64,000 nt of DNA, taken from the IMG/VR virus record IMGVR_UViG_3300029787_000021, positions 9,432 to 73,431 of that record; one strand, written 5' to 3'. Source of the stretch: a virus. Under the pieces are notes generated by a model that saw only the letters and a list, made by a program, of their open reading frames with translations, was not told the DNA's origin and did not search any database. Shown here piece by piece: positions 1-64,000 of the stretch (the stretch's first letter is position 1; each line of letters opens with the position of its first letter). The translations under genes and the position numbers were made by a program.

Positions 1-323
1 TCTAATATTATATCTGAATAGTCTTGATATAGATTTTCAAATGATGGTAGTTTAATTATTTTATGAGAAATAGACCCTGTTGTTTTATTTTGACTGGTAA
101 ACTTAAAGTAAGTATCTCCATCGTTGGAAATAAAATCTTTATCCATATTTACTTTACCGTATCTGTCTTCTAATCCTTTTATAAATGATTTAGGATAATC
201 TTTTAGTTTACGAGTATCAGGATCAGATTCAGGATCAATTGCATCTTCTTTTACTTCGTTTTGCTCAATTAATACTTCTTGATATGCTTCGGCAATAATA
301 TCTTTTATATCTTTTATTTTCAT
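1..323 (-). CDS. Hypothetical protein, partial (runs off window start), probable internal head protein
   Basis: ATG at 323, frame open to the window edge: MKIKDIKEIIAEAYQEVLIEQ...; leader resembles the other I/L-x-E leaders. Confidence 0.7.
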   Translation of the reverse strand, partial: MKIKDIKDIIAEAYQEVLIEQNEVKEDAIDPESDPDTRKLKDYPKSFIKGLEDRYGKVNMDKDFISNDGDTYFKFTSQNKTTGSISHKIIKLPSFENLYQDYSDIIL

Positions 324-324
324 A

Positions 325-2910
325 TTATTTTTTTCTTCTTTTATGTCCGTGGTTAGATGAAGTAATAACTTTTAATTCATTCAAAGGAATATTTTTTACT
401 CGCTTACTACCTTCCTTGAAAAATACATCATAATGAGTAACTGTTCCGTCTTCTAATAAAGTATGTTGACCTTCTAAACAAAGTCCATGTCCATATTTTT
501 CATGTAGTACATGGTTAGCACAATCGTGTTCTATTTCTTTATCGTAATCTTTTTTTTCTTTTTCAATATCTTTTTTTTCTTCTTTTAGATTCAATTTGTA
601 GTGATCAGCGATTGCTTCGATTACCTCTTCTGCTTCATATTGTGTTGAGAATCCTGATTCGTTTGCTCTATCATCTATAATACGGGTAATCATATCCAAA
701 TCACCTCTACCTTCTTTAACTAGCTTATCAATATATTTAGCTTGACCAGCATGTCCTTTAGAAGACTTTTTTAAAGATTTACTCATATCTTTTAATTTTT
801 TCTTTTCTCCTTTATCAAGATCAGCTTCATCTAATTCATCTTCTTCTTCATCATAATATTTTTCGATACCGTCAATCATAGATTCTAAAGTAGTATCGTA
901 TCTATTATAACTTGATCCCATATTAAATACACCATAAGAATCTCCTTTACTTAAGTAGCTTGGAAATTCTTGTTTTATTATCTCTCTAGCTTGGTCTCCT
1001 AAATCATTTACTCTACCTAATATATCTCTTAATTCATCTAAAGCATCTTCTTTGTCTACAGATAATTCATCTAACTTTTGATTTTTACCTATATTTGCTA
1101 CTTTATCTTGTAATGTTTTTTCTAAGTACTTCTTTTGTTTTGTAAGTTTTTTTAATTGTCCTATTAAACTTTTATCTCCAGCATTATACTTTTTACCTAA
1201 CTCTTTCATGTTATCAATTAAAACGTCATAAGCTTTTTGTATTCTAGCAACAGATTCTTCGTTAGTTTTTTTAGGTTTAACTATTTTAGTATATGCCATT
1301 GTCATTGGTGACTCATTCATATCGTACTGATCTATTTGTTTTTTTATTTTGTAAATCTTTTCATCTATATCATTAAGTATACTTCCATAGTCATCTGCAA
1401 TAGGACCTCCTTCTGGTTCTGCTTCTTGTTCCATGTTTCTAAGTATGTCTTCTCTTTCTTCTTCTAAATCTTTAAGTCTTATTCTTAAGTCCATAGCTTC
1501 TTCTTGATCAATTCCACGAGGATCAAAATCCTCATCTATATCACTTACCGAAGAATCAACTACTTCAATACCGTGAGCTTGTAAATCATTAACTGCATCG
1601 TACATAAATGAATCTGCTTGTCCAGTTATAATATCATCAGATCTAAACGTAAAATAGAAAATAACATTACCTGCTCCGTCTTTATCAACAATATCCATTT
1701 TAACAGAATTACCATCTATATTTCCATCTAAGATGTGTAAAGCTGAGTTATATTCTCTTCTTGGTACTTTAATGTAATGATGATCATCTCCTTTTCCTTC
1801 ATCTAAAGGTTGATCATCATCTAAATAAGCTTTTATTAATTGTCTTATAAAGATCTGTCTTTCACCTTTATCCCCTGCAAAATCAGCATGAACGAAATCT
1901 TCTAAATCATATGCATTTTCTACTTCAGCGAATTTATCAATCATACCTTGAAGTTCTGCTTTATTATCGAAGTAACCTTCAGCATATTGTACTATCCATA
2001 CATCAAATGCTGCTTTTTGGCCTGAGTTAAGTTTGCTAAAATCCATGCTATTGAGGTCATCATTAGCATCGTAACTTTCTCTTTCATTTAAATCTCCTGC
2101 GCTAGGAAACATATATCCATAATTAGCACCAAAGAACTCATTGAAATCATCCATCCCTCTTTCATTGCCTTCTTCAGTTCCGTCCCATTTACCATCTTGA
2201 TCCCAATCTTTATGGGTTCTGAAGTATTCAGATACTATTCTATCTGATATCATACTAACTCCTGTATTAGGATTTCTATAATGGTCTTGAATTAGTTTAG
2301 CTACTGATTCTTCTTGTGTAGATTCTGTTATTTCATTTAAAGATCTAAAATGTTTTTGTAGTTCATTTGCTATAACATCTACATTTACTAAAGGCTTACC
2401 AGAAGGCATAACTCCTACATCTGCTATTTCCTTATCAAAAGACATATCGTTTAAATGTAGTGTATCGTCTTCTATATAAAAAGAAAATTCTTCTTCTCCT
2501 TTTTCTCCTTTGAATACTGCTTTAATATCAAAACTATTAGGTCTAATACGAATACCCTTCATACTAGCTAATTCTTCTCCTACTGCTAATAAAGCTTTAG
2601 CTGTTGCTTTCCCTACTTCCATAGCAATTGCAGCGGTTTCGTTTTGACCAAATTGAACTCCTTTGTCTTGTTCGGTTAATTTTACGTTAATACCTTTTTT
2701 AGCTAATTTTTCTGCCTTAGACTCGTCGTCAGTTTGTACTACCCCCTCTTGTTCGTTAAGTTTTTTCTCTAAACCTTCTTTTAAAGTTCTAAGTTCTTGT
2801 ATTTTTAATTGAGTATTTTTTTTCGTTTGGTTTTTGTACCCGCCTGTTTTGATAGAATTCAATGCTTTTTCACAGATACTCAACTTATTTTTTATTTCTT
2901 CGTAAGTCAT
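325..2910 (-). CDS. Large acidic modular protein, putative internal head polyprotein
   Basis: 861 aa; unrelated modules separated by LNE/LTE/LDE/MNE motifs; His-rich C-terminal module; late motif at 2950. Confidence 0.6.
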   Translation of the reverse strand: MTYEEIKNKLSICEKALNSIKTGGYKNQTKKNTQLKIQELRTLKEGLEKKLNEQEGVVQTDDESKAEKLAKKGINVKLTEQDKGVQFGQNETAAIAMEVGKATAKALLAVGEELASMKGIRIRPNSFDIKAVFKGEKGEEEFSFYIEDDTLHLNDMSFDKEIADVGVMPSGKPLVNVDVIANELQKHFRSLNEITESTQEESVAKLIQDHYRNPNTGVSMISDRIVSEYFRTHKDWDQDGKWDGTEEGNERGMDDFNEFFGANYGYMFPSAGDLNERESYDANDDLNSMDFSKLNSGQKAAFDVWIVQYAEGYFDNKAELQGMIDKFAEVENAYDLEDFVHADFAGDKGERQIFIRQLIKAYLDDDQPLDEGKGDDHHYIKVPRREYNSALHILDGNIDGNSVKMDIVDKDGAGNVIFYFTFRSDDIITGQADSFMYDAVNDLQAHGIEVVDSSVSDIDEDFDPRGIDQEEAMDLRIRLKDLEEEREDILRNMEQEAEPEGGPIADDYGSILNDIDEKIYKIKKQIDQYDMNESPMTMAYTKIVKPKKTNEESVARIQKAYDVLIDNMKELGKKYNAGDKSLIGQLKKLTKQKKYLEKTLQDKVANIGKNQKLDELSVDKEDALDELRDILGRVNDLGDQAREIIKQEFPSYLSKGDSYGVFNMGSSYNRYDTTLESMIDGIEKYYDEEEDELDEADLDKGEKKKLKDMSKSLKKSSKGHAGQAKYIDKLVKEGRGDLDMITRIIDDRANESGFSTQYEAEEVIEAIADHYKLNLKEEKKDIEKEKKDYDKEIEHDCANHVLHEKYGHGLCLEGQHTLLEDGTVTHYDVFFKEGSKRVKNIPLNELKVITSSNHGHKRRKK

Positions 2911-2949
2911 ATTTTTCTTTTTACAGGTGTACTATAAAATGTAGTTTTT

Positions 2950-2958
2950 TATAAATAG
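2950..2958 (-). promoter_or_regulatory. Putative late promoter CTATTTATA (representative copy)
   Basis: Same or near-same motif at 3370, 10900, 15807, 18563, 26620, 29487, 33830, 48682, 50970, 53753, 58353 (minus) and 43326 (plus), always oriented with the downstream gene. Confidence 0.75.
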
Positions 2959-2978
2959 ATTGCATTTATGTAATACTC

Positions 2979-3347
2979 CTATTTGTTTAATAGATCAACT
3001 GCTTGAGTTTCAAATATTAAACGTAGTATAATAGCACTTATTAGTGCAAATATAATCCATAATGCTTTGTTAACTCCATCTTTCCACCTATTTATCTCAT
3101 CAATTTGACGTACTTTGTCTTGAAAATCAGGGTCATTTGCCTCTAATCTACGTCTAAAAGCTGAGTTTTGGTTGGTTTTTACAATAACTCCGTCTTCAGG
3201 ATTAAGTAGAGTATACTTAAGCTCAGACATATCATCTTTTAACTCTCTTACATCGTCTACTAATGCTTTGAGTTCTCCATTCGGCATGTGCTTTTTGATA
3301 TTAAGCAATTCTTTAAGAACGCTCTCTAATATTTGTTTCTGTGTCAT
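2979..3347 (-). CDS. Coiled-coil protein with C-terminal transmembrane helix
   Basis: ALWIIFALISAIILRLIF hydrophobic segment. Confidence 0.6.
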   Translation of the reverse strand: MTQKQILESVLKELLNIKKHMPNGELKALVDDVRELKDDMSELKYTLLNPEDGVIVKTNQNSAFRRRLEANDPDFQDKVRQIDEINRWKDGVNKALWIIFALISAIILRLIFETQAVDLLNK

Positions 3348-3389
3348 TGAAAAATATTTTATATAGGTATATAAATAAATATACCTTTT

Positions 3390-3965
3390 TTACTTAAGAT
3401 GATCTTTAACCCATCCTATGTATTCGTAAATAGCTTCTTTAAACTTTTTATCTACTTTTCCTTTATTTCCTTTCCAATCCTCAACTACTCCTTGTTCAGT
3501 AACAAACGTATCTATTGAATTAACCTGGTCTAGCATCCACTGTTCAAGATCTTTAACAAATGCAGACATATTACCTTTTACCATGCTTTGTTCGTATGCT
3601 TCATAAAGACCATGTTTTCTTAGCTCAGCTTCGTATTTTATAGTACAGTTATAACAAAAGCCATGTATTTTATACATTTTTTTAGATAACCTATATTTCA
3701 TACTACCCCCACATTTAGGGCAAGCTAGAGGTATTTTAATTGCTTTTTTAGCAGCATCTAGTTTTGTAATATTTTGCTTAAGACCATTTTTGATAGTCCA
3801 GGTTTTTCCATTACTTTCCCAAACGTCTCCTTCTTTATGTCTTTTATTATTTTTACGATAGCCAACTCCTAATTTAGTTTTAGATGTAAAATCTTTATTT
3901 ACTAAATTTCTTGCTCTTTGTAAGTCTGCTTCTTTAAATTCTTTTTTTAATAGGGATTCATTCAT
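3390..3965 (-). CDS. Zinc-finger-containing phage protein
   Basis: CPKC...CYNC motif. Confidence 0.6.
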   Translation of the reverse strand: MNESLLKKEFKEADLQRARNLVNKDFTSKTKLGVGYRKNNKRHKEGDVWESNGKTWTIKNGLKQNITKLDAAKKAIKIPLACPKCGGSMKYRLSKKMYKIHGFCYNCTIKYEAELRKHGLYEAYEQSMVKGNMSAFVKDLEQWMLDQVNSIDTFVTEQGVVEDWKGNKGKVDKKFKEAIYEYIGWVKDHLK

Positions 3966-4503
3966 AACCTAATTTTTTTAATTCATCTATAACAGGTGAG
4001 ATATCTCCACCTTTACATCTTATAGCTATACCGTTACTATCATTCCATTCCTTAATATTAGATTTTTTATCATCTATTAATATACTTGATGGATTAGCGT
4101 GTCTTTGCTTATCTTTTGAATATGCAAATATAACTTTTGGTTTAGGATTAAGATTATTTTTTACCCATAAGTTTTTACCTAATCTAGAGGTATCATTTCT
4201 TGAAGGTGAAGTAAGAAGATGCGGTCTATAAGGTTTAATAAAATCCCATAATGCTTGACCTCCAGGCATCCAATCCATTCCTACCCAAAATTTTACTCCT
4301 ATTTTTACATCTATAAGTTCCCAAAAAGCAGGAGTACTATACTTTTTTTCATATTCCTGAGGATTCATTCCAGTAAAGTGTTCAAACCTACCTTCAAAAT
4401 TAGTTAATACACCATCCATATCACAGTAAATCTGGTATGGTGGAACTTCTTTCTGTTCCGGTAGTGGGTATGTTTCCAATATGTTAGTCAGCTTTATATT
4501 CAT
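3958..4503 (-). CDS. HAD-family 5'(3')-deoxyribonucleotidase-like protein
   Basis: YCDMDGVL motif I, LLTS motif II, ILIDD motif IV. Confidence 0.85.
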   Translation of the reverse strand: MNIKLTNILETYPLPEQKEVPPYQIYCDMDGVLTNFEGRFEHFTGMNPQEYEKKYSTPAFWELIDVKIGVKFWVGMDWMPGGQALWDFIKPYRPHLLTSPSRNDTSRLGKNLWVKNNLNPKPKVIFAYSKDKQRHANPSSILIDDKKSNIKEWNDSNGIAIRCKGGDISPVIDELKKLGYE

Positions 4504-5668
4504 TTTTTATTTTATCTTCCCAGTTTCTAAAAGTAATATTACCTAGTAGGTATGCTTCTTTTTCTATTTCTTTTAAAGCATCATCTTCGTTAGTATTAGT
4601 ACCATAATGCTTTCCTAATCTACCTTGTAAATTTTGCATATGATGAATCATTTCGTGTGAAAATGATCTCATTATATCTTTAGGATGTCTATTCATTATA
4701 AAAAGTACTAATTCTTTTTTAGCAGGACTATAATATGCTGTTCTACCAAAAAAGTCTTGAGCTTCTGAGATATCTTTCTTTATTTTTATTTCAGGCAAAG
4801 GAGTTATTTCCATGCCTTCGTCTATCATATATTCTAATAAGGAACTCATAAAAGGTTTAAAATCAAAACTACTAATAGAGTTATTATTAGCTAATGAAAT
4901 TCTTATATGGTTTTGATTAAAATCTATATCGTAATAATCAGTACTTATTACTCCTTGTAGTTTATTATAAAGATAACCTAATCTTTCTCTTTCTTTAGAT
5001 GGAAGTTGTTTTACTGATCTATCTTCTAGCAGAGCTTCTAAAGTATTAAAAGCTATTTCGCTCATTTCTTCTTGTATAATAGAAGACTTTAAGGCATTAA
5101 GTATAGTTAATAATTCTTTTCTATCTAATTCTTTCGGAAAAAAGTCTCTTATATCATCTAAACTTCCTTTCAAAGCAATATTACGTAAATTAGTTGCTCT
5201 AACACTCTGAGTAGCAGGATTACTAACTGCTAATCCCTTAGCATTAGGTACGTTTTTAAATGTAGTAACTCTTTTTAAATCAGGTAAATCTTCTTCTCCT
5301 CTTATACCTGTAATAGCATAAAATTCTTCTTGAGGATTCGCTTTAGCATAATCTTTAGCTGCAAACATTGGATTTTTTTGTCCATCTTCTACAACTACTC
5401 CTGGTAAGTATTTAGAATATATCTCCCATATTTGATGTGCTTCTTCTTTAGTAATCCCATTTCTTTCACCACCACCAGCAAAAATAATAACTTTATCTAT
5501 TGTAGGTTTATCTCCTTTATCTTGTTTAAGTACGCTTAAACCTTTTTCTTCATAATCATTAATATCATATACCTGTCCATTATAAGAATTTGAAAGTAGC
5601 TTTTTTACTACTTCAAAATGACCTTTATGGGGTGGTTTAAATGCTCCTGGGTATAATGCTATTGCCAT
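4484..5668 (-). CDS. Cytidylyltransferase-like (HxGH) nucleotidyltransferase fused to an HExxH metallopeptidase-like domain
   Basis: YPGAFKPPHKGH at the N-terminus; RSFSHEMIHHMQ...EKEAY at the C-terminus. Confidence 0.75.
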   Translation of the reverse strand: MAIALYPGAFKPPHKGHFEVVKKLLSNSYNGQVYDINDYEEKGLSVLKQDKGDKPTIDKVIIFAGGGERNGITKEEAHQIWEIYSKYLPGVVVEDGQKNPMFAAKDYAKANPQEEFYAITGIRGEEDLPDLKRVTTFKNVPNAKGLAVSNPATQSVRATNLRNIALKGSLDDIRDFFPKELDRKELLTILNALKSSIIQEEMSEIAFNTLEALLEDRSVKQLPSKERERLGYLYNKLQGVISTDYYDIDFNQNHIRISLANNNSISSFDFKPFMSSLLEYMIDEGMEITPLPEIKIKKDISEAQDFFGRTAYYSPAKKELVLFIMNRHPKDIMRSFSHEMIHHMQNLQGRLGKHYGTNTNEDDALKEIEKEAYLLGNITFRNWEDKIKNEYKAD

Positions 5669-5671
5669 TAA

Positions 5672-6604
5672 TTATAAAAAGTTTTGTATTTCTCTATCAA
5701 TTTCTTCAGGAGATGAATGTTTAAGAAGTTCTTGAAACTGGGGTGAGTATAACATTGCTGCTATATTATTTAATACTTCTTCATGAGTTGCATCTCTTTT
5801 ATCTTTACCGTCTCTATATTTTTTTATAGCAAGTTTTAATTTATCAGCTCCAGGTCCTACACCGTTAGCTTGAAATGCTTTTAAAAATACTTTTTTTGCT
5901 GCTTTATCTTCAGATCTATTATTTTTATCAAAATCTATCCCAGATACTGCTTGATCAAAAGCTTTTTGTTCTTCAGGTGTTATTTCAACAGGTTTAAAAA
6001 AACTTGATCCTCCTACTCCTTTACTTATATTATATTTTTCTAAATATTCTTTTATACCATCTACTCCTTTTGTAGCTGCTACATCGAACCCTTCAATCTC
6101 TTTTTTAAACTTACCGCTATAATCGTTTACAAATATGGATAAATTACCTTTAAGTAGTTTACTAAATTCTTCAATTTTTTGATATACATTTCTCCAAGTA
6201 GAAAATACAGCTGAACCTGGTATGTTTCTTTTCCTGCTAAAATTTTGGATATAAGAAACCATTGGATGAGTATACACCATAACCATATATGTATCGTATC
6301 CTTGTTCTATTAATTTTTTAAGGGTGTTAGTAAAACGAATTCCTGATGCTGTAGTATCCCAAACGAAAGATTCTTTTTTGTCTATAGCAGCATTTACGTC
6401 TTTATCATTTTGTGCTGCTGCTGGACCTAATTTATTATACATTGGACTGTCAGGATCTTCAACATATTTATCAGCATTGTATTGTTTTAGGCTATCTAAA
6501 CTAAGCTGATTAAGGACATATGATTTTCCTACACCTGCTCCTCCAGCCATTACTACTGCTTTCGGTCTGCCATTTTGTTCTAGTATTATATTTAATAGTT
6601 TCAT
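5672..6604 (-). CDS. P-loop kinase (zeta-toxin/AAA_33-like)
   Basis: MAGGAGVGKS Walker A and FVWDTT; start moved to ATG 6604 (MKLLNIILE). Confidence 0.75.
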   Translation of the reverse strand: MKLLNIILEQNGRPKAVVMAGGAGVGKSYVLNQLSLDSLKQYNADKYVEDPDSPMYNKLGPAAAQNDKDVNAAIDKKESFVWDTTASGIRFTNTLKKLIEQGYDTYMVMVYTHPMVSYIQNFSRKRNIPGSAVFSTWRNVYQKIEEFSKLLKGNLSIFVNDYSGKFKKEIEGFDVAATKGVDGIKEYLEKYNISKGVGGSSFFKPVEITPEEQKAFDQAVSGIDFDKNNRSEDKAAKKVFLKAFQANGVGPGADKLKLAIKKYRDGKDKRDATHEEVLNNIAAMLYSPQFQELLKHSSPEEIDREIQNFL

Positions 6605-6605
6605 A

Positions 6606-7568
6606 TTAATTATTAATTCTACCTCCTCTACTTGAACCACTTGAGCTTCTACCAGAAGAAGATGATGATGAACTTCCTCTACTAATATTACTAGAGCTTC
6701 TGCTAGAGCTATTATAAGAAGGCCTGGTGGTGTTTATATTAAGGTTATTATTTGAGTTAATATTAGGAGTTCTATTGTATATTCTTATATTATTATTAGG
6801 CACATTATTAGGATTAGTATAAACTCTAGGTTTAACGTTTAATCTTTCTCTTAGTCCGTTTACAATATTATTAAGATTATTTTCAGGTACACTTCTTCTT
6901 GGATTATTATATCTTGTAATAATATTATTTTCAATGTTAGAATTTACTCTATTGTTAATATTATTAGAGCCTCTTCTACCATTTATAAAAGCTATATTAG
7001 TATTTTCTCTACTTGAATTCCAAATTGCATTATATCCTGGGTTATTGTATGGTCCGTTATACCAATTATTCCAAGGTCTGTAAGGTCTAAACCAATTGTG
7101 TCTCCATGGATTGTGCCAACTACTATATCCCCAGTAGTAAGGATAATTAAATGCCCAATCGTACCAAAAATCATACCTATTAAAATATACATCAAAAGAA
7201 TTAAACGGCCTCCAATAACTATATCTAAAATTATTTGCATACCAATTGTAAGGCTGGTCCATAGCGTATTGAGCGAAATTCCATCTAAAGGTATTATCAG
7301 TTCTAAGTTTCCATTTTAATTGTGAGTACGATAATGTGTCTATCTTTACATCTGCTGGTACTTGTAAAACAACCTCTTCAGGTCCATATATTGGATCGTA
7401 GTTTAAAGTACTAAGTCTATAGGTACTACAACTACATAAAAATAATAGAAGTAATCCCATAAGTAAGCCTTTAGTCCAAGATAACCAAGCTGCTTGATAA
7501 GAAGATATATTCCATTTTTCTAACATTCCGTAGAAAATACTTTTATGCCATTGTATAAATTTATTCAT
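6606..7568 (-). CDS. Lipoprotein with aromatic-rich core and Asn/Ser/Arg low-complexity tail
   Basis: LLLLFLCSC lipobox-like segment; W/Y/N-rich middle; SSRSSS...RGGR tail resembling Bacteroidota lipoproteins. Confidence 0.6.
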   Translation of the reverse strand: MNKFIQWHKSIFYGMLEKWNISSYQAAWLSWTKGLLMGLLLLFLCSCSTYRLSTLNYDPIYGPEEVVLQVPADVKIDTLSYSQLKWKLRTDNTFRWNFAQYAMDQPYNWYANNFRYSYWRPFNSFDVYFNRYDFWYDWAFNYPYYWGYSSWHNPWRHNWFRPYRPWNNWYNGPYNNPGYNAIWNSSRENTNIAFINGRRGSNNINNRVNSNIENNIITRYNNPRRSVPENNLNNIVNGLRERLNVKPRVYTNPNNVPNNNIRIYNRTPNINSNNNLNINTTRPSYNSSSRSSSNISRGSSSSSSSGRSSSGSSRGGRINN

Positions 7569-8352
7569 TTCCTATTTTTAAAGTTGTAGGGTATTTGTAA
7601 TAAATAGGCTCAGTTGTAGGGTGGTCTAACATATATAGATTGTAAATATTTTGAAATAATTTAAAGTTTTTATCTATATCATCTATCTGTAATAGTTTCC
7701 AACCCTTACCTTGTATTACATTTTTCTGTTTAGATGGACCTCTAGTATGAGCTTTTAACCAAATAATACCAGTTCTATCTATTTTAATACCTCTAGATTC
7801 TTCTAATGCTTTAGCATAAGATGCTAGTTGAAGATCAAAAGATTTATGAATAGAGTTAGAAGTTTTAATATCTAATAACCAAGTTTCATTATTCATTTTA
7901 ACTACTAAATCTGCTGTACCTGCATACTTATATTTATCTGACCATACAAAGTCTTCAGAAGATATCAGTTCAGGTTTAAAAGTTTCCCAAAAATCATAAA
8001 ATTTTAATATCATTTCCCAAACTATTTGACTATACTTAGCTTTACCAAAATCATCCATCCAGCTTACCTCCTCTCCTAGTACGAGCTGTTCAGCAGCTTC
8101 GTGTACTTGAGTACCTTCTTTACCGGCACGTCTCATAATTAGATCGGCGTTATGCCCAACGTCTTTTATCCATTGTTCAAAAAACTTATTTTTGGGCATA
8201 TACTGGAGTATAGTAGTTACAGATGGATAAAATACTCCTTCCGATCTTTGATAAACTCTCCTATCAAGAAAGTTAATTTGTTTTAATTCTGGGTTAAATT
8301 CTAGTCTTTTCTTAGAATGTTCTTTTAATATATTTGTTCCTTGTTTAATCAT
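7561..8352 (-). CDS. PD-(D/E)xK exonuclease (Cas4-like phage exonuclease)
   Basis: YPSVTTIL, GTQVH, YAGTAD, LDIKTS, QLASY motifs. Confidence 0.85.
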   Translation of the reverse strand: MIKQGTNILKEHSKKRLEFNPELKQINFLDRRVYQRSEGVFYPSVTTILQYMPKNKFFEQWIKDVGHNADLIMRRAGKEGTQVHEAAEQLVLGEEVSWMDDFGKAKYSQIVWEMILKFYDFWETFKPELISSEDFVWSDKYKYAGTADLVVKMNNETWLLDIKTSNSIHKSFDLQLASYAKALEESRGIKIDRTGIIWLKAHTRGPSKQKNVIQGKGWKLLQIDDIDKNFKLFQNIYNLYMLDHPTTEPIYYKYPTTLKIGNE

Positions 8353-9272
8353 AAACCTAGTTTATATTGCATAATAGCTTGAAGGTCGAGCTGTTTTGCT
8401 GTTTGTATATGTTTTGTGAATTCCACAAATCCCATTTCACTAGGATCTTTATCCTCCATTTTTACTAAGAAAACCTTTTTGCCCATATTTAAAAATTGCT
8501 CACTATATTGTAACGCTTTAGATTGGGCATCTTTATCAAGCGCTATGTAAATCTCTTCCGATTTACTTTGTACTAATTTCTTCATTAATGAATTACTAAT
8601 AGATTTTCCTAAAATAGGAACTGCATTTCTTTTAATAGCAATTGCATCGAATACTCCTTCGCATATTACAATAGGGGTATTCCAGTTAATAAAATTTTCA
8701 AATATTATTATATCTTTTGATACTTCCGGATTTTTGTATTTAAAGTAATCTCCGTTATAACTTCTTGCAACAAAAAAGTTGAGCTGATTGGATTCAGAAT
8801 AACTTGGGATAATAATTCTTCCTCCATATTCTCCACTTGTACAGTATCCAATACTATATTTAATAAAATCATTATCGGTAAATCCTCTCTCATATAAATA
8901 CTTTTTTATTATATTTCCTACATAAGACGTAGAAGTAGCATTACATAGTAATTGAAACTCTTTAGGAAGCTGAACTACTGTGTCAAGATTAAGTTTATAA
9001 TTTTGACCTTTAGGTAGGTACTTAAGAACATCGTTTGCTTGTTCTTTAGGAACTTTTAATTGATATAAAAGCGACCTTATCGTTCTACCTTTAGTTTCAC
9101 ATACCCAACATTCCCATGGGTTTTCACCTTTTTCATTGGTTGCAAAATTAATCTCTAGTTTCTGTTTTCTATGATTACAAAAAGGACAGTGAAAAGCATG
9201 ATTAGCTCTAGCTCTTTTACTTCCTTTGCCTAATATATTTTCGACAGAAGCTAATAAAACAGTATATTCCAT
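8349..9272 (-). CDS. DNA primase (Zn-ribbon + TOPRIM)
   Basis: CPFC...CWVC, RIIIP, ICEGVFDA, ALDKD. Confidence 0.9.
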   Translation of the reverse strand: MEYTVLLASVENILGKGSKRARANHAFHCPFCNHRKQKLEINFATNEKGENPWECWVCETKGRTIRSLLYQLKVPKEQANDVLKYLPKGQNYKLNLDTVVQLPKEFQLLCNATSTSYVGNIIKKYLYERGFTDNDFIKYSIGYCTSGEYGGRIIIPSYSESNQLNFFVARSYNGDYFKYKNPEVSKDIIIFENFINWNTPIVICEGVFDAIAIKRNAVPILGKSISNSLMKKLVQSKSEEIYIALDKDAQSKALQYSEQFLNMGKKVFLVKMEDKDPSEMGFVEFTKHIQTAKQLDLQAIMQYKLGL

Positions 9273-9293
9273 AAAGTCTGTAACTACTCTATA

Positions 9294-9326
9294 CTAAGAT
9301 AAGAAAAAATTATTAAAGAACCAACT
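9294..9326 (-). promoter_or_regulatory. Early/middle promoter AGTTG-N20-TAnnTT
   Basis: AGTTG-N16-TTCT-TATCTTAG upstream of the primase. Confidence 0.7.
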
Positions 9327-9765
9327 ATACGTCGATCATTTTTAACTTACCTGATTTAGGGTGTTGCATAACGTTATCTCCTATAAAGTCAAGTTCTTCA
9401 GGATCGATACCTAATCTCTTTGCTTCTTTTTCAGTAGCTTCAATCCATTCTTCCGGAATATTTTGATTTAGAGGTGCAAGTACTTCCATAGTTATAATGC
9501 CTAATTTACTATGTATGGTTTCAACGTCATAAATAAAAGCAAAATTATTTGTTTTTTTTCCTTTAAGTTTTTGTGCATGTTCAAGTTCTACTGAGTCTGT
9601 AGTAACTTTTACGGCTTTACCGTTCAATAAGAATACTGTTCCATAATCTCCACTAGGTTTATCACTAATATATACTCCACCTTGGTCTTTAATTTTATCA
9701 ACCTCAGCTTCAAAATCAGGATCATACTGAAGTACTTCTCCTAATGTGATTCTAGTTGTTTTCAT
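9325..9765 (-). CDS. Minimal protein-kinase-like (APH/PKL fold) protein
   Basis: SGDYGTV Gly-loop, AVKVT, helix-C Glu, ITME hinge, LDFIGDNVM catalytic loop, terminal MIDV. Confidence 0.7.
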   Translation of the reverse strand: MKTTRITLGEVLQYDPDFEAEVDKIKDQGGVYISDKPSGDYGTVFLLNGKAVKVTTDSVELEHAQKLKGKKTNNFAFIYDVETIHSKLGIITMEVLAPLNQNIPEEWIEATEKEAKRLGIDPEELDFIGDNVMQHPKSGKLKMIDV

Positions 9766-9775
9766 AATAACGTTT

Positions 9776-10201
9776 TTAATCTAGTGGACCGTAATCTCCT
9801 CTTGACATTGCATCGCCAAACTCTCGAGATTGTTTTGTATCTACACTTACATAGATAGGATGATCTCCAGCACCTTTAACTCCTACACCATAATAAGAAC
9901 TAATTCTTATACCTTCCAATTTATTACCTCTTTTTTCATGCGACTCAACTACCTGGGCAATTATAGTTTTAATATCTTGTTTCCAGTTACCTTCAGGAAA
10001 AATTTCTTTTTGATTAGGGTTAAAAGAACTAGTATCAATAGGAACTTTAATACTTTGAATAGTGTCTGGTATTCTATCTACTGCTTTATAAAAGTCATCT
10101 AATGTATCTGCATTACCAATCCAGTTTTCAGTATATTTTTTTCCATTTATTATACTGGCGCTTTCTCTAAATCCTTCAAATATGATATTACTCAGTTTCA
10201 T
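9776..10201 (-). CDS. Hypothetical protein with MKLSNIIFE leader
   Basis: Start moved to ATG 10201; leader paralogous to the neighbouring gene. Confidence 0.65.
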   Translation of the reverse strand: MKLSNIIFEGFRESASIINGKKYTENWIGNADTLDDFYKAVDRIPDTIQSIKVPIDTSSFNPNQKEIFPEGNWKQDIKTIIAQVVESHEKRGNKLEGIRISSYYGVGVKGAGDHPIYVSVDTKQSREFGDAMSRGDYGPLD

Positions 10202-10619
10202 TTGTAGTCTTTTTATATTTACTGTGGTTAGATTCCCAGTTTGCTTTAGCATCTTCGTTTTTTTCTTTCTCTGCTTTAGTAGCATAAATTGCTTTTCTTT
10301 GAGCATCAGATTTATATTTTCCTTCATCCATTTCAGGGTGGAATAATAATTTAATTACTTTAGCTTCTTTTGCAACTGACTTACCATCTATTTCTACTTC
10401 TATAGGATATGGTTCGAATGTATCTGCCCAATATGCTATGTCGTAACTTTTATCTTTATTATTAGTTACTAATAAACCTCGATTATATTTATCTTCTTCT
10501 GCTTGAAGTACTATTTCTTTATCTATAGGTAATATTAAATCACCCATTAGTTTGATATCGCCTTCTTCATATCCACCTTCGTTGTATCGATTTTCAAGTA
10601 TTATATCAGATAATTTCAT
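10188..10619 (-). CDS. Hypothetical protein with MKLSDIILE leader
   Basis: 143 aa; internal MDE followed by GKYKSDAQRKAIYA basic module. Confidence 0.7.
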   Translation of the reverse strand: MKLSDIILENRYNEGGYEEGDIKLMGDLILPIDKEIVLQAEEDKYNRGLLVTNNKDKSYDIAYWADTFEPYPIEVEIDGKSVAKEAKVIKLLFHPEMDEGKYKSDAQRKAIYATKAEKEKNEDAKANWESNHSKYKKTTNETE

Positions 10620-10806
10620 TACGCTTAATTAATTCTCTTTTTATTATATTCTTTTTTCTTCTAAAGCTTAAACTTTCATACATCTTCTTTAATTCTTTAG
10701 TTGAAGTATTAGATGGTGTATAATGAATCCATTTCCATTTTTGTGTCATTCTGCCTCTAGAGTCTTTTTGGTATTCTTTAGTACTTGGTTTTAACTTTGA
10801 AGGCAT
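10606..10806 (-). CDS. Small basic hypothetical protein
   Basis: ATG 10806, MPSKLKPSTKEY... Confidence 0.6.
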   Translation of the reverse strand: MPSKLKPSTKEYQKDSRGRMTQKWKWIHYTPSNTSTKELKKMYESLSFRRKKNIIKRELIKRNEII

Positions 10807-10814
10807 AGCTTTTT

Positions 10815-10880
10815 TTAACAGTTGCAGCAAGAGCAGCTACATGAAGAGCCGCAGTTACAAGATTTACAATTACAATTCAT
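10815..10880 (-). CDS. Metallothionein-like microprotein (21 aa, 9 Cys)
   Basis: Manually translated MNCNCKSCNCGSSCSCSCCNC*; not in the ORF track; directly downstream of the late motif at 10900. Confidence 0.75.
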   Translation of the reverse strand: MNCNCKSCNCGSSCSCSCCNC

Positions 10881-11050
10881 ATTCATTGCTTTAATTTAAT
10901 ATAAATAGCTTTTAACCCGGTATCCTTATCAAAAAGTTATTAATTTAATAAAACCGTCTCTAAGCGTTTTAAATATTTTTAGATACATTTATATTACCTA
11001 AATTAGATACGTTTAAAAATACAGTAAAAAATAGAGGAGCTACTTAGCTG

Positions 11051-11542
11051 TTATATAAAGTCTTTACGGTAAAACTTGCCTAATATGTTATCGTTAATAT
11101 GAGCACTATATTTATTTTCTAATACTCCATTAACCATTAAGTGTTTAGTCTCAAAATACGTTAATAACTTTTTATTGGGAACAAATTCTAATATTTTCTT
11201 TTCCCAACTTTCATTTGAATTATCTTTTTTAGAAAGCTCTAAAATTTCTTTTTGAGATCCGTAATAATCTTTCCAATCTGATTCAGTAATAATTTTTTGT
11301 TTGAGAGGTGTTCGACCTTTCAACCCTTTTAAAGCTCTTTCTTCTTTAAGTTGTTGTAAAGCTCTTTTTCCTAATCTTTTATTTCTTTCAAAATAAAGCA
11401 CTTTCTTTCCTATATATCTTACATCAGTTGGTTTATACCAAACTTCGTAAATGAACCCGTAGGTTCCTTCTGGCATATCTGAAATATCTGTGATTATCCT
11501 CCCTTGGTAAGTCCAAGAAGGTACTGTTGGCATATTTTCCAT
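11051..11542 (-). CDS. GIY-YIG endonuclease (T4 endonuclease II/Seg-like)
   Basis: YGFIY...RYIGKK, ESDWKDYYGS, INDNILGKF. Confidence 0.8.
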   Translation of the reverse strand: MENMPTVPSWTYQGRIITDISDMPEGTYGFIYEVWYKPTDVRYIGKKVLYFERNKRLGKRALQQLKEERALKGLKGRTPLKQKIITESDWKDYYGSQKEILELSKKDNSNESWEKKILEFVPNKKLLTYFETKHLMVNGVLENKYSAHINDNILGKFYRKDFI

Positions 11543-11557
11543 ATTATATCCTGGTCG

Positions 11558-12505
11558 CTATAAACGAGCTTTAAGCTCATCTATCTGTAACTGCTGCTCT
11601 TTAATTGCTTCAATTAATAACGCGACAATTTTTTCATAACGTACTGCTTTCATTCCCGATTCTCGAGTCTGAACTATTTCTGGGAGAACAGATTCAATTT
11701 CTTGAGCTATTACTCCGACATCTCTACCTGAATAGAGATCTTGTTTATCATTCCAATCAAATGAAACTCCATTAATTTTAAATATTTTTTCTAATGGTGA
11801 ATCTATTGGTTGAATATTATCTTTTAACCTTTCATCCGAAGACTGAAATGCTATAACATCTCCTGATGCAGAAACTGCTCCTTTTACTAATATACCAAAA
11901 GGATTATCTCCAATTGATGATGATACTATTAAACTACCAGATACAGTAACATCCGCTGCAAATTTTTTCTCGCCTGTAAATGTTTGTGCTGTTGTTAAAT
12001 GTGCTGTATCAGCATCTAAATAAGCAGATGCAATTGCAGTGCCTTGCCATACACCGGTTCCTATTGTACCTACGGTTGTAATATTAGCTTGAGTAAAGTG
12101 TTCAGAAGATGCAAAGTTATCTGTAGAATCATGGTCAACTTGTGCTGAGCTTGATATTACTCCTTCACCTTCTTCTTTTAAAAAGTCACCATCTATTTGT
12201 GCTGATGCTGAAACTAAACCTGTTGGTAGTGCTGCAACTACTCCATCAGTAAAAGTAGCTGTTGAGGTATCTAAAGCTATAGTTCTTGATGTTGCTATTG
12301 TACCTCCACCTGTTAATGCCCCAGTACCTGTTATACTTACACTTGAATGGTCTACATGTTCAGCAGATACAAAACCAGTAGTACTGTCGTGATCTACTTG
12401 TGCTGATGCTGAAAGTACATTACTTAATCCATCAAAACCTAATGAGGCTGATATTGATCCAGTAATGTATAAGGACCCTGTTAAATGTGTAGGTTGTACT
12501 GACAT
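11558..12505 (-). CDS. Tail fibre protein with C-terminal intramolecular chaperone (peptidase S74)
   Basis: SSDERLKDNI cleavage motif, GVIAQEI, terminal coiled coil. Confidence 0.85.
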   Translation of the reverse strand: MSVQPTHLTGSLYITGSISASLGFDGLSNVLSASAQVDHDSTTGFVSAEHVDHSSVSITGTGALTGGGTIATSRTIALDTSTATFTDGVVAALPTGLVSASAQIDGDFLKEEGEGVISSSAQVDHDSTDNFASSEHFTQANITTVGTIGTGVWQGTAIASAYLDADTAHLTTAQTFTGEKKFAADVTVSGSLIVSSSIGDNPFGILVKGAVSASGDVIAFQSSDERLKDNIQPIDSPLEKIFKINGVSFDWNDKQDLYSGRDVGVIAQEIESVLPEIVQTRESGMKAVRYEKIVALLIEAIKEQQLQIDELKARL

Positions 12506-12509
12506 TTAT

Positions 12510-13076
12510 TTAAGTTAATCTTATTTGTACAAAGTTTCCGTTTCTATATAGACCTCCTACTGGTATACCTCCTGTTGCTGCAGCTGTATCATTAGCATAG
12601 GTGGCACCCAATACTTCTGTTAGTATAATATGTCCGTCTTTGACAGTCATTGATGTGGCTCCTGTATTGGTTAAAGTAAAAGAACCAGAAGTTAATAAAC
12701 TTCCTGTTACATCTACAGAACCTGAAAATTGGTGTAAGTCCTGAGAGTCATCTCCAAACTTAGTTGAACCAGATTGATGAATTATAGACGAAGAAACAAA
12801 CTCAGTATGAAATTCTTGAGCTGTTATCGAATCAGTTATTACTAAAGAGCCGGTAATAGATGCAACGTTGTTTCCGTTTATAGAGCCGCTATAGTTAGTC
12901 CACGATGGTGATGCATTAAATGTCTTCTCAGCTCCAGAGCTTTCAGAAGTAAATAATGATAAATCACCTGTTTGAGGATTAACAGAAGATGAATTAAATA
13001 CAAACCTTAGGTTATTATCCATTTCTGTTTGTGTTAATGCACTTCCTTTTACTACTCTTAATTTTATTTCAGGCAT
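12510..13076 (-). CDS. Tail fibre-like structural protein
   Basis: KGSALTQTEMDNN N-terminus, GSTKFGDD, GGLYRNG C-terminus. Confidence 0.65.
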   Translation of the reverse strand: MPEIKLRVVKGSALTQTEMDNNLRFVFNSSSVNPQTGDLSLFTSESSGAEKTFNASPSWTNYSGSINGNNVASITGSLVITDSITAQEFHTEFVSSSIIHQSGSTKFGDDSQDLHQFSGSVDVTGSLLTSGSFTLTNTGATSMTVKDGHIILTEVLGATYANDTAAATGGIPVGGLYRNGNFVQIRLT

Positions 13077-13087
13077 AATTAATTAAT

Positions 13088-14074
13088 TTACATATCTAAT
13101 TTTATTACAAATGTCATATCAGTATCTTCAGTTTTAGGTAATGGTTGACCTAATTTAGCAACTGCTAATAATTCATTTGAGTCATTATATAACCCTACAG
13201 TTGTAATGTAAGGGTTAAAACTACTTCCTGTTACATTATCTTTCAAAATACCATCACTACTTTTTACAGAAGATGGATTTTGTGAAAAGTTCATTTCATA
13301 GTCTTTTACTTTACAACGTATGTTATAAGTATAAATAGGATGAGATGCTTTCCAGCTTATATCTAAATCCTCATTTATTAAATTTGTTAAACTTTCAGAG
13401 GTTATTAGAACTAACCCATGAGGGTATATTACATCTCCTAATTTTACACTGCTTGTAAAGTTTAATCCGTCTGATGCTGAGATTACTAAATTACCTTCAC
13501 CATCATCAATATACTCTCTTCCTTCACCTGTTCTTAAAAGTTCAGATGTAAGAGGTTCTCCTATATACTCTCCTACCATGTAATCACCATCAGCATCTGT
13601 AATTGAACCTCCTTCTATGTATGAACCTGAGTATGCTTTAAAAGCTTCCGCTCCAGATACATGCATAACAAAAGATCCAGGTTTTATATTAGTACCTACA
13701 TGCGCTCTTGGTATAGAAATTATAGAAGCTTCAGAAGCTATTTTTCTTGAGCCAGAGCTGAATCCTGATTGTATGTAATTATCGAACGAACCAGATTGTA
13801 ATTTATCATCACCGTGAATAAAGTTGGAATAATATAACTGGTTAATACTACTAAATGCTAAAAAGTTATTTCTTGAATTATTATTAAGAGTTGTAATTGA
13901 ATCGAAAGGACTTATATAATAATCTCCAGAGCTACTATAAGCAAAAAAAGTATCTATCCCATATGTCTGTAGCCCGTTTACCGCACCACTTTGAGAGATA
14001 GCGTTGTAGCTTTTATGAGCTACATAGGATGTTACATAAACATCTTGTTTGTTTAGTTTTTTGTAAGCACTCAT
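13088..14074 (-). CDS. Baseplate/tail-fibre attachment structural protein
   Basis: C-terminal YITTVGLYND..LLAVAKL motif shared with the next gene. Confidence 0.6.
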   Translation of the reverse strand: MSAYKKLNKQDVYVTSYVAHKSYNAISQSGAVNGLQTYGIDTFFAYSSSGDYYISPFDSITTLNNNSRNNFLAFSSINQLYYSNFIHGDDKLQSGSFDNYIQSGFSSGSRKIASEASIISIPRAHVGTNIKPGSFVMHVSGAEAFKAYSGSYIEGGSITDADGDYMVGEYIGEPLTSELLRTGEGREYIDDGEGNLVISASDGLNFTSSVKLGDVIYPHGLVLITSESLTNLINEDLDISWKASHPIYTYNIRCKVKDYEMNFSQNPSSVKSSDGILKDNVTGSSFNPYITTVGLYNDSNELLAVAKLGQPLPKTEDTDMTFVIKLDM

Positions 14075-14077
14075 TCA

Positions 14078-15118
14078 TTAATAATCAAGCTTTATCCTAA
14101 CTAATGCTTCTTTAGTAAAATCTTTTAATAACGGTTTTGATAGTTTAGCTGTTGCTAATAAGTCATTGTTATCATTATATAGACCTACAGTAGTAATATA
14201 CGATTGAGGACTATTAATCATAACGTCATGTCTTAATTCTCCAGATCCACTCGTATTAGAAGGATTAGAAGAATAATTAAATTCTGCATTTCTTGCTCTT
14301 ACGAATACTAAATTAGAAGAAACTGTCTCTTCCCCGTTAAGTTTAAATGAAGCTCCATCTACTATAGCATTAAATATCTTACCTGGGTTAGCTCCGTTAG
14401 CATTGTTACCTCTAGTAGATCCTAGTGTAATACCACCAGCAGATCCTGTTGCATCTAATGCCGCTGCGTTAAGTAGTATTAGTCCTACATCAGGTAGAAA
14501 CTTACCGTAAGAACCAAATGTTCCGTCTTTTGTAAATCCGCTACTGTTATTAAAGTTACCTGAAGTAACAACAGTTCCTAGAGAACCTGTTACAAGTTCA
14601 AATACTCTTCCTGCATCCGTAAATGTTGTTGTAGTTACTTGATTACTATTATCGGTTAGTACAATTCTTTCGTTTGCGTCTGATGGACACTTTAACGTTA
14701 ATGCTAATGTACCCGGTAATAATTTTTCTTTATATCTAGCTCTCTCTAATGATATTGCATAGAAGTGAGAACCAGAATAGTCTCCAAAAATAAAGCTATC
14801 TTCTTCATCTGCTAATACTAATGATCTGTACTGACCATATACAGTAGCGCTTGGTGTCGAACCTGTTACTGCAGTATTAAAATAAGCTGAGCCAGAACCT
14901 TTTTCATCTGCATAAGCTAATGAAAACTGTACCGCTGCTGTTGAATCATTACTAGCTGTTTGGTAAACGTTATAATAATATTCTCCTGAAGCACCTGCTA
15001 CCTGTGTTGAGGAAGTAATAAACTCTGTCTGTTCAGTTACACCATTACTAAAAATTGTTGATGTGACTGATTCAGCACTTATTACTACGTCTTGTGGATC
15101 AAATCTTTTATATGACAT
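14078..15118 (-). CDS. Baseplate/tail-fibre attachment structural protein (paralog of 13088)
   Basis: YITTVGLYNDNNDLLATAKLSKP. Confidence 0.6.
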   Translation of the reverse strand: MSYKRFDPQDVVISAESVTSTIFSNGVTEQTEFITSSTQVAGASGEYYYNVYQTASNDSTAAVQFSLAYADEKGSGSAYFNTAVTGSTPSATVYGQYRSLVLADEEDSFIFGDYSGSHFYAISLERARYKEKLLPGTLALTLKCPSDANERIVLTDNSNQVTTTTFTDAGRVFELVTGSLGTVVTSGNFNNSSGFTKDGTFGSYGKFLPDVGLILLNAAALDATGSAGGITLGSTRGNNANGANPGKIFNAIVDGASFKLNGEETVSSNLVFVRARNAEFNYSSNPSNTSGSGELRHDVMINSPQSYITTVGLYNDNNDLLATAKLSKPLLKDFTKEALVRIKLDY

Positions 15119-15128
15119 CTCTTATATA

Positions 15129-15785
15129 TTAATTAGTTTTAGTAATAGTTACAGGTATTGTAATTCTAGCTCCTGAATCTCTTCCGATTACAGTGATAGT
15201 AGTCTGTAAAGCTGTAACTGTACCAAATAAAGTATTTACTGCTGTTGCAGTTAAGTTTAATGATGTTCCTATTACAGTTTTAGATATATTAGTACCTATA
15301 GTCTCTGTGTTATTTAATCTTTCAGCTTCTTCTGTGTTTACACCTACTCCTATAAATGTTCCTAATACTCTAGCATCTGCTATAGTTGCTGAGTATCCGT
15401 TAGCTTCAAATGTATTTGTCGATCCAAGATAGTTTAGCGTTTGAGGGGTAATTGCTAAAGAAGCTCCTTGTTTTAATGTTATTGCAGCGTAACCTAAATC
15501 TAGTACAGGTATTTTTGAAGTACCTCTAGGTAGAGTAGTTAGCTTGTATTTCATTATTTGAGTTTCATCTGGAAACGCTTCTAAAAGAGGCATATTTTCT
15601 AATGCTTCTCCATAATATGCAGAACCTGAGGGATGGTTTGGATTATATAATGTATAATCTATTTCGTCATCTGCTAGTGCAAACTGTGTTAGTTTAAAGG
15701 AACCGTCCCCTCGTGCAAGTAATTCTCTTCCTTTCTTGGTCAGAATTGCATCAACGGTTACCACTGAGTTATTTAAGTATCCCAT
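15129..15785 (-). CDS. Baseplate structural protein
   Basis: ILTKKGRELLA...FALADDEIDY, resembling fibre-attachment N-terminal domains; module context. Confidence 0.55.
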   Translation of the reverse strand: MGYLNNSVVTVDAILTKKGRELLARGDGSFKLTQFALADDEIDYTLYNPNHPSGSAYYGEALENMPLLEAFPDETQIMKYKLTTLPRGTSKIPVLDLGYAAITLKQGASLAITPQTLNYLGSTNTFEANGYSATIADARVLGTFIGVGVNTEEAERLNNTETIGTNISKTVIGTSLNLTATAVNTLFGTVTALQTTITVIGRDSGARITIPVTITKTN

Positions 15786-15838
15786 TTTTGTTATTAATTA
15801 ATTTATTATAAATATGTTCATTATTAAAAATAACCTTT

Positions 15839-16957
15839 TTATACTCCTGAGCCGGTTATATAAGCTCCTTTTTCATTAGTACCAAATACTTCGCCGGTTT
15901 CTAAGATAAATATCTTTTGACTAGGTATACGTACATATCTCCTTGTGCTTTCATCGTAATCATAAATATGGCTACCAGATGTTGGGTATGTGCTATATTC
16001 CGTAAAAAACTTCTGCCCTACTGAGGAAGAGGTGTTATTAATAATATGAAATATAGGAGAATTAGTTGAACTGCTATAAAATATTCTTTCTGTACCAGTA
16101 TCTTTAAAATTAAAATAAAAAGTTTCTATGCTTCTTTCATTAGGATCAATTCCTACTATTGTAGTATTATCCGCAAATAATTCGTGTCTAGAACCTTGAA
16201 ATGATATAAAAGACAGCGCCGGTGTATCTTCGAAAAAGTCAGATACTTGTGCTGTATCTCCTACAGGGTTGTAGTTTGAACCAATAGCAAATAGTTTTGA
16301 ACCATTATACCTACCGTTTATCCACCCGGTAGAATAGTAATTACTTTCCTGGACTGAAGCTTCTAAACTTCTTGAAGTAGCATTTTCTAAACTTGCAGTT
16401 ATTTGTTCTAGGTTATTAGGTTGTAATTGACTCCTATCTCTATCTACTACAAACCTAAAATATGATTTTTTTACTTCTATTGCATTATTTTCATTTGCTT
16501 CGTATTGACTTAAATCAATTCTTCCTTCTACAAACGGTTCTAAGAATACAGTTTTATCTACAACATTATTACTTCCTGTGATAAGATTATTAAAGAAAGG
16601 ATCTCCTTCAGTATATGTTGAAGCACTAAGTAAAAGGCCGTCATGATCTTGAGCTTCTAATCTACCAAATTGTATAAAGTAGTATCCGGTTTTTCGAGTA
16701 AGGTTAAGGTCTTTAAAATCTAATCTTGACGGACCTTGAGTTAATTGGCCAGACGACGATTGAAATATAGTTAATTCATTTAACTGATTTAAAGCACCTT
16801 CAACGTCAATTGCATTATCACTTTCAAAAGGAATCGATACTGCCCTAATTACATAATCAACTAAAGCTGCTCCAACTATATTAGATGAAGACATAAGTAT
16901 GTTAATTGACCCGTCAGCTGGTTTTTGATTCGAAAAGTCTAGTAGATTAATTGGCAT
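15839..16957 (-). CDS. Putative structural protein
   Basis: 372 aa within the tail module; SGS/TGS/SAS rich. Confidence 0.5.
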   Translation of the reverse strand: MPINLLDFSNQKPADGSINILMSSSNIVGAALVDYVIRAVSIPFESDNAIDVEGALNQLNELTIFQSSSGQLTQGPSRLDFKDLNLTRKTGYYFIQFGRLEAQDHDGLLLSASTYTEGDPFFNNLITGSNNVVDKTVFLEPFVEGRIDLSQYEANENNAIEVKKSYFRFVVDRDRSQLQPNNLEQITASLENATSRSLEASVQESNYYSTGWINGRYNGSKLFAIGSNYNPVGDTAQVSDFFEDTPALSFISFQGSRHELFADNTTIVGIDPNERSIETFYFNFKDTGTERIFYSSSTNSPIFHIINNTSSSVGQKFFTEYSTYPTSGSHIYDYDESTRRYVRIPSQKIFILETGEVFGTNEKGAYITGSGV

Positions 16958-18552
16958 TACTTAATATTGTGTGTTAGGATTCCGTTTGCATAATAAACGT
17001 CATCTGTTTCTACATTTAATTTATATACAGCTCCATTATACGATTCTTCTATTATGGATGTTATTTCAATTTCTTCTCCTGCAGCATTCATAAACTTATC
17101 TCCAAGCTGTAGTTCAGTAGCATATTTAATTATCCACTCACTACCTCTTTTTACTATATGTAAATGAGCTTTAGTAGTTTTTAATAAACCGTTATTAAAG
17201 TTCCATACATACTCTGGGTTTGATGATGTATTGTTTATTACTTCAGCCTCTGTAGCTGTTCCGTCTATACTTTCGTTAGACCATGCTCTTAAAGTATCAG
17301 CATTATCTGAATCTACTAATGTAGGAATATTTTTAGATAAAATTTTATCTCCTACTGATAGGTTTTCTACTGCTGTTGTTGTTCCATCTGCTTTTGTAAT
17401 CATAGTTCCTGCTACAACGCATAAATCTTGACAATCAGCTGCTGATGATACGTATCCGTAAGTACTTATCGTAAGTGCATCCCCAATACCAGTTCCGAAT
17501 CGTAATGCATAATAACCTGATGATAAATATCCGGTACCGGTTGCAGAAGTATATATTCTATCTCCTTGTACAGGATTAGTTCCAGAACCATCATGATAAT
17601 ATGTAGAATAAGATCCTCCATTACAAGCAGCTAATAAAGTTCCTCCAGAAAACATTTGTACAGCAGTTCTTACGATCGGTGATCTAGTAGGTGTTACAGT
17701 AGGTGATGGTGTTGCACTAGGTGATGGAGTACTACTAACTGATACACTAGGAGTTACTGATGGAGTAACGGATGGTGTTACTGACTTACTAGGAGTTTTA
17801 CTCGGTGTTACAGAAGGTGTGCTCTGTGGTGTTACAGATACCGAAGGCGTTTTACTCGGTGTTACTGACGGAGTAATAGAAGGTGTTGATGATACACCTG
17901 GTGTAGAACTTACCGTAATAGATGGTGTAATTGATGGAGTAACAGATACACTTGGTGTTTTACTTGGAGTAACGCTAGGGGTTACTGATGGTGTAACTGA
18001 TGGAGTAACAGAAGCACTAGGTGTTTTAGATGGTGTAGCTGATGGTGTTTTTGTTGGTGTTATTGACACACTAGGTGTTTTACTTGGAGTAATAGATACC
18101 GAAGGGGTAACTGATACTGATGGGGTAGCTGAAGGTGTAACTGATACAGAAGGAGTTGGTGGTATAAAATTAAAGTTATTTGTACACTCGTTTACACTTC
18201 TAAATATAAAAGTATTTACTCCTTGCCCTGAGGTTAGCGTAACTCCTCCGTTTAAATCATCTTTACCTAATACATTTTTATAAGTAGTACTGTTTAAAGT
18301 AACACTTCCTGTTAAAAGAGAAGTACCAGTATACTCATCTACTATATCTGCATATTCACCATTAGCTGATGCTGTATAGTCCCAGCCTCCTCCAGTTTCT
18401 GCAGCTGCATTAGGTCCTAAAATTTTATTTGCTTGAATTTCGGAGTTACAATATACAAAGAAAGGACCTGCATCCTGAATAGCACCTTGAGTACTACCGG
18501 TTGGGGTATCTTTAAATCCTATTACCTTATATTGAAATCCTAAAAAGCCCAT
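16957..18552 (-). CDS. Tail-module protein: Pro/Ser/Thr stalk, small Cys domain, C-terminal Hint domain
   Basis: VTPS repeats; Hint from CVVAGTMI (codon at 17421) to YYANGILTHN-IK. Confidence 0.8.
   Translation of the reverse strand: MGFLGFQYKVIGFKDTPTGSTQGAIQDAGPFFVYCNSEIQANKILGPNAAAETGGGWDYTASANGEYADIVDEYTGTSLLTGSVTLNSTTYKNVLGKDDLNGGVTLTSGQGVNTFIFRSVNECTNNFNFIPPTPSVSVTPSATPSVSVTPSVSITPSKTPSVSITPTKTPSATPSKTPSASVTPSVTPSVTPSVTPSKTPSVSVTPSITPSITVSSTPGVSSTPSITPSVTPSKTPSVSVTPQSTPSVTPSKTPSKSVTPSVTPSVTPSVSVSSTPSPSATPSPTVTPTRSPIVRTAVQMFSGGTLLAACNGGSYSTYYHDGSGTNPVQGDRIYTSATGTGYLSSGYYALRFGTGIGDALTISTYGYVSSAADCQDLCVVAGTMITKADGTTTAVENLSVGDKILSKNIPTLVDSDNADTLRAWSNESIDGTATEAEVINNTSSNPEYVWNFNNGLLKTTKAHLHIVKRGSEWIIKYATELQLGDKFMNAAGEEIEITSIIEESYNGAVYKLNVETDDVYYANGILTHNIK
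17690..18160 (-). repeat. Coding tandem repeat (S-V/A/I/K-T-P)n
   Basis: Degenerate 12-nt repeats such as gatggtgttact and ggagtaacaga. Confidence 0.9.
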
Positions 18553-18612
18553 TATATTTTATTATAAATATTTAAGTTAACATATATTTTTCTATTTTCC
18601 AACTTTTTCATA

Positions 18613-21600
18613 TTAAATCATACACATCATTGATGAACCAAAACTTGATCCATTCCAATACATTACTTTTGGTCCATTACTAAACCACCTAGCAGAAGGA
18701 TAAGAAGTACTATTAGATAGTCTCCATATATAATTCGCTGATATAAAACTACTTGTATCAGTATACCACGTACTTGGTGATGAAGACTGTGCAGCACAAG
18801 CCGATGTTTCGTCAGCTCCCCACCCTAACGTCTGTGCATATCTAGTACCTATCGGTGAATTAGATGGTGTTATCGAAGGAGTTTTCGATGGAGTTACCGA
18901 AGGTGTAGTACTAGGAGTTGCAGATGGAGTAACAGAAGCACTAGGAGTTTTACTTGGAGTAACTGATGGTGTAACCGAAGGTGTTACGCTAGGGGTAACA
19001 GAAGCACTTGGTGTTTTAGACGGTGTTACGCTAGGAGTAACTGATGCGCTAGGTGTTTTAGACGGCGTTACTGAAGGAGTTACAGACGGTGTAACTGAAG
19101 GAGTAACAGATGCACTAGGAGTTACCGAAGGAGTTACCGAAGGAGTAACAGATGCACTAGGAGTCTTAGATGGTGTTACTGATGCACTAGGAGTTTTACT
19201 TGGTGTTACCGAAGGTGTTACTGAAGCACTTGGTGTCTTAGATGGTGTTACCGAAGGTGTTACAGACGGCGTAACAGAAGCACTAGGTGTCTTAGATGGT
19301 GTAACAGACGGTGTAACAGAAGCACTTGGTGTTACTGATGGGGTTATCGAAGGAGTAACTGATACCGATGCTGTCTTAGATGGTGTTACTGATACTGATG
19401 CTGTTTTAGATGGTGTTACTGATGGTGTTGCTGAAGGCGTCTTAGATGGTGTTATACTAGGAGTAATTGACGGTGTTACTGATACTGATGGAGTAACAGA
19501 AGGCGTCGAAGATATTACCGGTGTAACAGAAACAGATGGTGTAGCGCTAGGAGTAACAGAAGGTGTTACTGATGGCGGTACAAATAATCTAACTTCAAAG
19601 TTACAATCAAATGACATATCAAATACTGATATATCAAATATTAAATTTTTACCAGACTGCTTTTTAAATGTATTATCTCTACTTATATCTTGTTGAGCAG
19701 CTATAATTAATGAACCACTTAATTCACCATCGAAAGTAGGACTTTCATCATCTATAATTTTTAATGCTGAACCTGATTTTGTAGGTACAAACTTATTATA
19801 TGCAGTTGTGCTATTAAAAGAATATTTATCTCCTATATCATAAAGACCTGCTGATCCTGCTGATGCAGATACTATTTCGATAGAGCCTGTGTAGTCTCTT
19901 TGTTCAAATGAACCAGATACTAATTTAGCTTTACTCCTATTTAATACGTTTGGTTTGATTATTACTCCTACAGAAGCATTAGCTCTTGCAGGTATATAAT
20001 CTTTAATAGATTTAAATAAAGTATTATCAAAAAATCTTATTAATGATACAAAGTCTTTTAAATCATATTTACTGTTATCTTTAGTATAGTCTTCTAATAG
20101 GGGTTTCAAACCTGAATATGAACTATTATGACTATCGTCTGGTGCTCCTATATAATCGTCTATATTTATACCTCCAGCAGCTGATGCTGAAAAGTGTATT
20201 TGAGTATTTATATTATCTGTTGGAGAAAAACCTACTTCTAAAGTATGTCTACCTGGTGATCTTTTATATATTTTTCTTCTTATGGTTCTATTAGCTAATA
20301 ATGCATCTCCTTCTGCTAATGAACCGGTTACGTCTACCGTAACTCTATCTAAAGAGGTTAAGCTTTTATCTTCTATGTCTATACTACCGCCCATATTAGG
20401 ATGATTACCGCAGTAGTAATATAGGGTATCCGGAGCTGTTTGAGAGACTAAAAAAGTATATTTTAAATCTGTACCTAAGGTTCCTCCATTGTCTGACCAT
20501 CCATTAGTATATTGATCTCCTGAGTTGTGCTCACCATCAGAGGTTGTTGATAAACGGATAGGATGAGTACCATTAGTACTATCAGATTGATTAAATGTAT
20601 AAGTATGTCCTCTTAATAAAGTTAGAGTTTCTTGCAATACTCCGTCTATATAATATCTATTACCTGCTCCTGGGTTATCAACTGTTATAGTGTATTCTCT
20701 ATCTAATGATCCTGTTATATGTTCAGATGGAGATAAATAAACGTTTTGTTCTCTATCTATATCACCATCAATATTAATAGTTAATATATCAGAAGGTACT
20801 CCATAACAGTTTATTAATGCTCTTAAACCTCTTTCAGTTCCTTTAGCTTTAGTTATATAAGGAAGGTTATGATAAATTCTTTTATATACTTCTTGTATAT
20901 ATGATTTTTTAGGCATAGGCTGTAAAAAGGCCTGAGGTCCGGATGATGCTGTAACGTGTGTAGTACTGCCTGATGTGTATTCCTGTCCTGTAAAATATGA
21001 GAATAGGTTTTCTAAAGTTTCATTACTAGAATATAATTTAACACCGAATCCTTTTAGTGCTTCTCCAACTAAATCTCTAGATATTCCATGATTTAATCTA
21101 TTATCATTATCATATTTATCAGACAGTGCTCTTTGGTAAATCCATATATTATCAAAGTGTTGACCTAACATATATGTAAATGTCAGTGCTTCATTATTAC
21201 TAGTATCTTCTCTTATAAATGCGGGTATAGCGTTAGTAAGTGCATTAAAATTACTTACATCATAATTAGAAGCAGAAGAAACATTATCATTAAACCACGT
21301 TGTTGTAGCAGCATTACTGCTTGACATTAAAATATAAGGTCGAGAAGTATTAGATTTAGGCCAGGAATAGCTTCCGCTTTCATAATATAGAAATCTATCG
21401 TAGTGATCAAAGTTATCTACTACTCCCGAGATAAGTCCTTCATAGTATTCTATACTACCGGTTACGTCTGCGTTATTACTTCCCTGTGCTTTTAGCGTTG
21501 CTACACTACTGCTATATCCTTCTACTAATTGTAGTTTATATTTAAAGTTTCTTAATCTTTCCTCAGCTGATCCAAAGTGTACAAAGTTTTCATAATCCTC

Positions 21601-22470
21601 ATGATCTATACTTATAGATGAACCACTTTCATTAGCCATCGACATTAGTTCATAATAAGAACTACTTACAGGGTAACTAAATAGTTCGTTAAAATTATAA
21701 TACGGACTAGGAGTTCCTTGCTCATCATCTGTATCTACTTGATAATTAGGTCCTGCTAAGCTTTCAAATACTTCAGGATCTACTATTGTTTCCGCAGTTA
21801 CTTCGTACGCTTGACTATCACTTATTATATCAATAATAGTTAATAGATCTTTTCTTTTTATAGATTTAGGTAAAGGTTCGTATAATTTTACTAATACGGC
21901 TGTTTGACCTTTATATTGCTGGGAGCTAATATTAACTCCTATGGCTAGTTTATTTTCTAAAAAGTTTAACCTAAAATCACTAAAATAAGATTCACTATTT
22001 ATAGAGGCTTCTATATTACTAGTTACTCTAGATATAAAACCATCTGATAGTTCTGGTGTTAAAAGTCTTAACTCCGTTCTGTCTTTTGAGATAGTCTCTA
22101 TATAAAATCTTGGTTGATTAGTTCTTCTGCTATATAGGTTATTTACAAAGTTATAAACCAGTCTGATATCTCCTGAGTTATAGCCTAATTCAATAGCATC
22201 TTGTACCGGATCTATTTCTATTCTTGACTCGCCAGACTTACCTGCTCCTGCTGCTGTAGCTAAAAACGAGTATCCTTTGTAATTATAAGATGATTTTAAG
22301 AGAACACCTGTAAGGTCATAAGCATGGACTTCCATGTTATTAACCCCTGTTTTAAATGTATTAGCTAGAGTAAAATCACCGACCAGTCTTATATCACTTT
22401 CATTATATAAGTCTATACCTGTTACTTGTTCAGGAAATAGTGAAACTACATTATACTCTATTTTAGCCAT
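18613..22470 (-). CDS. Large baseplate wedge-like protein with cupredoxin-like insert and Pro/Ser/Thr stalk
   Basis: KAKGTERGLRALINCYG wedge-type motif; TLYYYCGNHPNMGG; long VTPS tract; terminal Cys domain. Confidence 0.7.
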   Translation of the reverse strand: MAKIEYNVVSLFPEQVTGIDLYNESDIRLVGDFTLANTFKTGVNNMEVHAYDLTGVLLKSSYNYKGYSFLATAAGAGKSGESRIEIDPVQDAIELGYNSGDIRLVYNFVNNLYSRRTNQPRFYIETISKDRTELRLLTPELSDGFISRVTSNIEASINSESYFSDFRLNFLENKLAIGVNISSQQYKGQTAVLVKLYEPLPKSIKRKDLLTIIDIISDSQAYEVTAETIVDPEVFESLAGPNYQVDTDDEQGTPSPYYNFNELFSYPVSSSYYELMSMANESGSSISIDHEDYENFVHFGSAEERLRNFKYKLQLVEGYSSSVATLKAQGSNNADVTGSIEYYEGLISGVVDNFDHYDRFLYYESGSYSWPKSNTSRPYILMSSSNAATTTWFNDNVSSASNYDVSNFNALTNAIPAFIREDTSNNEALTFTYMLGQHFDNIWIYQRALSDKYDNDNRLNHGISRDLVGEALKGFGVKLYSSNETLENLFSYFTGQEYTSGSTTHVTASSGPQAFLQPMPKKSYIQEVYKRIYHNLPYITKAKGTERGLRALINCYGVPSDILTINIDGDIDREQNVYLSPSEHITGSLDREYTITVDNPGAGNRYYIDGVLQETLTLLRGHTYTFNQSDSTNGTHPIRLSTTSDGEHNSGDQYTNGWSDNGGTLGTDLKYTFLVSQTAPDTLYYYCGNHPNMGGSIDIEDKSLTSLDRVTVDVTGSLAEGDALLANRTIRRKIYKRSPGRHTLEVGFSPTDNINTQIHFSASAAGGINIDDYIGAPDDSHNSSYSGLKPLLEDYTKDNSKYDLKDFVSLIRFFDNTLFKSIKDYIPARANASVGVIIKPNVLNRSKAKLVSGSFEQRDYTGSIEIVSASAGSAGLYDIGDKYSFNSTTAYNKFVPTKSGSALKIIDDESPTFDGELSGSLIIAAQQDISRDNTFKKQSGKNLIFDISVFDMSFDCNFEVRLFVPPSVTPSVTPSATPSVSVTPVISSTPSVTPSVSVTPSITPSITPSKTPSATPSVTPSKTASVSVTPSKTASVSVTPSITPSVTPSASVTPSVTPSKTPSASVTPSVTPSVTPSKTPSASVTPSVTPSKTPSASVTPSKTPSASVTPSVTPSVTPSASVTPSVTPSVTPSVTPSKTPSASVTPSVTPSKTPSASVTPSVTPSVTPSVTPSKTPSASVTPSATPSTTPSVTPSKTPSITPSNSPIGTRYAQTLGWGADETSACAAQSSSPSTWYTDTSSFISANYIWRLSNSTSYPSARWFSNGPKVMYWNGSSFGSSMMCMI
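18860..19580 (-). repeat. Coding tandem repeat (SVTP/SKTP/SASVTP)n
   Basis: About 240 codons of codon-diversified repeats. Confidence 0.9.
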
Positions 22471-22480
22471 TTACCTTTTA

Positions 22481-22852
22481 TTAGCCGGTTGTATTATTAT
22501 TTGTTGGTTGGAAACTGTTTGCCTTTTCAAGCTCAAGTCTCAATATATCTTCATTAGAATCTACTAATTGAGCTCTAAGGTTAGCAATTTCATCTAAAAG
22601 CGGCTGTAATTGGTCATCTGTTTCATCAAGATCCACAAGTTCTGAGCTTCTTCTAATTAAGTATTCATGAGAAGAATTAGAGTTTCTTAATGGTATCTCT
22701 AAATAAAGTTTATTATACAACCTAAAAAATTCTGCTACAGTATCAGTATCAACTAATTCTATAGGAGGAACAAACGTTTTAAAGTTTCTATCTACTACTC
22801 TTTCGAATTCAGTTCTGTTAAATACAGTTTTTTGTATATTAATTTCAGCCAT
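22481..22852 (-). CDS. Hypothetical structural protein with coiled coil
   Basis: ORF track; baseplate context. Confidence 0.55.
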   Translation of the reverse strand: MAEINIQKTVFNRTEFERVVDRNFKTFVPPIELVDTDTVAEFFRLYNKLYLEIPLRNSNSSHEYLIRRSSELVDLDETDDQLQPLLDEIANLRAQLVDSNEDILRLELEKANSFQPTNNNTTG

Positions 22853-23960
22853 TTTGAGTTACTTTAAAAATATTATCATTATCTATAACTACTTCACTTC
22901 CGTCTAAAGATGAACTAACTAATATTTTGTAATATCTTTGAGGTTGTAAAGTATCCATATATAAATCAAAATAACTTCCATTACTATCACAACTAATCTT
23001 AGTATGTGTACTATTAAAGTCCACTACCATTTCATCTGTAAAATCATCTTTAATTCCATAATAAGAGTTTTCTGGTAGTGCTAGATTAGTGTTATAAATA
23101 GAAGCTGTAGTAAATGTTCTAGTAGGGTACTTTTGTTTAGCTGTTAGTCTAAATCTTTGTTTGCTAACATTTTTATATGTACCTCTATTATTTTTTATTC
23201 CTATAGTAGCTACATCAGTACCTAATACAGATAATGACCCAGTACTATATGATGAATCATCCCAAGCTATTTCTAGATAAGGAGAATATATAGTATTCGT
23301 GTCTCTGCTATAATATCTTAGTTTAATAGATGAAGTAGTTTCAAACTCGTATTCATCTGCTAATTTTACTATAAAACCATAATTATCTATAGATTCAGAG
23401 TGTATTAATTTTACTGCGTTAGTTACGTCTATTGACATATCTAAATCACTATATAAAGGATATGATTGAGTTGTCTGCAGATCTAGCCCTAAAGATCCTG
23501 TATACCAATGTCCTCCTCCTGCGGCTGCTCCTGTATTACTACCTGAGAAAGAACCGGTTGTAAAACTAGGATAAGAGCTTACAGTCCATGCATTAGTTGC
23601 CCCGTCTGATCTATGTTTCCAAGTACATCCGCTGTTATTTACAGGATCATCATAATACTTACCTAAACCATTATCCCATGATACAGCTAGTGGAAATGAT
23701 TCTATACTTATATTATCTTTTAATTCTGTTGCATCTGCAAGAAAGTAGTTTAGACTTGCTGAAAATCCACCTGTTACTTTACCGTTAAGGGTACTTTGTA
23801 TTTCAGATAGACTATATTGAGTCAATATTCTAGAAGCTTTACCTTCCTGATTAACAGGGAATCCGCCAATTTCAGCGATTTCATCTCTACCAGCATTTGA
23901 ACCTGATCGTTCAGAGCTTATAAAGGTGTCTTTTTCTGGGTATAGTCTAAATATTGCCAT
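22845..23960 (-). CDS. DNRLRE-like beta-domain baseplate-region protein
   Basis: KDTFIS...NAG...DVTNAV...NYGFIVK...YYSRD...PYLEI pattern. Confidence 0.6.
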   Translation of the reverse strand: MAIFRLYPEKDTFISSERSGSNAGRDEIAEIGGFPVNQEGKASRILTQYSLSEIQSTLNGKVTGGFSASLNYFLADATELKDNISIESFPLAVSWDNGLGKYYDDPVNNSGCTWKHRSDGATNAWTVSSYPSFTTGSFSGSNTGAAAGGGHWYTGSLGLDLQTTQSYPLYSDLDMSIDVTNAVKLIHSESIDNYGFIVKLADEYEFETTSSIKLRYYSRDTNTIYSPYLEIAWDDSSYSTGSLSVLGTDVATIGIKNNRGTYKNVSKQRFRLTAKQKYPTRTFTTASIYNTNLALPENSYYGIKDDFTDEMVVDFNSTHTKISCDSNGSYFDLYMDTLQPQRYYKILVSSSLDGSEVVIDNDNIFKVTQNG

Positions 23961-23961
23961 C

Positions 23962-25785
23962 TTATACTGTTGTTATTCTTCCTTTTATGTCCGAATTAGG
24001 ATATTTTATTTCAAATATACAAGGATCATATGAAGGATATATTACGTTGTTTCTTAAAGCTGAGTTTACATCGTATTCGTATTTAGAATATACTCCGCCA
24101 ACTTTATTTACTATCTCTATTTTCTGTACTGTTTGTACTCCTTTTACCTTATCAAGCAATGTATTCATTTTAGAAAGGTTTATAGGTTGATTTATATTTC
24201 TATTTTCTATTGCCATATATGATTTTATAGCATTAGTACAGTTAAGTAGTACTTGTCTACCTGTATGATTAGGTAAAGCTAATACTTCAAAGTTTATACC
24301 TATATTAACTATAAATGCATCTTTAATATTTACTGAGTCAGTAATTAGCATATATTGTGATAAGTATTTCTTAAGATTTTCTTTTAGGTTTTGAGTAGAT
24401 GTTATCAACTTACCATTATTATCGTAAGCTAAAACATACATTGATAATGCAAATGGATTATTATTTACTAAGCTTGTTGTAGCTTCATCTTGAGTAGCTT
24501 CATCTTGGGTAATAAACGTTTTAGCTACACTACCAAATCTAGCAGGTAAAGAGTTAGCTCTAACGCTATAATCTTGTAATGTTACCGCTCTTCCCTGTTC
24601 ACCGAAAGCTCTCATAGCATTTTCTCTTATTTCTTGAGTACTATCTCCGTCTTTACCTCCAGTAGCGGCTAAAGGATTAGTAAACGATAATGTATTAACA
24701 TAAGTATCGTCCGTAGCACTTGTAGTGACTGCTTTGGTTGTTGTAATTGTATTAGCAGGTACGTTAGATACTATGCCTCCTCCTTTTAAATATTTTATAG
24801 TTAACGTAGTATTTGATGGAGCTAAGCCATAAGTACCGGTAAATAAGAAGTTTGAAGGATCATAAGAGTGATCCATTCTACTTATACCTTCTGCATTACC
24901 AACACCTACGTTATTGGGATTAGGTGTAATAGAAACATCTTCAGAAGGACTTACTCCTGCACCAAATTGTAGTTGTAAATTACCTTGAGAATTAAATCTA
25001 GTAACAAATCTTCTAGGCACTTTTCTTAATACTAATTTATGAGATACTCTATTACTGTCTGAGTCTGTGTTAGCTTCGTCGTCAAATATAGTTTCTTGTC
25101 CTAAGTAAGGTACTTCGTAATAAACGTTACTATTAGTATCAGTAACTGACAGTATTCCGACTATATTACTATCGTCTACCGTAATAGTTTTAAATTTTTC
25201 TGCATTTCCAATAGCAACTGTTGTTGTTAATACTTCTCCTGAAAATGCTTTTGCTTTCTTTTTTAATGTATATTGAGCTGGATTACCTGACTCTACAGAA
25301 TGTACTGTAATATCAGTTGGATCTAATGAACTAGAAAAAGAAAAGTCTACTGATTTATCTATTATAAAGTCCGGTTGCCCTGATACATTAGCGGTTAATT
25401 GTGCGTCTTCACTTATTAATATTGCTTGATTAAAGTTAGGTTGGTAATTATCGCCGGATGCTAATGCTGCTACTTGTTGAGATACTTCTATTTCAACTTC
25501 TGATACTGTGGTAACTTTTGGTCTATACCCTAACATGTATGCTAACGAATATAAATTCTCAGGGTTTTTAGCATGTTGTATAAATGTTTCTTGTAGTTGT
25601 ATATCTTGATAAAAAGATAATACATCACCAACATAAGATGCCATCTCTATAAACATCATACCTGGAGAGGTAGGAGAGAAATCGTTATACGAATCAGGAT
25701 AGTAGTTTTTTGCAAACTCTACTAACTGGTTTTTAAAGTCAGCAAAATTCCTGTTTACGTATTTTATATCTTTAGTTTTTGCCAT
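23962..25785 (-). CDS. Baseplate wedge subunit (T4 gp6 / baseplate J-like)
   Basis: GDVLSFYQD, LAYMLGY, QFGAG, GGKDGDS, QGRAVTLQDY. Confidence 0.9.
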   Translation of the reverse strand: MAKTKDIKYVNRNFADFKNQLVEFAKNYYPDSYNDFSPTSPGMMFIEMASYVGDVLSFYQDIQLQETFIQHAKNPENLYSLAYMLGYRPKVTTVSEVEIEVSQQVAALASGDNYQPNFNQAILISEDAQLTANVSGQPDFIIDKSVDFSFSSSLDPTDITVHSVESGNPAQYTLKKKAKAFSGEVLTTTVAIGNAEKFKTITVDDSNIVGILSVTDTNSNVYYEVPYLGQETIFDDEANTDSDSNRVSHKLVLRKVPRRFVTRFNSQGNLQLQFGAGVSPSEDVSITPNPNNVGVGNAEGISRMDHSYDPSNFLFTGTYGLAPSNTTLTIKYLKGGGIVSNVPANTITTTKAVTTSATDDTYVNTLSFTNPLAATGGKDGDSTQEIRENAMRAFGEQGRAVTLQDYSVRANSLPARFGSVAKTFITQDEATQDEATTSLVNNNPFALSMYVLAYDNNGKLITSTQNLKENLKKYLSQYMLITDSVNIKDAFIVNIGINFEVLALPNHTGRQVLLNCTNAIKSYMAIENRNINQPINLSKMNTLLDKVKGVQTVQKIEIVNKVGGVYSKYEYDVNSALRNNVIYPSYDPCIFEIKYPNSDIKGRITTV

Positions 25786-26195
25786 TATTGTTCAAAATTA
25801 ATATTTAGAAAATCTTCTATACCAGTTTCAGCTATTTGGTAGCTCATACTAAAATTTACTGAGTTATTATCAGGATCTGCTGTTGTAGAAATTTTACTTG
25901 GTATAACCGCTGGGAAGTAGTTTCTTAACGAAGATCTTACTTCTTGGTCTATTTGTTCTATTTTTTCTTCAGTTATATTATCAAATAGAAGATTTCTTAA
26001 TCCTGTGCCTAAACCAGGGCTAAAGAATCTTTCTCCTCTACCAGTTAAGAAAAAATTAATTATATTATTTTTTATAGCATCTTTTGTAGTATATGTAGAG
26101 TTAAACACAGCTTGACCGCTAAACGGTAGAGAGATCCCTACAGCTTTTCTAGGCTGTCTATCTAGTGGATTAATTCTTTTTACTTCAAATGCCAT
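25785..26195 (-). CDS. Baseplate wedge subunit (T4 gp25-like)
   Basis: IKNNIINFFLTGRGERFFSPGLGTGLRNLLFD. Confidence 0.9.
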   Translation of the reverse strand: MAFEVKRINPLDRQPRKAVGISLPFSGQAVFNSTYTTKDAIKNNIINFFLTGRGERFFSPGLGTGLRNLLFDNITEEKIEQIDQEVRSSLRNYFPAVIPSKISTTADPDNNSVNFSMSYQIAETGIEDFLNINFEQ

Positions 26196-26196
26196 A

Positions 26197-26616
26197 TTAT
26201 GTTAATTGTCTACTACTTTTTTTATTAGCTAAATCTAATATATCTTTAGCTTTACCTACAAATTCTAATTTACTTATATCTATACCCGGCTCTGGTCCGC
26301 TGTTCATACCCATTCCAGATGCCATTCTATTTGCTGTGGAAGGCTGTCCTCCCATTATATTATTAGCATCTTCTTTTGTCATAGTATTCATAGTCTGGTT
26401 TAGCATCTCTGTTATAGGAGTCAAATTCTTTTTATTAGTCTCATTTAACTTAGGATCTACCGACCATTTTCTAGTTTTAGTGTCTGCTTTCTTGTAACCA
26501 CTCGTTTCAGGTTTACTGGCAAACTTAACTGCCTCATTTAAAATGTCTTTCAACTCGTCCTGGACGGCTGCTCTGACTTCTTCTCTTATTATTTTTCGTA
26601 AACTATCTAGTTTCAT
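26197..26616 (-). CDS. Hypothetical virion-module protein
   Basis: MKLDSLRKIIREEV leader, ILNE/KLNE motifs, late motif at 26620. Confidence 0.55.
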   Translation of the reverse strand: MKLDSLRKIIREEVRAAVQDELKDILNEAVKFASKPETSGYKKADTKTRKWSVDPKLNETNKKNLTPITEMLNQTMNTMTKEDANNIMGGQPSTANRMASGMGMNSGPEPGIDISKLEFVGKAKDILDLANKKSSRQLT

Positions 26617-26634
26617 AATTATAAATATCCTTTA

Positions 26635-27840
26635 TTACAATAATGCTAGCTGAGTATTCAATCTTACTTTCATATCATCTAATATTATTCTTGGTTTTGG
26701 TGTAAAAGTTTCAGGGGATGTTAATACTACTGCACTAGGGTCCCCATTATTCCACAATTGTGCAGTACCAAATCTTCTTTGAGCTATAAGAGGTGATGTT
26801 GGATCATCTTGTACTCTTAATAAATATACGTTACCATCCAGAGCTGTAAATAATTCTGAGTTTGGAGGCAGTCCATCTACTCCTGTTGCATCTCCTGTAT
26901 TAAGAGGTAATCCATCAGGTCCTATTAAACCATCTTCTCCACTACCGCCATCTACGTCTGGGTTAGTACTATTATCAAAATCTCCTTCGATTGCTCTTCT
27001 TCTCAATCTACTTTTTATACCTTCCGGTATAAGATCTGATTGATTCATTTCATCGAATATATCAAGTATGTCCAGCATAGCATCGTCAAATCCATCACCA
27101 GTACCTCCATCTAATTCACTTTGTATAAGTCCTAACGCGTCTGCTAATGTATCTTCTAATTCATTTAATAGGTCATTTAATTCAGGATCTATTTCTTCAT
27201 CAGGGTCTATACCATTTAAAACTTCACAATATGCTCCAGCAAAAGCACATACCTCGTTAATCTTATCTAGTACAGACATAGCTGGTACTAGTGCTGCTTG
27301 AAGGGTAGCTACTAGGGTTTGTATTGCTTGAACTATCTTAGTTATTTTTTCTACTATTTTATTTACTTTAGCTCTAATATTACTAAGCGCAGTTGTTACA
27401 CTTACCGGTATACCTATACCAGGAGGAACCGATTGAGGTAAAGGAATACTTAATACTACATTAACTATTCTTAACAGCCTCGAAATAGGTCCTAAAAGCC
27501 TCTGAGCTGTACCTAGTAATTTAGTTGCGGTATCTCCTATCTTACCTGCAAAATCATTTAGTCTATCTTGTAAGGAGCTTACAGAATCCATTCTTTCACA
27601 TATAGACGGTGATACTTTTTCTGTTATTGCTCCTGTTGCTACCTGGAGTATAACTGCTTTCATTTTATTAAGTATAACCTGTTTAGATTCTTTAAATTTA
27701 GATACTATATTACCTTTAGCTCTACCTATAGCTACACCTATCTTTTCTTTAAGATTAGTTTTTTCCATACCCGAACTGTCCGGCTGGGTACCGATTGGCG
27801 GGGTATTTTCAGTTGACTGTAATCCTGGTTGATCTGCCAT
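26635..27840 (-). CDS. Hypothetical baseplate-region helical protein
   Basis: 401 aa, PPGIGIP segment; context. Confidence 0.5.
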   Translation of the reverse strand: MADQPGLQSTENTPPIGTQPDSSGMEKTNLKEKIGVAIGRAKGNIVSKFKESKQVILNKMKAVILQVATGAITEKVSPSICERMDSVSSLQDRLNDFAGKIGDTATKLLGTAQRLLGPISRLLRIVNVVLSIPLPQSVPPGIGIPVSVTTALSNIRAKVNKIVEKITKIVQAIQTLVATLQAALVPAMSVLDKINEVCAFAGAYCEVLNGIDPDEEIDPELNDLLNELEDTLADALGLIQSELDGGTGDGFDDAMLDILDIFDEMNQSDLIPEGIKSRLRRRAIEGDFDNSTNPDVDGGSGEDGLIGPDGLPLNTGDATGVDGLPPNSELFTALDGNVYLLRVQDDPTSPLIAQRRFGTAQLWNNGDPSAVVLTSPETFTPKPRIILDDMKVRLNTQLALL

Positions 27841-29114
27841 TATACTCTTCTATTACGTAGATTAGGTTCTAAGAAAATATTTTCTGAAAGAGCTGTTTCT
27901 TGATCTTTCTCTAATCTTTCTAATTCAGCTTTTATTGCATTAGCTGCTGATATTTGTTTAGGTATCCAAGTTGAGGGTAAATGTGGTTGAGCCATCGAAT
28001 CAACTAAACTATATAAAGCAGCTATTAAATCTTTTTGTAACGTTACCATGGTTCTACCTAGTATAGCAGGTTCAGCAATCTGTGCTTGTGAAGAACCTTT
28101 TGTTGCGTTACGTAATCTAAGCGCGTTAATACCTATGTATATTTTTTGGGCACTTATAATTACTTTATTATCGTCTCCTCTACCATCTATATTTACGGAA
28201 TTAGCAGATATACCAACTGCTTCATTACCTGATATAAGTATTGAATCTTCTTTAGAGTTTAATACTATTCTATCTGAGTTAATTACTGCTTGAGATCCAG
28301 AGTATATATTTAGTTCTGCTGGTGGTACTATTAGTCTGTTTTCAGGGTCTTCTTGGTCGCTATCGATAAAAGATGCTCCTATAAAGCTTATATTATCTTC
28401 TGAAGATGCTGATAAAGGTAGAGCATGTGCTTCAGTTAAATAAATAGATGTTGGGTCTTCGTTTATATCCTCTAATACCGGGGTATACCCATCTCCTGTT
28501 TCTTTTTGTCCATTCCTTATAATAGTAAGAGCTTTCATGTTATTGCTCTCTTCTATTTCTTCTCCACTGGTTCTTTCTATAATATAAGGATTATTAGGTG
28601 ATTTAGCTCCTGTAAATCTAATAGAGGATCCAAATCTTGATTCAATCATAGTATCTCCTGGGAATGGTAGTAGTGGTGCTAGTACGGCCGAATCTATGAA
28701 AAAATTATTTTCTTCTGCTTTTGGATATTCAGATACATTAGAATCAGGGTGAGGGTTCCAGTGTGGGTGATTCCATATCGATAAAGGTATATCATAGTAG
28801 GTTTTAGATGTATCTGAGCTATCTACCTGTTCTTGAGATATGGGTCCTATACAGATGTATACTATTTCTTGTAATAAAGGAAATGTAATAAAGTTTCTGC
28901 TTTTAGGATACGCTTTACCTAACTTATCTACTCTATTTTGTAATCCTGAATCTCCTAATATTCTGTATCTAATTGCTCCTATATCACTATATCCAGTAAA
29001 AGACGGGTGTCTTTCATCCAGTATTACGTCCATAACTCTTGCTGGTACTATTCCTGGTGGAGAATCTATTTGGACTTTACTTGGTGATGTAGGATAAAAC
29101 GGATTATTACTCAT
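27840..29114 (-). CDS. Baseplate hub / spike protein (gp5/VgrG-like)
   Basis: OB-fold-like N-terminus (FPLLQEIV), GDTMIESRFGSSIRF, beta-helix-like INSDRIVLNSK. Confidence 0.6.
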   Translation of the reverse strand: MSNNPFYPTSPSKVQIDSPPGIVPARVMDVILDERHPSFTGYSDIGAIRYRILGDSGLQNRVDKLGKAYPKSRNFITFPLLQEIVYICIGPISQEQVDSSDTSKTYYDIPLSIWNHPHWNPHPDSNVSEYPKAEENNFFIDSAVLAPLLPFPGDTMIESRFGSSIRFTGAKSPNNPYIIERTSGEEIEESNNMKALTIIRNGQKETGDGYTPVLEDINEDPTSIYLTEAHALPLSASSEDNISFIGASFIDSDQEDPENRLIVPPAELNIYSGSQAVINSDRIVLNSKEDSILISGNEAVGISANSVNIDGRGDDNKVIISAQKIYIGINALRLRNATKGSSQAQIAEPAILGRTMVTLQKDLIAALYSLVDSMAQPHLPSTWIPKQISAANAIKAELERLEKDQETALSENIFLEPNLRNRRV

Positions 29115-29475
29115 TACTTTCTTCTTCTTCTGGGTTAGCTTTGTCTTCTACTTCAGTTAACTCCGAAGCTTCTAGTAAATCAGCTAGTTCAGAAGGGTCG
29201 AAGAAGTCAGCTCCGTCACCTTTACTAGCAGCTGATTCTATTCTCTGTATTATAGCTGCCATTTTTATAAGGTGTTCATCATTTTTTACTCCTATTTCCA
29301 TATACTCTTTAATCATAGGTACTACTAAAGTAGCATCTCCTATATTCTCTATTAAAGGTTTAAGTTCTCCAATAAGAGAGCTTACTTGATTTCGAGTACT
29401 GCTAGAGTTATTATGTATTTCTTCTAATAAATCAGATAAAGTCTTATCTTTAAATATGGTTTTATCTAAGGCCAT
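29107..29475 (-). CDS. Helical late protein (possibly a terminase small subunit)
   Basis: 122 aa, late motif at 29487; the function is a guess. Confidence 0.35.
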   Translation of the reverse strand: MALDKTIFKDKTLSDLLEEIHNNSSSTRNQVSSLIGELKPLIENIGDATLVVPMIKEYMEIGVKNDEHLIKMAAIIQRIESAASKGDGADFFDPSELADLLEASELTEVEDKANPEEEESNE

Positions 29476-29496
29476 AGTTTTTTTATTATAAATAGA

Positions 29497-30231
29497 CTAT
29501 TTAACGTAATTTATATTATGAATAATAAGTCCTTGATCTTCATACTGCTGAAATAGTTCGTAAAACTCTATTTTTAGTTTAGATATTACTCTAGTAAGGT
29601 GAGGAGTTTCACAATCAGTCATTTCTCTAATGTAAATATAAAGAGCTTTTTTCTTAAATATACCTATATCGTTTCTAGTTTTAAATATAGTAAGTACAGC
29701 ATCTGCTACTTTTAACTCGCTTTCTTTAGAAAACAAGGTATCTATCTTATCATAGGTTTTATCTACGAATAAATCTATAAACTGACCTAAAGTTAAGGCA
29801 TCTTCATGGTACGGGTCTTGGGTTTTACCGTAAATTCTATCTGTATCATCAACATTATGCTCTAAATCTTTGAAGTCTCCATGCTGTAATAGCTTTTTAT
29901 AGTTTTTATTATTGTAGTTAATTAACCATCTCTTAACGATAGTACCAAAATACGAGTAAGCTTTAGCACCATAGGTGGGATCAAACTTCATAATCTTCTC
30001 TTCTAGTAAAACAGTAACGATCACATGCTTTAAATCCTCAATATCAGGTACGTCAGTATAATAAAACTTAAATGTGTGTATTATATTCTCTGCTAGCTTG
30101 TAAAAAGGGTAATAAATGTGGTCGGTGAAGATTTTTGCTCGGTAATCTGAGTCAGTACTCTCGTTATATCTTACTATATACTCTTCGGTTTCTTTTGTAA
30201 AGTAGTTAGCTTTGCTTTTTGCTCTGCCCAT
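29497..30231 (-). CDS. Phage late-transcription sigma factor (T4 gp55-like)
   Basis: NYFTKE, KLAENI, KFDP..GAKAYSYFGTI sigma region-2-like motif. Confidence 0.8.
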   Translation of the reverse strand: MGRAKSKANYFTKETEEYIVRYNESTDSDYRAKIFTDHIYYPFYKLAENIIHTFKFYYTDVPDIEDLKHVIVTVLLEEKIMKFDPTYGAKAYSYFGTIVKRWLINYNNKNYKKLLQHGDFKDLEHNVDDTDRIYGKTQDPYHEDALTLGQFIDLFVDKTYDKIDTLFSKESELKVADAVLTIFKTRNDIGIFKKKALYIYIREMTDCETPHLTRVISKLKIEFYELFQQYEDQGLIIHNINYVK

Positions 30232-30514
30232 ATTCGTTGGTTACTTGGAACTTATTAAGTTCATCTTGTACAGTTTTTAGTTGATTAAAAAAGTAACCGG
30301 TCTCGTCATCTGATTGGAATGCTCCTTTGGAATCGAGTTCTTTTAAGTGGGCTTGTGATTGATTTATTGTATCTGATAGATTTGTAATGAATTTTGCCTG
30401 TTCTTCAACTGCATCTTCATACTTTTCCACTCTTACTAACAGATTTCTTATAAAAAATCCTGAAATTGCTATTATTAAGCCTAAGGCACAATAAATTACT
30501 ATAGGATCTGCCAT
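30206..30514 (-). CDS. N-terminally membrane-anchored coiled-coil protein
   Basis: IVIYCALGLIIAISGFFI. Confidence 0.6.
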   Translation of the reverse strand: MADPIVIYCALGLIIAISGFFIRNLLVRVEKYEDAVEEQAKFITNLSDTINQSQAHLKELDSKGAFQSDDETGYFFNQLKTVQDELNKFQVTNEYGQSKKQS

Positions 30515-30516
30515 AA

Positions 30517-31251
30517 TTATAGTTTTTTTAATGTTTTTAATAGTCCTTCCGAAGAATTTACTCTTTTTCCTGTGGAACTACTTGTTTTTTTGACTTTAGG
30601 AGTAGTACTCCCCTTACTAGCTAACCATTTATCATATTCTACCTTGGAAGCAAGGAAGTCTGCGCAGTGTAATACGTTAACTATAGATGTTTTCATCCTA
30701 GAGTTGGGGTTATTACTAAAAAAGTAAGGTTTATTACCGTCTGCAAATACTCCATCGTGGCATTTTATAGCTAAATACTCTTTTTCTGTGATTTTTATAC
30801 CATACTGCTGTAGTGTATAAAGAGATCTATCTGGGACTAACATAAATGTAAGGTCACCATTAGGGGTATACATCTCTTGTAGCTTATCTTGCCTCCATTT
30901 GTCGGTCTGAGGTAAGTAAGATGCTTGATCTTTGGTACCAATTTTACCTAAATCATGGAATAGACCTGCAAATACAAGTTCTTCCATAGTAAAATCAATA
31001 GTCCCACCCATTTCTTCATAAAGTCTGGATTGTTTAACGGCATATTGAACTACTCTATTAACATGATCTACGTATCCGCCTGGAAATGCATTATGGTACC
31101 AAGTTTTTCCACTAGCAGGTGCCATAACATAGGTATCGGCAAGATCCTCAAGCATGATATTTACGTCATTCTTACGATCTCCTATATACTTGTCTACTAT
31201 CTTTAAATGTAGATCCCAATTTTTTTGAATTTGTTCTGCTGTTAAGCTCAT
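30517..31251 (-). CDS. HD-domain phosphohydrolase
   Basis: APAS..YHNAFPGGYVDH, FHDLGK, CHDG, LHCAD. Confidence 0.85.
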   Translation of the reverse strand: MSLTAEQIQKNWDLHLKIVDKYIGDRKNDVNIMLEDLADTYVMAPASGKTWYHNAFPGGYVDHVNRVVQYAVKQSRLYEEMGGTIDFTMEELVFAGLFHDLGKIGTKDQASYLPQTDKWRQDKLQEMYTPNGDLTFMLVPDRSLYTLQQYGIKITEKEYLAIKCHDGVFADGNKPYFFSNNPNSRMKTSIVNVLHCADFLASKVEYDKWLASKGSTTPKVKKTSSSTGKRVNSSEGLLKTLKKL

Positions 31252-31256
31252 ATATT

Positions 31257-31289
31257 ATAAATTACGAATTAAAATTTTAATTTCCAACT
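31257..31289 (-). promoter_or_regulatory. Early/middle promoter
   Basis: AGTTG-N16-TTCG-TAATTTAT; a weaker tandem copy lies at 31402-31434. Confidence 0.7.
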
Positions 31290-31432
31290 AATCGAATACA
31301 ATTATCCTCGCTTGGTGTAACTAATTTCTATTTCTTAATACTTTATATATAATTTCATATAATCTTTTCTATATATTCTTTATATAAATCTTATATATTA
31401 TAGAAGTTAGTGTTTTTTTTGCAGAATGGCAA

Positions 31433-32020
31433 CTATTCTACAATAAATTTTTCTACGTACCCTTCTTTTTCAATAAAAGTATTACCAAACTCCCACATAA
31501 CTTTCATATAAAGCGATATAGTATCACCTACTAATTCGGGAGGAAAAGGTCCAACTGTTCTTCTACTTGTATAGTTATTCTCATTTTCATTAAAATATAT
31601 TCTAGTATTATTCTGAACTATAGGGAGAATAGTACCTTCGAATTGGTTTAAATATACGATAGTATCTCTAACTGGTATAGGAGTACCTTGATAATCCTCT
31701 AAACCATTATAAGGACTATATAAAGGTATAGTAAAAGCTATTGAATCTCCAAGCACCCAATAGGTATCTGTATCAAATCTAGCACTAACTATACTACTTT
31801 CTACTTTATCTGCTATAACATCTACTGAGAAGTATGGATAATACTCCTGATTCCAATCTAGATCTATATGATAGTAACCATTTTCATCCTGTTCGGAAGG
31901 AAATACCATAGTAGCTTCCGGATCTATATATAAGTTATCTTCTTCTGGAGAACAACTAAATATAAATATCATTAAGAAAAATATGAATATGTAAAATATT
32001 AATTCAACAATAAACTTCAT
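31433..32020 (-). CDS. Lipoprotein
   Basis: MKFIVELIFYIFIFFLMIFIFSC signal II; start moved to 32020. Confidence 0.65.
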   Translation of the reverse strand: MKFIVELIFYIFIFFLMIFIFSCSPEEDNLYIDPEATMVFPSEQDENGYYHIDLDWNQEYYPYFSVDVIADKVESSIVSARFDTDTYWVLGDSIAFTIPLYSPYNGLEDYQGTPIPVRDTIVYLNQFEGTILPIVQNNTRIYFNENENNYTSRRTVGPFPPELVGDTISLYMKVMWEFGNTFIEKEGYVEKFIVE

Positions 32021-32060
32021 TATTCTTAAAAAACAACCCGTATCATGACTATTCCATTTA

Positions 32061-32321
32061 TCAATCATTTCTATAAGCATATTTATGAGTATCTGGGTAT
32101 ATAGTATACATGTTATCTTTGTAAGAAGAACTTTCAAAAATAAACATAACTAACTCCTCTATTTCAACCTCCTGTGGTGAATCACACTCTTGGTATTCTC
32201 TTTTTACTTCTAAAAGTAGCCCTTCGAAGTCATCCGTAGATAGAGATTTATCTACATAATTTTGCTTTAAGATATCTTTTACTTCATCTTTTAGCCAAAC
32301 ATCAAAATTTATATTTATCAT
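32061..32321 (-). CDS. Hypothetical early protein
   Basis: Downstream of promoter 32339-32371 with AAGGTTATG start context. Confidence 0.65.
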   Translation of the reverse strand: MININFDVWLKDEVKDILKQNYVDKSLSTDDFEGLLLEVKREYQECDSPQEVEIEELVMFIFESSSYKDNMYTIYPDTHKYAYRND

Positions 32322-32338
32322 AACCTTAATTTATTACA

Positions 32339-32371
32339 TAAATATACGAACTTTCCGGCAGATTTCCAACT
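32339..32371 (-). promoter_or_regulatory. Early/middle promoter
   Basis: AGTTG-N16-TTCG-TATATTTA. Confidence 0.85.
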
Positions 32372-32374
32372 AAT

Positions 32375-33259
32375 TCACCAAGTTTTTTTAGTAATATGCT
32401 CATAAACTACCTTAGCTAACTCTAAATGATCACCAGAATTAGGATGAGCTCCAGTATAACCCGTATTAGTACCAGTAAGAAAGCTTCTTAGACTAGTAGA
32501 ACCGTTAGGAAATACAATTAAGTCTCTATGTCTTATCTCTCCTTTAAATTTTTGAGACTTAAAATCTAAATTATTCTCATCTCTATATTTGCCGTATGTA
32601 TTAAAAGATGATAGATCTACAAGATTATTTACGAAAACTATCTTCACCTTATTAACCTGACAATAACAAGATAAAAGCTCTATCTGATGTAATAAATCTT
32701 GTTCTAATATATCTATTTCTGAAAAGTACTTTATATGAGTTTTCCAGTAATGATCCCACCAATCTTTCTCTATATAAGGAAACCTCTCCTTTCTATAGAA
32801 ATCCAGACCGGACTCTGCACCTCCTCCTCCTTCTATAATCATATCTTTATTTATAGAAAACATCATATCAGCTATATGTATAGCCTCCCACCTTTTATAT
32901 TCCACATTATATCTATCTTCTCTTAATAGCTCGGTAAGACCTACCACTAATACCCTATCATAAGGACCATGAGTTTGCCCAGATGATTCTAACCAGTGCA
33001 TAGCCTTCCTAAAGATACCGCTATTACTATCTCCTCTTACAGATAAATTAACTGATTCAGCACCGCATTTAGTTGCAATAAACTTTTCAAAGGTATTATT
33101 CCTATAGTGCGCAATATTCTCTTTACCCCCTAAAAGAAGCTTTTTATAATGTTTAGCATGTTCAGGAGCATAGTTGGTCCTATTAATTTCTTCTCCTTCT
33201 GTAGCAGAATGAAAAAAAGAACAACCTACAGCACATATAACGTTAAAATCTTTATTCAT
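32375..33259 (-). CDS. SGNH/GDSL hydrolase-like protein
   Basis: AVGCSF, NLSVRGDSN, HPNSGDH blocks. Confidence 0.65.
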   Translation of the reverse strand: MNKDFNVICAVGCSFFHSATEGEEINRTNYAPEHAKHYKKLLLGGKENIAHYRNNTFEKFIATKCGAESVNLSVRGDSNSGIFRKAMHWLESSGQTHGPYDRVLVVGLTELLREDRYNVEYKRWEAIHIADMMFSINKDMIIEGGGGAESGLDFYRKERFPYIEKDWWDHYWKTHIKYFSEIDILEQDLLHQIELLSCYCQVNKVKIVFVNNLVDLSSFNTYGKYRDENNLDFKSQKFKGEIRHRDLIVFPNGSTSLRSFLTGTNTGYTGAHPNSGDHLELAKVVYEHITKKTW

Positions 33260-33264
33260 AAGAA

Positions 33265-33335
33265 GTGGGGGCGGTTAGGGGGTTTATTAACAGCGTAGCT
33301 CGCCGCGCAAAAGCGCGCAAAGTTGCACCGAAAAA
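33265..33335. repeat. GC-rich element A (degenerate inverted partner of 35405-35456)
   Basis: gggggcggttagggggttt...cgcgcaaaagcgcg in an AT-rich background. Confidence 0.5.
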
Positions 33336-33336
33336 T

Positions 33337-33810
33337 TTATGTTCTATTAAGTAAGGATTGTATATCATAATCAGATAACTCTAGTGTATGCAAAGGCCCA
33401 TCAGATAATAGGCATGCATCTATATATTTTTTTATAACGGCACATCTTTCGTACTCTTCTCTATTCTCGAAATAGCCTCTTAGGCCATCTAGCATATTAA
33501 GTAATTTAGTATAATCGTGTTCTTTAGCGGCCTTCTCTATACTGGGCGTTTCTACGAGATCAATTCTTTTAAGGCTATTGACGAGTTTTACGAAGTATTT
33601 GTGTTTAATCTTAGACTTTACTTGGGTGTACTGAGAGCCGTATTGTTCGGATTGAATTTGATTAAGAATGTAATAGTTTTCAAAAGCTTTGATAAAGTCT
33701 CCTAATACATAAGAAGCGTTATTGAACTTGATTATGACATCATGCTCTTTATATACCTCTTTATCTTCTTTATTAAATATATCAAAGATACTCTTATTTA
33801 ACTTCTTCAT
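33337..33810 (-). CDS. Protein with C-terminal UVR-like motif
   Basis: FENREEYERCAVIK. Confidence 0.6.
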   Translation of the reverse strand: MKKLNKSIFDIFNKEDKEVYKEHDVIIKFNNASYVLGDFIKAFENYYILNQIQSEQYGSQYTQVKSKIKHKYFVKLVNSLKRIDLVETPSIEKAAKEHDYTKLLNMLDGLRGYFENREEYERCAVIKKYIDACLLSDGPLHTLELSDYDIQSLLNRT

Positions 33811-33836
33811 TCTAGTTCTATATCTCTTTAATAAAT

Positions 33837-33869
33837 AGTTGGTATTCTGAAAGATATTTCTTATATTAA
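33837..33869 (+). promoter_or_regulatory. Early/middle promoter on the plus strand, divergent from and overlapping a minus-strand late motif
   Basis: AGTTG-N16-TTCT-TATATTAA. Confidence 0.75.
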
Positions 33870-33888
33870 TATATATACTGATAATTAT

Positions 33889-34035
33889 ATGTTCGATAAT
33901 ATTAAAATAATAGCTCTAGGCCACGGGTTCTTATTAGGTATGCAATATTTCGCACCTTATGAAACAGATGAAGATGATCTCCACGAGTTAAATATATACT
34001 TGTTCTTATTCTGTATCTCATTAAGATGGAAATAA
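33889..34035 (+). CDS. Small beta-hairpin-like protein (48 aa)
   Basis: MFDNIKIIALGHGFLLGMQYFAPYETDEDDLHELNIYLFLFCISLRWK; follows the promoter; not in the ORF track. Confidence 0.65.
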   Translation: MFDNIKIIALGHGFLLGMQYFAPYETDEDDLHELNIYLFLFCISLRWK

Positions 34036-34149
34036 ACCCTATATAGAGAAATTTTGCTAAAAAATTTTTTCATATATTTAGTAAAAACTGGGTAAATAAC
34101 TATATCGAAATCTACCCATAGAGTCATCAGTACTATAAAGGATATTATA

Positions 34150-34332
34150 ATGGCTATAGATAATAGTTTATATGTAGGTTTATTAGAAGAAAAGCAGCAA
34201 TGGTCTGATAAACTAGATTTAGCCTTAGATGATGAAAACTATAGATTATGTGCTTTATATAGAGATAAGATAAAAGCTATAGATAAGAAGATTATGAATA
34301 TTATATATCCTACTAATAATTTAATAAGATGA
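34150..34332 (+). CDS. UVR-domain microprotein
   Basis: LDLALDDENYRLCALYRDKI. Confidence 0.65.
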   Translation: MAIDNSLYVGLLEEKQQWSDKLDLALDDENYRLCALYRDKIKAIDKKIMNIIYPTNNLIR

Positions 34333-34460
34333 TACCAAAAATGATACCATATTTAGAATTAGACCTTAATCCCACCGTATTAGAAGAAGGCATAGTAGTT
34401 ACTATATGCTTTGCATTACTGATGTGGGGTTTATTTGATATATTTTATAATGAAAGATAA
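34329..34460 (+). CDS. Small single-TM protein (43 aa)
   Basis: ATGA overlap with the previous gene; GIVVTICFALLMWGLF. Confidence 0.5.
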   Translation: MIPKMIPYLELDLNPTVLEEGIVVTICFALLMWGLFDIFYNER

Positions 34461-34557
34461 GAATACCATAGGAGATAGCCTTAGAAGAGGATTTATCTTT
34501 GCTACTATAGTACTAATAGCTACGATGATATATAAATATATATACTCTATACTCTAG
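34450..34557 (+). CDS. Small single-TM protein (35 aa)
   Basis: MKDKNTIGDSLRRGFIFATIVLIATMIYKYIYSIL. Confidence 0.45.
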   Translation: MKDKNTIGDSLRRGFIFATIVLIATMIYKYIYSIL

Positions 34558-34711
34558 AAGTTAGCAGAGAGATATTCTTAGGTATGGGCAAGCCAGGCAT
34601 ACTACGTACCGGTAAGGGAACTATACTGTCAGTGTTATATAAGGGTGATGTCTAGGTACAGGCAGTTTGACCTAGCATGGACATCCAATCCATAGAGCCA
34701 TATATAATAAT

Positions 34712-34834
34712 ATGCCTACTATAGATAGAAAGATTATACTCTTAATAGCCTCTATAGGATTATCTATTATAGCTCTGATAGCATCTCTATTAAACTCATA
34801 CCACTCTCTCATATATATTATTTATTTATTATAG
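34712..34834 (+). CDS. Small hydrophobic protein (40 aa)
   Basis: MPTIDRKIILLIASIGLSIIALIASLL... Confidence 0.4.
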   Translation: MPTIDRKIILLIASIGLSIIALIASLLNSYHSLIYIIYLL

Positions 34835-34980
34835 TATTCTGGAACGTTATGCACTCTATATACTATATCCTTTAGTCTATCTATACTATCCATAAGCCTA
34901 TTACTAGGCCTATCATCGTACATTCCTTCTAGATTAAGCAAGATCGGCATAAGATCCTGATATAGTTTATCATTATCCAT
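34822..34980 (-). CDS. Small early protein (52 aa)
   Basis: MDNDKLYQDLMPILLNLEG...; follows promoter 35005-35037. Confidence 0.6.
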   Translation of the reverse strand: MDNDKLYQDLMPILLNLEGMYDDRPSNRLMDSIDRLKDIVYRVHNVPEYYNK

Positions 34981-35004
34981 GTGTATATAACCTTTATTTA
35001 TACT

Positions 35005-35037
35005 TAAATATACGAACTTTTCTGGTAAGATCCAACT
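35005..35037 (-). promoter_or_regulatory. Early/middle promoter
   Basis: AGTTG-N16-TTCG-TATATTTA. Confidence 0.85.
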
Positions 35038-35404
35038 GTTTTAACGGTTATTTTCTTGCCTATATAGAAAAAAAGTAGGAGGGAGGTAGGCAGGCCTGAT
35101 TAAATACCTTATCTTTTCATACGCTAATACGTCTATCTTATATACAACCTATATATTTTTATATGTTTATATGTGTATATCTTTATATTAATATATACTT
35201 ATATCTTATTACATATACGTTAAGTGATATAGTATCTTATAGCCCTTTATCTCCCTATCATAGGTAATGTCTCCTATAGTATCTTATGTTGTTTAGTATC
35301 GAGTAGTAGCCTCAGTCATCCATACCTCAGAGACACGATAAGTACTTTGATTTAATTGTCCATATTAGAGATTGGATAGTAAGAAAGGTAGGACTATTCA
35401 TCAA

Positions 35405-35456
35405 TTTTGCGCGTGGCACCTTCGGTGGAGAGAGAGAAACGCCCCCTCACTCCCCC
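35405..35456. repeat. GC-rich element B
   Basis: ttttgcgcg...caccttcggtg...aaacgccccctcactccccc. Confidence 0.5.
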
Positions 35457-35950
35457 TACAGCAGTCCATCCTCACCCCTCTCATAACACGCCACAAGGCT
35501 ATATCTAACTCCTGCTTGTAAGGTACACACCTCATGATCTAAAGTAGAATCAAACATCATTCCACTATCTACCCTCTTTGATATATCATATGGTTTATCT
35601 TTTATATCATATACTATAGTATTACCTCCTCTATATGTAGATGGATCACTCAATTGTACTACCAATGATCTAGTTCTTTTAAACGATCTATCGGTATCCC
35701 ATAGATCATTATGCTTCTTTATATAGTCTCCTACCTTATATCTTATAATATAAAACTCATTTAACTCTTCTCCTCTTACTTTATATTCATCTAGCTTATT
35801 AAATACTTCTGTATAACCATGGGCTGGAGTAATAGTTATTATATCTCTATTGAAGATACTTGTGCTATCATTGCTATAGTTTACGCTTTGACTAACTCTT
35901 TGTAGCTCACTTATTATTTCTTCTCCTAATATATTATCTAATTCTTTCAT
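35456..35950 (-). CDS. 2OG-Fe(II) oxygenase (PKHD/prolyl-hydroxylase-like)
   Basis: HND...QLSDPSTYRGG...HEV...RYSLV. Confidence 0.85.
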   Translation of the reverse strand: MKELDNILGEEIISELQRVSQSVNYSNDSTSIFNRDIITITPAHGYTEVFNKLDEYKVRGEELNEFYIIRYKVGDYIKKHNDLWDTDRSFKRTRSLVVQLSDPSTYRGGNTIVYDIKDKPYDISKRVDSGMMFDSTLDHEVCTLQAGVRYSLVACYERGEDGLL

Positions 35951-35953
35951 AGT

Positions 35954-36487
35954 TTATAATATAGAACGTTTATCACCCATTTGATCTCTAGTAAGCCATA
36001 ATACTAAACTATATCTTATTCCTTCTTCTATAGGAGTTACCTCATGTAATAGATTAGCCGGAAACATTATACAACTACCTATCTGTTTACTAGCTTTAAA
36101 ATAAGCTTTATTATCTTTAATATTATTATATATCAAAAGGTCTCCTCCTTTATAGTTATCTGGATTGCTAAGTTGTATTATTAATGTTTTATATCTATTA
36201 TTATATCCTTCTCCAACATCTCTATGTCTCTTAAATACATCTCCTTTTTTATATCTAACTAACTTATAATAGACAGGAAGCTTTTGTATTCCTAATTGCT
36301 TCTTAAGCTCATATATACTAGAAACAAACTTACCATAATTATATACAGTTTGTTCAGATGATATTCTTTCTTTTGATTCATAATTAAAAGCACCTACCTT
36401 ACTATTCTTCCAATTATCAGATGCATTATCTAGAATGTCAGCACATTCTTTTTCAGATAGTATTTGTTTTTGTATAACTTCGCTCAT
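35954..36487 (-). CDS. 2OG-Fe(II) oxygenase (PKHD-like)
   Basis: HRD...QLSNPDNYKGGDL...HEVTP..GIRYSLVLW; start moved to 36487. Confidence 0.85.
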   Translation of the reverse strand: MSEVIQKQILSEKECADILDNASDNWKNSKVGAFNYESKERISSEQTVYNYGKFVSSIYELKKQLGIQKLPVYYKLVRYKKGDVFKRHRDVGEGYNNRYKTLIIQLSNPDNYKGGDLLIYNNIKDNKAYFKASKQIGSCIMFPANLLHEVTPIEEGIRYSLVLWLTRDQMGDKRSIL

Positions 36488-37050
36488 TAATGATTCATAT
36501 ATGCTGAAGGAGAAGGTAGTCCTCCGTAGTGGCACCATTCTATTTCTTTATACTTATGATTAGTCATTGCACACCATAAATCATAATCTTCTTGATTAAC
36601 TCTATAACCCCAATGTAATAACGATTGCTGTATCCTTGGACTAGCCTGCCAATCATTAGCTTCATATATCCTTCTATAGATAAGCTTTCTCCATCTTCCA
36701 TTCTTACCACAAAAATCTTGCCATCTTCTTATCTGTCTATAATCATCATCACATCTGAGACCCATATCATATTTAATATACCATTCTATCCATCCATAAG
36801 GATCTCTCTGACTAAACCAATTCATCTCTTTCCAATAGCTATATGGCATACCACTCCTTACTTTAAATTTATTACGTTTAGGTCTATATGTTGGAGCCAT
36901 ATATAGATCTTTATCTATACCTATAAACATATCTTTTATAGCAGGATCCATTTTCTTTTTAGGTCCAGCGTTAGGACCAAAGTATGATCCTCCCATTATA
37001 CCTTCTTCAAACATCTCTCTTGGAGTTGTATTAGGATAAAATTCTATCAT
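36487..37050 (-). CDS. Conserved viral hypothetical protein
   Basis: PNTTPREM..G.MGGSYF, DPYGWIEWY, RQIRRW, QSLLHWG; start moved to 37050. Confidence 0.65.
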   Translation of the reverse strand: MIEFYPNTTPREMFEEGIMGGSYFGPNAGPKKKMDPAIKDMFIGIDKDLYMAPTYRPKRNKFKVRSGMPYSYWKEMNWFSQRDPYGWIEWYIKYDMGLRCDDDYRQIRRWQDFCGKNGRWRKLIYRRIYEANDWQASPRIQQSLLHWGYRVNQEDYDLWCAMTNHKYKEIEWCHYGGLPSPSAYMNH

Positions 37051-37211
37051 TTGAACCATTGTATTAGTATATTAATTGATATTAGTATGTTAGTAACTAC
37101 TGCTTGAATTATAATCAAAGTTCTAAATCTAGCTACTGCATCTGCTTCTCTTTTAGTTTCACCTATCTTTTCACCAAGAGCTCTAGCCCATAATCTCCAT
37201 AATTTCTTCAT
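37047..37211 (-). CDS. Small membrane protein (54 aa)
   Basis: MKKLWRLWARALGEK...READAVARFRT followed by a hydrophobic tail. Confidence 0.7.
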   Translation of the reverse strand: MKKLWRLWARALGEKIGETKREADAVARFRTLIIIQAVVTNILISINILIQWFK

Positions 37212-37215
37212 CGTC

Positions 37216-38097
37216 TTAATTTATTGTTTCAAAAAATTTATAAAAGCTAACATTATCATTAAAGAATTCATCTGTTACCCAATCTTGATCTGTATCTTCA
37301 TGATACCACGTATCAAATGTAAACGTTTTAAACCATTCTGGATTATTAATAGCTATTGGAGTTAATATAGCTTCATGATCTAATAAATGCTCTTTGGTTA
37401 AACATTTTTCAGAATTAACTTCAAACTCACTAATTAGATGCTGTATACTATCTTTATATCCTCCGAATAATCCTCCTATAGCATTAGATTTATAAAAATG
37501 ATAATTATCAAATACTTCATTCATAATCTTATTACTATGGTACTGCGCAGTATTTCTTATATCTAATAACTTATCTCCAACCCACTTATTAATTTTATTA
37601 AATAATTCTTTATTATATATCTTATCATAAGTATATTGATATTCACACTCCGCAAAGCCAGTCGCTAATTCTATATTACTATTGTATTTATCTGGGTACA
37701 AACCTCTATGTGATAAACCAGCATCTATCCAATAAATGTAATCATACTCAGGCAAATAATTCTCCTTTATAAAACTCATCTTATACTGTCCTAGTTCATA
37801 ATAACATTTAAACTTATCTAAATGCTTCTCTCTTATTTTAAGAGCTCTTTGATTATGTTCTGAATCTTTTAATTCTCTAACTATTACTTCTATATTACTA
37901 ACGTTATATTGTGAGAGTTTATCTACTAACAATGAGGATGTAGCAGAACTTGTATAACATTTTATAGGTAAGTTAGACTTACTAATTTGAATAAGAGAAT
38001 AAACATATCTCCATAATCTAGCATTACCTCCATGAAGATAATAAGGGTGACCTGGTTCAAATGCATATATTCCTGTAACAAGTAATGTATTAGTCAC
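37216..38097 (-). CDS. HtrL/YibB-like glycosyltransferase
   Basis: LVTGIY, YWIDAGL, GGLFGG. Confidence 0.65.
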   Translation of the reverse strand: MTNTLLVTGIYAFEPGHPYYLHGGNARLWRYVYSLIQISKSNLPIKCYTSSATSSLLVDKLSQYNVSNIEVIVRELKDSEHNQRALKIREKHLDKFKCYYELGQYKMSFIKENYLPEYDYIYWIDAGLSHRGLYPDKYNSNIELATGFAECEYQYTYDKIYNKELFNKINKWVGDKLLDIRNTAQYHSNKIMNEVFDNYHFYKSNAIGGLFGGYKDSIQHLISEFEVNSEKCLTKEHLLDHEAILTPIAINNPEWFKTFTFDTWYHEDTDQDWVTDEFFNDNVSFYKFFETIN

Positions 38098-38428
38098 TTA
38101 TCTTTCTATTTTTTTTAAATATATCAATTAATGTCTGTACGTCTCTTTTTTTATAAAAACGAATATTCTCATAATCAGAGAACTCTACATACCATCCATC
38201 TCCTTTTACAGTAGGTAAATCAAAAGCTTTATTAGTATTAGTTACTAACTCTAATCCTGGTTTATCATATTCTTCTTCCCATCCAGAGAAGCCATACTTA
38301 CCTGCTTCATCTAAAGTAAAAGCATAAAAGTAGTAAGGTTCATCTCCAAAGAAGCCATCTTCATCTAATTGTTCTCTTGAGTATATTACTTTTTCGAATC
38401 CTAATGATAATAAATCTTCTTGTGTCAT
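38090..38428 (-). CDS. Hypothetical protein
   Basis: ORF track; MTQEDLLSLGFEK. Confidence 0.65.
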   Translation of the reverse strand: MTQEDLLSLGFEKVIYSREQLDEDGFFGDEPYYFYAFTLDEAGKYGFSGWEEEYDKPGLELVTNTNKAFDLPTVKGDGWYVEFSDYENIRFYKKRDVQTLIDIFKKNRKISD

Positions 38429-38607
38429 TTTACAAATAACTTTTTACTTTTATCTCTAGCTATTTTATTTAGCTCTTTAATATACATATTCCCTTCTATA
38501 AATCTTTTAGATAGCTCATAATATTTTAAAGCATTTAGTAGCTGATTATAATTACAACAGCTTTCTATTACGTTTTTAACTTTAGAATAATATTGCAGCT
38601 CTCTCAT
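38425..38607 (-). CDS. Hypothetical protein
   Basis: ORF track; coupled to neighbours. Confidence 0.6.
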   Translation of the reverse strand: MRELQYYSKVKNVIESCCNYNQLLNALKYYELSKRFIEGNMYIKELNKIARDKSKKLFVK

Positions 38608-38608
38608 T

Positions 38609-38830
38609 TTATTTAGTAATAGAATATATTTTATGTTTAGCTTTCCATTTTTTTATAAAAGACTCTCCACATCCTAATTCAACTATCTCTGCTCCTCTTG
38701 GAATGTCTCTAGTTCCTATTCTATTGATCTTATCAATATGAGGACCTCTAAATACTTTCATATACTTTTTAGCTTTCTTTCTTGGTGAAAGCTTATATAC
38801 TGCTACTACAGTAGGGTTTCTTTGTATCAT
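38609..38830 (-). CDS. Hypothetical basic protein
   Basis: ORF track. Confidence 0.6.
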   Translation of the reverse strand: MIQRNPTVVAVYKLSPRKKAKKYMKVFRGPHIDKINRIGTRDIPRGAEIVELGCGESFIKKWKAKHKIYSITK

Positions 38831-38955
38831 ACTATTAAACTTAAAATAAATAAAACTAACATTATACCAACTAATCCAATCATTGCTCCTACAGCATGAC
38901 CTTCTACTTGATCTTTTCTTCTACCTTGTCTATATTTTATATCTTCTTCTGTCAT
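38827..38955 (-). CDS. Small membrane protein (42 aa)
   Basis: MTEEDIKYRQGRRKDQVEG plus TM segment; fills the gap with an ATGA overlap. Confidence 0.6.
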   Translation of the reverse strand: MTEEDIKYRQGRRKDQVEGHAVGAMIGLVGIMLVLFILSLIV

Positions 38956-38958
38956 AAT

Positions 38959-39252
38959 TTATTTACCTGGGTGTATTATTGTATTTAAATTTTTAGGTGT
39001 TACTATATTATTAGTACCATGCATATATAATGGACCATAATAATCTTCAGTCACCATTTCAATATCGAAGAAACCTTTTATTCCTTGCCCAGGTTGTTTT
39101 TTAGGTTGAGTGATTCTTCTTTTACCATCGAAAGATCTAAAGTCTCTAGATGTTACTCTGTACCAAGTATCTTTGATACATACTTCTAATACTCCTGCAG
39201 TATTAAAATGATTCTCTAACTTTACTGTTTCTCCTCTTTTCTCAGCTGCCAT
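38959..39252 (-). CDS. Hypothetical protein
   Basis: ORF track. Confidence 0.65.
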   Translation of the reverse strand: MAAEKRGETVKLENHFNTAGVLEVCIKDTWYRVTSRDFRSFDGKRRITQPKKQPGQGIKGFFDIEMVTEDYYGPLYMHGTNNIVTPKNLNTIIHPGK

Positions 39253-39415
39253 CGTATATTGAAAATTTTTTAGCTCCTCTTGGTGCTCTTATTTTAGCTA
39301 TACTAATCGCAGTAGCTTCATCTTCTGCTTCTACATCTATGATATCGAAATCGTATCCCATATCTTCTTTACCCATAAAATGCAGGTACCAATACATTAC
39401 TCTATAACTATGCAT
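39242..39415 (-). CDS. Hypothetical protein
   Basis: Start moved to MHSYRV. Confidence 0.55.
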   Translation of the reverse strand: MHSYRVMYWYLHFMGKEDMGYDFDIIDVEAEDEATAISIAKIRAPRGAKKFSIYDGS

Positions 39416-39938
39416 ATGCTTTTCCTTTAACTTTAATTCTTTTACCATACTTATCTTCCATTTCATAATAGAAATCTATAAGACTATTCGCACCTGAGCG
39501 CTCTACTTCCTTATCATAATCTGAAAGCTCCATTTTAAACTCCCAGGTAAATAGTTTCCTTATTTCAGCTAATTTAGCTGCTTCATCTTTAGCGAAGTCT
39601 TCTTCTAATCTTTTTTTACGCCCTCTATCAATTGAACATTCTCTACTCCATAAAGCAACATCAACTTCACCATTTTGAGTAGTAGCTTTAAGATACTTAT
39701 CATTCATAGTATGATATACTAATTCTATTTCAAGTAAGAAAGAACCTTGATCGAAATCACCATTCAGTATTCTATCTCTAAATGGATGCCTGCTACTAAG
39801 TTTATTATTCTTTAAGCAGTAACTCCTCCACCACATAAACTTATTATAAGACATCTTATTATAATCAGCAGATAGTTTCTTCTCTATATACTTCCTACTC
39901 CACTTAGGTTGAAAAGGTAACTTAGAAGGGTAACTCAT
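39408..39938 (-). CDS. Hypothetical protein
   Basis: Start moved to MSYPSKL. Confidence 0.65.
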   Translation of the reverse strand: MSYPSKLPFQPKWSRKYIEKKLSADYNKMSYNKFMWWRSYCLKNNKLSSRHPFRDRILNGDFDQGSFLLEIELVYHTMNDKYLKATTQNGEVDVALWSRECSIDRGRKKRLEEDFAKDEAAKLAEIRKLFTWEFKMELSDYDKEVERSGANSLIDFYYEMEDKYGKRIKVKGKAYA

Positions 39939-40155
39939 CGTTCTTATTTTTATCACTAGGTCTAGATATATCATCTAACTTTTTATAATCAAAGCTAGCG
40001 AAAGGCTGCCTACCTATCTCTACTACTTCAGAGTCTTGCACATTAACGATAGCATTTATCTTATCGTTAGCTTTATGAGCTCTTTTTCTAGCCATATAAT
40101 CATTAGGAGCATAAACGTATGCTTCAAACTTAACTACATATCTATTATCTTTCAT
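39922..40155 (-). CDS. Hypothetical protein
   Basis: MKDNRYVV...DELPF. Confidence 0.6.
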   Translation of the reverse strand: MKDNRYVVKFEAYVYAPNDYMARKRAHKANDKINAIVNVQDSEVVEIGRQPFASFDYKKLDDISRPSDKNKNDELPF

Positions 40156-40156
40156 A

Positions 40157-40672
40157 TTAAAATAATTCAAGTTGAACAACAGGAGGATTCTGAGTCATTT
40201 TATCAACCTTAAACGCACTCGTTACTTTACGAGTAGGTCTAAACTCTTCTCCTCTATTATCTATTAACACACCATCCTTAACAGTAAAAGCATGCTTACT
40301 AACTCCTAAGATATAAGTACCTTTAGGGTTATCTTTAATAAAAGACTTTACAGTCTTCATTCTATTTACTAATTCACCATAAAGTTTATACTGATTAGTA
40401 ATCTTAGATTCACCTAAGACTTGAAGAGCAAACATATCGTCTCCTAGCTCGATTCCATTCTTTTCAACTTTATCTAGAACAGAAGATTCAAATTGAACTC
40501 CTTTACCTTTCTTTCTCTTGAAAGTTTTCTTAACGTATTTATGAGCTAGATCATAATCAGAGTCAGTAGCAGCTGCAAGAGCTCTTACAAAACAATCATT
40601 CTTTTCAGATTTAGCTAATTTAGAACTATTATAACCTTTAACAGTACTAGTAGATTTTTTAAATTTATTCAT
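40157..40672 (-). CDS. Phage protein with NDCxxRA...H motif (papain-like fold possible)
   Basis: NDCFVRALAAA...SKHAFTVKDG; start follows promoter 40697-40729. Confidence 0.55.
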   Translation of the reverse strand: MNKFKKSTSTVKGYNSSKLAKSEKNDCFVRALAAATDSDYDLAHKYVKKTFKRKKGKGVQFESSVLDKVEKNGIELGDDMFALQVLGESKITNQYKLYGELVNRMKTVKSFIKDNPKGTYILGVSKHAFTVKDGVLIDNRGEEFRPTRKVTSAFKVDKMTQNPPVVQLELF

Positions 40673-40696
40673 AACCTTTTTTCTATTATTTATACT

Positions 40697-40729
40697 TAAA
40701 TATACGAATTTTTTTCCAGAATTCCAACT
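40697..40729 (-). promoter_or_regulatory. Early/middle promoter
   Basis: AGTTG-N16-TTCG-TATATTTA. Confidence 0.85.
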
Positions 40730-40743
40730 GTTTAAGGGGTTAT

Positions 40744-41556
40744 TTACCCAACCATATTTAATGGTTGAGTATGTAACCAACCTACATTTCTATTAGTATT
40801 TAAACTAAAGAATAAAGCATCCATTTGACCACCTCTACGGTTCTTCGAGAAGAAGAAAGCTCTTCCTTCGTCCATAAACTTCATATGAGCCATACCAGTC
40901 ATCATATGCTTAAACCTATTCGATCCAGCAAACTCACCCATTTTAGTAACCTGCTGAATAACAAGGAAAGCAGTATTTACTTTACCTAAGTTCTCAGCTT
41001 TATTATGCTTTTCTAAAAGATTCAATACTTCAGTCTCAGCTCTTTTTACTGACATATTAGTATGAAAGTCTGAAATAGCACCTACAACCTCAGCCATAGA
41101 ATCAATTAATACAACATCCCATCCTTCAGTTAAAATACTTTTAAGAATTATTAATGGATCTTTTTCGATAAAATCACCCATAAATAAAATACTTAAATCA
41201 CCAAATTTAGGGAATCTTTTAACATATCCATGCATATCAATTCTATTCATCTCACCAGAAATAAATAAAGTCTTTTTGCCTCTAGTATTAAGATCTGAAA
41301 GTATATCTAACATAACAGTAGATTTACCAACTCCAGGATCTCCTACGATAGCATAGTTAGTACCTTTCATTAAACCACCTTCAGCAGAAAATAAACTATC
41401 TATTTTTTTACCAGTAGGCATAGGGATAAATAAGTTTTTATCAAACTTAATATCATTCATTTTAACAGTAGAAGGTCTCCAAGTTCTGAAAGAACCAGTA
41501 TTAATAGATTTTTCTACTCTTTTTTTAGTAACGGAATTTTTAACTGTAATATTCAT
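40744..41556 (-). CDS. RecA-fold ATPase (RadA/Sms-like core)
   Basis: GDPGVGKST, FISGEM, VLIDS, QVTKMGEFAGS, KNRRG. Confidence 0.8.
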   Translation of the reverse strand: MNITVKNSVTKKRVEKSINTGSFRTWRPSTVKMNDIKFDKNLFIPMPTGKKIDSLFSAEGGLMKGTNYAIVGDPGVGKSTVMLDILSDLNTRGKKTLFISGEMNRIDMHGYVKRFPKFGDLSILFMGDFIEKDPLIILKSILTEGWDVVLIDSMAEVVGAISDFHTNMSVKRAETEVLNLLEKHNKAENLGKVNTAFLVIQQVTKMGEFAGSNRFKHMMTGMAHMKFMDEGRAFFFSKNRRGGQMDALFFSLNTNRNVGWLHTQPLNMVG

Positions 41557-41582
41557 AACCTTTATTGCTTTATTATTATACC

Positions 41583-41615
41583 TTAATATATGAAGAATTT
41601 TCCGGAATAGCAACT
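41583..41615 (-). promoter_or_regulatory. Early/middle promoter overlapped by TTCCGGAA palindromes
   Basis: AGTTG-N16-TTCA-TATATTAA. Confidence 0.75.
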
Positions 41616-41642
41616 TTTTTACTAGTTATTTCCGGAAAAATA

Positions 41643-41819
41643 CTAAATTTCTCCGTATTCAATCAAAATAGTAACAAAAGCTAAGTGTATTTTAATAGTA
41701 ACATAGTTACATAATTTATCGGCTTGAATTACTTCATAACCTAGAATTAAACCTTCGTGAGGCCATCTAAAGTTAAGTGCTAATTCCCAAAAACTATTAT
41801 CATCAAAATTTAAACTCAT
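41643..41819 (-). CDS. Small beta-hairpin-like protein (58 aa), similar to 33889
   Basis: ...WPHEGLILGYEVI...TIKIHLAFVTILIEYGEI; not in the ORF track. Confidence 0.65.
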   Translation of the reverse strand: MSLNFDDNSFWELALNFRWPHEGLILGYEVIQADKLCNYVTIKIHLAFVTILIEYGEI

Positions 41820-42136
41820 AATTTTTCTTTTACTTCTTTAATATGTTTACAATTTCTATGAGCAATATAACCCCAACAGCTACAACTAAGCTCATTTCTA
41901 GCATTATATCTTACGATATATTCTTCACCAGATCTAGCTGATATAAACTTCCAGACCTTCTCTTCTTTCTCTTCGAATAACTCCTCGAAGGGTTTCTTTT
42001 CCATAATTATATCTTCGAAAGAAGTATCTTCTTCTACAACCGTCCAGGAAGGAACATGATACCGGACGCCGGAGGAGACGGTTATGAATCCTCCGATTCC
42101 GACGTTTGATCTCGGTACCAAATAGGTCTTACGCAT
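41816..42136 (-). CDS. SWIM zinc-finger protein
   Basis: CSCWG...CKHI. Confidence 0.8.
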   Translation of the reverse strand: MRKTYLVPRSNVGIGGFITVSSGVRYHVPSWTVVEEDTSFEDIIMEKKPFEELFEEKEEKVWKFISARSGEEYIVRYNARNELSCSCWGYIAHRNCKHIKEVKEKL

Positions 42137-43016
42137 CTACAGTCCAGGAATGACTATTATACGAGCCTATCAAAGCATCTTCCAATTTAGATATTCTAAT
42201 TTTATCTAGAACATCTTCTCTAGTATGATTTTCATACTTATCAGTTTCTGAGTTCCATCTTCTAATAATCTTCTCTACTTTAAGAGAACAAGATTTACCT
42301 GAGTAAGACATATGAACTATTTTAGCTTTTTTAATTCCACTAACATACCAGTCATATCTTACTTGAACGCTAAATCCATCTTCACGAGTAATATTGATAC
42401 CTTTTTTCAGATCTGAGATCATATTATCTCTTTTGTAATTATCTCTATCAGTTTTTACTTCTTCAATTTCTCTTCTATATTTAACAATCTTCTCAGTAAG
42501 CTTTCTTCCTTTACCACTATATTTCTTTTCACAGGTATTAAGATCAGCTAAGATATCATCTTTAAAATCTTTAATAGTCATAGCAATTTGACCATTAAAC
42601 ATAAACCTTTCTAAATTTTTATCTGAGTATTTATCGCTAGTAGAATAAGTGCTTATACCAATATCAGTATATTCTTTTCCTTTATCTTCATTAGAGGAAT
42701 TAGTATAGATAGTACATAATTCATAACTTCTATATTTAATTACTTTATCATAATCTTCTTTTTCTTCATTCCAAACTTCTTTTTCAAATTTATCACCTCT
42801 ACAAGAAATAGTAAGATAATCGACACCTCCAGAATAATCAAGACCTTCTAAATTAGTTTCGATACCTTCAGTACCTTCAAAATAAGATAATAAAATATCT
42901 TTCATCTCTTTCTCTTGAGAATTCCAATATTCTTTTCTTTGATCTTCTAATTTTTCTTTTGCTTTTCTAAGTTTATCCTCTTTAGAATCAAGAGCTTCAA
43001 AAATGTATTTAGACAT
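42129..43016 (-). CDS. Hypothetical early protein
   Basis: 295 aa following promoter 43044-43076. Confidence 0.7.
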   Translation of the reverse strand: MSKYIFEALDSKEDKLRKAKEKLEDQRKEYWNSQEKEMKDILLSYFEGTEGIETNLEGLDYSGGVDYLTISCRGDKFEKEVWNEEKEDYDKVIKYRSYELCTIYTNSSNEDKGKEYTDIGISTYSTSDKYSDKNLERFMFNGQIAMTIKDFKDDILADLNTCEKKYSGKGRKLTEKIVKYRREIEEVKTDRDNYKRDNMISDLKKGINITREDGFSVQVRYDWYVSGIKKAKIVHMSYSGKSCSLKVEKIIRRWNSETDKYENHTREDVLDKIRISKLEDALIGSYNSHSWTVDA

Positions 43017-43043
43017 AACCTTTATTTTAAAATTTATATACTA

Positions 43044-43076
43044 TAAATATACGAACTTTTATTCAGACTTCCAACT
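43044..43076 (-). promoter_or_regulatory. Early/middle promoter
   Basis: AGTTG-N16-TTCG-TATATTTA. Confidence 0.85.
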
Positions 43077-43110
43077 GTTCCCCCAAGTATTTTAGGAGGA
43101 ACTGGAAGTT

Positions 43111-43258
43111 TAGCATTCCCGGCAGGACTCGAACCTGCGACCTCTTTAACCCATTTGCTTTTCACGATCGTATCTATTACGAGTTTCACTTTTACGTATA
43201 AGTTACTCCTCCGCGCCTGGTTAAGCTAAAGCGAGCTACCTACTGCTCTACGGGACAT
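43111..43258 (-). ncRNA. tRNA-like RNA with about 70-nt insertion in the anticodon arm
   Basis: Acceptor TCCCG/CGGGA, D-arm GAGC-AGTAGGTA-GCTC, stem CTTTA/TAAAG enclosing 78 nt, variable loop AGGTC, T-arm GCAGG-TTCGAGT-CCTGC. Confidence 0.75.
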
Positions 43259-43261
43259 CTA

Positions 43262-43294
43262 TCAATATACGAATAAAAACTCATTTAAACAACT
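43262..43294 (-). promoter_or_regulatory. Early/middle promoter driving the tRNA-like RNA
   Basis: AGTTG-N16-TTCG-TATATTGA ending a few nt before the RNA 5' end. Confidence 0.8.
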
Positions 43295-43433
43295 TTCTCC
43301 TATGTTTTTTTAAGTGAGTCTAAAGCTATTTATTATACACAGCGATACCTCCGATAGACCTCGCTATTCTATCCCCACAGTTCCCTTAAAATTTTATCGA
43401 AGTTACTTATAACTAACATTTAAACTTTATTAT

Positions 43434-43667
43434 ATGGATTTTTTAAAGAAAGTTGGCGATTGGGCTAACACATTAACTGAAATTGGTATTTCTTTTATTG
43501 CTCTTGGAGTAGTAATTGAAGTATTATTTAAAGGAGCAGTAATACCTTTCTGGCCTGAAGTATCTGTAGTAGAAAATATTATGGGTATTCTTGGATCATT
43601 AAGTAACGAAGGACTACTAGGACTAGTAGGAGCATTCGTCCTTTATCATATTCTTAAAAAGAAATAA
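43434..43667 (+). CDS. Small two-TM membrane protein
   Basis: 77 aa, own plus-strand late motif (43326) and terminator. Confidence 0.8.
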   Translation: MDFLKKVGDWANTLTEIGISFIALGVVIEVLFKGAVIPFWPEVSVVENIMGILGSLSNEGLLGLVGAFVLYHILKKK

Positions 43668-43688
43668 GAATATATAATTAATGACAGT

Positions 43689-43715
43689 AAGAGGTCCTTC
43701 GGGGCCTCTTTTTTT
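43689..43715 (+). terminator. Rho-independent terminator (possibly bidirectional)
   Basis: AAGAGGTCC-TTCG-GGGCCTCTT followed by a T run, between convergent genes. Confidence 0.85.
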
Positions 43716-44430
43716 ATCCAAATATCTCTATTCTAATATCTTCTTGCATTTTATAACCTAAATCATCTAAGTAACCTTTTCCTTCTTCAATCATTTTAGT
43801 CCATCCACAATAGTATATTAATGGTTTCTTATCAGCTGTTGCAAGTTCTGGTAAGTAAGCTGTATGAACATATCCATTATGTCCTTCCCATTTTTCTTGA
43901 GATAAACAAGGAACATATTCGAAGTTAGGTATTCTTTTTTCTAATTCTAACATTTCTTCGTAGTAACAAATATCAGCTTTAGTTCTGGTACCGAAGAATA
44001 GTTTTAACTTTTTAGTAGGTACTTTATTATCTGCTATATAATTTAACATAGATCTAAAAGGACTTATCCCAGAACCTGTACTTACAAAATATATATCTCT
44101 ATCAATTACCTCAGGTAAAGTAAATATCCCCATAGGTCCTCTATACATTACTTCATCTCCTACCTTAGCTCTATTAAAAAGATAGTCACACATTTTACCT
44201 CCTATAAGATTAGTAACTATTATTTCTAATTTATTAGAACCATCAGGCCAAGAAGATAAAGAATAGTTTCTAGCTATTACTTCATTAGGATCATTAGGAT
44301 CTTTTATAGCTAATTGTATTAATTGCCCTGGTATATAATTTATTTTATCATAAAGAGGGTTCTCTATTATAAATCTCCAGTTTTTATCAGTTTCTTTTAT
44401 TATTTCGGTAATTACTCCTAATTCATTCAT
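43714..44430 (-). CDS. FAD/NAD(P)-binding oxidoreductase (ferredoxin reductase-like)
   Basis: RNYSLSS, GPMGIF, STGSGISPF, YYCG. Confidence 0.9.
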   Translation of the reverse strand: MNELGVITEIIKETDKNWRFIIENPLYDKINYIPGQLIQLAIKDPNDPNEVIARNYSLSSWPDGSNKLEIIVTNLIGGKMCDYLFNRAKVGDEVMYRGPMGIFTLPEVIDRDIYFVSTGSGISPFRSMLNYIADNKVPTKKLKLFFGTRTKADICYYEEMLELEKRIPNFEYVPCLSQEKWEGHNGYVHTAYLPELATADKKPLIYYCGWTKMIEEGKGYLDDLGYKMQEDIRIEIFG

Positions 44431-44620
44431 CTTTAAATAATTCTTGTATCCATGTTACTATAAATACCAAAAGAGAGTACGGCCAAGTACTCATTTGGTA
44501 GTATCTTTCATAATTGCTAAAAGGTCCTCCAATTCCATGTTTATTACAAAATCGTTCTAACCATAATGCCCATAAACAACCACATATTATATATAAAGAT
44601 ATATATTGTATTATTTCCAT
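44423..44620 (-). CDS. Small membrane protein
   Basis: Two hydrophobic segments. Confidence 0.6.
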   Translation of the reverse strand: MEIIQYISLYIICGCLWALWLERFCNKHGIGGPFSNYERYYQMSTWPYSLLVFIVTWIQELFKDE

Positions 44621-44621
44621 T

Positions 44622-44780
44622 TTATCTAGGGTTTGGTACTAATCTAAAAGTACAGGCTGGTCTACCATTTATTATAGGCATACCAAATTCATCATACTCT
44701 ATTGTCTTTACTTTAGTTCTTTTATTTTTAAAACGACCTACCATTATAGTATCGCCTACTTTAACATTTATTTTAATCAT
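44622..44780 (-). CDS. Small phage protein (52 aa)
   Basis: MIKINVKVGDTIMVGRFKNK...GMPIINGR; fills the gap. Confidence 0.7.
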   Translation of the reverse strand: MIKINVKVGDTIMVGRFKNKRTKVKTIEYDEFGMPIINGRPACTFRLVPNPR

Positions 44781-45568
44781 AATAATTTTGTATAAGTACT
44801 TAAATCTTTATTTTCTTTATCTTTAATTAGGCATTTTTTACCCCAGAGTTCTTTATTATCTAAATCAATAAAGAATTTATATGTAAAATCTGATTTAAAT
44901 ATATTAGCAGGCATAGTCATGCACCAAGAGTCTTCTCCTTTAGGTATTTGTATAAATAACGACATAAACTTTTTCTTAGCCAAATGAGCTGCTAATAAAC
45001 TATGAGCTGAACCTTGAAATAAATCAAAAGGTCTATCGATTAAAGGTGCTCCCATTTGACCATACTTCATAAAAGACCAATACTGTTCAGGATAAAATTG
45101 ATCTGACCATGCTATATTATCATACATATTATCATCTTTCCATTGATAATCCTTTGGGTATAAATCTCTTACTAACTCAGGATATTTTTTATCATATTGT
45201 ACTTTCTTATCATATAATTCTGAAGCAGTTAAATTATCTATATCTAATTCTTCACAGAATTGCTTTAGTATTTTATAATTCATATGACCATATGGAGTAG
45301 ATCTAACTTCATCTATAAAAAAACTTATAGGAAAATTAATATAAACTAAGTTACTATTTAAAGGGGTCATCCTAACCTGAGATTGCATTTGATATCTTAT
45401 TTTAGGTTCTTTACCATTTTGAAGAATAAAAGTTTCTCTAAAGTTATTTGGATTTACCTCAGTAGTAACTTTATCAAATCCTTTTTTGATCATCTTAACG
45501 ACTTCATTCTCAACTAAAACATATTCATATGCTCTAACAATATCAAAACTAATTAAAGTATCTATCAT
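44777..45568 (-). CDS. Hypothetical protein
   Basis: ORF track, 263 aa. Confidence 0.65.
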   Translation of the reverse strand: MIDTLISFDIVRAYEYVLVENEVVKMIKKGFDKVTTEVNPNNFRETFILQNGKEPKIRYQMQSQVRMTPLNSNLVYINFPISFFIDEVRSTPYGHMNYKILKQFCEELDIDNLTASELYDKKVQYDKKYPELVRDLYPKDYQWKDDNMYDNIAWSDQFYPEQYWSFMKYGQMGAPLIDRPFDLFQGSAHSLLAAHLAKKKFMSLFIQIPKGEDSWCMTMPANIFKSDFTYKFFIDLDNKELWGKKCLIKDKENKDLSTYTKLL

Positions 45569-45720
45569 TTTTTTAGTCTCTTTTCTATAGCTGCCATCTC
45601 TTGTTGAAGCTTTTGAATTTTTAGTTTATTATCTTTAGATTTATCATATTTTAAATCTATAATTTTATTTATTATTTCATCTAGGCTTTTTTCGTCTTCG
45701 TATTCTTGTAGTGTGTTCAT
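45565..45720 (-). CDS. Small coiled-coil protein (51 aa)
   Basis: MNTLQEYEDEKSLDEIINK...; fills the gap with an ATGA overlap. Confidence 0.55.
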   Translation of the reverse strand: MNTLQEYEDEKSLDEIINKIIDLKYDKSKDNKLKIQKLQQEMAAIEKRLKK

Positions 45721-46083
45721 TTATTTTCTCTTATAATCGTCTTCTAATCTTATAATATCGTCTTCACCAAAGTAAGAGCCTGTTTGTACTTCTATAAAAA
45801 CTAAATCGTTATCAAAACTTGGATTCATTACTCTATGAGTATCTTCTTGATTAATATTAATTGTTTCTCCATAGCTTTTCCATATCTCTTTGTCGTTAAC
45901 TTCTATTTTAGCAGTACCATTAACTATTACCCAAACTTCACTTCTATACTGATGAAGTTGTAGAGATAGTCTTTGCTGAGGTTTAACTATAATCTCTTTA
46001 ACCTTACAATAAGTTTCATTTAATAATATTTTATACTCACCCCAAGGTCGTTTTGGTCCTTCTTTTAGTTTGACGTCTTCCAT
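45721..46083 (-). CDS. Cupin, mannose-6-phosphate isomerase type II C-terminal-like
   Basis: RPWG, LSLQLHQYRSEVW, IEVQTGSYFGEDDIIRLEDDY. Confidence 0.9.
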   Translation of the reverse strand: MEDVKLKEGPKRPWGEYKILLNETYCKVKEIIVKPQQRLSLQLHQYRSEVWVIVNGTAKIEVNDKEIWKSYGETININQEDTHRVMNPSFDNDLVFIEVQTGSYFGEDDIIRLEDDYKRK

Positions 46084-46415
46084 AGTACTTGAATACCAAT
46101 TAATACAAAACATAAACTTAGACTAACCCAAGTTTTTAAGTTCATACCTTCACTAAAATAATAATTTACAAATAAGGCATATTGAAGCATACCTATACTA
46201 AATCCTATAAATCTAGCAGGCCATAATAAACCTTCCATTGCATCTACTGTGTACTTAGTACCCCATATAAAAAAGAATGAAATAACAAATCCTGCTGCTG
46301 CTACAGCCCATTCATTTTCTCTAAAACTTTTCCATAAGAATTGTCCGTTTAGTTGATACCATACTAATATATGTCCTATTAGGAAACAACCTATCCCAAG
46401 GAACAAATCCTTCAT
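46065..46415 (-). CDS. Four-TM small membrane protein (DMT/SMR-like)
   Basis: Four hydrophobic segments; start moved to MKDLFLG. Confidence 0.6.
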   Translation of the reverse strand: MKDLFLGIGCFLIGHILVWYQLNGQFLWKSFRENEWAVAAAGFVISFFFIWGTKYTVDAMEGLLWPARFIGFSIGMLQYALFVNYYFSEGMNLKTWVSLSLCFVLIGIQVLWKTSN

Positions 46416-46430
46416 ATTTGCTACTACCAT

Positions 46431-46625
46431 TTAATTATATATTAACCAACGTTCTGTTTCGTCTTTATTTATTAAGGAATGTTTAAGTGTTCTTCCTTGT
46501 GGTTTTCTCATTACTCTTTCATATGTATAGTTATCTATTTTAATATGATAACCATCTATAACCGTTTCAGCTATTTTATACGTCATCTTTGCTCTAGGAA
46601 CGTATACTACTGTATCTAATTTCAT
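46431..46625 (-). CDS. Hypothetical early protein
   Basis: Follows promoter 46642-46674. Confidence 0.6.
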   Translation of the reverse strand: MKLDTVVYVPRAKMTYKIAETVIDGYHIKIDNYTYERVMRKPQGRTLKHSLINKDETERWLIYN

Positions 46626-46641
46626 ATAACTTTATTTATAA

Positions 46642-46674
46642 CTAATATAAGAAAAAATAGGCAGAAATCCAACT
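46642..46674 (-). promoter_or_regulatory. Early/middle promoter
   Basis: AGTTG-N16-TTCT-TATATTAG. Confidence 0.8.
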
Positions 46675-47663
46675 TAAATCAGCTTTATCTGTGAGCTAGC
46701 TCGATAGTTACCTAATAATTCTTGATCTGTTTTTATATCTTTTAATGCTATTCCAGAATTACTATTTATATTTCCTTCTGAAAATGCTGTGTTTATTAAT
46801 GCTAAAGGTTCTGAAAATAAAAAATTAGTATCTTTTATTAATCTAAGTTCAATTAAAGTTTTAAAGTTAGGATGTAAATCATTAGTATACGAACGTAATA
46901 TATAAGCAGCTACGGATATTGGTAATGATTCTAATTCATCTCTAGTAATTTTATACCAACCTGTTTCTCCTTTCCATAATGGAAATACTTGTTCACCTGC
47001 TTTTATATCAACTAATGCAAAAAGACCTACTCCATGAATAGGACTTTGTCTTTGATATGACTTTACAGATGAATCTAGATACTCCATAACATCTAATCTA
47101 TCTTTTTTATTAAATTCTCCATTTGAAAAGTAAGTCCATCCTATTTTGTGACTTGTAGGATACCCTTCTATTCCCCAATCAGTAGGAACTACTTTAAAAT
47201 TTATATCTTTTCTAATTTTACTATATTCATATATTGAAAGAATACACCCTTCATTGGCTATAATTTTACAATGATCCTCAAAAGATTTATATTTATTCCA
47301 TTCTTGTTCTGTTGGTTCTTCATAGAAGAAGTCTAACATTTTCTTTAACTGTTTTTTAGTTTTATGTCTACTAAAGTTTTCATCTTCAGGACAAAAAGTA
47401 TCCATAAAGATACCATCATATTTCATATGTAAATTAGGTAATACGTCTATCCAATCACCATGAAATACATTAACGTTAGGTTTATCCCAACTCCATAATA
47501 ATGCTCTTTCGTATAAATCTTCTCTGATTTCAATTATTGTAAGAGATTTTACTCCTTTATTATAGAAATATTCTGATGTAACACCCCATCCATAACCAAC
47601 ATCTAATATATGCTTATCAGGAGATGTCATCAAATCTAAAACCTCTTTTTCAAATATAACCAT
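46674..47663 (-). CDS. Class I SAM methyltransferase fused to a SET-like domain
   Basis: ILDVGYGWG, TIIEI, YDGIFMDT; then QSPIHGVGLFALVDIKAGE...ALKDIKTDQELLGNY. Confidence 0.75.
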   Translation of the reverse strand: MVIFEKEVLDLMTSPDKHILDVGYGWGVTSEYFYNKGVKSLTIIEIREDLYERALLWSWDKPNVNVFHGDWIDVLPNLHMKYDGIFMDTFCPEDENFSRHKTKKQLKKMLDFFYEEPTEQEWNKYKSFEDHCKIIANEGCILSIYEYSKIRKDINFKVVPTDWGIEGYPTSHKIGWTYFSNGEFNKKDRLDVMEYLDSSVKSYQRQSPIHGVGLFALVDIKAGEQVFPLWKGETGWYKITRDELESLPISVAAYILRSYTNDLHPNFKTLIELRLIKDTNFLFSEPLALINTAFSEGNINSNSGIALKDIKTDQELLGNYRASSQIKLI

Positions 47664-47673
47664 TTATTTTATC

Positions 47674-48015
47674 TTACCATTTTCTGCAACTCCAGTATCT
47701 TGCTTTCCATTTTGGTCCCGGAGTAGAACATTTATGTCTTGCTCTAAAAGATTTACGTCTAGCAGGATTACTTTTTCTAATCCTCATAGTTTTTCTTTTA
47801 GCAGATGTTCCTCCATGACCGAAGTTAACTTTAACTACGTTACCTTTTTGATTTTTAACGTATACTTTAAACTTTTTAACATCACCTCTAGTAGGTTTAT
47901 TAAGTTTTACTTTTCTTCCTCTGTATTCAGCCTCTTCAATAGGACCTAAGGATATAGTATACCCCTCAGCTAATTCTTCAGAGTATACATCCCATTCGTT
48001 AAATTGTTCTTTCAT
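47674..48015 (-). CDS. Basic phage protein with acidic leader
   Basis: Acidic N-terminus to PIEE, then KVNFG...RKSFRARHKC...ARYWSCRKW. Confidence 0.7.
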   Translation of the reverse strand: MKEQFNEWDVYSEELAEGYTISLGPIEEAEYRGRKVKLNKPTRGDVKKFKVYVKNQKGNVVKVNFGHGGTSAKRKTMRIRKSNPARRKSFRARHKCSTPGPKWKARYWSCRKW

Positions 48016-48500
48016 TAGTCGTTTGCTCTATTAAACCTACCAACACAAATTCCTTGAGCGAAATAGTTATTACTATCATTTACTCCCCAATCACCTCCAT
48101 AAGAAATATGAAGTAACTCATGATCATCTACAACTCCAATAGCAGATACTTCAACATAAGCTCCTGTATTGTCAAGACATTTATCTCCTACTTGTATTTG
48201 TACATCAGTTGCAGCAGTGATTGCAGGATCATGACAAACCCATGTTCCGCCTTCTTTATAAAAAATTTGATTAGTTGAACATTTAACTCTTCTTCCATCA
48301 GCAAAGTCAATGTTAACTGTTGGCATAGTTTCTAATACAAATCCAGTAATCTCTTTTTCAAAGATTTCATTACCATGCTCGAAAGAATGATATGCTATCC
48401 AATCCCCAGAAACAAGATCCTGAGCTTTAGATTGACCATTGTGGCCTACTGGTACGCCTCGGTTAACTTGGTAGATTAGTGTGTTTTGTGCTACTGCCAT
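48015..48500 (-). CDS. Stand-alone degenerate Hint domain
   Basis: AVAQNTLI (Cys1 absent), AQDLVSGD, CSTNQIF, IQVGDKC, NNYFAQGICV (no HN). Confidence 0.65.
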   Translation of the reverse strand: MAVAQNTLIYQVNRGVPVGHNGQSKAQDLVSGDWIAYHSFEHGNEIFEKEITGFVLETMPTVNIDFADGRRVKCSTNQIFYKEGGTWVCHDPAITAATDVQIQVGDKCLDNTGAYVEVSAIGVVDDHELLHISYGGDWGVNDSNNYFAQGICVGRFNRAND

Positions 48501-48533
48501 AATATAATTATTTATTAGTTAATTTAAATACAA

Positions 48534-48677
48534 CTAGCTATGTTTAGCTTTAAAGTAAGTTATAAAATTATTAATAGTAGTATTAATAGATGCTTTTTGT
48601 GCATCAGTTACTGAGTATAATGTTCTACTATTTACTTCAGTATTAGCTACTTTTTGATAAAATATTGGCTTCCTCAT
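48534..48677 (-). CDS. Small protein (47 aa) between the Hint genes
   Basis: MRKPIFYQKVANTEVNSRTLYSVTDAQKASINTTINNFITYFKAKHS; late motif at 48682; not in the ORF track. Confidence 0.65.
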   Translation of the reverse strand: MRKPIFYQKVANTEVNSRTLYSVTDAQKASINTTINNFITYFKAKHS

Positions 48678-48691
48678 ATAATATAAATAGG

Positions 48692-50956
48692 TTATTTATT
48701 GTGAACTATAATACCATTGGCAACATAATTGTGATATTCTTTTACTGTAAAATTGAATACTCTTTGATCTGGTTTAGAATCTATAACATCTATTGAAGAA
48801 ATAGCTTTCCATTCTCCGCAACAATTTATCTCATCTCCAGGTTCTAATATACTAAACTCTTCTACATCTGGTTTTAAAGCTTTCCAACCCTGTTTAGTAA
48901 GGAAAGGATGCTCTGGTGTAAATTCAATATTACATATTCCTTCTCCATTAATAGTATATAAATCTCTATCTCCTACTACTGTTGGTTCGATATCTATTAC
49001 TTTACTTACTACCAACTCTTCTCCGTTCCAAGATAATACTTCATCACCAATTACTATATCTTCTATATTTTTTATATCTTCATTAGCTAAACTAATTTCA
49101 GTACCTTCTACGAAACAACAACCAAAACCTCCTGGAGGAACTCTGTTATGAACTAAAAATCCATTAGCATAAAAATTATTATTATCAGCAACTTCATCTA
49201 AATTATATACTGTTTCATTATGAGGATTTTCTTCAATAAATGTAAGTTCATAAAAATTACCATCGTGATTTAAACATTTATCTCCTACAACTAAAGCTCG
49301 ATCTGCAATATTACTTTCAGCTGGTTTATATGCTGACCATCCGCTTCCACTTACATAAAATGGATGATCGAAAGTACAAGTATTAAAATTATCGTTAGAA
49401 AATTCTAAATAAACTACAGGTTGATTATGTTTAGTTTGAATTTGAGTAACTTCTCTTTCCTCTTGTTGTTCTGAGTCTAAATTATAAGTTAATACTGTAT
49501 CACTAATTGCAATATCTTCTATATTTTTAATTAAAGGAACTTCTCCATTACTTAAAGTAATCTTAGTCCCAGCTACAAAACAAGGAGCATTATGTACTAA
49601 AAAGTTAGATCCAGATAATTGATAATTATCATCATCTTCAACATTAATTTGTCTATAACCAGCAGCAGTTGTAGTTACTCCAGTATATCCTTCAGTTACA
49701 GCTTCAAACCCACTACCAGATACCCAAACTGAATGAGTATTAGGAAAGATATTTTGAGCATATTCCCATTCTACTCTATCAATCACTGCATTATAAACTA
49801 AATATGCTTCATTAGGAGAAGTGTATCCAGTTGCATTTGCTGTTTTAATCTCACTAATAATATTATTACTAGCTGATATTTCATAAGAAGATAAAACTAA
49901 AGATCCAGTAGCATGAGAACCATCAGGTAATTGATTTCCTGAGTGACTCCACTCGTACCAGTCTTGATTATCTTCAGGTGATCCACTAACAAAGTATGAT
50001 AATACTGCATTAGAAGCTGATACATCTTTAGCTAAAATAAAATCACCAGACATGCTAATTAAACTTTCACCATAAGGCCATACTCCATAAGTTCTTTCAG
50101 TCATATGATTGGTAGCAAAACAAAACTTATAGTATGTTTCCAATTCACTACTAATATTTGCAGTATTAAAATCGTTTAAACTTTCTGGTTCATCAAAATA
50201 AGCTCCTACTTTATAGTTACCTATAGATACTTGATCTAAATTAGCACCGTAAACAAAAGTAAAATTTCTAATAGAAGTTACTTTATCTCCTTGCTTCTCA
50301 CTAGAATTATAATGATAGTTCTGAATCATTGAATCCTCATTTTTAACTTCATTTATAAAATTATTCCATCTATCAGAAGAACCTGAAGTTGCATGACCAA
50401 TTTTATACATTTTCATAGTCTGATGAGCTTCAGTTGCTTTTTTAGTAACTGCATCAATAATATTATCTGGGTTTAGATTAGATTTATCTATATGGTCTAT
50501 AACTCCAGTTGCTGAGGATGAATAGTAGAATTCAGTAACTTGATCTTCAGCAGAGTTATCACTAAATAACTTAAGTAGGTTAAGTTTACCTTTTGCATAA
50601 GTAGAATCTAATACTGCATTTTCATCATAAGCTAATCTAATAATAAATTTATTATCAGCATCTGAAGGTGAAGTAGGATAAATACTATCTATTTTTTCTG
50701 CTACTGCTGTGAAAGAATGACTATGAGCTGATGCTACAGATGACGATAAATACTCAACGAATTTGTCATGATAAGCATCTTTATATATTACATATACTGA
50801 ATCTATACTCCCAGTCATCATTGATACTATAGGAGTTACATCAACTTCGTTTCCTAAACTAGAGTTAATAAATGAAGTATCGGTATTTATTTCTAATAAC
50901 CTTATGTTATTTGATTCATCAACACAGAAGTCTGATGAGAAAATAGTTCCTTTCAT
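48692..50956 (-). CDS. Circularly permuted ATP-grasp-like domain fused to three tandem Hint domains
   Basis: N-terminal DFCVD..IRLLEINT, later VTKK, MIQNY, SIRNFTFV; three HN-terminated Hint units (50086-49589, 49582-49145, 49117-48698). Confidence 0.75.
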   Translation of the reverse strand: MKGTIFSSDFCVDESNNIRLLEINTDTSFINSSLGNEVDVTPIVSMMTGSIDSVYVIYKDAYHDKFVEYLSSSVASAHSHSFTAVAEKIDSIYPTSPSDADNKFIIRLAYDENAVLDSTYAKGKLNLLKLFSDNSAEDQVTEFYYSSSATGVIDHIDKSNLNPDNIIDAVTKKATEAHQTMKMYKIGHATSGSSDRWNNFINEVKNEDSMIQNYHYNSSEKQGDKVTSIRNFTFVYGANLDQVSIGNYKVGAYFDEPESLNDFNTANISSELETYYKFCFATNHMTERTYGVWPYGESLISMSGDFILAKDVSASNAVLSYFVSGSPEDNQDWYEWSHSGNQLPDGSHATGSLVLSSYEISASNNIISEIKTANATGYTSPNEAYLVYNAVIDRVEWEYAQNIFPNTHSVWVSGSGFEAVTEGYTGVTTTAAGYRQINVEDDDNYQLSGSNFLVHNAPCFVAGTKITLSNGEVPLIKNIEDIAISDTVLTYNLDSEQQEEREVTQIQTKHNQPVVYLEFSNDNFNTCTFDHPFYVSGSGWSAYKPAESNIADRALVVGDKCLNHDGNFYELTFIEENPHNETVYNLDEVADNNNFYANGFLVHNRVPPGGFGCCFVEGTEISLANEDIKNIEDIVIGDEVLSWNGEELVVSKVIDIEPTVVGDRDLYTINGEGICNIEFTPEHPFLTKQGWKALKPDVEEFSILEPGDEINCCGEWKAISSIDVIDSKPDQRVFNFTVKEYHNYVANGIIVHNK

Positions 50957-50995
50957 TCTTGAATTTTTATATAAATAGTAACTAGTACTATATTA

Positions 50996-51349
50996 TTAGT
51001 TCAAATTATTAAAAAAATGTATAGTCCAAGCTACTAATCCATTCAATTGCAGTACTACTAAGTTCCACTGTCTTCTTACAGTAACTTGAAATAATACACA
51101 ACAAAAACCTATAATAAATAAAATAGGTTCAACAGTCCATTGACCTGCCATTAAAAAACCAGCTCCCATATACCCTACTCTTGAGGACATTCTTTCTATA
51201 GGAGTTAGTTTTCTTTCTCTAACCATAAACTTTAAAAAGTGCCTCCACCATCTATGTTCACATTGACGGCAAGTTAACTTATGCTTACCTTTATAGAATT
51301 TATACATCCATAAAGGTCGTTTCTGATTACATTTATTGCATTTTCTCAC
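50996..51349 (-). CDS. Zn-ribbon plus membrane domain protein
   Basis: CNKC...CRQC followed by hydrophobic helices. Confidence 0.6.
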   Translation of the reverse strand: MRKCNKCNQKRPLWMYKFYKGKHKLTCRQCEHRWWRHFLKFMVRERKLTPIERMSSRVGYMGAGFLMAGQWTVEPILFIIGFCCVLFQVTVRRQWNLVVLQLNGLVAWTIHFFNNLN

Positions 51350-51582
51350 CTTCTAACTTTATGCAAATTACTACCCCATCCTTGTCTACGATCCATCGAA
51401 GCTATTTCTTTAGCTACATTAGGATCTTTTATCACCTCAGTCTCTGCATAAGTAGTCTTTCCGGAAATAATATTTCGTACATACCATCTTCCCGTACTAC
51501 TACACTTTACACAAGTTTTAGTTTCAGGTAAAGCTTCTATTCTTAGAGGGTTTATAACCTCTTGACATTTAATGCATTTCAT
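51346..51582 (-). CDS. DksA/TraR-type C4 zinc-finger protein
   Basis: CIKCQEVINPLRIEALPETKTCVKC; start moved to 51582. Confidence 0.8.
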   Translation of the reverse strand: MKCIKCQEVINPLRIEALPETKTCVKCSSTGRWYVRNIISGKTTYAETEVIKDPNVAKEIASMDRRQGWGSNLHKVRR

Positions 51583-51739
51583 GATCGCAGTCTTTTTTAT
51601 GCCTAAACCATCCACCACATTTACACTTAACGTAGTAGACAGTTGAAGCTATAACTGGGGAGCCAGCAAGGGCAGTCCAAATATTCGGATGCCAATGCTC
51701 TCCACAAAAACCTAATGCATGCTTAATTACTTCTATCAC
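51569..51739 (-). CDS. Small His/Cys-rich membrane protein (56 aa)
   Basis: GTG start; HALGFCGEHWHPN...KCKCGGWFRHKKDCDH; not in the ORF track. Confidence 0.6.
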   Translation of the reverse strand: MIEVIKHALGFCGEHWHPNIWTALAGSPVIASTVYYVKCKCGGWFRHKKDCDHEMH

Positions 51740-52584
51740 TATATTAAAGCTGTTGCTAGTTTAAACAAATCTTGGTTAATTTTAAGATCTTTCTCAAAAG
51801 ACTTAATCTTTCTAACCTTTCTTACTTTAGCACCTCTTAAAGCAGCACTAAATCCTCCTTGAGTAACTTTCTCTTGAACTACGTTAAAGACTTTCCAAAG
51901 ATCATTACCTTTATCTTCATCCCTAGTAGGTTCTAAAATATCCTCAATCGTTTCTTCATCATAATCAAACTTAGTAGCTTCTGGAGTATCTAATTTAATT
52001 CCAGCTCTAAGTATCATAGCATCTAAAGCTAATTTATTTTTTTCATCTTGAGTAAGCTCTCTACTTTTCATCTGATTAAGAACTTCTACTTTAGCAGGTA
52101 AAGATTTTACAGCAGAAGAAACAACGTCTCTAAGCTCTGCAAAAGTATAACCTTTATGCCTTATCTTAAAATCAGAGAACTCTTCATCAGCAATAACTAA
52201 ACCATTAGAACAAACTAATCTATAGATACCTACTTTAAATTGAAAAGCATTAAACCCATCATGAGAGTTAGTCATAATAATTCTAGGAAAAGCATCATCT
52301 CCATCTTTACCTTTTATCATAATATCAGGATTCTGAAAGGATATCATATGCTTACTAAATATAGTAGGACCTCCTTTAGAAGTTCTCATAGTAGCTTGAA
52401 CAGGTTTCCATCCTAATTTTTCTAAATCATCGATAATAGTTTCAGTATTAACATGAAGGTATTTTTTACTAACGTCTGGGTTAGTAGGTTCAGTAGCGAA
52501 TGCTACAGGACACGTTTCTCTAATTTGATCTTTTGAAAGGTAAGTCTCTAACCCTGTCTCGTAAGACTGCATAATATCTGCCAT
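51739..52584 (-). CDS. DUF932/DUF945-family protein
   Basis: NSHDG, GIYRLVCSNGL, RHKG, LWKVFNVVQE. Confidence 0.85.
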   Translation of the reverse strand: MADIMQSYETGLETYLSKDQIRETCPVAFATEPTNPDVSKKYLHVNTETIIDDLEKLGWKPVQATMRTSKGGPTIFSKHMISFQNPDIMIKGKDGDDAFPRIIMTNSHDGFNAFQFKVGIYRLVCSNGLVIADEEFSDFKIRHKGYTFAELRDVVSSAVKSLPAKVEVLNQMKSRELTQDEKNKLALDAMILRAGIKLDTPEATKFDYDEETIEDILEPTRDEDKGNDLWKVFNVVQEKVTQGGFSAALRGAKVRKVRKIKSFEKDLKINQDLFKLATALI

Positions 52585-52611
52585 AACTTTTATTTTTAAT
52601 TATTTATACTA

Positions 52612-52644
52612 TAAATATACGAAAAAAAACTCGGGTAGGCAACT
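52612..52644 (-). promoter_or_regulatory. Early/middle promoter
   Basis: AGTTG-N16-TTCG-TATATTTA. Confidence 0.85.
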
Positions 52645-52948
52645 ATTTTATATGAAATTTTTCAATATTATCTTTAAGTTTCCAAGTATCAATACATTGA
52701 TCTTGAGTACCATTTGCTTCGTAAAATTTTAAACATACATCTAATGCTTTAGACCAATCTGAAATAGGTAAAGATATTTCATAACATATATCTTCATTTC
52801 TAAATGATATACTAAATAGTTTTACTGTCTTTTTACTAAAGAGATATCCTTCGTTTATACCGTTATAAACTCCATCTACTATCTTCTTATTAGAATAAGA
52901 AAATAACTCTTCAAACTCCTGTAACGTATTAAAATTAAGATTTATCAT
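52643..52948 (-). CDS. Hypothetical protein with degenerate UVR-like C-terminus
   Basis: ALDVCLKFYEANGTQDQCID. Confidence 0.6.
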   Translation of the reverse strand: MINLNFNTLQEFEELFSYSNKKIVDGVYNGINEGYLFSKKTVKLFSISFRNEDICYEISLPISDWSKALDVCLKFYEANGTQDQCIDTWKLKDNIEKFHIK

Positions 52949-52954
52949 TATAAC

Positions 52955-52987
52955 TAAATATACGAACTAACCATCAATAAACCAACT
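52955..52987 (-). promoter_or_regulatory. Early/middle promoter
   Basis: AGTTG-N16-TTCG-TATATTTA. Confidence 0.8.
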
Positions 52988-53567
52988 TATATCCGTTAAA
53001 TTTTAAGATATAATCTACTGTTGTAGTTCCGAATCCATCTTTTGATACTCTACCATTTCTTAAAAACTTTCTTACTCCTCCTGCTCCTACTAAATGAGCT
53101 GCTGCTATCAATCCTGATTCAGTGATAAATACTCCATGGATAGTTTTACCATCATACTTTTCTATATGTCTACTCAAAGATTTTTTATTCTTTTTCATTA
53201 ATTTTATCATAGCTTCTTCTTGAATAGAAGGATTTGATAAAAATTCTTCTTTACTTAAATTATATCCTAACCATCTTAAAGTTTTAGGTCCGAATTGATA
53301 TTTACCCATATACCCATACTTATTTACAATATCATATCTATTAGAGGATTCTCTATGACCAATAGCATCTAAAAACTCGTTTTGACTAAAAGTTATTACT
53401 TTATTTACTTTAACTGTAGTAATAGGTATTGGATCAAATATATGTATAGGTTTAGGTTTAATTTCTATAATTGAAATTGCTGGCATTATTACTCTTTTGT
53501 AGACTGTGAATGCCATTAATGAGGACACACATAGAGCCACAACAGGTACTAAAATAAGTTTTTTCAT
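52974..53567 (-). CDS. Lysozyme-like/transglycosylase protein with N-terminal signal or anchor
   Basis: IGHRESS..Y..VNKYGYMGKYQF, AAAHLVG; hydrophobic N-terminus. Confidence 0.75.
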   Translation of the reverse strand: MKKLILVPVVALCVSSLMAFTVYKRVIMPAISIIEIKPKPIHIFDPIPITTVKVNKVITFSQNEFLDAIGHRESSNRYDIVNKYGYMGKYQFGPKTLRWLGYNLSKEEFLSNPSIQEEAMIKLMKKNKKSLSRHIEKYDGKTIHGVFITESGLIAAAHLVGAGGVRKFLRNGRVSKDGFGTTTVDYILKFNGYKLVY

Positions 53568-53587
53568 ATAGTTTGTTTAGGTTGAAC

Positions 53588-53746
53588 TTAGAAGAGGTCT
53601 AAAAATGAAGTACCAATCTTCTTATCGCGTAACTTTTCGTTTCGCTCATGTTGCTTTACGAGGTTGTCTGCAACTATTCTTTCTAAAGGTTTTTTCTTTT
53701 TGAAAGTAGAAAACTTTTTTATTTTACTAAAGTCTTTCTTTTTCAT
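53588..53746 (-). CDS. Small basic protein (52 aa)
   Basis: MKKKDFSKIKKF...; late motif at 53753. Confidence 0.55.
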   Translation of the reverse strand: MKKKDFSKIKKFSTFKKKKPLERIVADNLVKQHERNEKLRDKKIGTSFLDLF

Positions 53747-53762
53747 ATATTAAATAAATAGT

Positions 53763-54398
53763 TTATATTCTAGAAATATATTCTTCTCCAGGCTTCTCGT
53801 CATCTTCCATTAAGCCTAATTCTCTTAAATGTTCAATATGATGTTCATCCATTTCCCAAGTAAACTCTTCACCATGTTTTTCTACATAGTCTTCCATTTT
53901 AACTACTTGTTGATCTGTTATAGGACTAACTCCGTATAAAAATGAACAATTATAACATAATAACTCTATATTATCTAAAGTAAAATCTTTTTTATCTTTA
54001 TTTTTATGATGTAATATTAAAGGAACTCTATTATCTATAACTCTTCTTTCTGCAAATCCACATTTATTACATTTCTCTTCTATTACTGCCTCAAAAATTA
54101 ATCTTTCTTTTATCTTCTGAGGATCAAAATGAGTAGAAGGAACTCTACCTTCTATTAAATCCATTAAAGGAGGTGTTTTACCTTTACCAGATAAGAACTT
54201 TGGTATACCTTTACCAGCTTGATTTAAATGCATATCTAATAATGACTTACCTGTCTTATCATCTTTATAAAGTTTAGCATATTTTTTATAATGATTATAA
54301 GATACATGTAAGTATCTAGCAGCAGCTCGATTAGATCGAGTTTGCGACATAGCTCTTAATAAATCTTCTTTAGAAAGTATTTTAGCTGGTCTACCCAT
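53763..54398 (-). CDS. HNH endonuclease with N-terminal HTH
   Basis: RAAARYLHVSY; CNKC...LHHKN...NIELLCYNC. Confidence 0.8.
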   Translation of the reverse strand: MGRPAKILSKEDLLRAMSQTRSNRAAARYLHVSYNHYKKYAKLYKDDKTGKSLLDMHLNQAGKGIPKFLSGKGKTPPLMDLIEGRVPSTHFDPQKIKERLIFEAVIEEKCNKCGFAERRVIDNRVPLILHHKNKDKKDFTLDNIELLCYNCSFLYGVSPITDQQVVKMEDYVEKHGEEFTWEMDEHHIEHLRELGLMEDDEKPGEEYISRI

Positions 54399-54751
54399 TA
54401 ACTATCTTCTGAGTTCATAGTATTATGAATACCTTCTTTTTGAGTTTGATTAGCCGCACTCTCATCTTTATCATAATCTAACATCTCTAAGTCAATATTC
54501 TCTTTTAAGCCAGAACTAGCATTATCCATTTCTGCTAATCTTACAGCTGTATTTTGATCCATAATCTGTATTCCAGTCATTATGTCTTCTCCTGTTCCAG
54601 TTGTATGAAACCTTGCTACTAATGGTTTCTCCGTTGAACAATTGATACAATAGTTGTATCCAAATTTAGTTAGCCTTAATTCAGGCATAGGACTTCCACA
54701 TTTAACACATGGGATCATCTTAAGCTTTTGCATGGGACTTGTTTTTATCAT
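54398..54751 (-). CDS. DksA/TraR-like C4 zinc-finger protein (second paralog)
   Basis: CVKCGSPMPELRL...CINCS. Confidence 0.65.
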   Translation of the reverse strand: MIKTSPMQKLKMIPCVKCGSPMPELRLTKFGYNYCINCSTEKPLVARFHTTGTGEDIMTGIQIMDQNTAVRLAEMDNASSGLKENIDLEMLDYDKDESAANQTQKEGIHNTMNSEDS

Positions 54752-54780
54752 ATAATTATAACCTTAATTCAATTAACACA

Positions 54781-54813
54781 TAAATATACGAACTTTTATG
54801 CAGAAATCCAACT
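54781..54813 (-). promoter_or_regulatory. Early/middle promoter
   Basis: AGTTG-N16-TTCG-TATATTTA. Confidence 0.85.
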
Positions 54814-55446
54814 TTAAACGTCGTTTTTTCCTGCGTATTTCCAGTAAGGATTCAGACAATCATCGTCACATTCTAGGATTTCTACCATTTTTTTAGTAGC
54901 AACTAAGTTTCCGGAAATAGAAACTCTAGTATATTTACTACAATTTACAGGAGTATGATGCCATATTTCGGAGTTAAATATTATAGCCATACCTTTCTTT
55001 GGCACTACTTCAGCTTGATACTGATTAGTATTTACCTGTGTTTGAAATATTATATTACCTGAGTCTTTAGGATGATTACAGTAATAAGCAAAAGAAAGAC
55101 TTACGCTATCTCTTATATAACCGTGAGAATGGTTATGTATCGTAGTTTGTCCGCCAGGTTCTATTACATGTCCCCATATATCTTCTTTATCTGTTTCCCA
55201 TAAACCTTCTTCTCCAAAGACTTCTAGTAATTCTTTATCAATAGCATCTAATACAGCATCACATGTATGCTCGTACATATTACTATCTTCATAAAAAGTA
55301 TGATTTTTTGGGTAAATAGAATAATTATCTAGATCTCCAGGAACGTCATCTTTTAGTTTAGCCATTACAACTTCTTGTAATATTTTATCGTGATCTAAAG
55401 ATAAAAAATGCTCTGAATAATATAACCCGTTTAATAATTTAAACAT
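54814..55446 (-). CDS. 2OG-Fe(II) oxygenase (TIGR02466-like)
   Basis: HNH, SFAYY, GNIIF, WHHTP, RVSISGN. Confidence 0.8.
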   Translation of the reverse strand: MFKLLNGLYYSEHFLSLDHDKILQEVVMAKLKDDVPGDLDNYSIYPKNHTFYEDSNMYEHTCDAVLDAIDKELLEVFGEEGLWETDKEDIWGHVIEPGGQTTIHNHSHGYIRDSVSLSFAYYCNHPKDSGNIIFQTQVNTNQYQAEVVPKKGMAIIFNSEIWHHTPVNCSKYTRVSISGNLVATKKMVEILECDDDCLNPYWKYAGKNDV

Positions 55447-55845
55447 TTACATGTTTTTTATAACATTCCATACTTCTTCAGAGGTACGGAACTTTACTTT
55501 TTCTTCTTTTTTATTTCTTCTAACCAAAATAGTACCATCCCATTCTTTATCCGGGAGTAGTTGATAGAGATATAACTGTATCATTTCTAATTGATTAGTA
55601 TTAAATGTTAACTTAAGTAATGATTCTATAACTTGAAAGAATTTATCTTCATAAGCAGTAACATCTATTCCTATTTCTTCTACTAAAAAATCTTTTCTAT
55701 CTTCAATCTCTCTCATTTTAGAAAGCATAGTTATAAAAGCTTGCTTTTTAACTTCACTTTTATCTATAAGCTTTCTACTAATACGAAAATTTAAATTAAT
55801 ATCTCGTTTTAATATTTCTCTAACTCGTTCTCTAGTAATAGCCAT
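55447..55845 (-). CDS. Hypothetical protein
   Basis: Follows promoter 55851-55883. Confidence 0.65.
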   Translation of the reverse strand: MAITRERVREILKRDINLNFRISRKLIDKSEVKKQAFITMLSKMREIEDRKDFLVEEIGIDVTAYEDKFFQVIESLLKLTFNTNQLEMIQLYLYQLLPDKEWDGTILVRRNKKEEKVKFRTSEEVWNVIKNM

Positions 55846-55850
55846 ACTAT

Positions 55851-55883
55851 TTAATATATGAAATTAATAATAAAAAACCAACT
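55851..55883 (-). promoter_or_regulatory. Early/middle promoter
   Basis: AGTTG-N16-TTCA-TATATTAA. Confidence 0.7.
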
Positions 55884-55898
55884 ATTTTTATATAGTTT

Positions 55899-56213
55899 TT
55901 AGTAACTACTTCTTCTTCTTACTAACTTACCTCCTAAAGATGTAGGTTTACGTTTAGGTCGTTGTATTCTTTTAGTATCAACTTTAGTATCTACAAATTG
56001 AATTCTATCTTCTTTTTTAGCTTCTTTGAAAAGTCTTCGTTTTTCTATTGGGTTTGGAGGTCTATTAATTACTATATCGTACTTGGCAAGACATTCTCTA
56101 ATAGTCTCTCTTTTTTTTCTAGCAAAATACTGTATAGCATCTTTCTTTCTTTTAACATTAACTTTGTCTAATGCTTTTTTTCTATCGTTTTTATAATATA
56201 ATACAAATACCAT
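55899..56213 (-). CDS. Basic hypothetical protein
   Basis: ORF track. Confidence 0.6.
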   Translation of the reverse strand: MVFVLYYKNDRKKALDKVNVKRKKDAIQYFARKKRETIRECLAKYDIVINRPPNPIEKRRLFKEAKKEDRIQFVDTKVDTKRIQRPKRKPTSLGGKLVRRRSSY

Positions 56214-56837
56214 CTATTCCCAAATTACGTTTTTAAACTTTTCAGGAGATAATCCAAAGAAGTCAGTTCTCCATTGAGTCTGATCAAAGAAATTTAGATC
56301 AAACCATTCATTTTTTCTATTCCATAATAGCTCTGCTATGTCATCCCAATCTTTGTTTACTATAAACTCTTCTATTTCTTTTTTCTTTTCTAATACATCT
56401 TCATATACAAATGAATCCCATTCGTAATGAAATACTTCAAATACTTTATCAGATGATACATAGTCTATAGATATATCTATTCCCCATTTAGGTTTCATTC
56501 TAATTAACTTATAAAGCATAGGATTATCTAAAGCTATTTTTTCTAATTGAGCTTTAGCTTTTCCATTAAATCCTTTTCTTTCAAATATATCTGAGTGATT
56601 TATATGAGCTCCTTCTCTTTTATCCCATACTATCCAATCTTGTCTTAAACAATCTTCATGTCTTCTTTCGATAGGAACATAACCATTAGGTATTAAAAAT
56701 GCTTGTTCAGCTAAAGTAAGATGATATCCATTTTGATCAAATAAGTCTACGCAGTTGGTATTATTTAGTACTTCAATTTGTTCGGTTGGTTCAGTATAAT
56801 ATGCTTGTTTACTAAAATTTGTATTAGCTATCTTCAT
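56214..56837 (-). CDS. Phage hypothetical protein
   Basis: LFDQNGYHLT, PKWGIDISIDY, EVFHYEWD. Confidence 0.65.
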   Translation of the reverse strand: MKIANTNFSKQAYYTEPTEQIEVLNNTNCVDLFDQNGYHLTLAEQAFLIPNGYVPIERRHEDCLRQDWIVWDKREGAHINHSDIFERKGFNGKAKAQLEKIALDNPMLYKLIRMKPKWGIDISIDYVSSDKVFEVFHYEWDSFVYEDVLEKKKEIEEFIVNKDWDDIAELLWNRKNEWFDLNFFDQTQWRTDFFGLSPEKFKNVIWE

Positions 56838-57061
56838 TACTTTTTCTTACCGCCTTTCATATTAGCGCACCAATGATACATTTTTCCTTTCTCCCCTCCA
56901 TATTTTTTAGCTTTAGCTCTTAACGATGAAACTGATCCTTTGCATGATGCACCTGATTTTTTAACTCTACCAGGTTTAGACTTACCTTTCTTCTTACCGT
57001 CTTTAAAATTTTCGGAAGCAAGTAATTCACCTATCATCTGTGCTAAAGTTAATCTAGTCAT
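56837..57061 (-). CDS. Small basic protein with leader (putative internal head protein)
   Basis: MTRLTLAQMIGELLASE, then a K/G-rich module ending HWCANM. Confidence 0.65.
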   Translation of the reverse strand: MTRLTLAQMIGELLASENFKDGKKKGKSKPGRVKKSGASCKGSVSSLRAKAKKYGGEKGKMYHWCANMKGGKKK

Positions 57062-57984
57062 TATTTTTTCTTCCAGATTTCTCCTCTTCTACATCTAACT
57101 ACTGCTCCTGAAGCATAAGCTGATGGCCAAGTATCGTATTTGCTTTTAGCTAATCTAGTACATCTATCGTCTTTCTCCATTAATATTTCATTACCTTTTG
57201 CTTCTTGTAATAAACCTACAGTTAAGTTTTTAAGGTCTTCGATAGTTAATTTAGCTTCGTCTATATTTTTACGTCTAGGGACTTGAACATTTAAGTCTTT
57301 TAAATCTCCTTGTACTGATTGCATAGCTCTAGCTAATATTGGAAACTCATTTGCAGGTACATGAATATATTTATCACCGTAAGTTATCTGTACCATTAGT
57401 CCTCTATCTTTACCACCTGCAAATCTTTTAATTTGAATACCGTTTCTATCATATAAGTCAGTACCTTCGTTATATTGAGTTACTGGGGGAACTTTAGATC
57501 TTTGCTTATCTTTAGGATCACTTAATCTAGCTCCTCTTTCTCTAGCATCTTTAGATAATGTACCTTTAACTAAGTTACCTGACTTAGTAAAGTAGTGTCC
57601 TTTTGGAGCACCTTTAGTTTCATTTTTATTTTTCATATTCGTAGGTTTATATCCTGATCCATAAGGAGCGGCTTTACCGTCTTGAGGATTAGAAGTCTCT
57701 TTTACTTTTGCTTTTTTAGTATTTTTTACTACTGTTTTTCCTTTAGCACCTGCTTTTTTCTTTTTAGCAGCAGTAGCGGCTCTTTGGCCTTTAGTTAAAC
57801 TTTGAGCTTTTGATTTAGGTAGACAACGATCTGGGTTCTTTTTATTTTTAGAAGTACCACAAGGACCAGCTATATTACCAGAAGAGGATATACGTACCCA
57901 CTTCTCTTTTTTAAACCAATCTCTTAATGATTCGTCAACAGCTATTTCAGCTAAAGAAGGTAAATTAGATTTCTTCGTTGTCAT
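57061..57984 (-). CDS. Modular basic protein, putative internal head polyprotein
   Basis: Modules separated by VDE, VKE, KNE, YNE, IDE, LME; start moved to 57984. Confidence 0.6.
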   Translation of the reverse strand: MTTKKSNLPSLAEIAVDESLRDWFKKEKWVRISSSGNIAGPCGTSKNKKNPDRCLPKSKAQSLTKGQRAATAAKKKKAGAKGKTVVKNTKKAKVKETSNPQDGKAAPYGSGYKPTNMKNKNETKGAPKGHYFTKSGNLVKGTLSKDARERGARLSDPKDKQRSKVPPVTQYNEGTDLYDRNGIQIKRFAGGKDRGLMVQITYGDKYIHVPANEFPILARAMQSVQGDLKDLNVQVPRRKNIDEAKLTIEDLKNLTVGLLQEAKGNEILMEKDDRCTRLAKSKYDTWPSAYASGAVVRCRRGEIWKKK

Positions 57985-58342
57985 CAGCAGCAGGTGAGGA
58001 ATTAGGATTAGTTTGTTTAAGAGCTGCTCTAACCATTCTATCAAAATATTCAATATAGATAAAGAAACCTATAATTGTTTTATCCTTTAAGTTTCTATCT
58101 CTTTCTACTTTAAAATCATATTGATTTAAACCTTGTTCTAATCGCTGCTCTAATTCAATTGCAATATCATTTTGCTCTGTCTTAGTAATAGAACCGAATT
58201 CAGTAGGTAAGAATTGTATTTTAACTCCTTTCTTTTGAGGATCTTCATTTACATCTACTTTTAACATAAATTGATGACCTGCAAAGTTAACTTTTGCATT
58301 CTCATTAATTACTTCTCTTACTATTTCTTTAATGTTACTCAT
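57965..58342 (-). CDS. Hypothetical protein with MSNIKEIVREVINE leader
   Basis: Late motif at 58353. Confidence 0.65.
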   Translation of the reverse strand: MSNIKEIVREVINENAKVNFAGHQFMLKVDVNEDPQKKGVKIQFLPTEFGSITKTEQNDIAIELEQRLEQGLNQYDFKVERDRNLKDKTIIGFFIYIEYFDRMVRAALKQTNPNSSPAADDNEEI

Positions 58343-58372
58343 GATATTTTTATATAAATAGTTACTAATTCC

Positions 58373-59206
58373 TTATATGACCGCTCTTCCTTTCATTTTT
58401 TCCCAATCTCTATCTTCTCTTACTGTTTCGTTTGTTTTCATTGCTGCTGTTAATACGTTATTAACTGTGCCTAGTTTATTACTAACATGGAGTAATGCGC
58501 TTAGATCCTTAGGGAAACAGTGACCACCAAAGCCAAAGTCGCCATCATAACCAGGAACCTGCCAATGAGAATTACCTAATCTTTCATCTAATGTAGCATA
58601 TTCTATAACTTTATCATAATCAGCTCCTACTTGCTCACATATTTTATAGATTTCATTAGCAAAAGATACCTTTGTTGCTAAAAATGCATTAGTTAAATAC
58701 TTTACCATTTCAGCATAATTAGAATTGGTTTTAATTATACGTGCTTTAGGAAATACTTTAGAAAATATTCTTTTTACTTCTGATGTATGAGGTCTAGGTC
58801 CTCCTAATAATATTCTATCTTGATTATTAAAATCTTCAACAGCATTTCTTTCAGTAAGGAACTCTGGGCTAAATATTACATTTAAAGAACTAAATCTATC
58901 GTTCCATTTTTCAGTTGTACCTGGAGGGATTGTTGATTTTACTATTATAGTTCTACTAATCTCATGATTGTCGGCTAATAAATCTAGTTCATCTAATACT
59001 TTATCTATTATATCTATATTACAGCTTCCATCTTTATTCATTGGAGTAGGTAAACAAACAAATATATAACTACATTGATTAAAGACCCAGTCTTTAGTAC
59101 TATTACATTTTGTTTTATCTATATCGTATGTTAATACTTTATAAAAGTTTTTAAATTTTTGGTAAACAGCGTTACCAACAAATCCTTGACCTATTATTCC
59201 TATCAT
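58373..59206 (-). CDS. UDP-glucose/GDP-mannose dehydrogenase family (lacks the C-terminal domain)
   Basis: GQGFVG, CLPTP, KSTIPPGT, SPEFL, AEMVKY, GFGGHCFPKD. Confidence 0.9.
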   Translation of the reverse strand: MIGIIGQGFVGNAVYQKFKNFYKVLTYDIDKTKCNSTKDWVFNQCSYIFVCLPTPMNKDGSCNIDIIDKVLDELDLLADNHEISRTIIVKSTIPPGTTEKWNDRFSSLNVIFSPEFLTERNAVEDFNNQDRILLGGPRPHTSEVKRIFSKVFPKARIIKTNSNYAEMVKYLTNAFLATKVSFANEIYKICEQVGADYDKVIEYATLDERLGNSHWQVPGYDGDFGFGGHCFPKDLSALLHVSNKLGTVNNVLTAAMKTNETVREDRDWEKMKGRAVI

Positions 59207-59430
59207 TTTTCGTAACTATTAATTATTCCTCCAGTAATATCATGATCTCCTAAATGATTAGGACATTTAAGCTTTTTAACTTCTATCCATTCTAAAATAA
59301 ATCTATTTCTTCCAACTTGTTGTTTGGTCCATTCTATATCGTCAGTAAATACTTTTAATTCATCTATCTTACCTGATGCATCTTTCCATTTAAGGTACCA
59401 TTTAGGAGTGTTTTCGTCTCTTTCTTTCAT
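59203..59430 (-). CDS. Hypothetical protein
   Basis: ORF track. Confidence 0.6.
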   Translation of the reverse strand: MKERDENTPKWYLKWKDASGKIDELKVFTDDIEWTKQQVGRNRFILEWIEVKKLKCPNHLGDHDITGGIINSYEK

Positions 59431-60086
59431 TAGTTAAAGTTTATCCAGTGTTTAGTTTTTTTAATTTGATTCCATATAAAGTTTCTACAATTTATTTTCT
59501 CTAAAGTATAGAATGATTGTGCTACTTTATTTATGTGCTCATTGTTCCATTCATTTCTTAATCTATTTCTTATACGTACTTTCATATTTAAATCTTCTAC
59601 TTTATTGTTATGTGGAATTTTTATATCTAAATTTAGATAATCAGCTAAATGAGATGAAAAGTAATTAAGATCAAAATAATAAACTTGCATACCTTTCCAT
59701 TTATCATTCAAAAGTATATTATTCAAAAAGAATTCACCTATATCATTAGTAAAATGATCTGGATGATTACTAAAAGATATAGCATCAAATCTTTTCTTTC
59801 TTAACTCAACTATAGCTTGATCTATATCTTCATCAGTTACAGATAGAACTTTATTAAATAATTGCATTAAATCTTGTATAAGAGCACTCTCATGTCTTTC
59901 CCATTCGTCTCTTACCGGTATAAAAACTTTTAGATTACTATCATTAAAATTTATAGCTTGTTTAAAATGATCTTCATAAATTTTCCAACCTTCATTTTGC
60001 TTTGCTATTTGTTTTACAGACTGACTAGCATTTTTATATAAACCTACTATACAAATATTATCTTTTACAACTATTCTAGATGACAT
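59430..60086 (-). CDS. Sulfotransferase-like protein
   Basis: YKNASQSV (5'-PSB-like), VRDEWERHESA (3'-PB-like), PHNNK. Confidence 0.5.
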   Translation of the reverse strand: MSSRIVVKDNICIVGLYKNASQSVKQIAKQNEGWKIYEDHFKQAINFNDSNLKVFIPVRDEWERHESALIQDLMQLFNKVLSVTDEDIDQAIVELRKKRFDAISFSNHPDHFTNDIGEFFLNNILLNDKWKGMQVYYFDLNYFSSHLADYLNLDIKIPHNNKVEDLNMKVRIRNRLRNEWNNEHINKVAQSFYTLEKINCRNFIWNQIKKTKHWINFN

Positions 60087-60089
60087 ATT

Positions 60090-60899
60090 TTAAAATTTAA
60101 TTCCTTTTACTATTTGATTAGTTTTAGGATTATGAGAATTATTTTTATAAAGTTTAGGTCTTATACCCCATTTATATTCAAACATATCAGCTGCTGGTGC
60201 TTCACTAGCTTTGAATACAAACTGATCTTTATCTGTTCTATTTTTTGTAGCTGCTGAGCCAAAGTGATAAAAATGTAAACTATGAGTTCTTTCAAAAGTA
60301 CATCCTGCTAGTTCTAATTTAAGAAAGAAGTCCCAATCACAGATAAAAGGAGATTGATATATAGTATCAAATCCTCCTACCATCATATAATCTTTCTTAA
60401 GCATAGCAAAAGGAAAAATTCCTCCGTCTTCAGTTACTTCATTAGAACTAAATTGTGACTCATATTTTTTAAATCCTTCATAATCAAATTCTTCTGGTGT
60501 TCTACCAAAATCTTTAACTGGAAAGTCAAATATACCAGGACCAGTAGGTTCAATTTGATTAATAGTTTTAACTTCTTTATCACTAATATCAGCCCATATG
60601 CTATCCCAACCATGACATAGTACGTTATCATCATTAATAATCATAATATGTTCATTAGATGCATTCATAACTCCTAGATTAAGAGCCATTTGCATGCCTT
60701 GGTTATTTACCAAATCAAGTACCTTGATATCATCTTTATACTTATCTAATATATCTTGGCTTTCTTTTATATATCCATCAACTGCGACAATTATTTCACT
60801 ATCAACAGTTCTACCTTCGATAGCCGATTGAAGACATATATCAAGATACTGAGGATTACGGTAAGTAGGTATAACTAAGCTTATCATTAATTTTTCCAA
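60090..60899 (-). CDS. Glycosyltransferase family 2
   Basis: SLVIPTY, VAVDG, INDDN, VGGFD, CDWDF. Confidence 0.9.
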   Translation of the reverse strand: MEKLMISLVIPTYRNPQYLDICLQSAIEGRTVDSEIIVAVDGYIKESQDILDKYKDDIKVLDLVNNQGMQMALNLGVMNASNEHIMIINDDNVLCHGWDSIWADISDKEVKTINQIEPTGPGIFDFPVKDFGRTPEEFDYEGFKKYESQFSSNEVTEDGGIFPFAMLKKDYMMVGGFDTIYQSPFICDWDFFLKLELAGCTFERTHSLHFYHFGSAATKNRTDKDQFVFKASEAPAADMFEYKWGIRPKLYKNNSHNPKTNQIVKGIKF

Positions 60900-61930
60900 A
60901 AACTATATATACCTTTTTCTAATTCATAATCTTTCCATACGAATCTTTCTCTCATAGGCTGATGTTTAGCCCAATCCCACATTCTTTGTAGACCTTCTTC
61001 AATATCTATTTTATGTTCAAAGCCTAGTACTTCCATAGACTTAGTCCAAGTAGGATATGCATCTTTAACTTCGTGTCTTGCTTCTTTATAAGCTACTGGA
61101 ACCTCTTCTATTCTTTTAACATCACCTTCCCCAATAACATTTCTTAAAGCTTGACATGCTTCATTAACAGTAGTAAACTTAATACCACCTAAGTTAATAG
61201 TTTCTTTAGATGCTTCTGGTATCATAGCAGCTTTCCATAAAGGCTCTAATGCATCATCAATATAACTCCATGCTCTTTTTTGCTCTCCATCTCCAAAGAT
61301 AGTCATAGGTTCTGCTTTCATATATTGATACATCCAAATACCTAATACATTTCTATATTTATCCCATATGTTTTGATTACGTCCATAAACATTATGAGGT
61401 CTAATAATACAGTAATCTAATCCATGCTGATCAGCTGCACATTTAATATCCATCTCACATGCATACTTAGCTACTCCGTATGGATCTATAGGACAAGGTT
61501 GATCATCTTCGTGAAATGGTCTCTTACCTTCCCAACCATGACCATACACTGCCATAGTAGACGTAAAGACTAATCTCTTAATATCATTCTTAATACATTC
61601 ATTAACTACTATTGATGTTGCAGTTAAATTATTTGTATAGTTAAATGATCTTACAAAAGGAGATAACCCTTCTGCTGCATAAGCTGCAAAATGATATACA
61701 TAATTTGGTTTTTCCTTACTAAATACCTCTGCTAACTTTCCGTCAGTAATATTAGTTTTATAAAAAGTTACTCCATCAGGGATATTACTTTCATAACCTC
61801 CACTCATGTCGTCTATTCCAACTACCCTATAATCGGGTTTGTTCTCTAGAATATATTCAGCTAAACGACTACCTAGTAGTCCAGCTACTCCTGTGATTAA
61901 AATTGTTTGTTTATTCATACTTTGTTCCAA
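60887..61930 (-). CDS. NAD-dependent nucleotide-sugar epimerase/dehydratase
   Basis: ITGVAGLLG, HFAA, YGVAK, RPHNVYG. Confidence 0.9.
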   Translation of the reverse strand: MEQSMNKQTILITGVAGLLGSRLAEYILENKPDYRVVGIDDMSGGYESNIPDGVTFYKTNITDGKLAEVFSKEKPNYVYHFAAYAAEGLSPFVRSFNYTNNLTATSIVVNECIKNDIKRLVFTSTMAVYGHGWEGKRPFHEDDQPCPIDPYGVAKYACEMDIKCAADQHGLDYCIIRPHNVYGRNQNIWDKYRNVLGIWMYQYMKAEPMTIFGDGEQKRAWSYIDDALEPLWKAAMIPEASKETINLGGIKFTTVNEACQALRNVIGEGDVKRIEEVPVAYKEARHEVKDAYPTWTKSMEVLGFEHKIDIEEGLQRMWDWAKHQPMRERFVWKDYELEKGIYSFWKN

Positions 61931-62604
61931 TTAATTAATGGAGATAGCCATGCTGTTTCTCCATGTGTTGCATAACCCGGTAAAGGAGTTATTAATAATT
62001 TGTTATTTTTTCCTAACTCTAAAAACATTTGGAAGTCGTTAGGATGCTTTCCATCTGTATGTTTACGAAGTATTTCTTCGCTCTCTTTTAACGTTTCAAC
62101 CTTAGCGGCAAATGTCATAGTAGTACTATTAGTTATCTTCCAATGAGTACTCTCTGATAAATATACCCGAGTTGCTTCTGCTCCACCTTCACAATAAGGA
62201 TTACCACCTTTAGATGGATCTAAATACTTATCCGGATGATCATATAAAGATACGAACTTTGCTCCTAATTTAAAACCTTCTTCTAATATTTTTTGACTAT
62301 TAGGTTTATGCAAATAATCATTCTCTATAAAATAAACTATCTCATCATCTTTATAACTTAAAGCTTCGTTAAGAGCTATATTAAAAGTACCTGCTCCATG
62401 ACCAACAGATAAATAAGATATTTCAGATCTAGGATGATATTTTTGAATCATATCATTAGTCTCTTCAGAAATATTATCAGCTAATATAGACCAATCAGCA
62501 TCTTTAAATACTTTAGTAGCATTAGCTAAACATTTTTCATTATCGATATAGTCTGGTTTAACTTTATTATAACCAGCATCTGATATTCTATAAATTATTC
62601 TCAT
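61915..62604 (-). CDS. GT-A-fold glycosyltransferase-like protein
   Basis: ILADN, VYFIENDYLH, STTMTFA. Confidence 0.7.
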   Translation of the reverse strand: MRIIYRISDAGYNKVKPDYIDNEKCLANATKVFKDADWSILADNISEETNDMIQKYHPRSEISYLSVGHGAGTFNIALNEALSYKDDEIVYFIENDYLHKPNSQKILEEGFKLGAKFVSLYDHPDKYLDPSKGGNPYCEGGAEATRVYLSESTHWKITNSTTMTFAAKVETLKESEEILRKHTDGKHPNDFQMFLELGKNNKLLITPLPGYATHGETAWLSPLINWNKV

Positions 62605-63287
62605 CTATATAATCTATGTTTAATTAATTTATTAAACTCAACGTTATTATTTTCTAAATGTATCCATAATAACTCTTCCCAGCATAGACGTTGATCTTTA
62701 TTTTTATCCATTAAAGTCTTCCATGTATTATAAAGATCATTATATATATCCATATTTTTAGAAGATCCAAATGCAAATGAATCGGCTAAACCTTTTGGAT
62801 GAGGACACCCAGTTGGTACTGTAATAGTATTTAAATCATATCTTTCATAGTAAATAGGTTCAAAACATTGAAAATCGGATCTACTTCTTATTACTACGTC
62901 ATACTTAAAATCGTTTTCTTTTTCATAATCAGATTTTAATTTATTAGAAGCATACATAGAATATAACATACTAGCTCCATAATCACTTCTTATACCTGGG
63001 GCAGTCCTATCTGAGTATAAACCAAATTCATATTCTCTTTGAGGATCTAATTCTACTACTAAAGGTTCATACGTGTCTAAATATTCACGCATAGTATTTT
63101 CTTTTATATCATCTCCAGGATGACCTCCAGCATTTATCCAACGAGTACCTATTTGTTCTTTTGTTATAATCCATGAATGTATAAAAGTATCAATATCGTA
63201 ATCTCCTTTAATAAAAGGCTTATGTACTTTGTTATAACCTTCTGAAACGAATCTAGGTTGACCTGAAAGACATAACGCTATTCTCAT
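62601..63287 (-). CDS. Putative glycosyltransferase
   Basis: IALCLSGQPR, FIHSW, YDVVIRSRSD, DSFAFG. Confidence 0.65.
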   Translation of the reverse strand: MRIALCLSGQPRFVSEGYNKVHKPFIKGDYDIDTFIHSWIITKEQIGTRWINAGGHPGDDIKENTMREYLDTYEPLVVELDPQREYEFGLYSDRTAPGIRSDYGASMLYSMYASNKLKSDYEKENDFKYDVVIRSRSDFQCFEPIYYERYDLNTITVPTGCPHPKGLADSFAFGSSKNMDIYNDLYNTWKTLMDKNKDQRLCWEELLWIHLENNNVEFNKLIKHRLYR

Positions 63288-63733
63288 CTATAATCTTTTA
63301 TTTTATCACTGCAGACACCTAAACAGTTATTTAGATCTTGATTATCTACTAGTTCAGGCATTACAGCTATACTATTATAAGATAAGAACTTTCCTGGGAA
63401 AGTCCAAATATATCCTTTAGAAGTTAAAGCATAATCATCTTCTTGATGCCAAAAATAATTTACATGTATTCCTATAGGATCTAATTCTCTCCATTTAAAT
63501 AATGCTTGAGGGTTTTTACAATGAACCCAAAGCTTTCTGTGGTAATCTTCAAATAAAGATATTGGTATATTATATTGGGGTTCATCATGTCCTAATCTAA
63601 ACTTACCATCTACAAACCAAACATCTACTTCTACATCATAACCTTGTCTTATAGCTTCCATTATATAGTCAGGAGAGTTTTCTCTTTCCGGAATAGCACC
63701 ATCTATATTTCCTCTATGAGATATTAATATCAA
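63284..63733 (-). CDS. PLC-like/GDPD-like phosphodiesterase
   Basis: ISHRGN, ENS, VEVDVW, LGHD, HCKN. Confidence 0.8.
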   Translation of the reverse strand: MILISHRGNIDGAIPERENSPDYIMEAIRQGYDVEVDVWFVDGKFRLGHDEPQYNIPISLFEDYHRKLWVHCKNPQALFKWRELDPIGIHVNYFWHQEDDYALTSKGYIWTFPGKFLSYNSIAVMPELVDNQDLNNCLGVCSDKIKDYR

Positions 63734-64000
63734 AATTCTTCTTTTATTTTTTCAACCCACTTAGTTATTCTTTCCTGAGTAAGTTCATCTTGATTATCTT
63801 CATCTATACATAAACCGTAAAACGTATCTTTATCAACAAAAGCTTTAGAAGGTTTCATCCATCCAAAATCATATGTTTCGTCATTAGCAGTATACCCTAC
63901 AAGCTTACCTCCATTTGCTAAAACTATCTTACCTAGTATTCCAATACCGTCACAAAACCATTCTGCATATCCTAACTGGTCTCCTAATCCTAACATTGCA
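63730..64000 (-). CDS. fldA: Long-chain flavodoxin, partial (start beyond window end)
   Basis: GLGDQLGYAEWFCDGIG...GLCIDEDNQDELTQERI..W. Confidence 0.9.
   Translation of the reverse strand, partial: AMLGLGDQLGYAEWFCDGIGILGKIVLANGGKLVGYTANDETYDFGWMKPSKAFVDKDTFYGLCIDEDNQDELTQERITKWVEKIKEEF

What the first reader, a model, noticed from the sequence alone, without database searches (positions are those of the whole stretch)
43111..43294. Promoter-driven tRNA-like RNA with a structured insert replacing the anticodon loop
Seen (minus strand): canonical D-arm, AGGTC variable loop and T-arm, but the anticodon stem CTTTA/TAAAG extends (CTTTAGCTTA/TGGGTTAAAG with G-U pairs, or alternatively TTAACC/GGTTAA) and encloses 78 nt. 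The insert contains hairpins GAGT...ACTC (inner TTA-TACG-TAA) and TCGTA-ATAGA-TACGA. The top of the acceptor stem is imperfect and the end reads GCTA, not CCA. A consensus promoter ends immediately upstream, so it would be made nearly leaderless. It is too short for a group I intron or tmRNA and has a D-stem, unlike tmRNA. Inference: a tRNA mimic (decoy for anticodon nucleases or stress sensors, Y-RNA-like scaffold) or a tRNA with a non-canonical intron.
Basis: partly seen in the sequence, partly recalled or inferred. Interest (0 to 1): 0.8.

Follow-up and report, generated by a model that had tools for sequence, protein, structure and literature searches.

The report
Phage start-tRNA remade into structured RNA
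Uncultured marine phages carry a conserved gene that keeps the full cloverleaf of a start (initiator) tRNA but replaces the anticodon loop with a folded 38-70-base domain, so it is most likely a tRNA look-alike RNA, not a decoding tRNA, and its job is still unknown.

Summary
On the minus strand, 43257-43113 folds as a complete cloverleaf whose anticodon stem encloses 78 nt. A phage promoter motif ends 6 nt upstream.

It is one of 83 distinct variants of a family found only in marine viral and metagenomic contigs. No prokaryote genome and no cultured phage holds it, and no Rfam family matches.

Covariation supports every tRNA arm, a sixth anticodon-stem pair, a helix (P-a) that closes the insert, and a hairpin inside the insert.

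The body is that of a phage initiator tRNA-Met. D arm, T loop and 3' tail are the same, the top of the acceptor stem is mismatched in 82 of 83, and a related phage has a normal tRNA-Met(CAU) at the same genome position.

CAU and the three G-C pairs are gone. Three insert types (about 38, 63 and 66-70 nt) sit on the same body. The insert shows no group I or bulge-helix-bulge features. No insert-less allele with the putative spliced loop was found.

Best reading (0.4): an unspliced initiator-tRNA mimic, matured like a tRNA, that binds a host factor. A decoy for an initiator-tRNA nuclease is my guess only. Splicing is not excluded (0.2), because the RNA data did not cover the element.

The parts
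43264..43294 (-). Phage promoter motif: AGTTGT (43294-43289), 15 nt, TTCGTATATT (43273-43264). It ends 6 nt before position 1 of the RNA.
   Evidence: TTCGTATATT occurs 8 times in the window, all on the minus strand, against 0.34 expected. All 8 copies have AGTTG(G/T/C) 15 nt upstream. The same kind of motif ends 6-10 nt upstream of the element in 27 of 78 non-redundant homologous loci. The transcription start itself is inferred.
43113..43257 (-). The tRNA-shaped RNA gene (145 nt, from position 1 to one base past the discriminator).
   Evidence: ARAGORN -i. Family model R1 gives 157.6 bits, E = 4.5e-36, and this is the only match in the window.
43251..43257 (-). Acceptor stem 5' strand TGTCCCG. 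It pairs with 43115-43121 (CGGGAAT). The top two pairs are mismatched.
   Evidence: In the family, pairs 3-70 to 7-66 covary, and 82 of 83 variants have a mismatch among the top three pairs.
43233..43248 (-). D arm GAGC-AGTAGGTA-GCTC, of the initiator-tRNA type.
   Evidence: 100% of cells paired. Variants GTTC/GAAC and CCTC/GAGG keep the stem. The same D arm is found in 30 of 30 phage tRNA-Met(CAU) genes.
43226..43231 (-). Anticodon stem 5' strand CTTTA plus G. It pairs with 43144-43149 (T plus TAAAG), giving 6 bp.
   Evidence: 100% of cells paired and 5 of 6 pairs change on both sides. The sixth pair is G.U in 62, A-U in 7 and C-G in 1.
43221..43225 (-). 5-nt bulge CTTAA, the remnant of the anticodon loop.
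   Evidence: CTTAA in 80 of 83 variants, CTAAA in 2, TTTATAA in 1.
43151..43220 (-). The insert (70 nt), closed by helix P-a: CCA 43220-43218 with TGG 43153-43151.
   Evidence: P-a is 100% paired. The pair at columns 41/111 is U-A in 41 and C-G in 29. The pair at columns 42/110 occurs as four types. In type B, P-a is 10 bp.
43181..43211 (-). Hairpin H1 inside the insert: outer GAG/CTC, inner ACTT/AAGT, loop ATACGTAA.
   Evidence: The outer pair at columns 49/81 is A-U in 23, G-C in 20 and G.U in 6. Inner pairs also covary. H1 is absent from the 17 type C variants.
43154..43180 (-). Nearly invariant core GTAATAGATACGATCGTGAAAAGCAAA, including the palindrome CGATCG.
   Evidence: The columns CGATCGT, AAA, G and A are invariant in 72 sequences. 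A proposed helix CGCG/CGTG (P-b) shows no covariation.
43122..43143 (-). Variable loop AGGTC and T arm GCAGG-TTCGAGT-CCTGC.
   Evidence: The T stem is 100% paired and 3 of its 5 pairs change on both sides.
43110..43114 (-). Discriminator G and tail CTAA (no encoded CCA).
   Evidence: Tails of the form R-C(T/A)A-A also follow ordinary phage initiator tRNA genes and the tRNA-Gln next to homologues.
43067..43109 (-). Long hairpin directly after the RNA (7 + 8 bp). Its 3' strand holds the AGTTGG box of the next promoter.
   Evidence: Fold (z = -2.03 for the whole 213-nt stretch). It is kept in the close relatives L002 and L003. It has no T run, so the scan does not call it a terminator. Its role is unknown.

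Best explanation
This is a stable, non-decoding RNA derived from a phage initiator tRNA-Met gene.

The whole L-shaped tRNA body is kept. The anticodon loop is replaced by a 5-nt bulge (CUUAA), a helix (P-a) and a compact domain of 38-70 nt.

The RNA is made in one of two ways. It has its own phage promoter almost at position 1, as in this window. Or it is transcribed together with a preceding tRNA or the queC gene. It is then trimmed by the enzymes that mature tRNAs.

It cannot read AUG. With an open acceptor end, it should also stay out of elongation.

I think it acts as a mimic of initiator tRNA that occupies a host factor which recognises that tRNA. My guess is a defence or toxin nuclease that cuts initiator tRNA in the anticodon stem-loop. 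In that case the insert buries the cut site and adds binding surface.

Shown: the fold, the family, the origin from initiator tRNA, and the loss of the decoding features.
Inferred: transcription, processing, absence of splicing, and above all the target.
For: Family and selection:
- 83 distinct variants.
- 92.5% of cells form a standard pair, against 80.8% in shuffles.
- 25 pairs change on both sides, against 17.1 in shuffles; 0 of 500 shuffles reach this.

Origin from initiator tRNA:
- All 30 of 30 normal-length viral tRNAs with the same D arm and T loop are tRNA-Met with loop CTCATAA and a 1-72 mismatch. Most also have a tail of the A-C(T/A)A kind.
- A complete 191-kb relative (G006) has such a tRNA-Met(CAU) exactly where locus L067 has the element. 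The flanking genes are collinear on both sides.
- L055 has the tRNA-Met and a type B element in tandem.

Not a decoding tRNA:
- 82 of 83 variants have a mismatch at the top of the acceptor stem.
- There is no CAU and the three G-C pairs are gone.
- The bulge sequence varies.

The body is the constant part:
- The same acceptor and T-arm class (AAAAGGG...CCCTTAT) carries insert types A, B and C.

The element is kept when ordinary tRNAs are few:
- The complete genome G003 has the element plus only tRNA-Arg and tRNA-Ala.
- Two partial records have the element and no tRNA.

Expression context:
- Promoter motif.
- 8 of 26 viral loci start 1-10 nt after another tRNA.

Precedent from the literature:
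- VapC toxins inactivate initiator tRNA by a single cut in the anticodon stem-loop (PMC4705866, passages read).
- A phage tRNA neutralises the tRNA-cutting PARIS defence (PMC11464382, title and start of abstract only).
Against: - No expression, processing or binding data exist for the element itself.
- The decoy target is a guess. No initiator-tRNA nuclease was looked for in any host, and the host itself is only inferred.
- A decoy would be expected to keep the recognised anticodon loop, and here the loop is largely gone.
- The near-invariance of the 27-nt A/C core suggests that the insert, and not the tRNA body, may carry the function.
- Splicing is not excluded. Joining CTTAA to the two G's that precede the 3' strand of the 6-bp stem gives the 7-nt loop CUUAAGG in 80 of 83 variants, a 7-nt loop with U33 and a purine at 37 in 82 of 83 (2 read CUAAAGG), and 9 nt in L183. 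That product would sit on a 6-bp stem.
Confidence: 0.4

Rival explanations
1. The tRNA body is only a scaffold. It supplies processing signals and stability, and the function lies in the inserted domain. That domain could be an aptamer for a protein or small molecule, or a self-pairing module that dimerises the RNA through its palindrome.
For: - The 27-nt core of types A and C is almost invariant in 72 sequences.
- It is found only inside this tRNA body: 28 of 29 core-pattern matches, the other being an unrelated coding stretch.
- Every type has a 6-nt palindrome: CGATCG in A and C, ATGCAT or GTGCAC in B. The two B forms differ by a change at both ends that keeps the palindrome.
- Predicted homodimers of type C arms use the palindrome. 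The gain is -12 to -13 kcal/mol, against -7 with sd 2.5-2.8 for shuffles.
Against: - Three different inserts occupy the same body at the same genome position. This is odd if one specific aptamer is the point.
- A mere scaffold would not need the conserved acceptor mismatch, the D loop or the bulge.
- The dimer energies for types A and B are within about 1 sd of shuffles.
- A 6-nt palindrome is expected by chance about once in an insert of this size.
- There is only one covariation event for the palindrome.
Confidence: 0.25
2. It is a split tRNA gene. The insert is an intron of a new kind, removed by a phage or host endonuclease and ligase or by its own chemistry. The product would be a tRNA with an initiator-type body and the loop CUUAAGG (anticodon UAA).
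For: - ARAGORN with introns calls it that way.
- Conserved flanks with variable inserts on one body is the pattern expected of exons and introns.
- One choice of junction gives the loop CUUAAGG in 80 of 83 variants, and a 7-nt loop with U33 and a purine at 37 in 82 of 83.
- Other phage initiator-type tRNA genes carry short inserts beside an intact CAT. L264/L274 have 23 nt and L266 has 16 nt.
Against: - The insert is 38-70 nt with no group I match at E up to 10 in Rfam. This is far below the roughly 200 nt of the smallest group I introns (recalled).
- There is no bulge-helix-bulge. The 5-nt and 1-nt bulges face each other with no 4-bp helix between them.
- Two different conserved cores (A/C against B) are unlikely to share one catalytic mechanism.
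- The product would have a 6-bp anticodon stem, an open acceptor top and no anticodon that MetRS could use.
- The variants CTAAA and TTTATAA give other anticodons or a 9-nt loop.
- 0 of 30 insert-less relatives have that loop.
Confidence: 0.2
3. It is a cis-acting processing or regulatory module. A tRNA-like punctuation mark recruits RNase P to free or stabilise the neighbouring mRNA, or it regulates the gene that follows.
For: - A gene usually starts 10-25 nt after the element.
- In many loci the element sits 6-10 nt after the queC stop codon without a promoter motif. 19 of 78 upstream contexts have no motif, and most of those shown are queC ends.
Against: - The downstream genes differ between loci: at least four unrelated families.
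- In this window the next gene has its own promoter copy.
- A punctuation signal does not need a conserved structured insert.
Confidence: 0.08
4. It is a decaying tRNA pseudogene hit by an insertion.
For: - ARAGORN by default and Rfam at gathering score miss it.
- The acceptor top is imperfect.
Against: - 83 variants with compensatory changes in all arms and in the insert helices. The D stem, anticodon stem, P-a and T stem are 100% paired.
- It is retained where ordinary tRNAs are absent.
Confidence: 0.02

Closest known systems
Phage-encoded initiator-type tRNA-Met(CAU)
   Same: - Same D arm GAGCAGTAGGTAGCTC and T loop TTCGAGT.
- Same variable loop AGGTC.
- A mismatch at the top of the acceptor stem, and a 3' tail of the A-C(T/A)A kind.
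- Same genome position in a related phage.
   Different: - No CAU anticodon and no run of three G-C pairs.
- The 7-nt loop is replaced by a 5-nt bulge, a helix and a 38-70-nt domain.
- In 32 of 83 variants the mismatch is at 2-71 instead of 1-72.
Phage T4 species 1 RNA (rnaC), a small stable RNA in the tRNA gene cluster
   Same: - A phage RNA of similar size (139 nt), encoded beside tRNA genes.
- It has a T arm and an imperfect acceptor-like stem around a large structured middle.
- Its function is unknown (recalled; the GenBank record says only 'small, stable RNA').
   Different: - T4 rnaC has no D arm and no anticodon stem. Its middle is two long hairpins.
- The family model R1 matches six T4 tRNAs in that region but neither rnaC nor rnaD at E up to 1. 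No homology is shown.
Group I introns in bacterial tRNA anticodon loops (cyanobacterial tRNA-Leu(UAA), tRNA-fMet)
   Same: An insert in the anticodon loop of a bacterial-type tRNA. The loop remnant CUUAA resembles the tRNA-Leu(UAA) loop (recalled).
   Different: - The insert is 3-6 times too short.
- No Rfam match.
- No insert-less allele with the putative spliced loop was found.
- The tRNA body is not of the Leu type: it has a 5-nt variable loop.
YrlA / bacterial Y RNA-like tRNA mimics (RF02553)
   Same: A non-coding RNA that mimics a tRNA elbow and is found in bacteria and phages.
   Different: - Opposite topology. In YrlA the ends lie in the long stem and the acceptor is closed by a loop (recalled).
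- The Rfam score is 14.8 bits against a cut-off of 69.
Phage tRNAs that counter tRNA-cutting defences (T5 tRNA-Lys against PARIS)
   Same: A phage-encoded tRNA gene whose value lies in its relation to a host nuclease and not in codon supply (PMC11464382, title and start of abstract seen).
   Different: That tRNA is a working, cleavage-resistant tRNA. This RNA cannot decode, and any link to a nuclease is my inference.

Membership tests
Canonical tRNA (Rfam RF00005) | Cloverleaf with acceptor, D, anticodon and T arms and the conserved tertiary nucleotides | tested here: met
   All four stems covary. U8, A14, G15, G18, G19, A21 and the T loop GGTTCGAGTCC are invariant in 72 sequences.
Canonical tRNA (Rfam RF00005) | 7-nt anticodon loop closing a 5-bp stem | tested here: not met
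   A 6-bp stem, a 5-nt bulge and a 70-nt insert closed by its own helix.
Canonical tRNA (Rfam RF00005) | Score at or above the Rfam gathering cut-off (29 bits) | tested here: not met
   The window element scores 17 bits. A short type C relative reaches 33.7 bits.
Canonical tRNA (Rfam RF00005) | Fully paired 7-bp acceptor stem (elongator tRNAs) | tested here: not met
   1 of 83 variants is fully paired.
Bacterial/phage initiator tRNA-fMet | Initiator-type D arm, T loop and unpaired 1-72 | tested here: met
   The D arm and T loop are identical to those of 30 of 30 phage tRNA-Met(CAU) genes. Pair 1-72 is unpaired in 49 of 83 variants, and in a further 33 the break is at 2-71.
Bacterial/phage initiator tRNA-fMet | Anticodon CAU | tested here: not met
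   The loop remnant is CTTAA, CTAAA or TTTATAA. No CAT appears at any junction.
Bacterial/phage initiator tRNA-fMet | Three consecutive G-C pairs at the bottom of the anticodon stem | tested here: not met
   The stem is CTTTA/TAAAG here and CTTTG/CAAAG in most relatives. The syntenic tRNA-Met of G006 has TCGGG/CCCGA.
Group I intron in a tRNA gene | Conserved P3-P9 core of roughly 200 nt or more, recognised by the Rfam group I model | tested here: not met
   The insert is 38-70 nt. Rfam gives no match even at E up to 10.
Archaeal/eukaryal protein-spliced tRNA intron | Bulge-helix-bulge motif (two 3-nt bulges separated by 4 bp) | tested here: not met
   A 5-nt bulge and a 1-nt bulge lie directly opposite each other at one junction between two helices.
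Any spliced tRNA | A joined RNA lacking the insert exists | not testable with these tools
   The only RNA-library material was contigs, and they did not cover the body of the element.
tmRNA | tRNA-like domain without a D stem or anticodon stem, plus a tag reading frame | tested here: not met
   ARAGORN's tmRNA search finds nothing. A D stem and an anticodon stem are present.
YrlA / Y RNA-like (RF02553) | Rfam gathering score of 69 bits and ends in the long stem | tested here: not met
   14.8 bits, E = 5.8, aligned to another stretch, 43042-43161.
T4 species 1/2 RNAs (rnaC, rnaD) | Sequence and structure homology to T4 rnaC or rnaD | tested here: not met
   Model R1 gives no match to rnaC or rnaD at E up to 1, while matching six T4 tRNAs. 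The fold of rnaC lacks a D arm and an anticodon stem.

The most novel reading that the evidence does not exclude
The insert is a new class of small tRNA intron in the phage world. It would be neither group I nor bulge-helix-bulge, and it would be shared in principle with other interrupted phage initiator tRNA genes (L264/L274, L266, L270). Its removal would turn an initiator-bodied precursor into a tRNA with anticodon UAA. That would give the phage a switchable, non-standard start or decoding tRNA.
Probability: 0.12. Interest if true: 0.9.

Novelty: new variant of a known kind. Interest (0 to 1): 0.66.

Why it matters
Phages are known to carry tRNA genes and a few unexplained tRNA-like stable RNAs. 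T4 species 1 and 2 RNAs have had no assigned function for about fifty years (recalled).

This is a large and well-conserved family whose origin can be traced to a gene, the phage initiator tRNA. In some genomes it replaces that gene at the same position.

That gives a concrete question to test: what does a start-tRNA look-alike that cannot decode do during infection? Candidates include RNA-based counter-defence against tRNA-cutting toxins and a new kind of tRNA processing.

It also shows that default tRNA finders (ARAGORN here) and Rfam at its gathering scores miss this family. ARAGORN finds it only when introns are allowed. Several other phage initiator-type tRNA genes carry inserts in the anticodon loop as well.

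Tried and rejected
RNA evidence:
- Of 22 public runs listed, three RNA libraries held 6-7% of the words of a 3.5-kb stretch.
- Laid on 41500-45000, their contigs lie at 42070-43134 only. One 151-nt contig reaches 43134, and none covers the body of the element or joins across the insert.
- So nothing can be said on expression, ends or splicing.

Link to 7-deazaguanine genes:
- A QueC gene lies just upstream in 12 of 27 loci.
- The cultured relative, Flavobacterium phage immuto, also has QueC beside its tRNA cluster and carries DpdA, QueD, QueE, QueF and FolE for DNA modification. It has no element.
- The window's 73-kb record has no QueC. Five element-bearing records have no Pfam TGT match.
- I read this as synteny of the tRNA cluster, not a functional link.

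Antisense target:
- The reverse complement of the conserved core has no other match in the window at up to 3 mismatches.

Special start-codon context:
- AAAGGTTATG follows the promoter motif at 5 genes. No AGGTTAAG start context exists on the coding strand.

Other checks:
- Helix P-b (CGCG/CGTG) shows no covariation. It is neither supported nor excluded.
- Homodimer prediction is weak, and suggestive for type C only.
ARAGORN with introns finds only two ordinary tRNAs in it.

Literature:
- Five searches found no description of such an RNA.
- I saw listings only, except for passages of PMC4705866. This is not proof that none exists.
Full report
WHAT IS THERE

The window is part of a 73,431-bp viral record that CheckV estimates at 44% complete. 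It has about 30% G+C, and nearly all its genes lie on the minus strand.

On the minus strand, 43257-43113 reads as a full cloverleaf:
- an acceptor stem, TGTCCCG with CGGGAAT;
- U8 and A9;
- a D arm, GAGC-AGTAGGTA-GCTC;
- an anticodon stem, CTTTA/TAAAG;
- a variable loop, AGGTC;
- a T arm, GCAGG-TTCGAGT-CCTGC;
- a tail, G-CTAA.

The standard programs mostly miss it:
- ARAGORN by default reports no tRNA in the 64 kb.
- Rfam reports nothing at gathering scores. In a sensitive scan of 42800-43600 the tRNA model reaches 17 bits against a cut-off of 29, and the Y-RNA-like model 14.8 against 69.
- The folding energy is ordinary (z = -0.17). The case therefore rests on comparison.

A LARGE FAMILY, ONLY IN MARINE VIRAL DNA

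| Search | Collection | Result |
|---|---|---|
| D arm plus T loop with a long gap | viral contigs | 39 loci; 20 are homologues with a conserved insert, the rest mostly neighbouring tRNA pairs |
| D arm plus loop start CTTAAC | viral contigs | 26 loci, all with the element |
| Same pattern | metagenome contigs | 95 stretches |
| Same pattern | one genome for each of 185,579 prokaryote species | none |
| Conserved insert core | viral contigs | 29 loci; 28 lie inside this tRNA body and include variants with other D stems |

Together this gives 83 distinct sequences. Some viral and metagenome contigs are the same DNA filed twice, so I count sequences and not contigs.

In 50,697 cultured-phage records, blastn finds only T-arm pieces. 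None of 60 matching records covers 80% of the element.

The nearest cultured relative by a baseplate protein is Flavobacterium phage immuto, at 57% amino-acid identity. That the host is a marine Flavobacteriia bacterium is therefore an inference.

Marine metagenome runs hold the stretch. One DNA run that I laid covers 29 of the 30 depth bins, including the element, with contigs at 90-99% identity.

STRUCTURE

The inserts fall into three types:

| Type | Insert length | Distinct variants |
|---|---|---|
| A (this window) | 66-70 nt | 55 |
| B | about 63 nt | 11 |
| C | about 38 nt | 17 |

On an alignment of the 72 type A and C sequences, my structure gives these figures:
- 92.5% of cells form a standard pair, against 80.8% in shuffles.
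- 25 pairs change on both sides, against 17.1 in shuffles. No shuffle of 500 reaches this.
- When the 3' partners are slid by one to three columns, pairing falls to 33-54%.
- The D stem, the anticodon stem, the helix P-a and the T stem are paired in 100% of cells.

Individual features:
- The D stem occurs as GAGC/GCTC, GTTC/GAAC and CCTC/GAGG. The closest relatives of the window, L002 and L003 (about 90% identical over 3 kb), carry GTTC/GAAC.
- The anticodon stem has a sixth pair: G.U in 62, A-U in 7 and C-G in 1.
- After it comes a 5-nt bulge: CTTAA in 80 of 83 variants, CTAAA in 2 and TTTATAA in 1.
- Then comes P-a, whose first pair is always C-G and whose next two pairs covary. In type B, P-a is 10 bp.
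- Type A has a covarying hairpin, H1. Type C lacks it.
- Types A and C share a nearly invariant core, (G)TAATA..ACGATCGTGAAAAGCAAA.
- A possible helix CGCG/CGTG shows no covariation.

ORIGIN: A PHAGE INITIATOR tRNA

- The D arm GAGCAGTAGGTAGCTC with the T loop GGTTCGAGTCC also occurs in 30 normal-length viral tRNA genes.
- All 30 are tRNA-Met with loop CTCATAA and a mismatch at 1-72. Most also have a tail of the A-C(T/A)A kind.
- In the family, 82 of 83 variants have a non-pair at the top of the acceptor stem: 39 at 1-72 only, 32 at 2-71 only and 11 in other combinations. One is fully paired.
- A complete 191-kb relative, G006, has no element.
- G006 has an initiator-type tRNA-Met(CAU), with A1.A72, three G-C pairs and tail ACTAA, exactly where L067 has the element. 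The genes on both sides are collinear.
- L055 has such a tRNA-Met directly followed by a type B element.

So the element is a duplicate of, or a replacement for, the phage's initiator tRNA gene. It has lost CAU and the G-C pairs and gained the insert.

IS THE INSERT AN INTRON?

Against:
- It is far too small for group I, and Rfam sees nothing.
- The two bulges face each other, so there is no bulge-helix-bulge.
- Types A/C and B have different conserved cores.
- Enumerating all junctions that leave a 7-nt loop, with the homologous 5-bp stem position 33 is not U in 82 of 83 for every junction that keeps two or more loop bases on the 5' side.
- Only with a 6-bp stem does CTTAA plus GG give a 7-nt loop with U33 and a purine at 37, in 82 of 83. 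The anticodon is then UAA in 80 and AAA in 2. L183 would give a 9-nt loop.
- That product would have an over-long stem, an open acceptor end and no anticodon for MetRS.
- None of the 30 insert-less relatives has such a loop.

For:
- Constant flanks with variable inserts is the pattern expected of exons and introns.
- Other phage initiator-type tRNA genes carry short inserts next to an intact CAT.
This is a lead, not evidence.

I could not test splicing. The RNA-library contigs stop at 43134.

EXPRESSION CONTEXT

- TTCGTATATT occurs 8 times in the window, always on the coding strand, against 0.34 expected.
- All 8 copies have AGTTG(G/T/C) 15 nt upstream. One copy ends 6 nt before position 1 of the element.
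- The same kind of motif ends 6-10 nt upstream in 27 of 78 non-redundant homologous contexts. Six of the 78 directly follow a tRNA. Many of the 19 without a motif follow the queC stop codon by a few bases.
- Among the 26 viral loci, 8 follow tRNA-Gln or tRNA-Met by 1-10 nt.

The RNA is thus made either from its own promoter or as part of a precursor that the tRNA-processing enzymes would cut. That step is inferred.

Ordinary tRNAs are few in these phages, 0 to 2 per record, including a complete genome. The element is nevertheless kept.

WHAT IT PROBABLY DOES

I commit to an unspliced mimic of initiator tRNA (0.4).
- The constant parts are the tRNA body, its open acceptor end and the bulge.
- The same body carries all three insert types.
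- In one lineage a working initiator tRNA sits at the same site.

Two answers to one pressure would explain this. A phage could either replace a host initiator tRNA that is being destroyed, or block the enzyme that destroys it. VapC toxins do cut initiator tRNA once in the anticodon stem-loop (PMC4705866, passages). I recall the site as 38/39, which is where the insert begins. The target is a guess, and I give it no more than 0.15-0.2 on its own.

Rivals:

| Reading | Confidence |
|---|---|
| The insert is the functional part and the tRNA is a scaffold, perhaps dimerising through its palindrome | 0.25 |
| A new kind of intron | 0.2 |
| A cis-acting processing signal | 0.08 |
| A pseudogene | 0.02 |

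COMPARISON WITH WHAT IS KNOWN

By descent the element is closest to phage initiator tRNAs, but it fails the anticodon and G-C-pair tests.

In kind it is closest to T4 species 1 RNA. That is a 139-nt stable RNA in the tRNA cluster with a T arm and an imperfect acceptor stem. It has a different layout and no detectable homology.

I found no description of the family in five literature searches. I saw listings only, except for one paper's passages.

I rate it a new variant of a known kind, tRNA-derived phage small RNAs. My interest score is 0.66: the family is large, clearly under selection and traceable to its parent gene, but its function is open.

Noticed in passing
window 32341-32350, 35007-35016, 40699-40708, 43046-43055, 43264-43273, 52614-52623, 52957-52966, 54783-54792 (all minus strand): A phage-specific bipartite promoter-like motif, AGTTG(G/T/C)-15 nt-TTCGTATATT. 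There are 8 exact copies of the 10-mer against 0.34 expected. It does not look like the Bacteroidota consensus as I recall it.
   Followed up: partly
window 43016, 41556, 40672, 32321, 3965 (gene starts, minus strand): Five genes, several of them just downstream of the promoter motif, start with the fixed context AAGGTTATG (mostly AAAGGTTATG). Only two bases separate AGG from ATG. GGTTATG is complementary to CAUAACC of an initiator tRNA anticodon arm.
   Followed up: partly
L264:292-388 and L274 (same sequence); L266:289-378; L270:292-409: Other viral initiator-type tRNA genes have inserts in the anticodon loop. L264/L274 have 23 nt right after CAT, L266 has 16 nt before CAT, and L270 has 44-51 nt. 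They are unrelated in sequence to this family. Interrupted phage initiator tRNA genes may be a wider phenomenon.
   Followed up: partly
window 43067-43109 (minus strand): A 15-bp interrupted hairpin lies directly after the RNA, with no T run. Its 3' strand is the AGTTGG box of the next promoter. It is conserved in L002 and L003.
   Followed up: no
window 43434-43667 (+ strand) and about 43680-43705: A 77-aa hydrophobic ORF on the opposite strand to its neighbours. It ends at a GC-rich hairpin (GAGGCCCCGAAGGACCTC) that could terminate both convergent genes.
   Followed up: no
window 48692-50956 and 16960-18552 (minus strand): Hint/intein-type domains lie in two large proteins. The first has intein splicing and homing-endonuclease Hint matches at its C-terminal end, and the second has a weak PT-HINT match.
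   Followed up: no
L053-L078 (12 of 27 loci); MW353175.1 18607-21325: QueC lies directly upstream of the element or of the tRNA cluster in this phage group. The cultured relative immuto carries a full 7-deazaguanine DNA-modification set: QueC, QueD, QueE, FolE, DpdA and QueF.
   Followed up: partly
L229-L258 (30 viral loci): Phage initiator-type tRNA-Met genes from many viral contigs share one D arm and T loop. After the discriminator they mostly read CTA or CAA instead of CCA.
   Followed up: no
L123:74-216: One family member combines the 5' acceptor strand of one class (AAAAGGG) with the 3' strand of another (CTGGGAA), leaving only 2 of 7 pairs. It may be a recombinant or an assembly chimera.
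   Followed up: no

What the first reader, a model, noticed from the sequence alone, without database searches (positions are those of the whole stretch)
48015..50956. Candidate new protein-ligation system: circularly permuted ATP-grasp fused to three tandem Hint domains, plus a peptide and a solo Hint
Seen: the 754-aa late-motif protein begins with the motif that normally ends an ATP-grasp (DFCVD...LLEINT) and then shows VTKK, MIQNY and SIRNFTFV, i.e. a circularly permuted order. Three Hint units follow, each ending in HN. Unit 1 has Gly where Cys1 should be; units 2 and 3 start CFVAG and CFVEG. Residues after the HN are A, R and K, so canonical splicing is not expected, but cleavage or thioester chemistry is possible. 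Downstream are a 47-aa ORF with its own late motif and a solo degenerate Hint. Known: ATP-grasp enzymes are peptide/amide ligases, and Hint domains (hedgehog, BIL) generate thioesters that transfer the N-terminal part to nucleophiles. Inference: a phage self-processing polyprotein that releases a ligase and activated peptides to tag or cross-link virion or host proteins. I know of no description of this architecture.
Basis: partly seen in the sequence, partly recalled or inferred. Interest (0 to 1): 0.88.

Follow-up and report, generated by a model that had tools for sequence, protein, structure and literature searches.

The report
Phage ATP-grasp ligase with Hint domains
An uncultured T4-like phage carries a conserved, uncharacterised gene pair: a predicted ATP-dependent amide ligase fused to three self-cleaving-type Hint domains, and a 47-residue protein predicted to clamp onto it.

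Summary
The 754-aa ORF (48692..50956, -) has four parts. Residues 1-285 fold as an ATP-grasp with the strand order of glutathione synthetase and glutathionylspermidine synthetase (VIA Z 9.9). D9, E22, N24, K172 and R230 are invariant. Residues 288-456 are a Hint fold (Z 18.3) with Gly at the Cys1 position but an invariant terminal His-Asn. Two BIL-type Hint domains follow (459-604, 614-753) with Cys1 and His-Asn intact.

The permutation is real, but it is that of a known class. The 47-aa ORF is the stronger result. A 43-53 aa ORF follows the main gene in 80 of 80 related viral loci. It is predicted to bind the ATP-grasp/Hint core (ipSAE 0.84, best control 0.02). It sits on the back of the sheet, so it looks like a small subunit rather than a substrate. 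The 161-aa solo Hint has lost its catalytic residues and occurs in 3 of 80 loci, so it is not part of the module.

The family is confined to viruses: 236 IMG/VR stretches, 1 cellular contig, and no GenBank phage record. No family library names it. Autoprocessing, ligase activity and substrates are all inferred. This is a new domain architecture of unknown function.

The parts
50102..50956 (-). ATP-grasp amidoligase domain, aa 1-285, with the strand order of glutathione synthetase and GspS. The Mg-binding-type hairpin (D9, E22, N24) comes first, then K59, R107, D117, K172, R230 and Y236.
   Evidence: AF2 models have pLDDT 91.9 and 91.5. In the VIA search of the domain alone, the top 11 chains are all ATP-grasps of this topology (Z 7.8-9.9, model 1-284). 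Classical ATP-grasps reach Z 6.1 at most and align only over model residues ~50-286. Foldseek gives YjfC 1.1e-5 and GspS 3.4e-5.
49589..50095 (-). Hint-0, aa 288-456. This is a Hint fold with Gly291 at the Cys1 position and no conserved block-B Thr-x-x-His, but with an invariant terminal His455-Asn456.
   Evidence: VIA gives Z 18.3, rmsd 1.7 A over 138 residues against 2lwy, and Z 17.4 against hedgehog 1at0. G291 is Gly in 49 of 55 relatives; H455 and N456 are present in 55 of 55. Block B is not conserved. There is no Pfam hit.
49145..49582 (-). BIL-type Hint domain 1, aa 459-604, running from Cys459 to His603-Asn604. An Ala-Pro linker precedes it and Arg605 follows it.
   Evidence: Pfam PT-HINT 7.3e-15 and AXH 2.3e-20. 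The family profile matches Tetrahymena BUBL BIL2 (6y75) at 1.9e-24 and BIL 2lwy at 3.8e-21.
48698..49117 (-). BIL-type Hint domain 2, aa 614-753, running from Cys614 to His752-Asn753. It is followed by Lys754 and the stop codon.
   Evidence: Intein_splicing 7.9e-17 and Hom_end_hint 8.5e-11. intein_Nterm 1.4e-10 and intein_Cterm 2e-10.
48534..48677 (-). 47-aa protein, predicted to be a small subunit or strap of the ATP-grasp/Hint-0 core. Its gene starts 14 nt after the main gene's stop codon.
   Evidence: A 43-53 aa ORF lies in the same position and on the same strand in 80 of 80 related viral loci, with 51 distinct sequences. Y7, K8 and H46 are nearly invariant. The family has 156 clusters of 44-57 aa. 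The complex model scores ipSAE 0.84 against a best control of 0.02.
48015..48500 (-). 161-aa solo Hint paralogue, catalytically degenerate. It is not a conserved part of the module.
   Evidence: It matches aa 479-602 of the main protein at E 1.2e-10 with 28% identity. It has no Cys1, Gln in place of the block-B His, and ends ..GRFN-RAND instead of ..HN. It is present in only L004, L006 and, 2.2 kb away, L031, of 80 loci.

Best explanation
This is a conserved two-gene module found only in viruses.

**Gene 1** encodes an ATP-dependent carboxylate-amine ligase domain: an ATP-grasp with the glutathione synthetase/GspS topology. It is packed against a Hint domain (Hint-0) that has lost its N-terminal thioester chemistry but keeps the C-terminal His-Asn. 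Between zero and three catalytically intact BIL-type Hint domains follow; this window has two.

**Gene 2** encodes a protein of about 47 aa. Its C-terminal helix packs on the back of the ATP-grasp sheet, and its N-terminal half runs along Hint-0. I read it as an obligate small subunit.

**Inferred mechanism**
1. After translation the BIL domains autoprocess, by N-S acyl shift at Cys459 and Cys614 and by Asn cyclisation at N456, N604 and N753.
2. The BIL array is shed from the ligase core, or the core is handed to a nucleophile.
3. The mature ATP-grasp/Hint-0/47-aa complex makes an amide bond between a carboxylate (a small peptide, a metabolite or a protein C-terminus) and an amine.

**Shown here:** the folds, the conserved residues, the synteny, a predicted complex, and restriction to viral contigs.
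**Inferred only:** ATP use, cleavage, the order of events and the substrates.

The solo Hint gene is a decayed paralogue outside the module.
For: **ATP-grasp**
- The top 11 of 48,161 chains are all GS/GspS-class enzymes (Z 7.8-9.9, 204-233 residues aligned, model 1-284). Z then drops to 6.1 for classical ATP-grasps, which align only from about residue 50.
- Foldseek gives probability 1.00 for YjfC, GspS and YgiC.
- D9, E22, N24, T25, R107, D117, K172, R230 and Y236 are invariant in 44 sequences.
- Yeast GS residue 122 aligns to model residue 1. By offset this puts D9 at its Mg ligand Asp130 and E22 near Glu146 (residues named in PMC2845819, passages read).
- Enzymes of this class ligate a carboxylate to an amine (PMC12568646 passages on hGSH synthetase, YgiC/YjfC and Cp1B).

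**Hint-0**
- Z 18.3. H455 and N456 are present in 55 of 55 relatives. G291 is Gly in 49 of 55.

**BIL units**
- Of 220 near-full units in 172 distinct family members, 220 have Cys1 and 219 have the terminal His-Asn.
- Units are positional orthologues: u1 hits u1 in 48 of 54 and u2 hits u2 in 44 of 54. Within-protein identity has a median of 32%.

**Small protein**
- Syntenic in 80 of 80 loci.
- ipSAE 0.85, 0.84 and 0.81 against controls of 0.02, 0.01 and 0.00. Partner pLDDT is at least 89, and the runs share at least 94% of contacts. This mark was reached by 58 of 80 solved complexes and 2 of 110 mismatched pairs.
- Contacts fall on residues 8, 10, 12, 229, 231, 233 and 235, which alternate with D9 and R230 on the same strands. 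Invariant L130 is also in contact. None of the invariant polar residues is.

**Distribution**
- 236 viral stretches and 375 clusters at 50% identity, with the domain always starting at residue 1.
- 1 locus in 185,579 species genomes.
- No match in 50,697 phage records.
Against: - No sequence-level link ties aa 1-285 to any ATP-grasp family. Pfam, NCBIfam and PHROGs give nothing significant, and the PDB profile search gives nothing.
- Z of about 10 with rmsd 4-5 A is only moderately above the tool's stated background best of Z 7-8.
- The residue equivalences to GS rest on offsets, not on a residue-level alignment.
- The complex is a model built on my own alignments, so its calibration holds only roughly. 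A bound pose on the back of the sheet does not exclude the peptide also being a substrate.
- Pro458 directly precedes Cys459. From recalled intein literature, that position is poor for the N-S acyl shift.
- Nothing here shows that cleavage or ATP turnover occurs.
- Substrates are unknown, and no neighbouring gene is universal that would point to one.
Confidence: 0.55

Rival explanations
1. This is the first reader's view: a self-contained protein-conjugation device. The BIL thioesters transfer what lies upstream of them (the ligase core, or short linker peptides) onto amines of virion or host proteins. The 47-aa protein, or the terminal Lys, serves as tag or acceptor.
For: - The BIL units are closest in sequence to Tetrahymena BUBL BIL2 (1.9e-24). 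That domain conjugates its N-extein to Lys epsilon-amines without ATP (PMC8616854, passages read).
- Cys1 and His-Asn are intact in 219-220 of 220 units.
- The residue after each His-Asn is basic. A lone Lys ends the protein after the last unit in 106 of 151 last units; 31 of the other 45 have tails longer than 6 aa. Internal linkers begin with R or K.
- The small protein has a nearly invariant Tyr-Lys.
- A second protein of this phage, next to the baseplate genes, also ends in an intact BIL.
Against: - No target or acceptor is identified.
- An ATP-grasp would be redundant with thioester activation.
- The small protein is modelled as buried along the core, with 44 of 47 residues in contact, not as a free tag.
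- Family members with no BIL domain at all exist, at 472-487 aa. BIL chemistry is therefore not essential to the core function.
Confidence: 0.2
2. The 47-aa product is the ligase's substrate rather than a subunit. It could be a carrier or precursor peptide that the ATP-grasp modifies at its C-terminus or on a side chain, as with LysW/LysX or graspetide precursors.
For: - Synteny is strict, with a gene directly after an ATP-grasp gene in 80 of 80 loci.
- The conserved C-terminal K-H-[S/L/T] and the Tyr-Lys motif could be recognition or modification sites.
- ArgX/LysW (3vpb) is among the structural neighbours, at Z 6.1.
- Neighbouring genes often encode 2OG-Fe(II) oxygenases (46 of 54 dereplicated loci) and radical SAM enzymes (23 of 54), which suit peptide tailoring.
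Against: - In the model no peptide residue touches the invariant active-site-type residues, and the helix lies on the opposite face of the sheet.
- No free 'core' segment is left over.
- The last residue is variable (S, L, T, M, E, I, N).
- The structural nearest neighbours act on small molecules.
Confidence: 0.15
3. The BIL domains are selfish or neutral intein-like passengers, and the module's function owes nothing to them.
For: - Copy number varies from 0 to 3 among relatives.
- Hint domains are common in phage proteins.
Against: - They sit at the C-terminus rather than inside a conserved host motif.
- They carry no homing endonuclease.
- They lack a +1 Cys/Ser/Thr, so they could not restore a host protein by splicing.
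- They are old positional orthologues with all catalytic residues kept.
Confidence: 0.08

Closest known systems
Glutathione synthetase (eukaryotic), glutathionylspermidine/trypanothione synthetase, E. coli YgiC/YjfC, fungal Cp1B and the 'circularly permuted ATP-grasp' structures 3n6x and 3k1t
   Same: Same fold and same strand order. The Mg-binding-type hairpin comes before the ATP-binding lysines. These are the only chains that align over model residues 1-284 (Z 7.8-9.9). The expected chemistry is ATP-dependent carboxylate-amine ligation.
   Different: - There is no detectable sequence similarity.
- The phage domain is much smaller, at 285 aa against 368-600.
- It always starts at residue 1 of the protein.
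- It is fused to Hint domains and paired with a 47-aa partner.
- Its substrate is unknown.
Bacterial intein-like (BIL) domains and Tetrahymena BUBL BIL2 (2lwy, 6y75/6tmm)
   Same: - These are the best sequence matches for units 2 and 3 (1.9e-24 and 3.8e-21).
- They share Cys1 and the terminal His-Asn.
- They have no endonuclease and are not inserted in a host enzyme.
- BUBL BIL2 gives a precedent for transfer to Lys (PMC8616854 passages).
   Different: - Here the units stand in tandem at the C-terminus of an enzyme.
- They are separated by linkers of 0-10 residues that begin with R or K.
- The array usually ends in His-Asn-Lys-stop.
- No ubiquitin-like domains flank them.
- No activity has been tested.
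Hedgehog C-terminal domain and pretoxin-HINT of polymorphic toxins
   Same: A C-terminally placed Hint domain whose role is autoprocessing of the protein that carries it. Pfam PT-HINT scores 7.3e-15 and 1at0 gives Z 17.4.
   Different: - There is no sterol-recognition region.
- No toxin domain follows the last Hint in this protein; only a Lys does.
- Distant relatives P0117-P0120 do carry a Cys-rich tail of about 30 aa after His-Asn.
LysX/ArgX with LysW (an ATP-grasp ligase with a ~54-aa partner protein)
   Same: An ATP-grasp enzyme encoded beside a very small protein that binds it. 3vpb is a weak structural neighbour (Z 6.1).
   Different: - LysX has the classical, unpermuted topology.
- From recall, LysW is acidic and is ligated through its C-terminal Glu.
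- The phage protein ends in a basic K-H-S/L and is modelled away from the active site.

Membership tests
ATP-grasp superfamily | The ATP-grasp fold: a central antiparallel sheet that forms the nucleotide pocket | tested here: met
   The AF2 model has pLDDT 91.5. 20 of the top 22 VIA hits are ATP-grasp enzymes, with a best Z of 9.9 over 220 residues. Foldseek gives probability 1.00. This is a predicted structure, not a solved one.
ATP-grasp superfamily | Conserved Mg-binding acidic/Asn residues, ATP-binding Lys residues and a catalytic Arg | tested here: inconclusive
   D9, E22, N24, K172 and R230 are invariant and K59 is nearly so. The D9-to-Asp130 and E22-to-Glu146 equivalence with yeast GS rests on alignment offsets only (PMC2845819 passages). 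No residue-level superposition was available.
ATP-grasp superfamily | ATP-dependent acyl-phosphate ligase activity | not testable with these tools
   This needs an enzyme assay.
Glutathione synthetase / GspS-type (permuted) ATP-grasp class | Permuted strand order: the Mg-binding hairpin lies N-terminal to the lid and the Lys strands | tested here: met
   Only this class aligns colinearly from model residue 1 (for example 2io7 residues 310-609 and 7uka residues 94-380). RimK, LysX, Ddl and TTLL align only from about residue 50, to their own N-termini.
Glutathione synthetase / GspS-type (permuted) ATP-grasp class | Sequence membership in the Pfam or NCBIfam models of these families | tested here: not met
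   No such family appears at E <= 1 in Pfam or NCBIfam. The family profile finds no ATP-grasp among PDB sequences at E <= 10. It works like this class, but it is not a sequence member of any curated family.
Hint (hedgehog/intein) superfamily | Hint fold | tested here: met
   Unit 0: Z 18.3 and rmsd 1.7 A. Units 1 and 2 pass the Pfam and NCBIfam cut-offs.
Hint (hedgehog/intein) superfamily | Nucleophile (Cys/Ser/Thr) at position 1 and the block-B Thr-x-x-His | tested here: met
   Met for units 1 and 2: Cys in 220 of 220 units across the family, with TFDHP and TPEHP motifs. Not met for unit 0: Gly291, with block B not conserved.
Canonical intein | A Cys/Ser/Thr at +1 of the C-extein, and insertion within a host protein that splicing restores | tested here: not met
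   The +1 residues are A457, R605 and K754. Across the family they are A, S or W after unit 0, or the next Cys1 directly, and R or K after BIL units. The domains are C-terminal appendages, not insertions.
BIL (bacterial intein-like) domains, type A | An intein-like Hint with Cys1 and a C-terminal His-Asn, no endonuclease, and non-conserved flanks | tested here: met
   The best matches are 2lwy and BUBL BIL2. Units are 140-146 aa long. The type-A label and its definition are recalled, not taken from a tool.
Polymorphic-toxin pretoxin-HINT | A toxin domain C-terminal to the Hint, released by it | tested here: not met
   Only Lys754 follows the last Hint. The tail is a lone Lys in 106 of 151 last units.
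Graspetide / RiPP ATP-grasp system | A precursor peptide whose core enters the ATP-grasp active site | tested here: inconclusive
   An adjacent peptide gene is present in 80 of 80 loci. In the model, though, 44 of its 47 residues are bound away from the invariant residues. The nearest folds are small-molecule ligases.

The most novel reading that the evidence does not exclude
The module could be a phage-encoded, self-contained protein-ligation machine that joins two activation chemistries in one polypeptide.

- The BIL domains make thioesters at the C-terminus of the ligase core, or of the preceding BIL unit.
- Those thioesters are resolved by Lys amines. Candidates are the conserved terminal Lys, or the conserved Tyr-Lys of the 47-aa protein held next to Hint-0.
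- The ATP-grasp then activates the resulting, or another, C-terminal carboxylate for a second ligation.

The product would be a covalently stapled or branched enzyme-microprotein conjugate, or a tag on a virion or host protein. That would be a ubiquitin- or Pup-like conjugation route built from Hint and ATP-grasp parts.
Probability: 0.12. Interest if true: 0.92.

Novelty: new variant of a known kind. Interest (0 to 1): 0.72.

Why it matters
- **Two bond-activating chemistries in one protein.** ATP-grasp ligases and Hint domains are two of the few protein modules that activate carboxyl groups for new bonds, as an acyl-phosphate and as a thioester. In the searches I could run, I found no report of the two fused in one conserved phage protein with an obligate microprotein partner.
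- **Distribution.** The family is widespread in uncultured large marine and freshwater phages: 236 IMG/VR stretches and 375 clusters at 50% identity. It is absent from 50,697 deposited phage records, and no family library names it.
- **An assignable fold.** A sizeable block of viral 'dark matter' now has a testable fold assignment.
- **A genuine microprotein.** The about-47-aa gene is a real, conserved gene of a size that gene callers often miss.
- **Possible uses.** If the BIL array and the ligase cooperate, the module could show a new route to protein conjugation or processing. It could also supply compact parts for protein engineering.

Tried and rejected
**Sequence and structure searches that found nothing useful**
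- Pfam, PHROGs and NCBIfam on aa 1-456 and on the 47-aa and 161-aa ORFs gave nothing significant for the ATP-grasp part. DUF6664 scored 0.025, below its cut-off. Phage_OMP scored 0.14 for the solo Hint.
- The PDB sequence-profile search with the ATP-grasp alignment returned only S100-A9, at E 0.38.
- The BFVD fold search returned only Hint-bearing viral proteins, and no ATP-grasp plus Hint relative.
- ESM Atlas gave leads only: unnamed clusters at 0.92-0.93, ATP-grasp families at 0.90-0.91 and GshA at 0.88.

**Searches for relatives**
- A single-sequence scan of viral contigs found nothing. The alignment-based scan worked.
- tblastn of the whole protein against GenBank phages hit only the Hint parts, in 9 records. 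The ATP-grasp part and the 47-aa protein had no match at E <= 0.01.
- The search for a longer, fused form of the 47-aa protein found none. The tool itself says this is weak evidence.

**Context and alternative readings**
- Neighbour clustering found no universal third gene.
- I considered a readthrough or frameshift fusion of the two genes and rejected it. The gap is 14 nt here, which is out of frame, and it varies from 0 to 100 nt among loci.
- I considered recent tandem duplication of the BIL units and rejected it.
- The 'late promoter' label for CTATTTATAT is not established. It has 5 matches against 1.9 expected, and 3 of 100 shuffles reach 5.

**Tools and papers I could not use**
- PMC3268129 (Iyer et al. 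2009, amidoligases) is not held. I did not read it, and it may bear on the novelty claim.
- Supplements were not consulted.

Full report
**What is there**

The window is part of a 73-kb IMG/VR virus record that CheckV estimates at 44% complete. Nearly all genes lie on the - strand, and GC is about 30%. Baseplate-wedge and tail-fibre PHROGs at 18.6-25.8 kb mark it as a T4-like myovirus.

The three ORFs of the finding are real:
- 754 aa at 48692..50956
- 47 aa at 48534..48677, starting 14 nt after the first gene's stop codon
- 161 aa at 48015..48500

**The two C-terminal Hint domains**

Pfam and NCBIfam place Hint/intein models on aa 457-604 and 611-754, above their thresholds. The scores are PT-HINT 7.3e-15, Intein_splicing 7.9e-17, intein_Nterm 1.4e-10 and intein_Cterm 2e-10.

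A family profile matches solved structures best at the BIL2 domain of the Tetrahymena BUBL locus (6y75/6tmm, 1.9e-24) and at the Clostridium thermocellum bacterial intein-like domain (2lwy, 3.8e-21).

The units run from C459 to H603-N604 and from C614 to H752-N753. The junctions read HN-AP-C, HN-RVPPGGFGC-C and HN-K-stop.

**The N-terminal 456 residues**

No library names this part. A word-indexed search found 138 relatives. They are all unnamed and fall into length classes of about 472-490, 600-645, 720-790 and 950-968 aa.

An AF2 model built on 55 aligned sequences is confident, with pLDDT 91.9 and pTM 0.84. It splits into two domains.

*Residues 288-456* are a Hint fold:
- Z 18.3 and rmsd 1.7 A over 138 residues against 2lwy
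- Z 17.4 against the hedgehog autoprocessing domain
- 28 Hint-domain structures at Z 10.1 or more

Position 1 of the inteins aligns to G291, which is Gly in 49 of 55 relatives, His in 5 and Ala in 1. The block-B Thr-x-x-His is not conserved. The terminal H455-N456 is invariant in 55 of 55.

*Residues 1-285* are an ATP-grasp. I folded this part alone (pLDDT 91.5) and compared it with 48,161 chains.
- The top 11 are all enzymes of one class: eukaryotic glutathione and homoglutathione synthetases, YgiC, GspS, trypanothione synthetase, Cp1B, 3k1t and 3n6x. They score Z 7.8-9.9 with 204-233 residues aligned, always across model residues 1-284.
- Classical ATP-grasps (ArgX, TTLL, RimK, LysX, ITPK1, Ddl, PurK) follow at Z 6.1 or less. 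They align only from about model residue 50, to their own N-termini.

That is the signature of a circular permutation relative to the classical order. It is also the same order as in the GS/GspS class.

The reference list of PMC2845819 (passages read) cites the 1999 paper that named a 'rare gene permutation event' in human GS. I did not read that paper.

D9, E22, N24, T25, R107, D117, K172, R230 and Y236 are invariant in 44 sequences. Yeast GS residue 122 aligns to model residue 1. By offset, D9 then falls on its Mg ligand Asp130 and E22 near Glu146 (PMC2845819 passages). This offset was not checked residue by residue.

*Caveats:*
- Z of about 10 is only moderately above the aligner's stated background.
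- There is no sequence-level link to any ATP-grasp family.
- The ESM Atlas gives leads only.

**The family and its architecture**

An exhaustive profile search with the ATP-grasp part found 375 clusters at 50% identity with E <= 1e-3, of which 294 have E <= 1e-10. In all 150 listed hits that are not truncated at the N-terminus, the domain starts at residue 1.

The distribution across collections:
- In IMG/VR, 236 stretches encode a relative, on contigs of up to 326 kb.
- In one genome for each of 185,579 prokaryote species, only a 2.8-kb contig of a Cyanobium MAG does.
- In 50,697 GenBank phage records, neither the ATP-grasp part nor the 47-aa protein has any match.

I scanned 172 distinct family members with a crude HMM built from the window's two units. 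It finds 0 BIL units in 14 members, 1 in 94, 2 in 59 and 3 in 5. These are lower bounds, because 31 last units have tails longer than 6 aa.

Of the 227 domain hits, 220 cover nearly the whole HMM.
- All 220 start with Cys, and 219 end in His-Asn.
- The tail after the last unit is a single Lys in 106 of 151 last units.
- The linker from Hint-0 to the first BIL is Ala-Pro in 57 and absent in 27.
- Internal linkers begin with Arg or Lys.

Units are positional orthologues rather than recent duplicates. Within-protein identity has a median of 32% and a maximum of 48%. The best outside hit of unit 1 is another unit 1 in 48 of 54, and of unit 2 another unit 2 in 44 of 54.

Members without a BIL end in His-Asn plus 5-10 residues. 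Four distant members end in His-Asn plus a Cys-rich tail of about 30 aa.

**The 47-aa gene**

By BLAST, 52 of 80 related loci have a homologue directly downstream. By position, all 80 have a 43-53 aa ORF on the same strand, starting 0-100 nt after the stop and mostly under 25 nt. There are 51 distinct sequences.

The consensus is M..P..YK......NRT...L....K..V..I...F..YFKAKHS, with Y7, K8 and H46 nearly invariant. A profile finds 156 clusters of 44-57 aa and no longer fused form.

A complex prediction of aa 1-456 with the peptide, using both alignments, gave:
- ipSAE of 0.85, 0.84 and 0.81, against 0.02, 0.01 and 0.00 for three controls
- partner pLDDT of at least 89
- at least 94% of contacts shared between runs

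The tool's mark was reached by 58 of 80 solved complexes and 2 of 110 mismatched pairs. That calibration holds only roughly with my own alignments.

In the model, 44 of the 47 residues touch the enzyme. The C-terminal helix lies on residues 8, 10, 12, 20, 229, 231, 233 and 235 and on helix 127-139. Those strand residues alternate with D9 and R230, so the helix is on the face opposite the predicted active site. The N-terminal half runs along Hint-0, at 293-308, 367-381, 400-405 and 423-432. None of the invariant polar residues is in the contact list, but invariant L130 is.

I read this as a small structural subunit that straps the two domains together. The model supports binding; it does not show it.

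**The solo Hint**

The 161-aa ORF is a paralogue of BIL unit 1, at E 1.2e-10. It lacks Cys1, has Gln for the block-B His, and ends ..GRFNRAND. Among the 80 loci it is found only in the two 69%-identical relatives and, 2.2 kb away, in L031. It is not part of the conserved module.

**Context**

In 54 dereplicated loci the neighbours are typical of the accessory islands of marine T4-like phages:
- 2OG-Fe(II) oxygenases in 46 loci
- radical SAM enzymes in 23
- SET-domain proteins in 17
- carbamoyltransferase in 17
- GDSL hydrolase in 14

None of these is universal.

TATTTAT precedes 14 of 90 ORFs, including both module genes and the other Hint-bearing gene. Its timing is unknown.

**How it most likely works**

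*Shown here:*
- the folds
- the invariant residues
- the synteny
- a predicted complex
- restriction to viral contigs

*Inferred:*
- The ATP-grasp is an active carboxylate-amine ligase. This is the chemistry of all its structural neighbours (PMC12568646 passages name hGSH synthetase and the peptide-spermidine ligases YgiC/YjfC).
- Hint-0 keeps only Asn-cyclisation capacity.
- The BIL units autoprocess by N-S acyl shift and Asn cyclisation.

No unit has a +1 Cys, Ser or Thr, so canonical splicing is excluded. What remains is cleavage, or transfer to another nucleophile. The BUBL BIL2 precedent of isopeptide formation on Lys (PMC8616854 passages) makes the conserved basic +1 residues and the terminal Lys worth testing.

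Core-only members exist, so I take the ligase/Hint-0/47-aa complex as the functional core and the BIL array as a processing or delivery accessory.

**Novelty**

Each part belongs to a known superfamily, and the permutation is of a known type. What I could not find described is the combination of four things:
- an ATP-grasp
- a Cys-less Hint
- a tandem BIL array
- an obligate microprotein

The literature searches were:
- 'ATP-grasp' + 'Hint domain' + 'phage': 2 papers. I read passages of one, which were unrelated. For the other I saw only the listing.
- 'Hint domain' + 'cyanophage': 1 paper, listing only.
- 'intein-like' + 'ATP-grasp' + 'fused': 0 papers.
- 'circularly permuted ATP-grasp': 3 listings.

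The key amidoligase survey (Iyer et al. 2009) is not held, so I could not check it.

Noticed in passing
window 16957..18552 (-), 531 aa: This is a second protein of the phage that ends in an apparently intact BIL-type Hint domain (LCVVAGT ... ILTHN-IK-stop). Pfam PT-HINT scores 4e-5, below its cut-off. The match to the main protein's unit is E 1e-7. Its N-terminal part shares phrog_15511 with the adjacent 1285-aa tail-fibre/baseplate-like protein. It also has ATATTTATA upstream. A structural protein with a C-terminal autoprocessing Hint suggests that this phage uses BIL domains more generally.
   Followed up: partly
proteins P0117-P0120 (488-507 aa): These distant family members have the ATP-grasp and Hint-0. 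They end in His-Asn followed by a tail of about 30 residues holding 8-10 Cys (a C..C....C..C pattern). The tail would be freed by Asn cyclisation. It may be a released Cys-rich peptide.
   Followed up: no
proteins P0070 and P0080, and L079:6001-7827 (604-608 aa): These variants have a C-terminal domain that the BIL HMM does not recognise. The precomputed Pfam for P0070 and P0080 is Vint. They do not end in His-Asn-Lys; two of them end ..KHL, which resembles the C-terminus of the 47-aa protein.
   Followed up: no
window upstream of ORFs 51739..52584, 42129..43016 and 54398..54751 (-): A longer shared upstream motif, TTCGTATATTTAT(A/G), lies 26-28 nt before three start codons. It is distinct from the short CTATTTATAT context of the module genes. 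It may mark a different promoter class.
   Followed up: no
window 46674..47663 (-), 329 aa: This ORF fuses an N-terminal class-I methyltransferase-like region (RrnaAD 1.2e-5) with a C-terminal SET-like region (0.0073, below cut-off). In relative L004 the two parts are separate ORFs. SET-like ORFs follow the module in 17 of 54 loci.
   Followed up: partly
window 47674..48015 (-), 113 aa: This is a very basic protein with a Lys/Arg-rich C-terminal half, directly downstream of the solo Hint. It has no Pfam hit.
   Followed up: no
window 51739..52584 (-), 281 aa: This is a DUF932 protein (6.4e-33). It is the only stretch of the 12-kb region with nucleotide similarity to deposited phages: 73.7% to the Flavobacterium 'immuto' phages.
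   Followed up: no
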